A DNA stretch of 64,000 nucleotides from Phoronis australis (Eukaryota; Animalia; Phoronida). The notes under the pieces were generated by a model. It saw nothing but the letters and a program-made list of their open reading frames with translations, had not been told where the DNA came from and did not search any database. The position numbers and the translations under genes were made by a program. Positions within the stretch are counted from its first letter, which is position 1. Each line of letters starts with the position of its first letter. The stretch is taken from contig NMRA01000708.1 in NCBI GenBank assembly GCA_002633005.1, forward strand, positions 124,001 to 188,000. Direction: 5' to 3'. Shown here in pieces: positions 1 through 64,000 of the stretch.

Positions 1-372
1 GTTTACTGGGCAATGTAAACGAAATACTTTACAGCTTTTCAACTTTGCGTGTTTATCTTTAACACACATATTTTGTTTGAGAAGCCACCTTTTACAAACT
101 TTATGTACGAAGGTGTAGGAGGACTTTAAATTTTGCCATTTTCATTTTTGTGAAAGATCGCCTCTCATACACTTTTCGTGTTCTATAAAGGTCGTCTTAT
201 GCAAATTATAAAGGTGAAGATGTCAGATAACTAACATTCAACTTTCAATGTTGTGAAAAGACATCTTTCATGGACTTTTTTATTTCAGAATGACCACCTT
301 TTTCAATTCATTGATGAAGATTCGAAAGGAATTTTGTAAAGCTTATTAATTTTGCGAAAGATGATGTATAAC

Positions 373-436
373 CAGTGGCGGATCTAGGGGGCAAGGGGGT
401 CATGCCCTTCAACTCAAAATCCTGGATCCGCCCCTG
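373..436. mobile_element. Tiny MITE, CAGTGGCGGATC-TIR family
   Basis: Termini cagtggcggatcta / ggatccgcccctg, flanked by the 5-bp direct repeat ATAAC. Confidence 0.7.
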
Positions 437-914
437 ATAACGCATTTCTTTGCTCTAGAATGGACATTTTTTTGAATTCATTGACATGCAATAAGAGCCA
501 TTTTACGTTTTTCTTAATTTTTGTGATTCTAATTGTCACCGTTTGGAATAATGAAACAACACTTTTGCACCTTTTAAATTTTGTGAAAAAAGCACACCTA
601 TCACATACCTTTTTCAGAAGTTCATCCAATGCAATTTCAATAAGGTACAAAATGAACATTCACCTGTGAAATGCAAGACAGTGTTCTCTTTCGTTCCACT
701 TTTTTTCGAAAAGACCATCAATTGCGAAAGGCGTACTTAAGATTCACCCTTCTGTCTTTTCAACATTTAACCAACGCTTTTTGCTTATTGTTATGTTTGC
801 AATTAAAGCATGTATTTTCACAAAAGTCTCACAAGCATACACATATCGCTAATGAAATTTCACTAGCTATGCTCACATTTATCGCAACACCTAAAATCTA
901 TCACCAGTCCATCA

Positions 915-1077
915 CAGTGGCGGAATAAATGGGGAGTAGGGGGGCGCAAGGGGGACATGCCCCCCAAATTCTCTCAGATTCCATTTGGCAATGTCGGGGT
1001 AGCGAATGTCTGACGGGCAAAATCCTGGTTAATACTCTGCCCTGCCCCCCTACCTCAAAATCCTGGATCCGCACCTG
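915..1077. mobile_element. MITE, CAGTGGCGG-TIR family
   Basis: Termini cagtggcgga / ggatccgcacctg; flanks catca/tatca; internal part recurs inverted at about 47545-47630. Confidence 0.65.
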
Positions 1078-3539
1078 TATCAGTAATATTAGGTTATAAC
1101 ATGGAGCCCATAACTACAGCTTACCTGTGGTTCATATTTACACGTTCTGTGCATACTTGGCGAACATGATTTGCAAAAATGAGACACTAACACGACGAAT
1201 TCCGTTGGAAAACGTGAAGCGTGACCAAATAGTTGTTAATAATTCCTTTTCAAATATTCATAATTCATGTCACCGGTTACAACGACAGGAGCCTAAAGAT
1301 CCACGACAACCCCAGCAGTAGAATGTTCGTACAAAGAGCTAAATGTCCCGATGAATATGAAAAGTATTTCAAACGTTGCATTACTTGCAACAGGCTACAT
1401 GAAATTATTTAAATGATAATATACATGGTGTGTATCCGTTTCCGCGAAATGAGGTCAAGTACGATCAGAAGTACCATCAAAGAATAAGTATCGGGAAATG
1501 CACACACGGTAATAGTTCACAAACATTGCCTTGATACGATGTCCCCATGCGGCCAGCTAGGGTCCATTCGCATAATAGATAGTCAACGTTTCAAGCACTA
1601 CACTTTGAAGAAGTCAAGTGCCACTTTTTCTCATTGTTTACTCTCAAGCCTTGCTATCATTTTCTGTAATATTGTCAAGCTTCATTTTTAAAATTCTTTC
1701 GGTTCCCCAAAAGGGATGATGCCAGTGGGGTCGGTGAAAATCATTTTTTGCATTCTACGAGAAGTTGAGCGGAGATTGTCCACCTTTTCACATGCTGTCA
1801 GGATATTCATTCCTCGCTTTGTTTTCAGTGTTATTACTAATTCGATACAGGTAGATGTAATAATTTAAAAGACAATGCTGATTTGACTTTTGAGCAGTTG
1901 TGTTTTAATAAAAAATAAAGAGCCGGTCAAAAGTAAACGGTGGAGGACCCTTTCAGTAGATACAAGCTAACCAAACTAAAAACCTGAATCCGTTACGTTT
2001 GCGGAATACACTTGGCGTGTATCGACGTATTCTTGTACACTGTGACTGCTGGGATGAAAAATGAGCCGGAATACCACCCTTCACTTCCTCGGACATCAGA
2101 TTTTAAATTGCATTTTTATGAAAAAAAAATCAGGTGGGAAAAATGATGTTAAAAAGTCACAAAATACCCTGCGTATATTTTTATATAAATTAATGTGACC
2201 ATTACTGAGTTTTCGTTGTTTTGCAATATTTCACGCAATGATCAAGTTGGGTGTCTTTACCTATGTTCAGAGGATCAATCATTACCAAAAAAACATCTCG
2301 ACAAAGCAATTCTTTGTTTTTGTCGCGTATTACCCCGCATTATATTCTTCTTAGTGGGGCCACGTAATACATGCAGAACCTAATAAAAACAACAAACAAC
2401 AAACATGTCATTTCACTAAGCAAAACCGCAGCAAAGCCTGGACGTCTTTCAGATAAGTCTCTGACGTAAGATGGCAGACATGAGCAGTCTTCGTGCAGGT
2501 GTTTTCGGTTCCGTCGATCTAAGTACTATTATTCCGAGTCCCTTTCATCTTTTTCAGTGAAACTTTGATCAAACGACTGGTCATTCATTTTGTCCTCTCA
2601 TCCATCGCAATGAGATAAATCATTGAGTTTGACAGGATCAGCCCATGGAAGCGCAATGGATCGAATACTGTTTCATCCACCGGTTTCGTGGTAAGGTGTC
2701 AGTGATTTGCCTGTGAGCCTTAACCAGAATACTTGCATAAGACTACCTTGCACAAACATAAGACTACACGTTGAATTGTCCAACATTATTTGAAAATGAT
2801 TTATCAACCAACCTCTGAACATCAGGCATTGCTATCACAACTGGATTTCAAACGTAGACTGAAATGAACACTTTCAGCCGGTACATGCATGCTGTCTCAA
2901 TCCAGTCATTTCATTGAGATTGATTGATGTGGACGAAACGTTGGGTACACTTCATGACGACGAACTTGGTCAATTGGACATATTTGAATAATGTCGCCCT
3001 TTCACAACTGAAACGTACATAATTCTCAGCAACTAATGGATGACACAAGGGACGCGAACCTTGGATTAAAAGCTATTGTGTGATAATGCACGGCGATATT
3101 TTGCAAACGTCTCTCTCTACTTGCAAAAACCTTGCTGTCCAGAACGCAGTGATGCTAGGAAGCTATTGCATGGAAGCGTGTACTGAGTGCTACATCACTC
3201 CCTCGTGCCGCAAAAGCCCCCTCCTTGATGGTAGCCCTCCTCCTTCCATAAAAGCACCCCCTTCCCAAGAAAGCAATCCCCTGTATAGAGAATCTCCTCT
3301 CCCTGCGTCTTATACATGTACATGTAACATAACACTAATCCACCCCCTACATGCACTCGTTCCGTACACTTCCCATCGCATTCAGCGCACAACGTACACT
3401 GCTCAGACTAAACTCGTTGGCTGAAGTTGATGCCAGCGCCGGCGTTTTTTCAGTCAGTGAGCGCAGATCTCAAAACGACGGAGTCTGGCTACAGACCGTA
3501 ACTATCCATGATTTTTTGGCTTTACATGTACAATGAAAA

Positions 3540-4310
3540 AAACATGTCACTAGGGCCGAGAATCACAGTAATTGGAACCATTTGAAAATCGTGCTCTTGT
3601 TAGTAGGAACACATAGGTCAGTTGCAAAATTTCATAATGATTCCCAGAGCAATTTGCAGTTTAGAGAGTTGGACGTTTCGAAAACATTAAACATGACCAC
3701 GTGGGGGGCACAAAATGCACCAAATCCCAATCTAAATCGAAAAGTACTGTCGTGGTCTTAACAGACACGTAATTACCGAATTTCATAAAAAACGTCGAAG
3801 AACTACATGTTTAAAGATAAAGATCCAAAAGTAAAGGAAAATTGCTACTAGGGGTCGCAGTGATAGGCTGCGCCGTCTAAAAGTCGTGGAGCAGGTCGTG
3901 CCATATTCAAAGGATAACACTTGCAAACGTTCTCAATGATCTCGCAAAGAGAGAGATACAACCGTGGACGCATAAAAATATAATCACCACTAGGGGTGCT
4001 ACAGTCAGACCCGTCCAAAATCAACCAGACACCGTATTCTCAAGACCACATCTGCTCAGCTTTTAAAAAGACCTTTTGAGTGGTTGGGCGGGACGGAAGC
4101 CAAAATTGAACTTATGAAGAACGACCACTAAACTACATCGAATCGATCCGAAATTGCTTCCTTAATAAAACATATTTTCCAAATTTCACCAAAATCCATC
4201 ACGGAGCTCCAAAGGGACAGAGGCAAACTTAAAAAGAAAAGGAAATTCCCACTATACTAGGATGCACTGCGGTAATGAGATCAGTCCGAAATTCATGGTC
4301 ATCTGTCACC
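3540..4310. repeat. Degenerate tandem array, about 6 units of 130-150 bp
   Basis: (c/t)acTAGGGG-like cores at 3548, 3698, 3846, 3988, 4126 and 4255, with recurring ccgt..aaa.tc, aatttca and ggac motifs in the same order. Confidence 0.6.
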
Positions 4311-6155
4311 AGCTTCATCACATCTCCTAAATATCATTAATGCATGCAAGAGGTTTAGAAAATACAGTAGAGAACGCCGGACACCCGGACGCCCGGGCAG
4401 ATAGCGCGGCACTATATACCCATGTATGCGGGTGCATAAAAAGCAAGGTTTTCTTGTGACAATAAGAAAAGTTGTAGCATATCAACTTGTAAATGTTGAT
4501 TTGATGAAAGCATAATGAATCATTTTTGTTGCACAATCAGTTGAAGATCAAACGCTTATCAGTGCAGAGTTACGAGACGCAGTGCTAATTAAAACAAGTC
4601 TTCTCGAAGCTGTTATACACAAATAGTTTATATAAGTACCTACATTTACATCCCAGATGACTTTTCTTTTGGTGGTAAAGCAATTAATTGACGTCAAACG
4701 AGCTCGCTGTTTCTTGTATCTTTAGTAATCTGCTAGTAAGCGTGATGTTTTATAGGAGCGGCAAAATACCACGTGACTAGATGGCGACGAGTGCACGTCC
4801 ATTTCCCCGTAGTTGCTTGGTGACATTCAAATACAGGTGATACAGTAGTTGAGTTTTTAATTTATTCAAATGTTAATATCATGCACTCTAAATTTACACT
4901 TCTTGTAAGCGAGACGCGACAACTTTACATAAAAATAAAAATTCCTACCGCCGACTTTTTCTGTCCCTGTAAAATTACTTGTTTCAAACAGTGGTTCGGG
5001 GATTTTCAACCTACTCGAATGAATGGCTCACTTCACCCCATGTACCCTGGGACGCGCACTCTAAGCCCAATGTTACCGTAGGATACTCTAATCAAGTTTT
5101 GTGGGGTTGCCATTGAAGATATTTCGGCATCGAATTGCACCCTTTAAACGTCACCTACAATACCCAGCCACACGTACCGTATTTTCCAGCACCGTACATG
5201 CAACATGGGCGGCGCAGCTTTGAAAATAGTGGGGGCCTATAGCCCCCAGCCACCGTGGTGCACCACCAATAGACCATGGGCAGCGTATCATTGAAAAAAA
5301 AGTGGGAGGGCTATAGACCCCCAGCCCCCTATGTGTAAGTATTTTAAAGTAATTATGAACCCTGTTTTCCAGGTTGTAAAGATGTTCAAATATCTTACAA
5401 TCTGTTAACTGAAACATCTTCAAAGTACCTATTCTCTGAAAGATGAACAAATTTCACAACAAAATTTATTATTCTTATTTAATTGTCTTCATATTGACAA
5501 GAAATGCGCTTTTTAGCAAAAAACGACTTTGAACAAAGGTTTAAAAAATATTGTTCCTCCAATCATAGACTGAAAGAAGTGACTTAGCCTAGCGTTATTA
5601 ACTAGTATAGTGTTGTAGGTTTCCCATGCTAAAGAAATGATTCTAAATCACCAGTATGTCCCCAATTACCCACACAATGAGCTCCATCAAGGATAGGCCG
5701 ACTAGAAAATTTAGGCAAACAATAATGAATTAAAACTGGGTGTTTTCCGATTTGTGCGAAACGATTCCAGTTTGTTAAATCCATCTATGCCCATCAATCT
5801 CATGTTGACAAAGAGTTTGGGTAGAGGTCTTTGGTTCTAGCCTGAGCCAGAAAGTAGCATAGTTGCCGCAAATCATTAGCCAGAGAAAACATTCTGTAGT
5901 TCACATGTACGTTAAATTTATTCGCACTCTGTGCCATGACCACACTTTACAAATGTCATGGTATTGCCCGAATGCCAAAGATTTTCCGAAGCACAACGGT
6001 GTTAGTTTTCTTATTGAATCGTCAGTTGGTAGATGTGTTCTTCTGTAGCTCAAAACTTGCCACAGGTCTACATGTATCATGTACATGTAGCTATATTTTG
6101 TACTTAGAATTCTTACGGAAACAGAAACATGTGAATAACATAACCCTGTTAAAAC

Positions 6156-6359
6156 CAGTGGCAGATCTACGTTTTCAGTAAGGGGGGAGGGGGGATTACG
6201 ATTCGAGCGAATCCGAGGCGCGTAGGTCGGGAGAGGGTTTCCCCTCCTCCCGTGTAAGATTTGTTGTGGTTTTTAGTAGCTAATTTCATTTTTCAATACT
6301 TATTTTTGAGCCTGTGGGCGGGGTTGAACGCCCTGAACTCCCCTGCAGATCCGCCTCTG
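6156..6359. mobile_element. MITE, CAGTGGCGG-TIR family
   Basis: Termini cagtggcagatct / agatccgcctctg; flanks aaaac/agaac. Confidence 0.65.
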
Positions 6360-8840
6360 AGAACTGCATATATACTCAAGACTGTCCGTAGTTAATAGTT
6401 CAGGTAACACCATTATAAGTTTACGTATATACAGATCATTTAAATCTCTAGCAACAAAAATTTCACTTGCTTAAGAACTGTAAGTTCACCGAATATGTTG
6501 TCTTGCAAGTCACTGATTCATCAATATTTCATTCTTTTCAGCATTTTTCGTCTTAGCACGATTAAAGAGTCACAGAGTAAAATCCAATTTTACGATGTTT
6601 TGAAATAACACATTAGAGATCGAAGTGTTCAAATTCACTGCCTATAAAAACAATCAAATGCGAAGTTCCATTTATTTATGTTTATATTGGGTTTCTTCGA
6701 GTGGCCTACTCTAGAGAAGGTTAGAGGCAAACCGCCTGATAAAAGAGTATTGTTAACAATTTTTTTTTACTGTTTTACTATTTTGACATTTAACTTATAT
6801 ATCTTATTGTCGTCCTTTATGATTTAACGTGAGATTTTGGAGCTCCGTCAGAAGAGATAACACAAGAACATATCGTGGATTTTCGACAGAGAACCCACTA
6901 ACAAAAATACCGAAAAGCCCTCTCGGCGGAAGTTCTTCGACTCTTATAACCGAAAGAGCACCCACGGCGGTTTCAGTGGGCAGATGGTGGTCGGGAGTAT
7001 CTTTCTGAAACCTGGCTAGTATTTCAAGTCTGATCAAAGATAAAATCATTGCAGGAGAAACAAATCGCCGTCTCTGAAGCCAACGTTACCAAGTTTACTG
7101 ATTTCCTAATATGAAGTGAATTCACTTAACCGCTCTAACTTAACGGCACTTTTACTGCTGAACGAAAACGCAACATGTTTCCGAAAAAGCCCACCACTTG
7201 TTACGAGCTATTCTCCCCCGGGAGCTTTCTGTGGACGCAAAAATCACTTCGGGAAAATGAACATTTGGATTTCCAAAAGTGCCACTGACAGTCGCAATGG
7301 TAGCTTTAAGAACAATAGAAGGATAAATATTATCGTATGGCAAGCTAAGAAGCATTTACCACGGAACCTTTCTAGACACTTGTAAAGATGAGAAACATCT
7401 ATTTTTAAATAACAATTATCTATCTTAAAAGACAAACTTTTGTTATCATAGTAAGATTCGTATAATCTAGTACTATAGCCATTTGTGCCGATATCAAACA
7501 TATTTTACTCAAACGACACATATATTTTTAGATCCTTCATCGTGTCTGTTGTGACGTATTGCCACTCATTGTCGCTTCCCGTGAGCGACAAACCGTGAAC
7601 GCTATTGGGGTTCCATTAAAACGTTTAGGTGCCTAGTTTGCCTATCCAGTTTCTTCATTAGGTGTCTCCGTATATGATCTTATGGTCTCTTTGATGTAAG
7701 CTGGCACAGAGCATGGTGTTTTCCATTTGTCCCCAGTTTCCTATACCGCGATATGCAGAGGTGCAACTGTACACGTCAATTTTGTGGAAGTTTATGGGGA
7801 TGAACTTTTACATTTTGTACTCGCTGCTTATTTGGATGTTCATGTTGAGCTAAGGACTTGCAGTATTGGAATTTCAAGCCTTTATCCTTCACTCACGTCA
7901 GCCTGGCTCATGACTGACGTCATTCTTCAGCTTTCATAGTGTTGTGCTTTGCGAGGCTGTTTTCTGTCTTAGGACTTGGATTCCAGTTTAAAGCATGTTT
8001 TGTAGTATATGATACGAAATAAACATGTTTTTTTCAGTGTTATAGTACTTACACCGTGCACTCTATGGCAAGAGACCCAAGGCGCTGTTTAATTTCCAGT
8101 CTATTGTACTGCCTAAGGCTTAGACGTCAGAGCTTGTACAGTGTACTTGTATATGTTTGATTGATTGACATAACACCCATTCATTGATCGACCCTAAAAC
8201 GATACGATATGCAATGCAACAGAACACGGCATGGCTGAAGTGATAGCTCAGACAAGTCCGTAAAACCTCAAGTGTGTGAACCGATGTTCGCCGGAATAAT
8301 ACAAAATAAAGGTAATTATAACAGTGACAATTACAAAAACGTATCGTTTCAGTGGCTTCAATTCTAAACAACAGGGGTTCTAAGTCGAGGCAAGTCCAGA
8401 TAATTCAGCGCTTCCGTGTTTGTTGTTCGACACACCACTCGCAGAACAATTATTTACCTTCATGGCTTTACTGAAACCACTCGTCAACATACAGTATACA
8501 TGTACCAGAGAACCGAAACCGAACTCATTTGTTTTGACAAATATGCATCCTATTTCCTTAGTAAAAATTATCCTTACCAAACTTATTTATTTAGTCAATT
8601 ATTTATTATATATTTATTATTGTAAGATTTTGCAATGAAGGTAGCCTCATCAGTTCTCACTGCTTTCCACGGGCTCTTATTACGAGGAACTTAATTTTAG
8701 AAGCAAGCAGTTCCAGCAATCACCAGAGTTACACGATGTATGAATTTGTGTTAGCCAGTCGCTTTATTGCTGTCGGCGAAGCCATCCGGATAATGCGGCA
8801 ATTTCCACACAACAGGAACTTAGATACGACTTGCGTTCAC

Positions 8841-8956
8841 TAACGCTAGGACGTACGCTAGGACCTAGTTAAAATCTAACCAAAGTCACGTGCTCTTATT
8901 TAAAATAAACGGCAATATCTCACGTAATCTCGCAAAGTCTCGCTTTTAGTGAGGTC
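8841..8956. repeat. Dispersed repeat (MITE-like), inverted copy at about 46295-46425
   Basis: ccaaagtcacgtgctcttatttaaaa...taatctcgc matches the reverse complement of gcgagattatgtgag...aacacgtgactttgg. Confidence 0.55.
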
Positions 8957-11360
8957 ATTGGGTTACTGAATGCCGGGGAGGCAGATTTCCCGATAAACAG
9001 ACCCTCTGCATGGCCGTCAAAGTCACAGGGCTGAGTTACAGTTTATCTATTAATAACAAATGGAAAGTTAATAAAATACGAAAATGAGTAAACACGCTAG
9101 CGTAAAATTTGGTACGGTGTCTTCTTTTTGTGTCCGCATTCTCGTTCTACGTACCAGACAGGTGGCTTACTTGGCTGCCTGGTGTTCGATCATGTTGCAC
9201 ACCCACTGAGAAGAATTACTAAGGCAAAGTTTTAGCTAGGTCGCAGAAGTCACATTTTTGTCAGATTTTTTAAATTCAAAGGACAAATCACATGTACTTT
9301 TCAAGAACTATTCAAAATGTTATTCAAAAATTTTAAAACGATCATTTGATGTCGTCCGCAGTGTGTTTATGTCAGGTCTTACTATCTAGAGAACCATCAG
9401 CAACATGAGGCGATGTAAATAACTACAACATCATGGTGTCTTTGATGAATACCGACAAGTTTGCTTGGTACGAAAACCGGTAGAGTTGCCCAATCTCGAC
9501 CGGTGAGAGTGTCAGGGGATTCTTTTCATGAGCTCACGCGCCGAGCTCATCTCGACTGATCTCGACTGCTCAGAGTTGTTCACTTGTTCAATTAGTTCCT
9601 TTTGGGTTGCTCTGTTATTTATGACACGTCACTCCATGGAGTCATTTTTTCACATACAAATAAATGACAGGTTCTTAAGGTAAAAAGCAAAGAATTCAAA
9701 CTTCCTTTCCTGACCATCGTTCGGGGTTGCCAACAAAAATTCTTCTCTAACGTATATGTACGCTATTCTTGTCTCACGGATCTGAAGTCCCCGATCTAGC
9801 ACCAGGCTCTTTTCACCGATTTTAGAAAATGTATCCCCACACCGTGTATTGATTTGCTTCCAAAGAGATCAGCCCCACCCCCACACATTATTTCTAACCG
9901 TTCCTTTACCTCCCTCCACTTCCCTTAGTTTGATAAGCCGCGCGCCGCTCAGACGAGAAATTTGAAATTCTTCTCTCACGCACTCTTGACCCTCTCAAAG
10001 ATTCAAGTTTCCGCGATCCAACCTGGGCAGCACTACAATTTTCGCTAATCAGTCACGGACAAAATTTTCTTTACTCGCAAGCAGACCACCCCAGCTCCCG
10101 CAAATCAAGTTCCTGGCTTGCACGCCGTTACTTTCTCTGGTCAACTGCATACACTTAACAAGCAAGACACGTTCCCTTGCCGCGCGCCATTCTCTCGAGC
10201 ATCAAATTCTTCACTCAAGCATGTCATTCCCCCTCAAAGATGCAAATCACTCATCCGCCACAGCTTTGTCTATGCTTGTCTGGAGACATTTCTGTACTAA
10301 CAATTTGTCACGCAAGTTTCTTGATCACAGAGACCAACTCCCAGGGTCTAGCTCTGCTGCTGCATTTTGGTTCGGGGCCTTCAAACACCATTTTGTTTCC
10401 TTCTCTTGGCCCCTCGCTTAATTTGATGCGAAAAGCCCGTCCCCATGCGCCAATGCCGGTGCTCAAAATTCATCTCTGGCGTCTCACGAACATATGTTCT
10501 TATAGCCATTCAGTGCTCGCAGAAAGACCAAACCTTACATTCTTCCTTTCCCACAAGCCGCATATAAGCTGTACTCAGAGATGGGTGTAATTGTTGACCA
10601 CAGTCTGTTCATGGCAACGTTGCTTCCCTACCGTTCTAACAATGCAGATTATAAACAATAAATTGAATTTTTTAATTTTTCAAATCAGTTAACTAAAATA
10701 GACGAAAAAGAGAAGTAACGCGTATTACAACCGTTGTGAGCATCATAACGGAGAGACTTCACTTGCGTACCACCCATTCAGGGTGTTACGGTTATATAGG
10801 ACCCTAGAAAAATAGCTAAATTTGTCCAAATCATGATCAAATTCATTTGAAAATTTTAAATACTTTGCCTCATAAAACCTTCGATAGCCATCGGGCATTA
10901 TTTTTAAAATTTTCCAATTTCGCATGAGGAGCTATAAGAAATAGGACTTTGATGATTTTCATGAAAAAAATCGAAAGTTGTATAAACTGCATTCAGAAAA
11001 CCGTATAAAAATAGCGATTTTGAGTTTTCATCCTGATTACTTATACCATAAGAAATTTGTCCACGTTGCTAATTGTGTTGTTTTGCTACGACGTACCACT
11101 GACACGATCACATGACCCAATTAACTACTCAGTGTCAAACTGCAAAAAACCTGTAAAAATTCTGTAGGCTTTCCACTTTAAGATTAAAATTTTAGACTTG
11201 ACTGACACAGACCTGTCGAAGAGGTCTTATTTTTTCCTACAAATGTCAACTACTGCCGAATACGTGAATTTATAGAAGCTTTAACAGTGCTCGATCAAAT
11301 TACTCATGTGACACGGGTAACTTTTTCTTAATGACGCGTTTAATTTGTGACGTACCATGA

Positions 11361-13553
11361 TTGATGACGTATACTACTCGTAGTTTGTTTCAAAATGATT
11401 TTCAAGTCTTAAAGATGCTCGAAAAGGTTTGGAAAATATTTTGTGAGTATTTCATGCTGCTTATGAGATGCATTTGGTACAATGTTAAGAAAAAGGGAGC
11501 GGCCTTGAACGACTTTATTTGTTGTTCACTCCACCAGTTTGCTCACCATGACAATGGCAACAGCAGTTTTGAGGTTGAGGTCCTACATGTACCTGAGAAA
11601 ATTAGTTGTCCTGTAAAATACGCTGAAGAGGACGTTCACCACAACAGCCGATGTTGTCGTGATAATAACGAAGTGGTAGTGGGTGTCACGGGCGCAATAG
11701 CTGCATCGTTCGCCCTTCACAGCGATGTGGCACTAAAAGAGCTTCCTCGCATTAGTTCAGTTTTGTTGAATGAAGTGTCTCTCACGTTTGGAGCAGACAA
11801 ACAAAATGGCGACGACATCTCGGCAGCGGAAGTCCACGGACAGGAATGGGCCAAAACCCTAGATGACAAAGATACCAAGGCCCTAGTTCCTGCTAATGAT
11901 AGAGTCCCACATGACATCCTTGCAATGGGTGACCAACGACATGCATTGTCCCAAACATTTAATAGGAAAGACGCTAAACTGGCGCTGCTTGATCTGGTTG
12001 ATGTAATATTGCTACCTCAAGAAGATTACATATCGACTATGGTTGACCAGTCTACTGAAATGATTGTTCCAATTCCCGCGCCACCCGAACTCCCGATAGT
12101 TCCTTTCAGTACTGACACCAAGAAGTTCGAAAACACGTGTAAAGAAGTAGGTGCAATTAAACCGGCCCAAGGCGTAGACGTGGGACAGAGCGAGGTTCAA
12201 CCTGACACAATTAACCTTTCCAATAATACTGACTCTGATGATGAGAATCACTGTGGCACTCCAGGGTGTTATGAGAGTGACAAGGCGTCAATGACTGCCT
12301 ATAGAACAGTCTCTGGAACGGTGGACTCTAACCAAGACAGAGATGTCAAAATGCTTGGTTTTATTGAAAAAGCCCTGTTGAGTGAAATGTGCAAGACCGT
12401 TGGGGTGAACAAAGTTCATAGAGATGTCATCATGGCAGTGGAATCCCAACAACATGAATCAGTCCAAATGGCTCACCGGAGGGATGCCAAACAGGTCCTG
12501 CTCCCTTTACTTGGATCAATAAAACCGCCAAGGGATGACGTTATAAGTTTGCATGACCAAGTCACTGAAATGGGCACTTCTATTCCCATTCGCTCCGAAC
12601 TCCCGATTGGACAGCATATCTCAGAGAATATATACGTACAACACGGGACACTCAAAACAGTCCCAGATCTAGAGGGCAAGCTTTCAACTCCCACTGTAGA
12701 AGAAGCTGAAGGGACACTCAAACCAGTCTTACATCGACAGGACACGCTTTGCACTTCATCTGAAGAAGATGATGACTCGACGTTCAAATCAGTCCTTGAT
12801 CTAGAAGATACTCTTTCTACTTCATCCGTAGAAGAATATGGCGGGACAATGAAGCCAGTCCTATATCTAGAGGACACGCGTTCCACTTCCTCTTTAGGAG
12901 AATATTACGGGACAATCAAGACAGTCCTGTATCTAGATGGCACGCTTTCAATTTTATCTGTCGGTGAATACGACGGGACACTCAATCCAGCCTTATATCT
13001 CGAGGAAACGCTTTCCACTTCATCTGTAGGAGAATATGACGGGACAATCAACCCAGTCCTTGATCTAGAGGACACGTTTTCTGTTTCATCTGCAGAAGAT
13101 GACGGGACACTCAAACCACTCCTAGATATAGATGACACACTTTCCATTTCATCTGTAGAAGAAGATGGCGGGACACTAAAACCAGTCTCATATCTTGAGG
13201 ACACGTCATCCACTTCCTCTATGGAAGATGAAGACGATGAACTATTAATGAGAGACGAATGTTACAACCAATGCGTAATGTCAGTTGTTGAACAAGTCGT
13301 CAACGAATTTTTCATGTTTGACGAGTCTAGCGAAGAGGACAGCGGTTCTGGGTACACTGGCGTTACAAACATGATAGAGCCGCCAAGTAACAATGCCTTG
13401 GACATGATGATGGATAGCCAAGTGGAAACCAAGCAATTTTCTTGGCAAAGAATTAAGCTGATGCGCTTCAAAAGAAAAAAATCAAGAAATAGTGGCTTTT
13501 TACAAGTTTGCGCGAGACTTATCTGTTGTGGAGTTCCGAAAACAGAAGACTGA
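11361..13553 (+). CDS. Intronless acidic repeat protein of unknown function (730 aa; first ATG at 11364)
   Basis: 2.2-kb uninterrupted ORF in AT-rich DNA; nine 22-aa repeats, a larger internal duplication and a basic, Cys-containing C-terminus. Confidence 0.7.
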   Translation: MMTYTTRSLFQNDFQVLKMLEKVWKIFCEYFMLLMRCIWYNVKKKGAALNDFICCSLHQFAHHDNGNSSFEVEVLHVPEKISCPVKYAEEDVHHNSRCCRDNNEVVVGVTGAIAASFALHSDVALKELPRISSVLLNEVSLTFGADKQNGDDISAAEVHGQEWAKTLDDKDTKALVPANDRVPHDILAMGDQRHALSQTFNRKDAKLALLDLVDVILLPQEDYISTMVDQSTEMIVPIPAPPELPIVPFSTDTKKFENTCKEVGAIKPAQGVDVGQSEVQPDTINLSNNTDSDDENHCGTPGCYESDKASMTAYRTVSGTVDSNQDRDVKMLGFIEKALLSEMCKTVGVNKVHRDVIMAVESQQHESVQMAHRRDAKQVLLPLLGSIKPPRDDVISLHDQVTEMGTSIPIRSELPIGQHISENIYVQHGTLKTVPDLEGKLSTPTVEEAEGTLKPVLHRQDTLCTSSEEDDDSTFKSVLDLEDTLSTSSVEEYGGTMKPVLYLEDTRSTSSLGEYYGTIKTVLYLDGTLSILSVGEYDGTLNPALYLEETLSTSSVGEYDGTINPVLDLEDTFSVSSAEDDGTLKPLLDIDDTLSISSVEEDGGTLKPVSYLEDTSSTSSMEDEDDELLMRDECYNQCVMSVVEQVVNEFFMFDESSEEDSGSGYTGVTNMIEPPSNNALDMMMDSQVETKQFSWQRIKLMRFKRKKSRNSGFLQVCARLICCGVPKTED
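12645..13235 (+). repeat. Coding tandem repeat, 66-bp unit x9
   Basis: gggaca(c/a)t.aa-type unit starts at 12645, 12711, about 12778, 12843, 12909, 12975, 13041, 13104 and 13170; consensus GTLKPVLxLEDTLSTSSVEEYD. Confidence 0.9.
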
Positions 13554-14904
13554 TTACTTCAACAGCCTGGACTTTTAAAAAGTCTTGTATATTTTGAGAC
13601 TTAGTTGTTTCAATCATACAACCAGCCATCGGAGTAGATGCACAGTACTGGAGTATTTATCGAATATATTCATTATCATAATACGTTCGCTTTGTTGATT
13701 CAAAACAATATCGCTCATAAGCACATTGTCAAAACTTATTGCTCCCAGAGTCCTCGTTCAAGTTTTGTCTAAGGCCGGGTTCCATGGCTTTATCGTGGGT
13801 CTTGGTACGTGGGAGGCTAATCTGAATCCATAACTCTCGAAACACACACTAAGCCTTCAGCCAACAGTCGGTGGGGCTTCAAGGAACTCTAAAATGTGTG
13901 CAGGACCTTATAGACGAGTCAGCGTATTTTGCCCTATACCTGCAAAACCTTAGATTTGAAATAAGTCACGTATATGTTTTTTGAAAGTAGATATCCCGTA
14001 GAACTTGCAGTTTTTACCCATCCTCCGTGAATATGCCATGTGATCATGTCTTTAGGTGATATAGCAAAAACAAAAGTAGATTGATATCAATTAAATAACG
14101 GTATCCGTAATAACATGACCAAATGTCAAATAAATGTTCAGAATAGAATCTACAAAACGCTGATACAGTTATCTAAATTCAATTTCGCTTCATGTAACTT
14201 TTATTTTTTCACGAAAATCATAATAGAAATCCTATATTATTTGATAGGGCTTCTTGTGCAATTTAAAAAAACCCGACTCTGGCTAAGCGTTGTGGAGAAG
14301 AGTGAATAAAGTAAAGTTTCATTTGAATCTTATAATCAACATTGATTAGGTGTGATGTTCTGAGTATAGCCAAACTTGTGTGGTTTTCAGTCCACTCAGG
14401 AAGTGATCAAATGACGGAGCCGCCAAAACAAAATCGTCCGACGACCGACGAGGGACGGTTACGTCAATGACCGCATTTCAGAGGGCAGCCGGCGGCATCC
14501 TTTCCTCACCCAGAACTGTCTCGGTAGTCACCAGCTTCAAAGACGGAACCGAATCACCCCCGAGTACCTGGCTGCCTTGAATGAAGTACCGGCCGTAAAA
14601 CTACCTAGTACCGACCCTGAGTATAGCCAACGCGGCCCCCGGCCGGGGAGGTCACCCACCCCTGACATTAACTGAATATGAGCATCGGCGCAAATCGAAC
14701 ATTGTACGTAGAACTTGAAAATCCCCTATATGAGGGTGTCATCCTAATTCCGACCCCTTCATCATTGCGGGGGAACCGGCGTTGCATAATGCCAGGACGT
14801 CACGTGGGGTAATGGTTTGAAAATTCTTTACATTGAACAATTAAGGCTCAATGACACTGAGCGGTAAGTTTCCCGTTCCGAAAAGTGACTTTCGAAGGGG
14901 TTTC

Positions 14905-15376
14905 TGAGCGGGGATAACATCTAACTTCTTTGTTAACTGTCAAGCACAGTCTTTTCAGTGTCCGTTATGACAAAATGATCATGATGAGGCACGCATCAGG
15001 TTCGAGACCACCGTGTGTGAACACCGCTTCGGTCAGTTGCGGGCCCGGAGTGGGCGATTTTGGCGATTCCGGCAAAAACTAAACATGATCACCATTTGAC
15101 GAGGATTTCAGAAATGCTATTGGTTTATGTTCAAATATGTTATAACTTAACTTTTATTTTTAACAGCACAGCCCAGACATGCCCTGGCTATAGCCCGGCT
15201 ATATCTATGAGGATTAGAGCCTCAATCATTGAACAAAAGCCACTGAGCTGGCCCTCCAAAAATGCCAGAATGGAATTAATCAGTCGTTTAAGATATTGGC
15301 TACAGGGGTAAATTTCCCAACTTTTTATTGGGCTATAGAATTATCGAACAAGTTGGGAGCACCGGGAAAAGCCGTG
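14905..15376. repeat. Dispersed repeat, second copy at about 33868-34370
   Basis: Shared colinear blocks, e.g. caaatatgttataacttaacttt, aaatgccagaatg, tgggctatagaat and cgaacaagttgggagca. Confidence 0.75.
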
Positions 15377-15639
15377 AAAAAAAAACTATCCGGGGTCATT
15401 TTTAATATAGTGATCATAACATCATGATTTTATATACATGTAAAATGACCTGCGGGTCACCTGACGGTGTTACACTGGGCGGGTGCCTAGCTCGCCCTAG
15501 GCGTAGCCGGTGGGTTCGTTCCTTTAGCTGGGGTCATTTTCCGAAATAAGCACCCGAAACTTAGAACAGTGAAAACGATAGGGGTCATTTAAGGGCACAC
15601 TGGTGACCTTGACGGTCCATCACTTTAACAAAGCGGCTC

Positions 15640-15784
15640 CTATTGGTAAAAGAATAAGCCTACTTCCGGCGTCCATGTACATGTGAACCGAGGAAGACTG
15701 GAAGTGTTTTTGTCGGCGGCAAATAAAGAGCCCAAGTCAAGCAGACATCGACAGCCTCCTAAGGTGTCCCTCTATGCATAAAAG
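15640..15784 (+). promoter_or_regulatory. Candidate housekeeping promoter and non-coding first exon of AGGF1
   Basis: Inverted CCAAT (ATTGG at 15642), ETS site ACTTCCGG (15662) and a possible donor aaag|gtactt. The AGGF1 ATG follows a splice acceptor, so an upstream exon is expected. Confidence 0.3.
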
Positions 15785-15862
15785 GTACTTATAGCAACAT
15801 GACTTTGATGGTTGAATCCACAAGCAACCGAATTTCCCATTGACTCATAACCAGACTTTGCA

Positions 15863-17429
15863 CACAGGCGTCCTCAGGTTCTGATCGATCGTCCCCAAAA
15901 CACTGTATAATACTGCAAGGTATGACACTCCGGACTAGAAATTCTACGGGCGCTTCACTTCAGCCGTCCGTAGCAAACTCAAAACTCAATAAATTTACAC
16001 AAAACAGAGGTTCAACAAACCATTGAGGAATTGTTCTTTCTCCCAATACCATTTACGGTGCTGCCCCTACGCCACGGTGTCCTGCTCCACCGAGTTCATA
16101 AGAAATTCTTGGTCAAAGCACAAAAATGTTCCCAAAAAGTCCACGCATCGAGCCTCCTTGGACGGTTCGAGGTCAAGGACACTACAGAATTATCCGATGA
16201 GTTATGGATATACGGCAATTGCCGATTCATCACGGAAGGTTTAATATCTTTAATATCTCCAAATGCAATAATATTCATATCCACAGAAAACGTTCCCCCA
16301 TAATATACAATTACAGCCTACACAATGCTTCACTCAAATGCATTAATGAAGCCCCATACCTCGGGGTCACTTTCACCCATAATTTATCATGGAACACTCG
16401 TATCTAGACGCAATCAGCTCAAAGGCAAAAAACTCTTGGCTTCATTAAACGAAATCTCAGATACGCTCCTCGAAAAACAAAAGCCCTTGCCTACACTTCA
16501 CTTGTTGGACCAAAACTAGAATACTCCTCCTCTGTCTGGGACTCATCCACTCGTAAAACATTGAAAAAATAGAAATGATAGAGCAGCCAGGTTTGTTTTA
16601 AATGACCACTCAAGGTACTCATCCGTTTCATCCATGCTCAAAACTCTCAATTGGCCCACCCTCCAGGAAAGACGAGCTCAGAACAAACTATCCCTTCTGT
16701 ACAAGACCGTACATAACCTGGTTGCTATTCCTGACTCATACCTTCCACTCCTACAGACCTCCTGATCACCAAACTCCCACTCCCATACCTTTGAGAGATT
16801 ATACATCCGCACTGCATACTACCCAAACTCTTTCTTTCCATCTACCATTCTACTCTGGAATAGACTTCCATCTCATCAGAAACAATAGAAATATTCACAA
16901 GTCACATCAATCTTACACAGTAATCATTAAGACCTGTTTTATCTTGGCACTAACCAGCACTTCGTCTTATCGTTATTTTTCACAGTTCCATGCACCTTGG
17001 TTTTATACTAACAATGCGCCAACAAGTAAGGATGGATACCACGATCGTTTGTTGTATATAGGAAGAAGAAGAAGAAGAGGAAGGTTACGAATGGTCTAGA
17101 GTTATCAATGTCGTCACACTCCGTGACAAATCGGCAATTGCCATACTGTCCTTGACCTCGAACTGTCCACAGAGGCTTGAACATTTTTGTGCTTTGACTG
17201 CGAATTTGTTGCAATCTCGCTGGAGCAGGACACCGTGAATGGTATTGGGAGAAAGAACAATTGCTAATGGTTTGTTGAAACCTTGTTTTGTGTTACAAAT
17301 TTATTGGGTTTTGTGTTTGATGTAGAAGGCTGAAGTGAAGCACCTGTGGAATTTCTGGTCGGGAGTGTCATACCTTGTAGTATTATACATATAGTGTATT
17401 GGGGACGATCAGAAGCTGTGGACGCCTGT
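15863..17429. mobile_element. Foldback non-autonomous DNA element (CACAGGCGTC termini) interrupted by a LINE
   Basis: 15863-16236 is a gapped reverse complement of about 17120-17429; same termini as the short copy at 34625-34749. Confidence 0.8.
16242..17078 (+). mobile_element. 5'-truncated CR1/L2-group LINE 3' end
   Basis: Degraded RT C-terminal motifs (YLGVTF..NLSW, LGFIKRNL, AYTSLV.PKLEY, RAARFV, SFFP.T..LWN.LP); (GAA)n tail; TSD GGAAGGTT at 16234-16241 and 17079-17086. Confidence 0.85.
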
Positions 17430-20263
17430 GGTAGAAACGTCATGGCTTGGGCCAAGGCTCCCTGAGCAACATGTAGCCATCCAGGCGATGTAACTGTCTA
17501 AAGGCTTCCAGCCATATAGCCGGGCATAGGAATAGGCATAGGAATGCAGATTTAATGTTAGACACAAACTTTGCCGAACATAGGCTCCCAACGTCTACTG
17601 TCCCAAATCCAAGTTAAATCTGCGTGCAACTCCATCAGACTGGTATTACATAAACCTCCGAAGCCTTTTCTACCCCTGATTCCATTAAATTGTCTTTGTG
17701 AGTGGTGAATTGGCGACGGAATTTCCAAAACAAGCAGAACACTGAATTCAAGGAGACGAAGTAAATAGTTAACTTGGTGGGTTTCAGTTTTGCTTTAACT
17801 TGTACGCCTGTTGAAGATAAATTTTGAGTTTGAGCAAGCAACCCCTCTGTCAAGAAATTTGTCTGCCGTTTGAATGACTGAGGTTATTAAAATTAGCGTT
17901 CCACTTATTTGTAATTTGCTTCTTCTCATTTTATCACTTAAGTAACCTAGACTTTAACTGCAAGAACAGGCCTACCTTGTATCTGATCTTGACATTATGT
18001 GCTACTCCTGGTTGAAGCAGAATGAAGACTTGGCTTTTTGCAGAAATTTAAAATGTCTGACCATACGTTTAGTCACAGGAAACATGAAATCACCCATCAG
18101 CAACTGCCCGATTTTGTAGTCTGCCTAAGTTAGTAGCCAGAAACCTGTTCTTCTTCAGTTATCAACAACGTTATTTTACAAAACCAGAGTTCAGATAGTT
18201 TCTCACTGACACTACATTATGTGGAGGGCACTCAAATAATATTTGTGGGCATGCGAAAACAGAGTTTCAGAATTGCTTCGATTGTGTACGAAGGTCGTCT
18301 ACCACGAATGTCACAAAATAGCCTCCTTGAATTTGTGATTTTGGTGTTTTTTGACATTTTTGTCATCAAATCACCACTTGAAGGCAATTTGATTTGATCA
18401 AGTGAAAGAAGGTATTCAAAGATTTGTTCGATGTTGGTTCCAGATAGTTCCATGCACATTTGACTAGAAAATTCTGCGCATACTGATTTTTAGTGTCCAA
18501 CCTTTTTGTTTTTTATGTAGTGAGTGGTGTCAGTGGCGATCCAGAAACAGATAAACACAGCGCTTATGGTTTAATCAGTGTGAGGCATAATTTGTTGAAA
18601 AGCTTCTTCTGTTAGCCATTTTGGCCCCTTTTCAGCATGGCAGAATCCAGTCAATATCCAAACTTTTGATTTGTTTAGATATTGAATAATTTGCTATGTT
18701 GCCTAGGCTAACATCTTCTGCAGTTATTTTGATTACAGAGTGCGAGCTTTACTTTTTTATCTTCTTTACAGGAGATGAGAGTTAGAAACACAGAAATTTC
18801 GTAATGAGTTCCTGTTTTAGGATGAACTCTACCATTTCTCAATGATTAAGCACAACTTCATCTAAGTGATTCTGGAAGTGACTCAAGATATTCCCAGTCC
18901 TATGAAAGTAATTTCTCACTTAACTTAATTTCTTTTCCGCTGTCGACATTTGAAAATTGGAATTTTTAAAATGGCCACTCGTAACGCTCTTTAAAATGCA
19001 TGAAATTCATAGACAAAAACATGCATAAATTTCTCAGACACTGTCCAATTTTGATGATTCTCTTTTAATTTGTACAATTACTAAATAACCCCTTGCATAT
19101 GAGATTCAGTTGGCAATTGGTATTTGGACAAAAAGGTTTATGTTGTCCCGTAACACAGTCGACTCGCGAATATGGAACTTGATTGTGATTTACCCGAAGC
19201 CGTTTTAAATTTACTTGCATTGCTTCATCCAAAGGGAATGTTAAAATAACGGTCATCCTTTTCATCTGTGCTATATGCGATGCAGACGTTGAGAGCCAAT
19301 CAACGCTCTGCGTGGCTCTTGTTTATAGTATGTATACAGTTAATGATTACAGAAATGTGTATGAAAAAAGAATAATTGAAGTATAGTTATAAGGTGGTGT
19401 TCAAACAAATTATGAAAGTCTTTGGAATGTGGTAAGATTGATGTTTTTGCACTTTCTTTATGTAGTTGTATATCAAAATTTATTTATTTGGCAAAGTCTT
19501 TTAAGTCTGAAAGCTTGAATGATGTCTTTTTGCTAACTATTAGCAATTGCTAATGTGCTCTATAATTTTCAAAGACATTCATTCACAGTTCCAGGATACC
19601 CTTCTAATTTGCTTTGGGTCAAAAGTGGTCTGATATTCTGTCACAAGTTGTTAGTGAAATTCTCAATTTGCGTTAGTCTCATTTACAAAATAAACATTTC
19701 ATGCTCAGGTTTTCATTCAGCTGCACAGAAAGATCTGATTATGTTACAAATTTTCTTTGATATTTTCAAGAGCTCTTTTGCTGAAAAGGGGCCGTTTTTA
19801 AGGCTCTAAACTCAGAAGCGTTCACCAATTTTCAAAAATTAAAAAAAAATAATGCAAATCATTTGAAAGTGTTTTCTTGTGTTTCTGATAAAAGTATTCT
19901 CACCCTATTTATGGGACCATGGTAACTTCTTCCAACACAGGTGATGGACTGTCTGAAAGCTTGGTTGAACATTCCGAGCAAATCTGTCAGGGGCAAAATC
20001 TATAGGGGGCAAAATCTGTAAAATTGATATGGTGTTCATGTCATGGATTTGTTTGTAGTTGTTTTCTGTAAATTGACTACAAACTGTAATTCTGTTTGTG
20101 TTGCATGTTGTGTTACCTGAGCAAACGCAATTTTATGTCGAGGAATGTCGCGCACTAGTGAAAAGTTTCACTAAATAATACCGTAATGTAATGTAATTTT
20201 GCTGTTTCAGTGACCCTCTCAATAAAACGCATCACCATCATCACCTTGTATTTGTTTATAGAC

Positions 20264-23200
20264 ATGAATGACAGCGAAGAGATCAAACTTCTGCAAGAGA
20301 AAATATCACAGTTAGAAGATGAACTGAAAGACACTAAAGCTGAATTGTGCAGAACGAAGCGGAAACTGTCTCAAATAGAGGAAAAATATGAAAAGTCGGA
20401 CGCATACAATGAAGACTTGAGAAATGAAATTAAAAAGCTTAGCAGTCGACTGCATGAATATAGACAAGCAGAGCTCAGCAGAGACGATAAAATTACACAA
20501 ACTTATGAACCAGAATTTTCCGTCGATCGCGATTCACAAAGCTCAGCGGATGTTTTGTTGTCAAGTGCTGTAGTGCCACCTGTTGGTGAGACTGATGTTG
20601 AGCCGTCAGAGACTCGGACTCTTGCAGAGAGTCTGAAGGCAGCTGCAGAAACAGCGACGCATCAGTCGGGCTTTGTTTATGATGAAAACTATGGAATGTA
20701 TTATGATTATAACACAGGCTACTACTATGATCCAGTAAGTGTTATCTTGGGTTAAAGGTTATGTGCGACCTTATCGACAAGTCCGCATATTTGCTCATAT
20801 TCCTACCAAACCATTGATTTGAACTGAGTAAAAGTAAATATTTTCTGAAAGTACAAAGCCTACAGAATAATTATACCAGTTTGCCATTACATAACCAAAT
20901 CTTTTTAGTAAAGTTTAGCTAAGAAAGAAAAGCACATCCACTGTAAAACAACACTATCGATGACACCGCCAAATTTTGTTTCAATTTAAGTAATTCAATA
21001 TGAAAGCTCAGAATTATTCTTAAGTTTTTTTAAATTATTGGTTTGTTTTTGCTTTTCTTCAACTTTTGGGTTTATATAAAAATCAAAGAAGTCTAATTTT
21101 TGGTAGCATGCAAAAGTGGAACATAGCAATTCTCAACAGCATTTTAGAGAACTGCATAAGGCGTATTATAGTACATGAAAGTTCAAGGAGGCAGTGTGGC
21201 CTGGTGCGATAGGTGCCCGCTTTCTTTACTCAAGGCCGGGGGTTCGAGTCCAACTGGGTCACACTGCTAGACCCTTGAGTCGCGTTTCTAGCTCCTCAGC
21301 TTGGTTTTCACTACATATTAATAAAGCATAAAAATGGCTCCAGGTGATTAGTGCACTGGGCCCACCTGAGCGGACTGCACACATGTTGTACCAGACTGCC
21401 TGCTGTTATTTTTTATAGGAAAGTTTCACATGACTCTGATGGTCCATTTCTGAGATAGGAATCTCCAAGGTTTGCCAGATTTAGACATTTTTCGAGGGCG
21501 GTCCTTTCAAACCTTAAAGGGACATTGACGGAATTATAGACATCCTGCTCAACGTTTTGTGACATGGATTATTTATTCAGGAAAATGCTGCTTATATCTC
21601 TTTGTGCATAGATGCTGTATATTGCTTTTGATGTGCTTCGATGCACTGTAAAAGGCATTACACTGATGTGCCAATGAAGTGGGTCATGGGTGCATTCAAT
21701 GAGGAACCCTGTAACATAGTTATTTATTCTTCCTTAAAATACAGCAAGACTTATTTTTGGACTACTTTTGCCTTGACCTCTGATGATACATGTACCAACT
21801 GAAGCAAATTGAAATGAAAAAGTGGCTTTGGATGCAAATTCTTCTCGATGCTGGCTGTGATTTAAATTTCAATTGCATGCCAGGCTCGTAAATGAAAATT
21901 GATTCATAACCTTAGTTTGTGAATTTCAGAAAAAGTGCCTTTACTACGACTCAAATTCTGGGATATATTACCGTTTCAACCAGAGCACCAATGAGTATGA
22001 ATACCACTCGCAGATTGACCTGTCGCAGTACAATTTCTATGACAACGCTAGTGATAATCAGCCAATGGAAACGGAGAGAGCTCATAAGGAACTCAAGAGG
22101 AAGAAAAAAGATAAGCATAGAGATGTAAGTTTTAAAGGCAGACTAGACCAGTCTGTTGATTGGAGTTGATGTAAAAAGTTTTTCACAACTTAAACTTCAT
22201 GTACATTCAGGGCTTGCTGCGAGGCATAACGTCGACTCGCCAAGTGGGACCTGGCGTGTGAAATAGCAACTTTTTGATTAAAGCCACATGGCATTACAAT
22301 ATCTGGTCTTGACCTGTTTCCTACTTAGATAAGAAGTGGTTTTTGGTCTTGTGAATAACTGACAATGTGGTTATTTCTTGAGCAGTGATGAACTTTCAGT
22401 TCCACCCAAGCTCATAAATCATTTGTAATTCGACTGAGGGACAAGTTCAGGCAAGTTTTATTAGTGTTTAGGTCTGAACCAAAAGTGAGTTTTCATGAAA
22501 AATGTCAAGTTCATAGCAGCTTTAAAAATATACTATTTTATGGTTGTTTTGTTGTATCACTTTTTACACTGCATAGTTTGGAAATAAACTACCTTTCTTT
22601 TTTGAATTAGGAGGAAAGTTTGGCGGATATTACGGACGCGCTGTCAAATTTAAACATACAACAGTTGCGACAGAATGCAATAGGTACGTAAACTTGACAA
22701 GTCATCTTATTTCCAGAAGAAACTCAAGAAATGTATTCGGAAGGAATCTCTTCTAAGTGCAAGTGACCATTTGGTTCCAAAAGAAGTTCCGAAAAACCTC
22801 AAGCCAATGAGTGACGGAACGGACAAATTTGTCGAAGAATTTGACTCGGATAGCGAACCGGAAGAAGTTGATACAACAGCTGCTGAAAACATTGAGGTAG
22901 TGACAGATGGTCTCCAAGGAAATGGTTCCCGTGGCAACAGTCCAGAGGAGAGTGACATGGAGGAGGGAGAGTTGTCTGACTCATCGTCGTCTAGTAGCGA
23001 AGTGACATCTGAAGGGGACTACGAGAGTGAAGGTTAACGACGCTAGATCTTACCTGTTCAGCCAGCTTGGCACTGACTTGATTACACAATAGATGGCGCT
23101 TATAGTCACACTACTCTTAAGACAGGTTTTACAAATAAATTAATTGTCAGGGACCTGCAGTATTCCAAGATGGGAGTGGGTGACATTTGATACCCTTACT

Positions 23201-26200
23201 AGTGTGTAAGCAATGTACTGCTCGGTATATGGTATCAATCATTGTAGACCTGTTTTGATCTCAGACATTGTGGAACAACGCAGAACAGTATAAACCTTTA
23301 TTCGGTTAACTCATCTTGCTCCGTTATGAAAGGCAGGATGTTCTCGCTGACGGCATTCTTTTCTCGCAAAATTTTTGTCCTAGGTTTGTTTCTCATGCGC
23401 CAACTTTTAATTTCCTGATAAACTCTAATTCACTTTTTGGTCGTAATGCGGATTATTTCTGTGGCAACTAATCAGTTATTTTATTCAACTTTTTATGTTT
23501 AATTCAGGTGCTATTGATGCTAGGTTCAGAAAAAATGTCAACTTTTATTGTTAATGAAACATTAACTTTTTGGTTATCATAAGTTACGGTCATACAGTTA
23601 TGACTTTTTACCAGTCACATTCCAGTTGTACACAGACGTTTGGATAATACTAGCGAAGCGTTTGGTAACTCCTGCCCCTAGAAAGTGAATTGAATTGTGG
23701 TCCATGAGACAAGAAATATGTTACTGTCAGAACAAGTTGTAGTTCCTTAGGAAGAAAATGCAGTTCTTAAGAAAAGAACGCTGTTAGTGAGAATGCCTTT
23801 GCAGTTCGGGAGGGTGGAACACTGATTATGTTAATGAATTATGTTTGAAGCTGCTGCAGCCCGTGTTTGCATGAGATGGTCAGTTTTGCGCCCTCTTTCA
23901 GGAAGTTCAGCCGTGCATTATCCTCCGTGCATCCGAGTGATAGTTCAGAAATCTGACACTCTTGACGAGGGGACGCTGTTCATCTTTACGTGCACAGGTG
24001 CAACTGTCGGCAGAGAGAACAACATGGGCCATGCAGTATTGGTACCAGATATGAACGTCAGCAAGGTTAGTTTTGTTACTGAATTGCTGTTGCCGCTGTA
24101 ATTTTTTAGTGCTTTGATGCCCTGAGCTATGATAACTGAGGGCCAGGGGAACAAGAATTGCTGATGGATGGTACATTTACACTTCCTTATTAAAGTCACA
24201 ATCACATTCAAATTTTTAATGGACTTTAACTTCATAATGCTCTAGGTAATGTACTTAGAAGTGTGTAATAGTGTGTTGTGAGTGAGTTTTGTCTCACTGT
24301 CTTGTGTTTCAGATGCACTGCTCCTTGAGTTACGATGATGAAGCCAAAAAGTATATGCTGAAGGACCATGCTAGCCAAAATGGAACTTTCGTCAACTCTG
24401 TGCGAATTTCAGAGGTGAGAAATGATGCATCAATTTCTTTAACTCTGTGGTACAATGTAACAAGTCAACGTAATTATAACTCTTAGATTTTCACTTGTTT
24501 CCCTTATTTTTGTGATATATGTAGATGTGGTCAAACTTATAAGTTCCTGTCTCACTTTTCACTGGCCCTTGAAATAGGTGGAAATAGATCTTTATAGTGT
24601 CACACATGCTATTTCGTTGCATCTATCGTAAGCATGTGCAAAAATCTTAAAAGGGTATCAACAACTGAAGGGTTCTAGGATGGCCAGGTGGTGGGCGGGG
24701 GCATCACTCAACAACCACAGGGTCTTCAGGGCTTGGAATTTTCCGCGGAAACGCGGATTTCCATTTTTTTCAAATGTGCTTTCCGCTTTTTTATAATATT
24801 TCCGCGTAAAAAATCGGATTTGATATAAAATTTCCGCGGCAAATTCCTTTCTTACCGCGGCGTTGCAGACGACGTTCACCTCGAAAAGCGGAAGTTGCTC
24901 TTTATGTTCGGAGGAACGTAAATTGTCAACATTGCCGGGGCATCTGGGATAGCGTGGTGTGATTTTCAATGGCGTCTCGTGTTATTGTTAAGCGTGGCGA
25001 CAAATACTACCGCTGTGCAGCCAAAAATGTGTGGGTTGGGAGTAGACGGGCGAGCTAAAAGGACGCAGATGCATGCTACTGATGGTGGTAACGTTTTTTT
25101 TCTTTTTTTTTTAAGTCCTCCCGATTTTTGTCGGGGAAAGGTTCACATTGACCAGTTCTAGGCTGGTTATCGGGCGATGATTTGGGCTGTAAAAGTTTCA
25201 AAGTTTCCGCGTTTTTTGTCATTGGTCATTCCAAGCCCTGGGGTCTTGCTTTAGTTGGATTCTTCTTTTTGATAGAATCATGAGTGTGAGGTAGTTTGGT
25301 AACAACTGACATCAAGAAATAGATAATTAGGTCAACATTTCACCCCTTCCCAAACTGAATCAAGCTTCCCCAAATTATGTTTAATGTAACATTGGCTCGC
25401 AGTGGCAGTTTTTAATTGAGTGATTTAGGATCAAGGTAGGATGCTTCGACCCTTACAAACCTCTACACGGTTTTCAGCCAAAGGTGATGAGTGAGCCGTG
25501 GCCAATTCAACACGATGACGTCATCACCATAGGTGGAACCTCTCTACTCTGTCACATTCACCCCGGTACAGAGACGTGTGATGGTTGTGAGCCAGGTCAG
25601 GTGCAAGCTAAGTTGGCCCAGCAACAACCTGCTAGAGGTTAGTCATTTAAAGGCAGTACAGTGATAGGCACAGTTGCCAAATTTTTGCCTCAAACGATTC
25701 TAGTGAGCAACGGTAAATCTTGACTTTAAAAAGATTCTATCTACGTGAAATTTTTGATAATTCGAAGGGATTTTTTTGTGTCGTGGTGAGGGGAATTTTG
25801 TGTGATTACTCAATGTTTTTCACATTAGCATGAGCTCAATATCCAACCACCAAATGGAGGCTTCACAGGTTCTGATCATGTGAGGCAATTCTGATAATTA
25901 CGACTAAATTACATTATTTGCTGCCAGGACCTACTGGTTAACAGAACATGAAATTTATTGTTAATTATACTTGGTCACATCTCCAGTGATGGCTGCATCA
26001 TTTCTGCTGCAGACATTGTTATTTTGTCAAGAGAGGAAAAAGAGAAACTAAGAAGGAAAGAGTTGAAGAATATTAGGAAGAAATATGGACTGCAGGTAGG
26101 ATATTTAACACGACTAGCATCGCAATCAGTTAGTTTTTACAGTATCACACTTCTCCATTCGCCCTCTGCAGTAGAGTTATCTCCCTTGTACTAGTACTAA

Positions 26201-28743
26201 ATACCATTGGGATACCTGGTGTCGGGTAATCACTGAATGACAGGTTAAGAATGGCAGCCTCCTTTGAATGGCGTATAGAAAGGTCTATATGGGGTACTGC
26301 AGAGGCACGTCTTTATTTTGGATTACTTGAACTTTGCTTACAAGTGTGTCCGTGGTATGTCCTCAAACCAGTAAACAACAATCAATATGTGGCTGAATAG
26401 TAGAACGGTAAAGTGTGTTAAGAGTACTTGTATTACGAAATTTACCTAAATGTTTAGGTACACCGATTACCTGGTGATAATTTCTTTGTGATGTGATCTA
26501 TGTGCATATTAAATTTAAGATTGGGATCTAAAATAAGGCCCAAGTACCTAAACTTGTCAACACACTTGATAGGGGAACTGTTGGTTGGAAGGGACCGTTT
26601 CTGTGTTTTTAATTGCTGGTGGGTTCCCAACAGCATGGACTTGGTTTTACTAACGTTAAGAGTGAGTTTATTTTGAACCAGTCAGTCATGGATAAAGGCT
26701 AGCTCATCGTTTAGAGAAGTTACAAGTTCTTTTACTGATCCAGCTGTGGATGCACAGTAATCGCAGTGTCATCAGCATGTGAAACTGGTACACTGTTGTG
26801 GAGGACAGTAGGGAGACTATTAGCAAAAATAGTTAATAGAGGGCCTAGAATGAAACCCTGATGTACGCCCGTGATAACAATTGAGTAGTCAGAAAGTTGA
26901 CAACGGACAGATCCGACTACCAGTGTGGGATGTGCCCCCTAGTGGCAGTTTTATCTTTTTTACGTTTACCTCTGTATCTTCAAAAGTCCTCAACGAATTG
27001 GAATATAGGCATCTATTAGCGAGATGACGCTAACACCTAGTTAATAGCTTTCTGTTAAAGAAATGATGGCATGTTCCCGTTTTTGGATAGATTTGACATC
27101 TTTTGCCACTATCTTGTGGCCGTTTTTATGATACAAATAAACAACCCGAGAAGCACACCGTTTGCTGTGCATTCATGAGCACATTTCAACTCTCCTCGTT
27201 GCTCTTGCATTCTATTGTACACATCATATCATCACTGGCTGGACCTCATGGGTCATGTCAATCAGATGCTGTATGTTAATAAACCAACAAAACAGCAAAA
27301 TAAAACATAAATAACTAAAACCACGCACACAGTGTCACCCAACTGCTGTACAATTATTAGGTGTTACGGGTAGCTTCAGAACTAGGCTGAATACTATTTG
27401 CTTGCTTGTTTTCTAACCAATTGGTGTTTCATTATTATCCATGTTATATTCCATCCCAGGGTGACCCCTATTTAAAGAATGAAAAGCTGCCCTCTGGAGG
27501 AACATCTTATGAAGACAAAGCTGAGGAGAGGAGAAGAACAGTTGGCAGTGATAACCCTTATCAAAGGGATGATGCACCGGCCTCTGTGGACATGTAAGGC
27601 TACACTGATGGATTATTAATCTGTATTTTCTTATACTGATGATGTCAAACAGTCACATCCTAAGTTAAGCCATGTACAGCATCATCTTTGGAAACTTTTT
27701 TTTCTGGAATTCTGAAAACTGATGAATTAAGCATTATTCACTGTCGCTGTTTATCCCAGACTGCAGTTGCAGGGCTGAAGTTAGTTCCGTGCTAATCACT
27801 TTCTTTGAAATATTTTTACCTGGTGTACATTTTCGTTGTGACAAGTTAGTGTTCCTTATTTTGCCTGATGTCTCTTTGATGCCACCATATGCTGCGTGTT
27901 TAGTTTTCTGTTCCCTTTTGCATCTGGGGTATTCTTGTCTTCCACAGGGCGATATCCTCAACCAACCTAGGTCACAAAATGATGGAGAAGATGGGCTGGA
28001 AGGCTGGAGAATCTCTGGGCAAGGGAGATATGGGAATCAAGGAGCCGGTAAGTTGGAAAGATTTCTGTTTATTTCACCTGCACTGTGTTGTATACTGGAG
28101 ACCAAATATCGCTGTGTCAAATTACTAAAGCAATTGGCTTGACTCCCCACTCCTGTGAGTCACGGTCTGTGATCTTCTGCTGTGTCTACTGAGTCTAGAT
28201 GCTGCATATAGGAGCCCGGTTCACAGCTTCTTTGGGTGCAGCCACACCTTGGGAATTGGAGGTCTGGTTTTTGTTTGTGTGGTTACTGGATAGGTCTCAC
28301 CATCTTTGCAGGTGCCAGTTCTTATCTTGTTTACCTTGTCTTACCTTGAATGCCAGTCTAATTTCAGTTAAAGTGTGTATTAGTGTATAATTTTCTATAT
28401 TGTCTTTTAATTGTAGATTAAAGTCAACATACGCTCCAATCAGCAAGCTGGGCTTGGGTCAGCTCATACAACAGAGCACTCCATAGACAACCCTCAACTG
28501 GCAAGGAAGGTAGAGAAATGGGTCAAAGTTCAGAAACGCTATCAAAAATTGCAGTCAAAAAGTGGTACTAATGTACCAGCTGGTGTATTTGAACCCATGG
28601 AGATCAATCAGAAGCTAAAGGTTAAAGGTCAAACCTGGGTCAAAGGTGGAGTAGAAAATGTGACTGTACCAGAGTCAGAAGAGACTGTTAAACCAAAAGT
28701 ACCAACAAAGAATTTTGAAAAAATATTTGAAGATCTTCCCTGA
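20264..28743 (+). CDS. AGGF1: Angiogenic factor with G-patch and FHA domains 1 orthologue (683 aa with exon 3b, 602 aa with exon 3a)
   Basis: Phase-consistent GT-AG exons: 20264-20734, 21930-22124, 22717-23032 (or 22611-22683), 23902-24065, 24313-24414, 25478-25637, 26013-26095, 27460-27593, 27948-28047, 28417-28743. Domains: coiled coil, OCRE (GMYYDYNTGYYYDP..LYYDSNSGIYY), FHA (TVGRE..VSKMH..DHASQNGTFVN), HIHPGTETCDGCEPGQV and G-patch (NLGHKMMEKMGWKAGESLGK..AGLG). Confidence 0.95.
21187..21380 (+). mobile_element. tRNA-derived SINE in an AGGF1 intron
   Basis: A-box-like TGGCCTGGTGCG and B box GGTTCGAGTCC, no complete cloverleaf, followed by a cccttgag body motif; right end approximate. Confidence 0.6.
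22611..22683 (+). CDS. AGGF1: Candidate alternative (mutually exclusive) AGGF1 exon 3a
   Basis: Acceptor cctttctttttttgaattag, donor AG|gtacgt, 73 nt, open as EESLADITDALSNLNIQQLRQNAI, same 0/1 phases as exon 3b. Confidence 0.65.
24727..25240. mobile_element. 514-bp MITE in an AGGF1 intron
   Basis: Perfect TIR cagggcttggaat / attccaagccctg; direct repeat GGGTCTT on both flanks. Confidence 0.85.
26465..26915 (-). mobile_element. Degraded LINE reverse-transcriptase fragment
   Basis: Minus-strand GVHQGFILGPLL, HADDT, LTLNVSKTKSMLLG and FRYLGLILDPNLKF motifs. Confidence 0.8.
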
Positions 28744-28896
28744 CACACATATTGTTATCTAGTTATTATATGCCTGGTTTTGTCTGTACAAATAACAATT
28801 TGTGATACCTTTATTGCGCAAGCATGTGTTTTATTTACACTGTCATCATGGATGACAAAAATATATACACCTCAAAAGGAGATTTTATTATGGTAC

Positions 28897-28897
28897 C

Positions 28898-28937
<40 letters not shown>

Positions 28938-28943
28938 TTTATT
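28897..28943. repeat. (TAT)n microsatellite downstream of the AGGF1 stop
   Basis: Seen directly in the sequence. Confidence 0.95.
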
Positions 28944-31900
28944 ACTGGTACCTCAAAATGCAAAAGAATCCACTTTCATGCACTGTCAACCGATAAGCAA
29001 TGCCATCCCTCACTCAGTCTTGCTTGGAAATGGTCCTAATACAAAATGTTTTACTATAGAGGATGTGCTTATTCCATAATATACATGTCATGTACAGGTA
29101 TTTACTATTTCCTTACCAAGGTCCTCACTGAAGTCAGACTGGCTAACTATCATGCCTCGCTTTGTCTTAGTGACAGGATCAACTCTGTCAATTCCATGCA
29201 CAAACGTGTCCTTGCACCGGGATGCTGTAGTCTTGTTTCTTTCTCAGCACTACCCGATGGCTTAACCATTGTGAGGCATATTTTGCCTAAAAGTTTCGGG
29301 CGTGTGTCGGATCCACCGTCTTCTTACCCACTACGCATAGTCTCTTACAACGGTTCTCTATTTTGAGAACCAATTTGATGCCTGTTATTCAGGGGAGAAA
29401 ATTGGTTCTCGAAAATGTGGGGCCCCTGTAGGTGTCTGTTATCCCACTTCAACACCGCTTTGAGACTGGGAATGACGTGATCATCCATTCTTAATGTCAA
29501 GCTCTTTAAACTCTTGAACTCTTTCTTTTTGTTTGAATGGATTACTAACCGAAGCCAATGCCCTTTCTTCAAATAGCCTGGCACTTTGCAGTTTTCCACT
29601 CCAGGGAAAACAGAAAATTATCAATAACATGACGTGAACTTTTCTTCCCGTCTGTGTGTGCTGCATGTCAATCAGGTCAACCTCCATCCAGGAACACAGA
29701 CTGCTGTCCATAATACATGGTAGATGTAGACAGCAGGGACGAGGCTCACTCAACACGTTCTAGGAAATTCTTTGACAACAGCCTATCTTCATTGGTATAG
29801 CCGTTTACAGTTAGTACAGTAATAATCAACATCTAAAGTAACCCAGCCAGTCGTCTTACCGAATTGGTGGGTAACCAGTCCTTACAGCCACTACTGTTAA
29901 TCATTATACGGCCAATGTAAGGTCTACGGCAAACACTGGAAAACGTACCCATATCAAATATCTTATCTCGCAGCAATGTTTTTTTTTTCATAAGTTCTTC
30001 AGTCCAAGCTGGTAACCTTCGAAACTCACAGGCACATGTCGTTTAACCACTAGCCATGCTGTTTAATTTTGGCTAGGTGAGAGTCCGTGCAGACTGAGAC
30101 CTTGCGTACATCGGACAATATTTCGTATACAGATGAGACACTGGAGTTTGTAATGTATGATGGGTGTCATGGACACTCGTATGCTGCTCTTGAGGCAGCG
30201 GCAGCTTTTGGTGGTACACAAGCCTGTACTTTTACACTTCTTTTTGGGTTACCAAAACGAGCAGCTTCCCCCAATGGCGATGTCTTGTCCATTTAACTCC
30301 CGGTGGTTCTCTGCTAATTCACCTACTTTGAAGCATCATTTCAAGTCTTACCATATTTTATTGCATTCGAGGCCAGAGTATTGGGTAGCATGACAACAGT
30401 TTTTGGAGTCCAGGGTAGACAGTGTGAATGTGGGCTCACACTTAACCGATACAAATGCGAGTTTCATTTGACAACGATAACCCACATTGTGTTCTTGGCA
30501 CGACGTAAGTAAGACGGGCTTTAGTAAATTGGACAGCAAAATTGAGGCGATAACAAGCGCAAGACAGTACGTGGATGAGTGAGGTCAGATCCTTTCTGGG
30601 ACTGGTTCTGTTCCCTTCGAGATTCTTACCCGATTATTCGGCAGTCTCAGAGCTTTTTCGTGGGCTGACCAGGAAGGTATAGGTATTTACTTGGGGCGCA
30701 ACCCAAGAGGTCGCGTTTACAAAGCTGAAGGAGATGATAACGTCGACTGAGACATGGGCTCATTTCCGGAGTTTTAATTTTTTAAATTTTTAGTATGAAA
30801 TATTCAGTACAATGAATATACATACAAAGAAAGTGCCAAGAGGCATTGTATCTGGGTTAAATAAGTACAAAGAAATATATACTCTGCAACATATTCGTGG
30901 CGTACCCCGGATAAAATAGCGGATTACGATAAATACAATTATATACAAAAACATAAATTTAGAAAAAACAGACAAACTCTGTTAACTATTTTTGGACTGG
31001 TATTTAATCTTCAAAGACTTCATGCAGTTGTAGGCCCCCACAGGCTGTTGATATTATCATTCTGTAGATATCAGACCCATATGGCTAGAGGCGATAATAT
31101 TAATTTTTAAAATTTCGTTTTGAAAGTTTTTTAAATAGCATATTTGATTAGGTCAAGAAACGTGCGCCTGGTTCAGGTTTTTGAATTTTGAAAATCGAAT
31201 GCAAACCAATTCAGCGACTTCGCCAAACTTTTGCCCTCTCCCTTTCTTATCTCCACCACCTCCCCCCATTCTCCGGATGTCGCCAATTTAGAAACACTTC
31301 CTCACGCCCGCCCGGCACAAGTGGGAGCACGGTTTAACTATGACGCCTGCAAATTTTTGGGAGGAGGGGGCAAGGCCCGCGCTTCTTACGTCCTTGCATT
31401 TACGTGTAAATGGTAGCTTTCTATAGGGATTTTGGTTTTATCGAGAAGGGTGCTACCCTTATACATGTACCTATCGATATGTCTCTCGCTTCATCGTATT
31501 ATGAGACTGGGGCATTCTAGTATACAGAAGACTGGCGAGCTAATATGTCAAACATTAATGAATACAAAAAAATGTTTTGGTGATTCGAGACAACGTGAAT
31601 TCGTCGGATGAAAATCAATAATTTCGCAAGAATTAATTCTGTATAACAATAAGAATAAATTTAGAGGCTACCTAACTGCCAATGACATTGCTATTACTAT
31701 ACGGGTAGCATAACACTTTTGCGAAGGTTAAATTCGTTTTTATTTTATAGCAATAACATGTATAAATATATTAAACGGTTATCCACATGGGACCACATCA
31801 ATAATTACCGAAATGAAAATGTCATACTTACGGATCGTTCGAACCTATATTTGCGAATCCCATCATGACGTAGAGAAAACACCATGAAGTACAACTGAAA

Positions 31901-33381
31901 TGCTAAGTAAATATACATTACTGTTCTCCCTGTCCAAATTTACCAACATTAACGTCAGTTTTGTCGACCATTTTAAATATTAATATTTTACAGCGCCACA
32001 GACGAAATACGGGTGTTTGCTGGACATGTGACCAACCAGGGGCGGGACTAGCCTAGAAATTTAGTTCGAAGGCCGTGAAACATCTCCGTGTCTGTGGTCT
32101 GCAGTCGTCGCGGGACAGTGCCTGACGAATACCGGCTTACCAAATAACTATCCATACATTCCGTTGTCAGAGCTTGTTCACGGCGCCTCTTTACAAGTTC
32201 TTCATCACTGTATTCCTGTTCGAACTGATAGCATGTGAAACGTAACGATCGATCCACCTGCGAAGTCTTCGTCGGGATGAGCTCTAGATCGTCTAAGTCG
32301 GGATTGCGAGTTGCCATGTCGACGTTTATTACTGAGCGTTCTGTTTCAAAATGAACTATTCTCACCCTTATCAATACTGATACAAAAGTGAAACAAAGTC
32401 TGTCTCATTAGATGCAATTTGTAATGCCTTTGGAGTGTTCGTGAGTGCAAATGATTTGAGAAGCCATCAATGAATAAATCACTGCGTTACCTGCTTTAGG
32501 TGCAATAAAGCTAATTGACGGGACACCGAGGCCGTGTGAGCTCATGCTAATTCAGTGCTTGCTGACAGAAACTGTTTTGAAACAACTCGCTTTCTATCCC
32601 ACGGCCAGGTGTTAGGGATATCTTTATTTACATTTACATTATTCAAATAATGATCGTCAATGCACAACTTGTGCCCTGACGGTTCTGTGGCCAAAGCGGA
32701 ACCTGAATTCCGGCGTGGCCACCGACGAGTAAGTAGATATGCAGTTACGTGCCTAATTCACCAACATAACCACGTGCACTTTACTTCTTTGGCTCACTAG
32801 TATAGTATTTTTTGACTGGTAGTTTAGTTTCAACTTTGGATGGTTTATGTTCGTGATGTCTGATCGGTTTCCGAGCCACGACTGGCCGGAATAACGATCA
32901 GTCCGGCCGCGACGGGCCTGATCGTGCTCCGAGCCACTGGCCAGGATAACAAGCGTTTTGCTGTGTTTAGAACTAAAAAATCACAAGTCTAAACAACACA
33001 AATCTAGGTTCTCCTGTCTGTATCTCACGGAAAAATACTTCGAATTATCTCCGAATAGACCCCAAACTCCTGCTACGGACCTTATTGGCCTGCCGAACTT
33101 TGTAGGCTAAGGTGTGTCCAAAGTACAATAAATCCGTAACAACGAAATAAAACAACACGTTTTTATAAAAACTCGGTATATTTTTAAGGGTTTTACATCG
33201 AAGTTTGGTGATTTATTGGTGTTAAAAGATGAATTCAAGCAATAAACTGACACCAGCAACCCGTGTTGTGAACTGCTGAACAGACCGTTGCGTGTGAAAC
33301 CAATTACGTCATTGGATAATTTCAACACTTCCGTCTGCCGTCAGGTGTCAGGTAACGCAGCCGTACGTGCCGTTATGGAGT

Positions 33382-33632
33382 AGGGGCCCGTTCCAACAAA
33401 ACAGACTTAGCTAAGACAAATGTTAAATTTTAGTAAATTTTAAAATACAAGTTAAATTTGCCTCAAAACTAATTCAAGAAAGAGATCTAAAGTTCGACTT
33501 AAGTGCGTGACATAAGTTTTGTCTTAATTTTGACTAACTTACCGAATGTGGAAGTTTCAAAGTTTCGAATTTAAGAAAAATCTTAAACTTAAGTAAAAAA
33601 TGAACTTAAGTCAGTTTCTTGGATCAGGCCCT
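33382..33632. mobile_element. Harbinger-like MITE
   Basis: Imperfect TIR ggggcccgttccaacaaaacagactta / taagtcagtttcttggatcaggccct; interior rich in ttaag. Confidence 0.55.
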
Positions 33633-34392
33633 TGAACTACTCGATCTAAATTGATACAAATTAGGTTGTTTTTTGGGTGGCATGCTCCTTAAAACTTTTA
33701 TGGTTGCAAGCGGGAAGTTGAAATTTAGCAGGAAATTCAGAAACCCTTCAGAAACTTAGGACTTGTAAGAAATCTGGCAGGTCGACACCCTCTTTTCACC
33801 TGATTTTTGTAATCCATTACAGCGTTCTGTCGTTCAGTCACTTTTCCAGACGAGTGAGGTGTGCAGGAACGTGCGATAACATCTGGCTCTTTTGTTAACT
33901 ACCCAGCTCAGTGTTTTGTCCTGTATGATAACAAGCAGGCCAATTATCTCCCAGGCTTCAAAGGAAACGTATGGAGGTTGCACGCTATTACCGAACGCGT
34001 ATGAACAGTCAAACCCATTGCGTCCGTTTGGACAGAATAGATTGTCTTAACTTCTGTTGTAGTTGGGCGATTTTGGTGATTCAAAAGCGGAGCATGATCA
34101 GCATTTGAAGAGGAATTCAGCAATGATATTGGTTTAAGCTCAAATATGTTATAACTTAACTTTCATTATTATCAGCCCAGCCCAGTCAGTCTAGATAGGA
34201 TCTGATTGGAGATTAGAGCAATTATCGAGCAAAAGAGCGCAGGCCCTCCAACCATAAATGCCAGAATGAAGTTAATAAGTCGTGTAAGATGTTGGCTACG
34301 GGGGTAAACTTCCCAACTTGTTGTTGGGCTATAGAATCGAACAAGTTGGGAGCAACGGGAAGTCGCCGTCATGTGGAGAGTTTTGCCAGTCT

Positions 34393-34541
34393 CAGCGGTG
34401 TACGTGGTAAAATTAGAGGCGCTCAAAGTCCATCGTTCCACCTTGAGCACTGAACGCAACTTACGGTACGTAGTCGCTACGTTTAAATGCCAAAAGATGG
34501 TTGGCTGCTCCTACGTGCGCCTACGCTCCACTACAGCACTG
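34393..34541. mobile_element. hAT-like MITE; relatives at 50950-51066 and 54372-54488
   Basis: Termini cagcggtgtacgtgg / ccactacagcactg; 8-bp flanks gccagtct/gtcagtct; shared interior gtggtaaaattagagg...cactgaacg.aacttacgg...aaatgccaaaag. Confidence 0.7.
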
Positions 34542-34624
34542 GTCAGTCTGAGTAATCCCGGCTCTCAGTTCGTAGTATTTGCATGCTAATGGCAACTTTG
34601 GCAGTGAAAGTTGCTGATTTGGAT

Positions 34625-34749
34625 CACAGGCGTCCTCATGGCTTCTGATCGTCCCCAATACACTATACACACACACACACANACACACATATATACAATA
34701 GTATATTATATAGTGTATTGGGGACGATCGGAAGCTAAGGACGCCTGTG
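34625..34749. mobile_element. Short MITE of the CACAGGCGTC family with an internal (CA)n tract
   Basis: TIR of about 40 bp; flanks atttggat/atttggag; an N at 34682 makes the true length uncertain. Confidence 0.75.
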
Positions 34750-37002
34750 ATTTGGAGTAGGCCTAGCCTACATGTATTTTTGGTCATTAATTAGTCGGCT
34801 GCACTTCCACGTAAAAGATGGGGATCTTGACTTTTTAATCAGTTTAAGCTCAATAGACTTTGTGCAAGGTTTTCGAAGTTTCTGGCCCAGTATACTGCTC
34901 ATATTTCTGGTATTGTACATCCGGGACAGACTTGGAGCTGTCAAGGCCTGTTTCTTCAAACCCAAAATCTGTAAGTGAACTGTTGAGTACCACCGTAGTA
35001 AAGATCGAGCCTGGCATACTCGCGAAAAAGATGCCTTTCAATCACGTGATTTTGCGTGGTTTTGCTTTTTTGCGAGATTGTTACGTCTACGGAACGCACC
35101 ATTGTTATAGGCCCTTACAACTACGTACGAATTTATTAATGATAAAGCCTTGGACCAAGAGGGCCATCCCAGATTACACAGCGACACTCGAATCTCGTTG
35201 TATTTACTCTCAATGCCTAAAACATCCGTACATTTGCTACCTCGTTTTGGTGCCATTGAAGCTGGTATGTTATTTGTTGTCCTATTCTTTACAAGTTTTT
35301 CTCGGTTGCATTGCTCTATTCGTCTTTCCTGTGCTAACGAAGTACAATACTATTGGCTGCAACTCCGAAGTGAGAAAGTTTAAGTTAAACAAATACCAGT
35401 GGATGCGGGATGTGAATTTCTTTGCCTTCCCTACATCAATGAGAGACACGAAAACTGTCCGATTTCCAAAAAGAGGTCACGTGCTTTCTTAACTCCGGGA
35501 CATAGGAGAATTCTACTGCCGTGTAATTCGGGATTGTCCAAGTGAAGTTCACCAATTACTTCAAAGCGAAGAGTAACCGTCGCTAACTTAGCTCTTAAAG
35601 TTTCCAGTTTCCGCTAGAACTAGGAAGCGCAACGTGAGTAGTTGAAAACGTTATTTATGATCGAAATATGTCCCGAATAATAGATAAATGATACGTGCGT
35701 CGCAAGCTCGTTACCAGAGATGAAAAGGAGACCGAGGTTGGCGATATTATGTCATCTATTATGACTAATTCAATTACAATTACAAGTAAATATAGGCCTA
35801 GTGAATACAGATAAGTAAAATAAAAATGATAATCTTTCGTAAGATGGGTAATAAAAAAGCGCCGGCGACGTGGAAGTACATGTATGAGAGAATGACGAGA
35901 AACTGGGTGGTAGATGGTGTGAAAAATTATTAAGTTTTGGAACGTACGACAATGTGGCCAGAACAAAGGTGAACTGCAAACGAGGTTACAATAACAAAAA
36001 ACGCTTAAGGACACGTGACAATCATCAGCCTATGAGAGCCAAGAGCTGACCAAACTCAAGGCACGTGATAACAACAGACTAATACAAAAGCGTTAAATTT
36101 GACAAAGAAAATTCAAAATGCATTTCATAATTAGTAAAATGTATCGAATTGTCCAAACACCTTAGAAATCATGTGATAATGTTCAACTAATAGCAATTAG
36201 CTTGAATAAAAGTAAAAATTCATGTTAAAAATTCTTGACACCATTACATGTACGTTGTTTAATTTAGATGATTTTCGGCAGTTGTTCCACCCAAGCTATT
36301 GAAAAACTATACGTTTCGTCAGTTTACTGGAACTCAAACAAACATGATTTTGAAAGAGTGCTGCCATTTCAACTACATAACTATATCTATCTCAAAACGT
36401 CGCATCCCAAATTGTACGTGGGAGTACTAAACACACCTACAGAGCAGTTGAAGCCATTGTAACAACATTTCCTCTAGATTCCTCTCTTTATGTTTCCTTT
36501 TTGCTACAAACTATCGGTTTATATTTTCATGGTGACGGTTATTGTTTCTCTCTGTTTCTCCGTGCTTAGAAACTTTACGTTTTTATAACCATTACAGCAA
36601 AGATAAATCGAAATTCGTTTCTGGGTCCGTCCCATGTGGTGGTTGTCTGTTTTCGCCCATCTTGCACAGTAATGTCTATTTAACTTGTCTCATCATCATA
36701 AATAATAGAAATCTCGCCCTTCTTCTCTGCCACTGAATATTGATCACAATAAGTCAACTATTAAACATTTTTTTCGGATTATATTTGATTATAATTTTAC
36801 TCACAACCATTAAATTTCCTGGCACACAAGCAATATTTCAACTTAGAAGCTGTCGCCTACGAGTTTAGTATGAAAGAGAGAAGCGACTCTTTCTACGTTA
36901 TTGCGTCATTGTAACATGGTTGCACTCATATGCTACGTTTAGCCTCAAACGTATTGCTGGCGCAAACATTGAACGATCCATCCTGTACACTAGTTCAGTC
37001 AC

Positions 37003-38172
37003 TTAAACTCTCATCCAAACAGTTTGCAAATCTTCACGTGATACCTTTAAAAGTTCTCCAGTAACTGTGTCGATGGCAACTAAGTCAACTTTTGCATCAA
37101 CGCTTAAGAAAAACGCGTTTTCTGGAAAATCTGCATGAAACGGCGTACTTTTGAAAAGCTGTCCTGATGAACTTGTGAAATACACAGAATCATGACCGAC
37201 TCCGATATGATGAATTTCAGATGACGAAGGCACCAATGCAATAACAAACGTCCATGTAGTTCCCTTTTCATCTGGTCTGTCACCGTAAGTTCCGTTTTTG
37301 TAGAAAATCGCATTTGCACGGGCCATCCACACCCCAGCTCTACCAATACATAATGCAGAGCCTGATACACCCATCGGCTCAACACCAACAAAACTATTTT
37401 GCCCTGTATCAAAACCGTACACATACCCTAGGTCGTGAAGTCCATTATTTGTTGCCCAAACGCTTCCGGAAATAGGCGATACGGTGACGTGTTTCGTATT
37501 ACCTGGGACATTCACTCGATCAGTCGTTGTAAGACTTTCAATGACAGTTTCGTTAGTGAGCCCTGGAATAAAGAACGTGCTATAAGTTGATCCGGATTTT
37601 TGAACAACCCAAACGACTTCATTGCCAGCGGAAACACTTTCAGCAGAGGCGCCCTCCAGTAGAGCAGACATGTCCTTCCAACCAGTGGACGTCATGGCAG
37701 TGACCGTTCTTACCGACCTGTGAGAGCCCATCTTATAATAAAGTTTGCCGAATCTGTTGATTGCCCAGACACCCGCACTGCCGCACGTCAGCCGCGACAC
37801 ATCCGTGATCCCTGGCAGCTTTAACCAGCGGGATTTTGGTAATTCAAAGTGTATTTCGTACACTGTTGAAGATGAGGCGTTTGACAAGGCAAGGGCCTGA
37901 CCAAACGGTACATTCATCCAAGTAAATATGCCACAAACAAATTGTACATCATGACAGCTCGTGTTATGGCGCGTTGCACTTACGGCTCGACATAGTCTGT
38001 CTCTCAAACACAACAGTCTACATTTACTCTCTTCCCAAACCTTTTCTGTACTCGAGGCAACTCCGTTGATACGCCTTTGATGATAAACAGTGAATAATGC
38101 ACCACAGTTGACAAAAGCGAGGTGAACAATTAGAAGTGTTGTACAAGACAACGCCACTTGTAGACTCAACAT
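37003..38172 (-). CDS. Probably secreted PAN/apple-like plus tectonin-like beta-propeller protein (lectin-like), single exon
   Basis: ATG at 38172 begins a signal-peptide-like stretch (MLSLQVALSCTTLLIVHLAFVNCG); CRLLCLRDRLCRAVS...C pattern; Trp-rich repeats GVWAIN..GKLYYK, VSAGNEVVWVV, SVWATN and GVWMA...IFYKNGT. Confidence 0.75.
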   Translation of the reverse strand: MLSLQVALSCTTLLIVHLAFVNCGALFTVYHQRRINGVASSTEKVWEESKCRLLCLRDRLCRAVSATRHNTSCHDVQFVCGIFTWMNVPFGQALALSNASSSTVYEIHFELPKSRWLKLPGITDVSRLTCGSAGVWAINRFGKLYYKMGSHRSVRTVTAMTSTGWKDMSALLEGASAESVSAGNEVVWVVQKSGSTYSTFFIPGLTNETVIESLTTTDRVNVPGNTKHVTVSPISGSVWATNNGLHDLGYVYGFDTGQNSFVGVEPMGVSGSALCIGRAGVWMARANAIFYKNGTYGDRPDEKGTTWTFVIALVPSSSEIHHIGVGHDSVYFTSSSGQLFKSTPFHADFPENAFFLSVDAKVDLVAIDTVTGELLKVSREDLQTVWMRV

Positions 38173-39204
38173 CACGTAGCAACAGTTTCCTGGTAGTGCT
38201 ACAGCTATCCGATAATCCAACCAGTAGCGAACTAATGAAGTATGAATGTGCTTTCAACTTAATAACATTACGCAAAGACAAAACAAATTCCTTTTCCTAT
38301 TATACTGACAATGCTTTGATTACCAAGATCACCATATGGTTTGAATGATATTTTTTAATCATAAATGTATGTACGAGTTCGTGTGTAGGCCTATGTATGT
38401 GTTAAAACAATAGTCCCTAGTGATTTGCAAGGGCGTTCTCATTAAATACCTGGTTGAATGAGATTTCAACAGTTACTTGAGTGTTAACACATAATATAAA
38501 GAAACCAGATGTCATCACAACGAAATTGTATGCAGTAAATCACGAATCCTCACTTGGCACAGTCTGAAGCCGAGTGACACTCTGCCATATTAGATTTACC
38601 CTGAACTCGGAAGTGAGATTCATTCAAGAAGAACAAGATAACAAGGCCGTCTATCTGGCTGTGCTGGGTGCGAAAAATAACCTGGTCAAGCTTCTTACTC
38701 TAGAATAGTTCCCATCGCAATTTATTGCACTCCTCCCGATTACGCACCATCATTTCGCCAGTCTGCATGTTCGATTAATGAATGGCGAGGTTTTACTCTT
38801 AGTTAATACATGTACCTAGGAGTATAATACATCACCCAGGTTAATATTGGTTGTAAATAACAAGGAATAACTTTTCGTGGGGCGAAGTGAACCATGCCAA
38901 CTCTCGAGGAGGCTTCTTACCCTCTGACACAGCGCCACCTATACATGTACCTTTCGTAGCACTGTGAACGCGTGTAGGAGGCTCCCTCGATGGTGACCGG
39001 GCAGAAGAAATAAACAAAGTGCAGATGCGTGTTATTGCAATTCTTGTGAAGAACTTGCTATTTTGAATTCAAGATTTATTTTGTTTATTTGTGGAAAATT
39101 CCACGTGCGTGTAATGTTTTTGTGCCACTTAGCATTATTAGCGACCAACGAGGCCGGTGTTACAATATTATATTTGTGTTTTTAAGGTGATATTTATTTA
39201 TTCA

Positions 39205-40246
39205 CAGTGGCGGATCTAGGATATCACAAGGGGGGGCAACATTTTGTCCGGCTGTAAGCATTTGCGCTAAGTGAACCACAATTGTAGATGCGCATAGCAC
39301 CGAATGGGGGGAGGTCGGGAGGGGGGTTTGCCCCCATTCCGCCCAGGAAATTTTTCTGTTTTTACCTCTAAAAATCAAGCATTTTCCTTGATTCCTGAAG
39401 TATTATCCAAGAAAAGGAGGCAAAAAAAAAAAAAACGGAGAACGTGTCAAACAGGAAAAGTCGCAAGTTTCAGAGATTCGAACTCACGACCTAGCGGTTG
39501 GAGCGCGCGTGCATTACCACTACACCACCACGAATAAACAAGTAATCGTATATATAAGAGACCTACTTGTTTATGGTCCACATTGGAGCGCGCGTGCATA
39601 ACCACTACACAACCACGAATAAACAAGTAATCGTATATATAAGAGACCTACTTGTTTATGATCCACAGCGTTTGCGCGCGAAACCCACTTCTTTTTGTAA
39701 TGCTTATTACACGTTTTATATTTTGTGCCATCAATTCTTAACAAATTTGTCGTATTTAAAATAGTCTTCAAATGCCCAAAAGACCAAATCCGTTTTTCGT
39801 GTTGGCAATAATGACAGGATTGCTTTGGAAATCGTCTTAAGTTAAGGTTTGACAAAGAGAGTATTGCGAGTTTCTGAGTGATTCACTAAGGCTTCGATTA
39901 AAATTCACATCTTACCAGCAGCTTCTGTTTTTTCATCGTCACTCAGGTTCCATTTTCTTTAAAAAATGAAGTAAATTTTCTTCATTACACAGTGGAGCAG
40001 ACGACGGAAACGGAGTCGTAGTGCGCAGCGCCACTGCCGGTCGCCTGGGATATCGCGGGAGAGCCTGCACTTAGCCANCCCAACACTAAAACTGCACACA
40101 TTTAAATCTTTTTTCATCCGTATAATTTTAATTACCGGGGTTAATTAATAAACTCAACATTTCCCTACGCTCTTACTGTTTTATTTTTTGCGGCAGCCAG
40201 GTGGGGGGGGGGGCGGGCCCCCTGGGCCCCCCTAAATCCGCCTATG
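39205..40246. mobile_element. 1.04-kb member of the CAGTGGCGGATC-TIR family carrying a tRNA-like segment
   Basis: Termini cagtggcggatctagg / cctaaatccgcctatg; perfect 5-bp TSD ATTCA. Confidence 0.75.
39470..39670 (-). repeat. tRNA-like head plus an 85-bp tandem duplication
   Basis: Minus strand TGGTGTAGTGGTAA (A box) and GAGTTCGAATC (B box); unit ttggagcgcgcgtgcat...tccaca occurs twice (about 39498 and 39583). Confidence 0.65.
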
Positions 40247-40639
40247 ATTCAAGAACACTCAGAACTATACACGGAAAATAATGAAAGCCCAGAAATTGCA
40301 CAGTATGGTTCTTTGTCTTGTGAAGTACCATATTTAGTGGCAACGGTTGAATTATAAAAATCCCAGCCTTGCACTGTTTCAAAAGCAGGTTACAATATAC
40401 ATTTCCATTGAAAGATACATTTATAGAAACTAAATGAAATACGATGAATTGATAAAACACGGGTAAGGTCTTGACCTTTTTGTTATTACTAAGAATGAAT
40501 CATAGGCTCTACTGGTTAATTAACTTTGTATAGATTGATCTTAACTGGTCCTTGACTTAACAATAAGTTATTGTATTAACTGTCGTGAGGACAGTGTAAT
40601 TGTGTGATATGTACCGTATTGAATAAAAAAGTTGATAAA

Positions 40640-41810
40640 GAAAGAAGAGAAAAGAGCCTAATGCGCTACCCAGCATTTACAAACCAAAGAGGGGATGGTG
40701 TTGTAAGAACACATTCGACACGAACACTGTATGTACGATCAGAGAGAAATGAGGTAATCACATTGAGAAGTTATCCAGTAATGCCATAGGATCGGAGTTA
40801 GTTGTGGGGTAGAATGTAATGGAGGGACACAGTCGGAAGCAGAGGCTATATATAGAAAAATGGACCTGACCCTCTCGTCCTTCTCAAAATGTAAATGAAT
40901 GTCATGTACTATTTCAGCAAGTTGTGCCACGGTGCTGTTCCCAGGCAAAAATCCAAATTGACGATGATAAATCAATTCGTTTTGTTTGTGAAATGTAAGA
41001 ATATTTTGAGCAATGATCGTCTCGAAGATTTAAGATAGGGTGTTGAGTAACGTTATTGGGCGATAGTTAGAAATTTCAATTATAGAGTCTTTTTTGTGTA
41101 CAAGGACCATAATTCCATGTTTCCAAGAAGACGGATACAGACAAGAATTTTCAGTGGTAAATAGGTTGGTTAAAGGCATGGTTATTTCATTGGCAATCGT
41201 TTTGATCTTTCTGCTGGTGATAAAAGCTGTGCCAACATTCTTATTGCGGTCAGTTTCATTGTGATACTTGCGGACGTCTGTTTGATTAGCCAGGATATGA
41301 GACAGTTGATCGAGACAACGTTCATGGAAAAAGGGAAAATTACCTACAGTGTACATCAGATGTTGTAACGCGCCTTTTGTTCGTGAAAAAAAATGTGGAA
41401 TAGGTCACGCTTGTCACTCCTACTTGATGCTAGGTTACCATTGTAGCTGATGACTGGGTAAGAGGATTGTTTTTGACTGCCGCGTATTTTATTGATGATA
41501 TCCCAGTGTTCTTTGGAGTTCTTGCGTACATTGTTAATTTGTGATAAAAGCTTTTGGAAATTCTACATTGGAAGCTATGTATCTCTGCATGCTTACCCTG
41601 AGATCTTTGTTAGCACAGGTAAGGTCAGGAAATTTGCAAGAGATGGAATTAAGAAGGTTCTTGGGGGAAATCCATTCAATGATAGACTATGTACGTAACC
41701 GAAGATGAAGACAAAATGCATTTATGTTCGTTTGCACCGGATATAGTAGCTGTAAGAACGGTGTTCCTAATTAAATTCTCCTTTTTAAAAATTGTTTCTA
41801 AATTATCCAC
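40640..41810 (-). mobile_element. Degraded CR1/L2-group LINE RT fragment
   Basis: NYRPITLLNTLS, QFGFLPGNSTVAQL and YGITG motifs, broken by stops and frameshifts. Confidence 0.8.
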
Positions 41811-41967
41811 AAGCTCTTGAGAAGTTTTGGATTAGGCCACTACTGAGATTGCCGCCAGAGTACATGTAGCCTGTATGATTGTGCATTGTATAAACCCAAG
41901 AAGCTGGACATGTATTACTGAAAAAGTCTGTATTGCATTCTGGGATGCACGCATGCCACTATAATAA

Positions 41968-42039
41968 ACATACATACATACATACATACATACATACATA
42001 CATACATACATACATACATGCATGCATACACACACACAT

Positions 42040-42107
<68 letters not shown>
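41968..42107. repeat. Compound microsatellite (CATA)n(CA)n(TA)n
   Basis: Seen directly in the sequence. Confidence 0.97.
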
Positions 42108-42111
<4 letters not shown>

Positions 42112-42149
42112 CGCGTATCACGTGTGTTCTATAGTGCCATGACATAGTT

Positions 42150-43473
42150 TGCCTGTTGCTGTTTGTTTGGAAAAGTCACAGGATGTGTCCAGAGCAGCCG
42201 CCGAGTTACAGTATGTAACTGGTATTCGTGAGTACAGTGCATATGGCTAATTGGTCAAAATGCAAACTCCCTATTTACAAATGTGTTAAGTCGGAGTTGT
42301 GTGGTTATGGAAGTCTTGTTCTTATTGGTTATCGTATCGTGATACTCGAAACGTTGCGGTGTGCGTGCTCTTGATTTAGCGCACGAAGAACCCTAAAGCA
42401 CGGTGTGGTGGCCAGGTATGGACTGTAAGTCTCGGTTGCCACTCGTTGGTGAACTCAATAAGCCGCAACCGATGCAGCGCACGCACGGAAATAACAACGG
42501 GTCCCTGACAAGATATCGCGGTTGATTTGATGGGCCAGATGCCAACTGGAGAACACATTTTGCAGCTGTGGACTATGATAGCCGTATTTTTTTAATTTAA
42601 CAGACTAATACGTACTTCGTCTCGTATGGTTGAGTTACTGGAACATATGTTTGCGCTTTTTGCTGTGAAAACTGACAATGGTTGTTGGTTTTCGTCGAAT
42701 GAGTTCGAAAACTATCTGAGAACGGTGACGAGCATCGCACATCTGTGTTAGCGCATTGTACAACTCTTCACTCGGCAACTGGCGAGACTCCAGCTAATCC
42801 AGTGTTTCGTCATTAACTGCGTTCTGAGTTGCTGTAGCTGAGAGAGAGATCACCATTGGACGGCATGTGGTCCTGATCGAGATAACTATGCTAAGTTGTC
42901 TAGTAAACGTGTTCTGAATGAGTCTCGTGGAGCTACTTATTCTGAGATCAGTGTCGGTGACAAGGTGTTGTTGCGTAGCATTGCAACGAACTATCATCCC
43001 GCACCGTTTACTATTTCTTAGTCAGCAGAGGGGAAGGAGGTCATTGTCCTGTCGGAGGATGGCACAAGTTATCGACGCGATGCTTCGTTTGTGACTCTTG
43101 AGCGAGGTGTAGATGCTGAAAACTCTTCTCCAATCCATGGCAGCGGCACTTCTTCATGCGGTGCAATGTTTGAACTTTGTGTTTGACCTTAGAGGAGTGT
43201 TAAGCCACCTGACTACCTTAAGGACTATGTAGTTAACAAGTATACTCTTGTTTAAAAGACTCTCAAGTGGACTTGCTTTGAGTTGCTGTGTTTAACGTTT
43301 GAGCGTGGGTTACATGCTTTGCTGTTTTCTTATTTAAGAGAGTCACCGTCCGAGAAAAGGAGGGCTGTAATGTACTAAACTAACTCTACATGGCAAGGCT
43401 AACTTTACTTGGTAAATAAAGATGGCGGAGCACAGTCATAATTATTATTGTCTGTGTTAATCCGACAACATCA
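42150..43473 (+). mobile_element. Old Gypsy-type integrase remnant with polypurine tract and short 3' LTR
   Basis: Degraded QDIAVDLMG.MPTGEH, VDY.SR, KTDNG and HSATGETPA motifs; purine tract gagaaaaggaggg, then TG(43366)...AATAAA...CA(about 43470). Confidence 0.7.
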
Positions 43474-46400
43474 CTTTAAAGGCCACTTTACAGACTCGTT
43501 AAAGAAAACTGCCGAAAGTTTAAGTTCCAGCCTTTTGCTCGTGCTTGCAGCCACAATATGAAGCGTTTTGAAAGCGAGTCGGCTGTCGTTGTCCACGATG
43601 TAGACTAAGGTTTAAGAAATTATGTTACTATACCAAGATCACATTGAGGTTTTAGGGAGTTGGTACGTGTAAACTCGATGAAAAGGATCACGTTGGGAGA
43701 ATTGAAGAATATTGCAAATGAACTTAACGAATGGTCGGTGGCATCTCGAATTCAGGAGCTGGCAGCGTCAACCTATGTCCGCAAAGACCGATCGGTTACT
43801 GAGTGTCACTGGGAGAATGGAAAGTGCGGGTGTTTGAATAAATCACCACGAACGCTGAGCAACTTAAACAATATCTAGACTATTTGTAATGTACTGTGCT
43901 CGTCAATGCCGTCATCAAAAAGAGCGTGTTATTTATGACCACGATCAGTATAACTGTGTGATTCTTTGCAATGCCTCTTGGCAATTTCTGGGTCTGTATA
44001 TTTATCGTACTGAATATTTTATAATAAACATTAAAAAAATCTTGATAATGAAACAACCCAGACCTCGAAAGATTGCTAACAAGCAAAATCATTACATGTA
44101 TCTTTCCACCATACCAATCAACATCCAATCCCGTTGGTCGAGTCAATACTCCAAAAAGTGTCCAGTCACATGAGTGAAAGCTGTTTGTAACTTGGCACGC
44201 GATTCGTCAATTTCCGAGTCGAGTTATGAGTCAGCTTTGATGTTCACGTGTCCTGTTAAAATTTGCGAAGGGTTGGACTTGTCGCCGGAGACCACGTAAT
44301 CAATGGTAGAGGGACAGTCATCTCCGGCGATTTGCATGAGAGAGGCTGTACAGAACCTGTGCCGGTTTTGTGACTGATATTGCTTGACCAACTCAAACGG
44401 GTAAACTAGTTATTAGAATGTACCAGAGTCCAAATGCTCAAGCTAAATTTCACACTAGTTAGCTGTTGCATCCTTTTAATCACACCAACAGGTCTTGCCA
44501 CATTCCTTACAGTGATGTAGTTTCCATTACCGGCAAGAAAATTTTTCAGATCTAACAGGCGTTGGCTAACCCTGAAATTGCAATTTCGAAAATCGTGACA
44601 TGTAAGCATCCTCTGAGAGCCAAGTTTGAAAAGGAAACAGAAATCTGTGTCTCTGTAAGGATTATAAGATGCGAGTAAAACTCCAATTCTACGTTTGTCA
44701 GCTAAACAAAGGGAAATCTCAACTTAAATGTAATAAGTTCTGAAGTTCAGGAAGAACGAATATCTGCTCAAGATGTAAACATCGTATATTCACGTTTGCA
44801 GACACACCTACAAGAACTTAATCTGTTGCTTTAAAACTCCTCCCTAATTATTCTTATCCAAGATTGTGACCATTTCTTCGTCTACTGATTCCTTGTACTG
44901 TGCTGAACATTTTCTCAAAAGATACAGCGGGATTAAGGACAACATCGCATTAAACATCCCGCCAAAACAAAAGTACATCAGTGCCATAGGTCCGATTGTA
45001 TCAAACGTGAGTGGTATTATCGGTGGCAATACAATGGTTCCCGCTATCATGCCCGCTACACAAATGTTGACCATGACTGAGTCATCCGCTATGTATGCTA
45101 GAGAAAAACTGACAAAGGAAGCAAACACTGGACTACAGCAAAGACCTATGGAAATGGTTGAAAACCAGAGGAGAAACGTGCTTCGTTCGGCGGCAAAACA
45201 TAGCACCAGAAAAACAACTGCCAGGGCGGTTATGTTTACAACAATTATTACAAAAGAATCGACCAACTTAGAAATCCAAATAGCGTTAATACATCCAAAA
45301 GTATACGCGCCATAGCAGACCGACAACATCAGGACTGCTTCTGACTTTGTAACGTCTGCCTTGGACTCAATGCAAAATGTAGTGAAAAGATCTATGAACG
45401 ATTTCTGAGAACTGCTGTAACATAAGGATACGAAAAATATCAAAACAGCCATTGTGATATTTGTTTTATTGCGGAACACTTGGTTTGATTGACTTGACTC
45501 TTCTGCTTGTGATGTTACGGTGGCGGTGTCCTCATCTTTGGGTTGTTTCAGGAAATATATAATGAAAAAACAGAGAGCTGGTACAAAACACGCACAGCCA
45601 AGTATTACGACGGTATCCGTAAAGAACATGAGACTCAGACCAGTGACGTGCGCCTGATAGACTACAGTTTAGCGCACAAAGAGAACTCGCGTTATCATTG
45701 GGAAGATAAGACATAGACGTCTCGTTCCACGACTGGGTTCTGCCTATTTCTTCTGACTGGAATGGCCGAACAATCAATGCTCCAGCAAAGGGACCAAAAA
45801 ACTTGAACGCGCAGACTGCTTGTAAGAGCTGTGCTCGATGCCTTGCACCAACTTTCACTACAATAACTAATAACCCTGCAAAAAATAAGAGTACTCAGAA
45901 TTAGAACATATATTTTCTTGTGTTTAGCGTGTGTGTGCTGTTAGCGTAAATTCTCGAGATCTCGCGTGATGCAGTTGACTGACCCAACGAATGTCGACAA
46001 TTATTATAACCAGCCTCATCAACTACTTCGAATTCAGTCAGAGCAGAGGCACCCAATGTCGTCATCGTTGCATTTCGTGACGAATCACGTCATCGCCACG
46101 TTGTTACCGACGCCACAATAGAACCGATATCTGCTACAAGCCCGCTGTCCGTAAACATTTTCTAAAATGTTATCACCTTGATTGAGATTATTTATAAGGT
46201 AGTCTCAACTTGTACTCAATGCACCTTGTTTGTGAGTTCTAGGATTTGAAACAACTGAAAGTTCACTGTTTCTTGAGACCGGCCTCCCGTTCAATAACGC
46301 TAGGACTTCGCTAAAAGTCAGTTCGCGAGATTATGTGAGGTATTATCGTGTTTTTTTTTTTAAATGAGAACACGTGACTTTGGCTATGTTTTAGGTAGGC

Positions 46401-49400
46401 CCGAGCGTAGATCCTAGTACTAACGATGGCACGCCGGGCTTAAAAATTTGGATTGTCACCGTGGATGCTGTAGCCTCGAGCCATAAACAAGTTCATTTTT
46501 GTCAAATGACTAGTAATGCTTCTAACACTTGAACCTCTGAAGGTGCTAGGCCTTCCCTGGGAGCGGAACGGACCCTGCTCACTTCGGCGATTGCTAATAA
46601 TACCGCCTGGACATCCTGTCAGAGATTTGTTACAAACAAAATAATAATATTCTTGTATGGACGTGAGTCTACACTAGTGACTCCTGATGAATCTCACAAT
46701 TCTAATCAATGGTTGCTGTTGACATGGATTTTGAATACAAACCGTATTCATCTAGTGCACCTCAACAAACGGGTACAGTTAATATTCATAAGAGACAAAG
46801 TTGGATCAACTAAAATAACTTGGCACAGGTATAACAAAAATGTAGCAGACTGTTTTCCAATTCTGAATTTGATACTAGTGCCTTATTTGAACAGAAAACA
46901 CTATACGAAAAAATTCCTTAAATTCTCCAGATTATCGAATACTCATGGTTTGCACTGCTGAGGTGAGAGCATTTATCCATTGACAACTGTAAAGTTTACC
47001 AGTCTGACATTTTCCGCAAAATAAATGGAATAAAATTCTAGTCAACATTCATTAATAAAAGGAATGAAAAGACAACAAACACACCACAGCAAGGAGTTAC
47101 TTAGTCTGCTTTCTTCAAAGCCATTCGATATCAGCATGTCAGGGTACTTCGGAAAAATGTAACCGTGACAAATTAAAATGAACACTTGCTTCTACAACAT
47201 GCACTCGTTAAGTATTCAAGATAAAACAAGGCAACAATGCGAAACAGTGAAAGCACAGCGACGTGACTGCAAGTTGTCCAGGGTCGTCTGATAAACTGCT
47301 CCTAGCCGTCCAAAATGGTTTTCAGAGAGTTTGTGAAGTCCCTAAAAGAAACTACAAATGTAACATCTCCAGAGACGGTGATCGTTGTACGTAGGAGATT
47401 GAATGATTTAATGTTCCCCAAACTAAATTAGGGTTCTTAGTCATATTTCTCGACTTTTACTGCAGGATTGACGGAAATTTGATATCGGATAAATTGCACG
47501 GTCGTGTCATAAGAGGTGTATACAGGATTGTGAGTTCGGCGGAGCAGGGCATAGTATTAGTTAGGATATTACCTGTCAGACAATCGCACCCCCGAAGTGC
47601 CAATTAGAATCTGGGAAATTTTATGGGGGCTTGGACTCCTTGGCCCCCAGCATCCATCACTAATCATCACGTATGCTACGCGCCATTCAAACGAGGCTGC
47701 CATTCTTAAGCTGCTATTCAGTGATTAACGACTTGTCTCCATTGAAGTTCTGAAATCAATCCCAATGGTGTTCTGCAGCAATGAAAATGGAGATAACTCT
47801 ACTGAAAAGGGCGAATTGGTGTCACAGTACTCACGTAATACGCTACACGCCTGCAGGAAAAAGTGAAAAATTCTGATTCGCGTAAAACTCAAGCCCGTTC
47901 CTGAACTCGCATTCTTAAAACTATTATTCGATGCACTCGCTGTAGAATTCCTTGAGACGTTCTGAACCCCGTTCTCTCCTTCCGTCGCCCTTCTCACGTT
48001 TGCTCCCTTACCACCTGAAGCCTCTATACACAGTACATGTACGTCTTCCAATTGCATCACCACTCTTCTTATCTAATCTGCCTTTTTTGTTGCACCCTTG
48101 TGGGCGCACCAATATGTAGAGTGACCGCCTCAACTACCACTGCTAGCAGGAAAACTGGTTCTGTCGTTCAAGCGAACCCCATACCTGACTTAACGCGCAC
48201 CCCTGAACGGCTTATTTTTCATTTAATACATGTACGCGCTCGTAGTGGGCCCAAAATAAATTCGGTAACTAAAATGACGTCGTTCAACTTACCCACGCCC
48301 AGTATCCCAGCAACGAAAGCCTGGACTGCAATTATTACAATCATAAGGTATATTGAAGAAGGTAGCGGGATCACAGCGGTAGTGATTCCTAACAGGACCA
48401 AATTCAATGCCATCACAAGGGTGCTGTCCATTGCCAAGAAAAAATTCGTCGCCACAGTTCCAGTAAATAGTCCCAGAGACCACAGAAGAAGAACAGCTGA
48501 TGCTTGAGAGGTCGCCGAGTGGGTAATTTGCAAAAGGTCAGGTAACGCAGGACCTAGTATGTTCAAAGCCATGGACTGAAAAGATGAAATTACGGAACGA
48601 ATAAAATGTAATAGTAAATCTAATAGTAGTATATATGAAAACTTGTTTTTGGGCCATTACACATCGCTCGAAAAGTAGATTTTGTGCATTTAGCTGTCGG
48701 AAACGTGATGGCACGAGCCAAGACAAAAACATAAATAGAACACAGGAGATGGCGCTGCATGTTCATTTCTGTTCACACCATGCTGACATAGAGGCTAATA
48801 TGAACACGAAAAGTTTAACAAAGTTTGGTAATGGAATAGTGTATATAGCAGGACATGATATAAAATTCCCTACTCTTTGGACTGTAGGAGAATATTTCTT
48901 GATTTCGGACAGTGATATTGTGTTTGCATGCATGATATGCATCAGAGTATATATCGTTGGGTTTCTGGAGAATGACTATTAAATAGTTGGGGGTTCATTA
49001 AACCTTCAACAATTGAAATCAACCAATTGTAGTAACTAGAGACAGGAAAATATGTTATATTTATTTTGAAAATAATGAATTCGTGCCGAAAGGGCAAAAT
49101 TTAAGAATAAATTTTGAAAAATCTGGTTTGCGTTGGAATTATTTCGTGCTAATGTTATCCAAAAAGAAGCAGAAAGACTATCGTTAAATTGCCTGTTAGC
49201 AGCGTGACCTCATTTGAATTGCCTTTGATCCGAGTACAGGAACATTGCAGATTAAAATCTGGATGGTATAAATGACTGGGCGAACGGACGCACACGGGAG
49301 GAGAACTCATTTTACCTTTGGCATTCATGTTATTTCCAGAATAATTCAAACCATTTCAGCACACGTAAATGTCAATTTGCGTAGATATATCACCATAGCC

Positions 49401-49554
49401 AAACGTAATATATTTGAGTTGTTTTGCATGACAGAAGGTACTGAAGGTATGACCAACTTTCAGGAGTAGACTGATACTGGTTTTAGTTTGTTGACTTTCA
49501 TTAAGCCACTCTGTTTACTAGCATATAGCAGTGATGATGTAATTTGAATACTAG

Positions 49555-49574
49555 AGAACATTCTAGAAGATTCC
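49555..49574. promoter_or_regulatory. Perfect four-unit heat-shock element (copy at 52966-52985)
   Basis: aGAAcaTTCtaGAAgaTTCc matches nGAAnnTTCnnGAAnnTTCn; function not shown. Confidence 0.45.
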
Positions 49575-49719
49575 AATATGTATATATATAAATAGTCTGG
49601 AACATTCTAAAACATAGCGTATGTTTATAGAATGATTAAGTAGATTTCGGAAAGTTCTAGATTATTAATTAAATCAGTATTTGGCCACAATAACATTAAA
49701 AACCGGACGATCGCCGCAC

Positions 49720-50465
49720 ATATAAAAAAGTTCATGTTCAATTCAACGTTTCGTCTTTTCATAATACATCATCAGGATCATATTTACAACAATTTGGGAC
49801 AAGTGCCAACATACAGCTCAGGTAACATCCACAGAGTGAAGTGAGAGATACACAGAATATGGTCAGTAGGTGGTCATCACCATAGCTGCAGGGTCACAGA
49901 GCTCTGCATGTTATTCAGAGAATCAGTGGCATGCTGGTTCTGAATGGCCAATGACTCTTTAATGTACAGTAACTCCTTATTAGGTTCTCTGCAGATAATA
50001 CTAACAGAGTAGGCTTGGTGATTGTAGCTAATACAATGCCTATATATGTTACTTTTCTCTGAGATGTGATGTTCTTTCTACCTGTCACAGAGGCGTCTCT
50101 GTGTGAGTCCTATATAGAATTTCTTACAGTTGTCACATTCAACCTTATACACAACATTGCTCTTGTGTAATAAAGGGATGAGCGACTTTAGTTTAAACAG
50201 CATATTGGAAAATTTTCGAAGAGGTTTGAAAACAACTATCAGTTCAACTGCTGGTTCTATGCAATGAATAAGGCGAGATAATTGACGTTTCAATTTTATA
50301 CTACTTGGCCCGGTGTAACCAAGAGAAAAGAAAACTTTCTTTTTCTCAGGTCCAATAACAGCTACCTTATCTGCCTCATTCATTTTTGAAAGAAAGTGCC
50401 TTTTACAGCTATTCAGAAAATTCAGAGGGTAACCATTGGCACGCAATAACTGGATAATCATAGCT
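49720..50465 (-). mobile_element. Penelope-like element 3' remnant (GIY-YIG), copy 1
   Basis: LRANGYP...VVYKVECDNCKKFYIGLTQRRL, then a premature TAG; downstream CTGATGA...GAAAC motif. Confidence 0.85.
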
Positions 50466-53139
50466 ACGTCACTAGATTATACTTGATTCAACAGTTGCAG
50501 CGTTCTTCAATTCGAAGCAAGCTGCATGCAGAAACAGTAGGTTATTGAATCAACGATTTTAACAGTTGCTGAAAATGTTTGATGAGTTGTGTGTATTCAG
50601 GACATATGAAACCCCTTAAAATATTATTTGCAGTGTTACTCTTCATTGACACCTAATTTTCATGTTTGAACTGTGCTCTGTTCCACGTCTGATTTATAGA
50701 ACTAGCGAAAATTCAGTGTCAAATTTCACACTGAGAAATGAGCAAGTTTAATCCCGGGAACTATTTTCAAAGTTACTATCATTTGTTACACAACAAAGAC
50801 TAAAATATAAACCCCCCAAATGTGACGACAAGAGTGTTTTAATAAATTCCTTGTGGGCTACGGCTAACGGCCTTGCACGCAACAAAAATGTTTCGTCCAT
50901 GTTTCATCGTCAGAAGTACGGGTTATTATCTTGTAATGTGTCATTTAAACAGTGCTGTAGTGGTAAAATTAGAGGTAAGTAGGCGCCCAAAACATACCGC
51001 TTCACCTTGAACACTGAACGTAACTTACGGTGCATAGGCGCTACGTTCAAATGCCAAAAGGCACTGCATTTAAGTCGTGATACTTCATACTACTTACGCG
51101 TATCCAGGTACCGAGGAAGCAGGTGAAAATCAGGAAGATGTCCAGTCTGCTATATCCACGAGAGATGTCACCGTCGTCACTATTGACGGAATGATTTTCT
51201 TGATCTAGAGAAGTACACATCTATCTAGCCTGAAAGCTAAGCTAAAAATATTCATTATTATAATCAAACTTCGCCATTCTGCGATTCAAACAATGTGCAT
51301 CACAGCATTAGTCCCCTAAGTGAAATATTGAAACTCACACACAGAGGGCGCAGAGACAACGCTTCAATCACAAGTAAGGCAACAGTTCATTTGTGTCGAG
51401 ATATGATTGAGCCAACAAATCCCAGAGAGTTAGTCCATGCACGCAAAGCACTATGCTGTTCCTATCTTCACAGTAGAAACCTGGGTAAAGTTCAGAGCTA
51501 TCAAAGGAACCACGGCAGGATCGTTACGTCCACTGGGTTGGGTTTCAAAATCGCTAATGACCATTTCATTTTTCAAAAATTTGAGAGGTCTTGCATATTC
51601 ACTTTTTATGTTACAAGAATGTCACCTGTCCCTACCCACAAAATGGTTATATGCCCTTTTCTTGAAATGACCATCTTTTACAAATTGAAAGTTGGTAAAA
51701 GCTTGACTGTGTAGTGGAATACTTTGCTTGTCGGTTTTGCTCACATACGTAAACATATTTGCAAACATACGTACCTACCTACGTACAAGTACAGTACGTA
51801 TTTGGCAGTCCTTGTACGCAGATACATTTATACATACATATTGAAAGATCACGTACATGTGTACCATCGTCTCGTACAAAAAGACAACCAATCACTGACC
51901 ATTCCGGCAAAGTTGTTAAATTCACAATAAGATCATCGCTCACATTTTATATCTGAAACGGTGCCTCAAGCCTGTCAAGCATGAATTTTTACTTTTGTCT
52001 CGCCAACAAAAGCCACCGTTCATCTTCCACTAATATTCGAAAGGTATTTCATCATAGTACAGTATATTGTACTTGTTGTCAAATATTTTGAACTCTCCGT
52101 ATTCTTAGCCAGATATTTCCCGGGGCCAAAAGAGTGCTTTGAGTTGCGCAATTTCTGTCTGGGTCACCGTGTTGTGTCAAGTCAATCACCATAATAGTCG
52201 GTGGGCCAAAATTTGTAGGGCCTCTAGAAAATGGTTTTTGTGAGTAATTTAGGGGGGGGGGCAATTTTATTTTGGTGTTTTTTTAATTCATTTACTAGAG
52301 TGTTTTCAAAATCTGAAAAGTTCCCACATATAAAGTTGCGCATTTTTGAGAAATTTGAGTTTGAAGTTACATAATAATCACCAAAGAGCTTAGTAAATTA
52401 ATATTTGTAAAAACAACAGTTTTGGTGACTTTTTTGTAAAACAAGTAATATGGTCCCATCAGTGCCATTGTGTTGAACAATATTACACTCACATTACATG
52501 TTTCACTATTGTAGATTAATTGTAAACAGTNATGTGGTTTGCGTTGGAATTATTTCGTGCTAATGTTATCCAAAATGAAGCAGAAAGACTATCGTTAAAT
52601 TGCCTGTTAGCAGCGTGACCTCATTTAAATTGCCTTTGATCCGAATACAGGAACATTGCAGATTAAAATCTGGATGGTATAAATGACTGGGAGAACGGAC
52701 GCACACGGGAGGAGAACTCGTTTTACCTTTGGCATTCATGTTATTTCCAGAATAATTCAAGCCATTTCAGCACACGTAAATGTCAATTTGCGTAGATATA
52801 TCACCATAACCAAACGTAATATATTTGAGTTGTTTTCCATGACAGAAGGTACTGAAGGTATGACCAACTTTCAGGAGTAGACTGACACTGGTTTTAGTTT
52901 GTTAACTTTCATTTAGCTACTCTGTTTACTAACATGTAGCAGTGATGATATAATTTGAATACTAGAGAACATTCTAGAAGATTCCAATATGTTCCTGATT
53001 ATATAGATAAAAAGTCTGGAGCATTCTAGAACATAGCGTATTTTTATAGAATGATTAAGTAGATTTCGGAAAGTTCTAGATTATAAATTAAATCAGTTTT
53101 TGGCCACAATAAGATTAAAAACCGGACGATCGCCGCACA

Positions 53140-53883
53140 TATAAAAAAGTTCATGTTCAATTCAACGTTTCGTCTTTTCATAATACATCATCAGGAACAT
53201 ATTTACAACAATTTAGTACAACAAGTGCCAACATACAGCTCAGGTAACATCCACAGAGTGAAGTGAGAGATACATAGAATATAGTCAGTAGCTGGTCATC
53301 ACCATAGTTGCAGGGTCACTGAGCTCTGCATGTTATTCAGAGAATCAGTGGCATGCTGGTTCTGAATGGCCAATGACTCTTTAATGTACAGTAACTCCTT
53401 ATTAGGTTCTCTGCAGATAATACTAACAGAGTTGGCTTGGTGATTGTAGCTAATACAATGCCTATATATGTTACTTTTCTCTGAGGTGTGATGTTCTTTC
53501 AACCTGTCACAGAGGCGTCTCTGTGTGAGTTCTATATAGAATTTCTTACAGTTGTCGCATTCAACCTTATACACAACATTGCTCTTGTGTAATAAAGGGA
53601 TGAGTGACTTTAGTTTAAACAGCATACTGGAGAGTTTTCGATGGGGTTTGAAAACAACTATCAGTTCAACTGCTGGTTCTATGCAATGAATAAGGCTAGA
53701 TAATTGACGTTTCAATTTTATACTACTTGGCCCGGTGTAATCAAGACAAAAGAAAACTTTCTTTTTCTCAGGTCCAATAACAGCTACCTTATCTGCCTCA
53801 TTCATTTTTGAAAGAAAGCGTCTTTTACAGCTATTCAGAAAATTCAGAGGGTAACCATTGGCACGCAATAACTGGAAAATCAT
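53140..53883 (-). mobile_element. Penelope-like element 3' remnant (GIY-YIG), copy 2
   Basis: 194-aa ORF with VVY..C..C...YIE, RLKEH and KESLAI...LN motifs. Confidence 0.85.
53158..53200 (-). ncRNA. Minimal type I hammerhead-ribozyme-like motif (copy at 49739-49780)
   Basis: GUUC-CUGAUGA-uGUAUU..AAGAC-GAAACGUU-GAAU, about 100 nt downstream of the Penelope-like ORF stop. Confidence 0.55.
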
Positions 53884-54519
53884 GGCTACGTCACTAGATT
53901 ATACTTGATTCAACAGTTGCAGCGTTCTTCAATTCGAAGCAAGCTGCATGCAGAAACAGTAGGTTATTGAATCAACGATTTTAACAGTTGCTGAAAATGT
54001 TTGATGACTTGTGTGTATTCAGGACTTATGAAACCCCTTGAAATATTATTTGCAGTGTTATTCTTCATTGACACCTAATTTTCTTGTTTGAACTCTGCTC
54101 TGTTCCACGTCTGATTTATAGAATTAGCGAAAATTCAGTGTCAAATTTCACACTGAGAAATGAGCAAGTTTAATCCCGGGAACTATTTTCAAAATTACTA
54201 TCATTTGTTACACAACAAAGACTAAAATATAAACCCCCCAAATGTGACGACAAGAGTGTTTTAATAAATTCCTTGTGGGCTACGGCCAACGGCCTTGCAC
54301 GCAACAAAAATGTTTCGTCCATGTTTCATCGTCAGAAGTACGGGTTATTATCTTGTAATGTGTCATTTAAACAGTGCTGTAGTGGTAAAATTAGAGGTAA
54401 GTAGGCGCCCAAAACATACCGCTTCACCTTGAACACTGAACGTAACTTACGGTGCATAGGCGCTACGTTCAAATGCCAAAAGGCACTGCATTTAAGTCGT
54501 GATACTTCATACTACTTAC

Positions 54520-54642
54520 GCGTATCCAGGTACCGAGGAAGCAGGTGAAAATCAGGAAGATGTCCAGTCTGCTATATCCACGAGAGATGTCACCGTCGTC
54601 ACTATTGACGGAATGATTTTCTTGATCTAGAGAAGTACACAT
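54520..54642 (-). CDS. Duplicate of the first coding exon of the MFS transporter
   Basis: Matches 51098-51220 inside the tandem duplication. Confidence 0.55.
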
Positions 54643-56360
54643 CTATCTAGCCTGAAAGCTAAGCTAAAAATATTCATTATTATAATCAAACTTCGCCATT
54701 CTGCAATTCAAACAATGTGCATCACATCATTAGTCCCCTAGGTGAAATATTGAAACTCACACACAGAGGGCGCAGAGACAACGCTTCAATCACAAGTAAG
54801 GCAACAGTTGATTTGTGTCGAGATATGATTGAGCCAACAAATCCCAGAGAGTTAGTCCATGCACGCAAAGCACTATGCTGTTCCTATCTTCACAATAGAA
54901 ACCTGGGTAAAGTTCAGAGCTATCAAAGGAACCACGACAGGATCGTTACGTCCACTGGGTTGGGTTTCAAAATCGCTAATGGCCATTTCATTTTTCAAAA
55001 ATTTGAGAGGTCTTGCATATTCACTTTTTATGTTACAAGAATGTCACCTGTCCCTACACACAAAATGGTTATATGCCCTTTTCTTGAAATGACCATCTTT
55101 TACAAATTGAAAGTTGGTAAAAGCTTGACTGTGTAGTGGAATACTTTGCTTGTCGGTTTTGCTCACATACGTAAACATATTTGCAAACATACGTACCTAC
55201 CTACGTACAAGTACAGTACGTATTTGGCAGTCCTTGTACGCAGATACATTTATACATACATATTGAAAGATCACGTACATGTGTACCATCGTCTCGTACA
55301 AAAAGACAACCAATCACTGACCATTCCGGCAAAGTTGTTAAATTCACAATAAGATCATCGCTCACATTTTATATAGCTGAAACGCTGCCTCAAGCCTGTC
55401 AAGCATGAATTTTTACTTTTGTCTCGCCAACAAAAGCCACCGTTCATCTTCCACTAATATTCGAAAGGTATTTCATCATAGTACAGTATATTGTACTTGT
55501 TGTCAAATATTTTGAACTCTCCGTATTCTTAGCCAGATATTTCCCGGGGCCAAAAGAGTGCTTTGAGTTGCGCAATTTCTGTCTGGGTCACCGTGTTGTG
55601 TCAAGTCAATCACCATAATAGTCGGTGGGCCAAAATTTGTAGGGCCTCTAGAAAATGGTTTTTGTGAGTAATTTAGGGGGGGGGGCAATTTTATTTTGGT
55701 GTTTTTTTAATTCATTTACTAGAGTGTTTTCAAAATCTGAAAAGTTCCCACATATAAAGTTGCGCATTTTTGAGAAATTTGAGTTTGAAGTTACATAATA
55801 ATCACCAAAGAGCTTAGTAAATTAATATTTGTAAAAACAACAGTTTTGGTGACTTTTTTGTAAAACAAGTAATATGGTCCCATCAGTGCCATTGTGTTGA
55901 ACAATATTACACTCACATTACATGTTTCACTATTGTAGATTAATTGTAAACAGTGAAATTTTAAAAAATTAGAGACACCTAGTGGCAAAAATGCAAACTA
56001 AGTCTGAATGTTACTAGGAAATTATTCTGGCATTGTCTGGCAACTAAAATAACACAAAACACTTGAGACTGGGCAGAATTTGTGCCTCAATGACTAAAAC
56101 ATTGACTAATGGTGTAAAATACAGCTTGTTTGCATCATACACCAGAAGTACATTATAGTACAAAAACAATATAGTTAAATGATCTCTGTGAATGTGCACA
56201 CAGACTGTATGCAAATAATAGATTATTCTGACAGAGTTTATCAAGCAGTATGAGAAAAATACATGACAATGATCAAAGTAAGTACTTTCTATGACTTAAT
56301 CAATAAATAAAATTAACTTTTTAATACAAAAAACCCGAAATAACGGGGTTGGAGGTCTAT

Positions 56361-57070
56361 TTAGGGTTGACTTGTCAAAGAACTATCGAATGTTATGCAG
56401 TCAGTGTTGCTGATGTTACTACAGTTGTCACAGCTGCACATTTCTATACAGTTTAACCCAACATTGCAGCACAAACTCAGTTTCCCAGCACACATGTTCT
56501 TTTTGCACTTGCAGCGTTCGTCGTTTAGTACTGTCAATGGAGATGCGGACATTGTCATACATTTTAACTGCAAAGCTCCACCTCCAAGGAGCCAACTATG
56601 GTCGATTACAGAGGGTACAGCACCGCACACTGGTGATTGGACCGCAGGCAATGAAGGGTCAAACACTAAGTCCTTTTTGGAGGCGGGCAGGATTTGGGCA
56701 AACGTTTGATTCAAAATACGTTATAATGGGCTGTGTTAATTAGAGTCAGCAAGTGAATTATTGAACACTAGCCTCATTCACTTTCGTATCTCTTAGTCGG
56801 GCACAACATACAACAGAGAGTAGCTTCAACAATATTTCTTAAGATTTCCTGTCCAAATAACTTCATGCACACCAGCTTTCTGAATAACAGCTTCAAAATC
56901 TTGCTTTAGTTTTGTAAGGCAAACGACATATCCATGTGCTACAAGCTTTGATTCAATGAACTCCAAACAAAACTGTAGAAAAACATCTCTGAAAACTGTG
57001 GAATCGTCACTGTTCACAATCGTTGTCTTTCTATTTTTATAGCATGATGATCTGTGGTACTAATGGCACA
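56361..57070 (-). mobile_element. Internally deleted DNA-transposon remnant, Academ-like
   Basis: C-terminal Cys cluster CKCKKNMC..CCNVGLNCIEMCSCDNCSN preceded by a P..P...SW pattern; YHRS-type motif near 57050. Confidence 0.45.
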
Positions 57071-58182
57071 AGGTCTTTATCTTTGAATTTCATTTGCATA
57101 TTCAGGGCTCTGGACTGAGCTGTCATTTGCGATACAAGTCCAACTGAAAAAACCCGAAATGTTAACACTAATTTAACATTCAACTATGAGTGAGTTGGCA
57201 TGTACATGTAACTTTTTCAGACGGACTTGTCAGGAACTGATCCACCTCCAGCCTAACAAATTTACATGCCTTCTGATCTGTCCCCTAAAATGTTGATCGT
57301 CTAATAATTAGATTAGTTGATGCAACTGAAAATGAATCAGCTGATATACCAGTGCAGTGATTGAAATTTAATTTTTTTAAATCAGATGCTCAAATCATAG
57401 TCAATCGATTTACACTTAAGGTAATCGACATTTGACGAAATGGACAGTGGCTTCCATCGTCCTCAAATTACGACGGCGACGATGGCCACATAAGCACTCT
57501 AATTTAATTATAATTGCAACTACCTAAGTAATTAATGTTTACAAAAAATTGAGAAGAGGTTCCCCCTATTCCAGGACTACGGCAGGGGATGACGGCCACT
57601 TGGGCATGTTGTTTGCAACCATCTACTTCATTGAACCTTCTCAAAAATTTTTGACTTAAAGTGCTTTAAAATCACACCCACAGTATAACGCCATATGATT
57701 ATCCCTTAGCACAAGGCTGCAGTGTCGATGTGGCAACTGAACAATGGAGTGTTCGAAGGAGTATTTGTTTAAACTGGGAACAACTGAAAACATTAACGAC
57801 CTCCTCAGAGGCATCTCTCTACGCGGTACTTCTAAACTTATAGGAACATAATTTGCTAAAAAGCATCCGGCATATGGAGTACATGTACCTATGGTATGAT
57901 CACCGTCTCTACTGGGTCAACGGTTTTGTCTAAGGCCTAGGCAGCCAAGGGGCTAAACAAGTTAAAAAACAACTGGTGATAATACTGAAACACACATGGA
58001 AAACACCAAGATATACCTTTCAAAAACACCTACCTGTTTTACAAAGCTATACTTCTTTCTCGGCACTTCGTTATCCCTAGATGACCTTGGTGGATTTGGT
58101 TTAGCACCTCCAACTGCATCGACTGGGGAATAACAATACGGTCGTTGTACATCAGTAGTCCATCTATGATGGTAAGATGCTT

Positions 58183-60950
58183 TTACTCGCAGTAAGGTTT
58201 CAGTAGCGTATCTGCAGAGAAAGCAGGCCAACCATTTTGCCAGAACTGGATGACTTCGCCACATGTTGCATCGCTACGTTGTGCTTCTTTGATCTGATTC
58301 AGACGACCTTGTATTGCAGGTAAGTATTTGACTGTATACTCAGCTTGATCTTCAGCTTCGTCTAGGAATATCTCATCAGGAACTGGAGGTTTGTCAACCG
58401 GAGCTCGGGACAAGGCATCTGCAATCAGGTGGTTCTTTCCTGGAACGTGGTTTATCGTGGGGCTGAATTTCATCAAACGGAGACGGAAACGTAGCACTCG
58501 AGGTGGCATCTTAGACAAGTCTGTTGATGACAGTAGAGGCACTAGTGGTTTATGGTCGGTCTCCAGAGTAAACTTGAGTCCAAGAATGAAGGTTGAGAAC
58601 TTCTCGCAAGCCCAGGTAGCTGCTAGTGCTTCCTTTTCTATCACTGCATAACGTTTCTCCGTGTCGTTAAGTGATCTGGACGCAAAGCACACTGGTCTTC
58701 TGTTACCACCAGAATCAGTTTGGATCAATACAGCACCAATGCCGTACTGGCTTGCATCAGCTGTTACTATGGTCTCACGACTAGGGTCGTAGTGGGCCAG
58801 TGTGACAGTTGAGACGAGTGCTTCTTTTACTTGTTGAAAGGATCTCTGTTGAGGTTCATCCCATTGGAAGGCTTGGTCTTTCCTCAAGAGTTGTCTCAGG
58901 GGTTCATTCAGCTTCACCAGATTAGGTAGGAATTTCGCCAGCTGGTTCACCATGCCATTAAATCTTTGAAGCTCAGTCACATTTGTGGGCACAGGGAAAT
59001 CTCTAACTGCTTGCGTCTTTTCTGGGTCAGCCATTATCCCATCTGAGCTGATAAGGTGTCCCAGGAACTTGATCTTTGATGTGGAAAACTCACATTTGTT
59101 GTTCAGGGTCAGGCCTGCAGCCTGTAGACGCTGAAGTACTGAACGGACTCTTTCGTCGTGTTCTTTTTGAGTGCTTCCATAGATGAGTATGTCGTCCATA
59201 TGACACAAGGTACCATCTAGACCTTCAAGGATCGATGACATCGTACGTTGGAAAATCTCTGGGGCAGAGCTTATTCCAAAGGGAAGTCTGTTAAACCTGA
59301 AACGTCCAAGGGGACTGATGAAGGTTGTTAGGTCTTTGGATGCTTCATGTAGAGGAATCTGCCAGAACCCTGAGTTGGCATCTAATTTCGAGAAGATAAC
59401 TGGCTTACCGCAACTAAGACTGCTCAGACTGTCCTCAACAGATGACATCGGGTGAACTTCACGCCTCACGGCTTTGTTCAGTGGAGTAAGATCTACGCAA
59501 ATGCGCACTCGGCCATTGGACTTTGGGATGCACACCATGCCGGAACACCATTCGGTAGGATGGGTAACCTTGGAAATAATGCCCTGTCTTTCCATAGACT
59601 CTAACTCTTTTTCCACCTGCGGAAGCAATGGGTGGAGCACACGTCTGGCAGTGTATAAACACACAGGGTTGGCGTCAGGTTGAAGACTTATCTCGTAGGG
59701 TGTGGTCAAACAGCCTAGACCTTGAAACAGCTTCGGGAAATCCCCACGAAAATCTGGTTTTGCATCTACCACATAGACAGATGCTGAAGGTATCAAAAGC
59801 TTGAAGTGTTCACAGGCACGTTTGCTTAACAGGTTTAAGCGTTGTCCTTTCATGATGTAAACATCTTCTTCTAGCTGACGATCACCACAACAAAGTTTGG
59901 CTTTTGGGATCACACCAAGAATACGGTCGTTCAGTGTCACATTGCCGGCACCTCGGCAGTTGGTCAGATTGGTGTTTGGTTCCAGCTTAGTTTTAGCCAG
60001 CCACGGATTTTTGTCTCCTATCACTGTGATGTCTGCGCCGCTATCTAGCTTGAACTGCGTAGAATGACCGTTCACAGAGATATCTGCTGACCAGTGCTTT
60101 TTAGAAGCTTCAATTTGACCCAGAAANTCTAGCTTGAACTGCGTAGTATGACCGTTCACAGAGATATCTGCTGACCAGTGCTTTTTAGAAGCTTCAATTT
60201 GACTCAGAAATTACACAGGAACGTCTTCTTCTTCCTGAGTATCTATTTCTGCTTTGCTTTTGGACCTACAAGCTTTGGACCAATGGCCTGTCTTGCCACA
60301 GTTGTTTCACTTGCTGTCTCTAGCTCTGCACTTTTTGCGTGTGTGTGGTTTAGTGCTACCACACCACTTACAACTTTCTAACTGGTTCTTCGGTGCTTTG
60401 TATGAGCCTGCTTCTTCTGAGGATTGTTGTGCTTCTTGAACCTATGCCGTTTCACGAACTCGACTGTACTCTCACTTTTGCCTGACATCACCTGTTTCTG
60501 AGTGCGTGATGCCTCTGCTGCTTGCAGATTCTCAATGGCTTTTGCGAGGCTTGGTACAGGGCGTTCTCTTAAGAGTCTCTCCCGTCCTGCGTCATCATTC
60601 GTCCCAACGACTATGCGGTCTCTGATCAGTGAGTCTTTCAGTTCCCCGAATTCGCAAGAGTCAGCTAACTTGCGTAATCTTAGGACAAACACATCTATGG
60701 TCTCTCCCGTCTTTTGGACTGCTTGGTTGAAGACAAATCTCTCGTAGAGAACAGTGACTCTTCTGGGGAACAAAGTATGCCTTTAAGGCATCAATAATCT
60801 TCTGAGGATTGCGTCTGTCTTCTTCACTGACGTTAGGCAAGTTACACAGAACTCGTTTACACTCCTGCCTCATGACGGAGCAGAGTGTTGCAGCAACTAT
60901 TGATACACCCTTTAGGTCTGGTGTACCATCCGCCTTAACCATTTTTGTGT
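58183..60950 (-). mobile_element. Ty3/Gypsy LTR retrotransposon gag-pol, defective
   Basis: Gag (ERFVFNQ..QKTGETID..LRLRKLA..CEFG, IRDRIVVG, CCHC knuckles with a TGA), protease LDSGAD, RT (RLPFGISSAPEIFQ, HMDD), RNase H (DAS, EKEALA, ETDHKPL, ADALSR); frameshifts; no integrase or LTR seen. Confidence 0.95.
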
Positions 60951-60952
60951 CT

Positions 60953-63900
60953 AGAGAACACGTGACCCTCATGGCGGGAAGGTTGGTTTTCTGACTTGTG
61001 CGGACTCTCCCATCTAACAATAACGAAATTAATTTAGTTTGAAGACAGAACCGACAGTAATTCATCTCACATGATTAGGAATAACGACCAGACCCCGACA
61101 AGTGGCAGAAAAAGAACACCAAGCCGAAACTCTAGTGAACTCCGAGCTTCGACGTCAAAAAAACCTCTGAAGCAACCGACAATGGACGCCATATTGACAG
61201 GAAAGGGACAAAATGTCACCAAGAAGACTCGGTCATTGAAAGATGAACTAAAGGAGGCACTCATGGACTCAGATATCCAGTCACTGTTTACAAACATGAT
61301 AAAGCCCTTAATTGACGCTGGTTTGTCTGAAATGTATAAAGCACTAGAGCTTCAATACGATCAAAAAATGGCTGAAAAGGATAAAAAAATAACAACACTT
61401 GAAAATCAACTCGACAAGCTGAAGCAAGAAAGTGGCTCTCAGATACACAGGTTGGAATCTGATTTGGATGAGCTTGAACAGTATAGCCGCCGAAACTGCG
61501 TTGTAATCAGCGGAATAAAAGAAAGTGACAAGGAGTGCACAGACGACATTGTTATTGGTCTAGCTAAAAGAATTGGTGCTACCGTTGAGAAGTCTGACAT
61601 ATGTCGCAGTCACCGCCTAGGTAAAAAAATCCAAGGTAATGCCAAGACGAGGTCAATTATAGTGAAATTTACGAATTACAATGCAAGAGCCGAATTCATG
61701 AGAAATAAAAAGAAATTGAAAACTGAAGCTGGCAAGATCTACGTTAACGAGAATCTGACCAAAAAACGAGCACAGTTGTACAAGGCTTGTAGAGACCTGG
61801 GCGCCCGGATTCAGAGTTGCTGGACATATGATGGAAGAATTTATTACAAGAACTGGGCCAATGAAATTAAACCGGTGAGCAGCATGGAAGATTTACAGGG
61901 CATCTAATTTGTCAGATCAACATTATACTCGCAAGCCAGAACATAATACAGTAGTGCAATAGTTTCCAACGTCTTGTATTCAGCTTTTGGTAAGATTATT
62001 CACTTTTGTACTATAGTCTGTATGAAAGATGGCTTTATTTCCCTTTTCCGTAAAGTTGATTGAGTTATACAGTAATTCCAATGCTTCGCATTATCCATTT
62101 AACCTTTAACTGCTTCTGTACTCCATGTGCAATTGCCAAACTACAAGTGTAGGGTACCATAATTGTCAGGTACTTGGGACCCTGTTGAGAGACCTCAGTA
62201 AAAACGTACTTCTCATACTTCCGGTAGCCATTACTGTGTATACGATTAGCCTATTTTTTTTCTTCACGTTAGCCGTTGTGCCCAACGTATCGTTTTCACA
62301 GCTAACACATACCTGCTACTCAGGCTATGTCAAAGTTCGCGACTACCGTGTCGCGTAGTCTTATTGTTGTAGCTGTGTTCTAGTTTGTTCTATTTTGGTC
62401 TAAGTGTCATATAGCTTCATGCTGGGCAATCTATCTGGGAGGCTATTTATGAGAGGGCTTCGTATTGCGTGTAGCCACAGAGGGCGGGCAACCTTATTAT
62501 TTTATGTGTGTGATCTGTTTGCTCTGTGCGGGCGTCCCGACAAGTCTCAAACGCATACAAAAGAGCCAAATCACTTTACTGAAATGTAGTTATCCTTAAA
62601 TTTCGTTATACTTGTTTTTTGTATGAGACCGTGTGGGCAATGCTTCTAAATGTTTTTATTACAGTCTCATTATGAAAAATACTGGGAGAATTAGCCTTAC
62701 CATGAGGATCAGTTTTTCTATCCTATGTCACATCATATTTCACATCGATGTTGTACTCTGTGAAATCTATGATGTGCTCGTGGATGTGTTTGTATTGTTT
62801 TGTTTTGTTTTGTGTGTATGTGGTGTGAATGGGTCAGGATTGTACCATTATTATTTGATTGTCATTTGATATATGTGCATAACCGTTGTAATGATGACAG
62901 GTGAACTTAAAGTAACGTCATTGAACTGCAGAGGGCTGGGTCTCCATGAAAAACGAAAAGATGTACTCAATTATTTAGGAGAAAAACAATACTCCATCTA
63001 TTGCCTACAGGACACACACTTTACTAAGAGAGAAGAAAACAATATTAGATCAATGTTGGGATACGAATGTTTTTTCAATTCAAATTCCTCAAACTCCCGT
63101 GGAGTGGCGATCCTCTTTAAGAACACTTTTGAGTATAAATTACATAACATTAGGCAAGACTACAATGGTAATAAATTAATTTTGGATATTACTATTAGTG
63201 AGACAAGAATTACGTTAATTAATACGTATTGTCCAAATAGGGACTCGCCGTCTTTTTTGAAAGAATAAAACAAGATATTCAAGATATAGGAAATTACTCT
63301 GTTATTTGGGCAGGCGATTTTAATCTTGCTCTCGATAAGTCTAAGGACACGATTAATTATCGACAGGTTAATAACCCAACGTCACGGATTAAGTTGATGG
63401 AGATTTGCACAGAATTGTCTATTGTTGATGTGTGGCGGGAACTAAACCCCAGTAGTAAAGAATATACTTGGAGAGCTGGAAGTAAACGATCCAGACTAGA
63501 TTTTTTTCTAATTTCTGAAAATCTTTTAGCTGATATTGACGACACCATAATAGAATTTGGTTACCGTTCCTATCATTCAATGGTAACGGGGTTTTTTTTT
63601 AAAGTGATGTTTCCAGGAGGAGAAAATCATTTTGGAAGTTTAATAATTCTCTCCTAAAGATCTCTGAGTATATTGCTGCAGTCAAGAATACTATTAAATT
63701 AGTTAAACAACAGTATACGACTGACGACATTCAGACTGTTGATAGTACAAGTAATTCTGATTTACAATTGTCTATAAATGATCAACTTTTTCTTGAAACG
63801 TTGTTGCTGGAGATTCGCGGCAAAACAATTTCCTTTGCTACTTACTTAAAAAGAAAAAGTGATAGAGTTGAACAGCAACTTATCAAAGGAATAAGCTTGT

Positions 63901-64000
63901 TGGAAAGAAGTCTAAGCCTTGACAGGGAACTACTGGAACAAAAAAATAATTTACTTGCCGAGCTAAGGCAAATAAGTTAAGAGGTCTTATGACTAGGTCG
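60953..64000 (+). mobile_element. L1/Tx1-clade non-LTR retrotransposon, 5' part, runs off the window
   Basis: 5' UTR, ORF1, a spacer of about 1 kb, then an ORF2 APE endonuclease from about 62890 (SLNCRGL, CLQDTH, SRGVAILF, AGDFN, SRLDFFL) with stops and frameshifts. Confidence 0.9.
61071..61907 (+). CDS. L1/Tx1-type LINE ORF1 (coiled coil plus RRM-like), intact
   Basis: LEQYSRRNCVVISGI, DICRSHRLG, RSIIVKF, IYVNENLT and WTYDGRI motifs. Confidence 0.88.
   Translation: MIRNNDQTPTSGRKRTPSRNSSELRASTSKKPLKQPTMDAILTGKGQNVTKKTRSLKDELKEALMDSDIQSLFTNMIKPLIDAGLSEMYKALELQYDQKMAEKDKKITTLENQLDKLKQESGSQIHRLESDLDELEQYSRRNCVVISGIKESDKECTDDIVIGLAKRIGATVEKSDICRSHRLGKKIQGNAKTRSIIVKFTNYNARAEFMRNKKKLKTEAGKIYVNENLTKKRAQLYKACRDLGARIQSCWTYDGRIYYKNWANEIKPVSSMEDLQGI

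Follow-up and report, generated by a model that had tools for sequence, protein, structure and literature searches.

Within the 64,000-nucleotide stretch of the Phoronis australis genome analyzed here (hereafter, the window), the gene for the RNA-binding protein AGGF1 contains two neighboring exons of quite unlike content, 3a and 3b, and the question arises whether they are included in place of one another and what kind of protein each choice would produce. A preceding sequence-only reading had proposed that 3a carries a nuclear export signal and 3b a basic, EEGEL-containing nuclear module, so that splicing would switch AGGF1 between the cytoplasm and the nucleus. We addressed this proposal using RNA reads, homologous proteins and loci, and predicted structures.

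The AGGF1 gene comprises ten exons on the + strand with coding region 20264-28743 (Table 1), and its model has open frames without internal stop of 602 aa with 3a and 683 aa with 3b. RNA reads with loose ends connect the end of exon 1 with 21930; reads also place exon 5 and the beginning of exon 6, and the remainder of exons 5-10 was deduced from open frames and GT/AG sites. Pfam matched OCRE on exons 1-2 of the window and OCRE, FHA and G-patch, in this order, on the homologs. No Pfam family matched exon 3a or exon 3b, Atlas gave no usable match to the 3a region, and no solved AGGF1 structure was present among 21 structure matches. Among named proteins, Lingula anatina AGGF1 X2 comes closest (48% identity to the window model over 587 aa, 61% over 270 core residues), and in a quick tree the window sequence clusters with Lineus, Lingula and Owenia (SH-aLRT 94). 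By domain order and by the naming of its nearest relatives, the gene is thus assigned, at the level of sequence, as an AGGF1 ortholog; CG8079 is the ortholog in fly. Elsewhere in the window, a 730-codon open frame (11361-13553, + strand) encodes acidic, serine-rich repeats, ~22 residues each, arranged in an array, and broken frames at 16200-16900 (+), 26450-27000 (-) and 30440-30760, one of them inside an AGGF1 intron, presumably resemble fragments of retroelement reverse transcriptase, a likeness judged by eye.

Table 1. Positions of the AGGF1 exons and of predicted motifs in the window
Feature	Position	Strand	Content and evidence
Coding exon 1	20264..20734	+	Coiled coil and first half of OCRE; Pfam OCRE E 7e-7; homologs named AGGF1
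Exon 2, common to both forms	21930..22124	+	Second half of OCRE and basic KRKKK (22095-22109)
Alternative exon 3a	22611..22683	+	73 nt, phase 0 to 1; encodes a short amphipathic helix spaced like a PKI-type export signal; junction reads, homologous isoform segments
Predicted class 1a NES core in 3a	22620..22658	+	Anchors L-I-L-L-I, spacing 2-3-2-1; pattern match, conservation
Spacer, 3a donor to 3b acceptor	22684..22716	+	33 nt; candidate branch A 22697; sequence
Alternative exon 3b	22717..23032	+	316 nt, phase 0 to 1; opens with basic KKLKK (22717-22731), acidic/serine-rich linker; junction 23032>23902, depth step
EEGEL in 3b, predicted ARS2-recruitment motif	22960..22974	+	Consensus match
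Exon 4, acceptor common to 3a and 3b	23902..24065	+	FHA region begins; reads
Exons 5-10	24313-24414, 25478-25637, 26013-26095, 27460-27593, 27948-28047, 28417-28743	+	Remaining FHA, G-patch, stop

The geometry of the pair was re-derived from the sequence and coincides with what had been claimed: the coordinates, lengths (73 and 316 nt) and 33-nt spacer, the GT/AG sites, both peptides, the passage of either exon from phase 0 to phase 1, the TGA created by joining 3a with 3b, the TAA created by keeping the spacer, and the position of the candidate branch A at 22697, 13 nt past the 3a donor, from which 19 nt are left to the AG of 3b. Omission of both exons together shifts the frame as well. The nine other AGGF1 introns in the window range from 247 to 1364 nt. 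As to the idea that the short spacer enforces exclusivity, the entire spacer is 33 nt in the window and 30 nt in one arthropod-like locus (L020), which would keep donor-to-branch distance under 50 nt, but reaches 153 nt in another (L011), the branch points being candidates and an upstream one being possible for 3b; frameshift therefore appears to be the more general safeguard than steric exclusion. A search for docking-selector pairing near the exons, run without a control, returned 16 short inverted repeats and nothing convincing among them. Tandem duplicates are expected to be of similar length and homologous sequence, whereas 3a and 3b differ in both, their sequence unlikeness being judged by eye, without alignment.

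Three RNA runs with matching species label (~18-19% of each run) provided 71 reads, while a fourth run gave none; junctions were listed from three reads at two starts. The junctions foreseen from the sequence are present for 22124>22611 (3 reads, run X2), 22683>23902 (4, 1 and 1 reads across the three runs) and 23032>23902 (5, 4 and 0 reads), while 22124>22717 stays below the listing threshold and is deduced from run X1. There, depth rises from 0 to 3.00 exactly at 22717 (11-nt resolution), all four 3a reads proceed into exon 4, and a depth of about three reads over the 14 bases that close exon 2 is accompanied by zero at 22611. The bin depth of 3.00, not 2.18, rules out an acceptor at 22720. 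The three 3a reads of run X2 all begin at 22611 after exon 2 and one of them also joins 23902, meaning that a single read spans exon 2, 3a and exon 4. Seven reads reach the end of 3a and halt at the G it has in common with exon 4, six of them being found on exon 4 and one left unassigned; at this low depth none of the seven runs into the spacer or appears on 3b. None of the three runs shows any depth at 22695-22716, by which, at this low coverage, retention of the spacer is ruled out. Neither 22683>22717 (3a joined to 3b) nor 22124>23902 (both skipped) is among the junctions listed at this low depth and threshold of three reads at two starts. It is thus confirmed that both exons are spliced into mRNA in an either-or manner, and the two forms are, on few reads, similarly abundant (6 versus 9 junction reads into exon 4). 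Reads and conservation together rule out 3a as a chance pseudo-exon; the pseudo-exon control yielded one candidate only and is uninformative. A splicing switch between 3a and 3b is, in our estimate, nearly certain.

Some minor features of these reads are recorded in passing. In the intron ahead of exon 4 (23590-23850) X1 has a depth of ~2, probably due to one unspliced molecule, and at 22833-22834, 23985 and 24396 every covering read differs from the window, these probably being alleles of other individuals; the difference at 22834 replaces Glu by Lys in exon 3b.

The sequence-only reading had looked to related genomes for conservation, and peptide, phases and exon order turned out to be kept in relatives far more distant than those it had in mind. 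A search with exon 1 gave 13 proteins, isoform sets among them, and a profile search gave 150 representatives, of which 20 were looked up by name. RefSeq isoform pairs differing solely by this swap, with identical flanks, exist in a nemertean, a snail, a sawfly and a crinoid (Lineus X3 versus X1, Babylonia X2 versus X1, Cephus X3 versus X1 and Anneissia X2 versus X1), a short segment of 23-30 aa being exchanged for a long one of 53-242 aa with basic residues and an EEGE-type motif. Peptides of 3a type also occur in lophotrochozoans (Lingula, Owenia, Tubulanus, Haliotis, Mizuhopecten, Mercenaria), arthropods (Limulus, one beetle, two flies, one butterfly) and deuterostomes (Acanthaster, Anneissia, the goby Knipowitschia and the lizard Zootoca), the short form alone being recovered for most of these species. 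Exon 3b alone as a query matched 0 of 698 candidates, and the Lineus 3a-FHA region retrieved Lineus itself only. Lineus has in addition a third isoform, X2 (P0004), which contains the basic half of the long segment without export-like and EEGE motifs, and in the vertebrate-like P0028 the FHA region is apparently duplicated ahead of the usual one.

Only L011, L020 and L021 out of 24 loci span OCRE to FHA with introns, and since stop-rich six-frame translations gave the 3a profile scores of only ~6 bits, L011 and L020 were interpreted manually. In L011 the order is exon 2, 3a, 3b, exon 4, with both exons intact and passing from phase 0 to 1; in L020 the order is the same and 3b is intact with phase 0 to 1, while 3a is broken by a frameshift and stop. 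The 3a of this insect-like locus (L020:878-955, 78 nt) has good splice sites, is not in phase and finishes with a stop, reflecting decay, a poison exon or a mistake in the assembly. L021 has a 65-nt intron at that place, without 3a. On a quick tree of the shared C-terminal part, from which 6 long-form duplicates were left out, 3a-type and 3b-type proteins (26 and 53 rows) are interleaved, with 22 changes against a shuffled mean of 22, meaning that the types are scattered as isoforms would be, not as paralogs. Paralogy is ruled out by these unclustered labels and by the identical flanks within species. A separate observation concerns a clade of nine members (support 99; P0087, P0095, P0096, P0100, P0108, P0112, P0114, P0133 and P0139), which have compact EEGE-type linkers only and 3a type in 0 of 9; together with L021 (5380-5800, no room for 3a) they possibly represent non-bilaterian lineages that never had the exon. 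All 15 mammalian proteins inspected are of the long form with an acidic EEGEI linker, but all were drawn from a single 90% cluster of 222, in which a short isoform could not be contained. Overall, two unlike either-or exons between OCRE and FHA are, on comparison of these proteins and loci, conserved from insects to a lizard.

What then might exon 3a encode? Its five-anchor pattern arises in 0.5% of 100,000 shuffles of the 25-aa peptide, and no second match occurs within the correctly modelled N-terminal 390 residues. Six cases were recognized from isoform differences or from gene structure, independently of the motif (Lineus, Babylonia, Cephus, Anneissia, the window and L011), and in 6 of 6 each of the five anchors is hydrophobic, with a spacing of 2-3-2-1. 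A broader comparison covered 162 proteins, of which 59 were dropped for missing one of two landmarks and 103 were kept, two window models and same-species isoforms included and P0028, P0008 and P0148 excluded beforehand. These 103 fall into 23 with the five-anchor pattern only, 63 with the loose EEGE motif only, 2 with both and 15 with neither, counts that come from related proteins and so are not independent sampling; likewise among related proteins, the pattern occurs in 23 of the 38 without EEGE motif, against 0.2 in 1000 shuffles. The two proteins with both motifs (P0105 and P0154) combine a 3a core with a 3b-like EEGE segment behind it, reflecting either real co-inclusion via another donor or errors of gene models.

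Alignment was possible for 31 of 33 3a peptides tried, and as anchors 1-4 were partly selected by the pattern, the count for these is circular; anchor 0, which was not selected on, is hydrophobic in 26 of 31, and six of the seven core non-anchor positions are hydrophobic in 0 or 1 peptide. Acidic residues are common immediately before and after anchor 0. Behind the core the tail varies (R in 13 of 31, A in 15 of 31): about half of protostome 3a peptides have a second motif, R-x2-A-I/L-E, and in the lizard, goby and echinoderms the core is retained and the tail is missing. The distance from 3a to FHA is 12-88 residues, being 12-16 in most of the 31 peptides. AlphaFold models predict a helix at 245-258 in Lineus (anchors 249-261) and at 261-275 in the lizard (anchors 266-278), in both cases stopping just before anchor 3, with a confidence in 3a of 52-63 versus >90 for FHA. 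In class 1a signals the CRM1-bound peptide forms a helix that passes into a short strand, and matches to NES consensus include known false positives (Fung et al., 2017; PMC5358978). Exon 3a has in common with class 1a (PKI-type) signals the five hydrophobic anchors, and going by the low-confidence models it may also share a helix followed by an extended end in a flexible linker; it is unlike them in occupying a dedicated alternative exon and in having an extra conserved tail in protostomes, and it is known here by prediction from sequence. We consider it likely that 3a is a CRM1 export signal.

For exon 3b the previous assignment of a basic nuclear module required correction: 3b does begin with KKLKK, but KRKKK is not specific to it, lying in the shared exon 2. 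Since both forms have KRKKK, the 3a form would more likely be shuttling than purely cytoplasmic. The long exon has a basic cluster in all four named isoform pairs and at both L011 and L020. Its EEGEL, set in an acidic context, fits the consensus (E/D)(D/E)GE(L/I/V) of ARS2 recruitment, as given in two preprints (bioRxiv 10.1101/2023.07.25.550453; bioRxiv 10.1101/2022.01.19.476877) and catalogued in PMC10767929 as ELM class LIG_ARS2_EDGEI_1; binding to ARS2 is predicted. The likeness is to the ARS2-recruitment motif of ZFC3H1, ZC3H18, NCBP3, FLASH and PHAX, expected in an acidic disordered region. Of the 103 homologs, 31 match the strict consensus and 65 its loose form. At this position EEGEC is the reading in many arthropods, and ESGEL or ESGEI that in several molluscs (P0012-P0016, P0022, P0041, L020:1046-1060), variants outside the published consensus. 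AGGF1 is not named in the accessible portions of either preprint (bioRxiv 10.1101/2023.07.25.550453; 10.1101/2022.01.19.476877), and a literature search found no paper naming both AGGF1 and ARS2. Data on nucleocytoplasmic distribution are available from PMC4764573: in Xenopus oocytes AGGF1 (a 78 kDa contig, the size of the long form) is present at 14.2 nM in the nucleus versus 0.21 nM in the cytosol (~66-fold), and in HeLa it is absent from the CRM1+RanGTP eluate, being classed as ambiguous and of low abundance; the rows listed in a second supplement file of that paper contain no AGGF1. The Xenopus and HeLa rows fit a nuclear long form, both being given without isoform and silent on 3a.

Taken together, these observations suggest the following sequence of events. 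In the window species the 33-nt spacer would be too short for removal, precluding the joining of 3a and 3b, and a joined or double-skipped transcript would reach an early stop and be degraded. The helix of 3a would dock in the CRM1 groove through its five hydrophobic anchors, and the protein, having the shared KRKKK, would enter and leave the nucleus while residing mostly in the cytoplasm. The 3b form would dock on ARS2, a partner of the cap-binding complex, and serve in the nucleus as the splicing and DHX15 cofactor described from human cells. Accordingly worded as a whole, the swap is rather probably a bilaterian-wide choice between a CRM1-exported shuttling form and a nuclear ARS2-linked form of AGGF1, export and ARS2 binding being predicted.

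Each element of this scheme can be read differently. Regarding enforcement, exclusivity might be due mainly to decay of frameshifted joined transcripts or to regulators, the short spacer being a lineage-specific addition; the 153-nt spacer of L011 and the two proteins with both motifs speak for such a view, as does the survey of human clusters, in which steric interference accounts for 9% and lengths not divisible by three for 60% (PMC5740500), but the spacers of 33 nt (window) and 30 nt (L020) are both below the 50-nt donor-to-branch limit of the same source (PMC5740500), and the nine other introns of the window gene are at least 247 nt long; we hold this reading to be rather unlikely. With respect to 3a itself, either-or splicing may be real while the helix binds a non-CRM1 partner or packs with its R-x2-A-I/L tail on FHA and tunes it, the export-like spacing being that of an ordinary amphipathic helix. 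The tail is conserved in about half of the peptides, mostly 12-16 residues ahead of FHA, the second helix in the AlphaFold model of Lineus reaches the FHA start, and an R-x2-A-I/L-E tail would be superfluous for an NES. Against this, the lizard, goby and echinoderms lose the tail and keep the core, the last two anchors are placed at i and i+2, off helical periodicity, where the predicted helix ends, and low confidence in 3a beside >90 in FHA suggests no stable packing; we hold this explanation to be unlikely.

It is more improbable still that 3a is a short frame-restoring linker removing the basic ARS2-type segment, with ARS2-bound and ARS2-free AGGF1 both nuclear. Double skipping indeed shifts the frame, so that some exon of phase 0 to 1 is needed, KRKKK is common to both forms, and Lineus X2 arrives at a motif-free state through another route; a mere linker, though, would not hold five anchors at fixed spacing across phyla. 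The least probable view, to which we give very little weight, takes 3a for a regulatory or decaying exon of unproductive splicing devoid of a protein role, as the 3a of L020, frameshifted and stop-containing in spite of good splice sites and a 30-nt spacer, could imply; it has to be set against the open frame that 3a has in the window, at L011 and in all named proteins of 3a type, its share of the junction reads entering exon 4 (6 of 15), and its conservation at the amino-acid level.

To our knowledge, alternative exons common to insects, molluscs, echinoderms and vertebrates are uncommon. A conserved export isoform, if true, would offer a direct test of one gene serving two compartments, and the motif of 3b makes AGGF1 a candidate partner of ARS2, a partnership that would tie the cap-binding complex to a DHX15 activator. 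It is tentatively conceivable that the ancestral bilaterian AGGF1 already had two exons by which a CRM1 export signal could take the place of a module docking on ARS2, and that this switch persists unrecognized in mammals including humans; its mammalian survival, if true, would explain AGGF1 being both a nuclear splicing factor and an extranuclear angiogenic factor. Human and mouse AGGF1 have the same order of domains (OCRE, FHA, G-patch), the mammalian linkers inspected being of 3b type. According to the respective sources, the mammalian protein is nucleoplasmic (bioRxiv 10.64898/2026.06.30.735655), associated with paraspeckles and interacting with DHX15 (PMC10722200), and serves as a splicing factor and angiogenic factor (PMC13111387), while a recent survey of the G-patch family, as far as accessible, lists a single AGGF1 clone. 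The 3a exon is already present in automated RefSeq models of several species. In the accessible literature on human and mouse AGGF1 no 3a-type isoform or export signal was found, nor was a description of the switch found in the accessible full-text AGGF1 literature; the human survey of mutually exclusive exons (PMC5740500) yielded no AGGF1 in the accessible parts of its main text and 10 supplement files.

Alpha-tropomyosin is a well-known case of mutually exclusive exons with steric interference. The AGGF1 pair shares with the steric clusters described by Hatje et al. (2017; PMC5740500) adjacent exons, equal phases and frameshift on joining, and going by the candidate branch A its donor-to-branch distance in the window would be less than 50 nt. 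It is unlike those clusters in the fourfold difference in exon length and in the unlikeness of the products, so that 3a and 3b do not resemble a tandem duplication of one structural element: the pair swaps two unrelated short motifs, not two copies of one exon.
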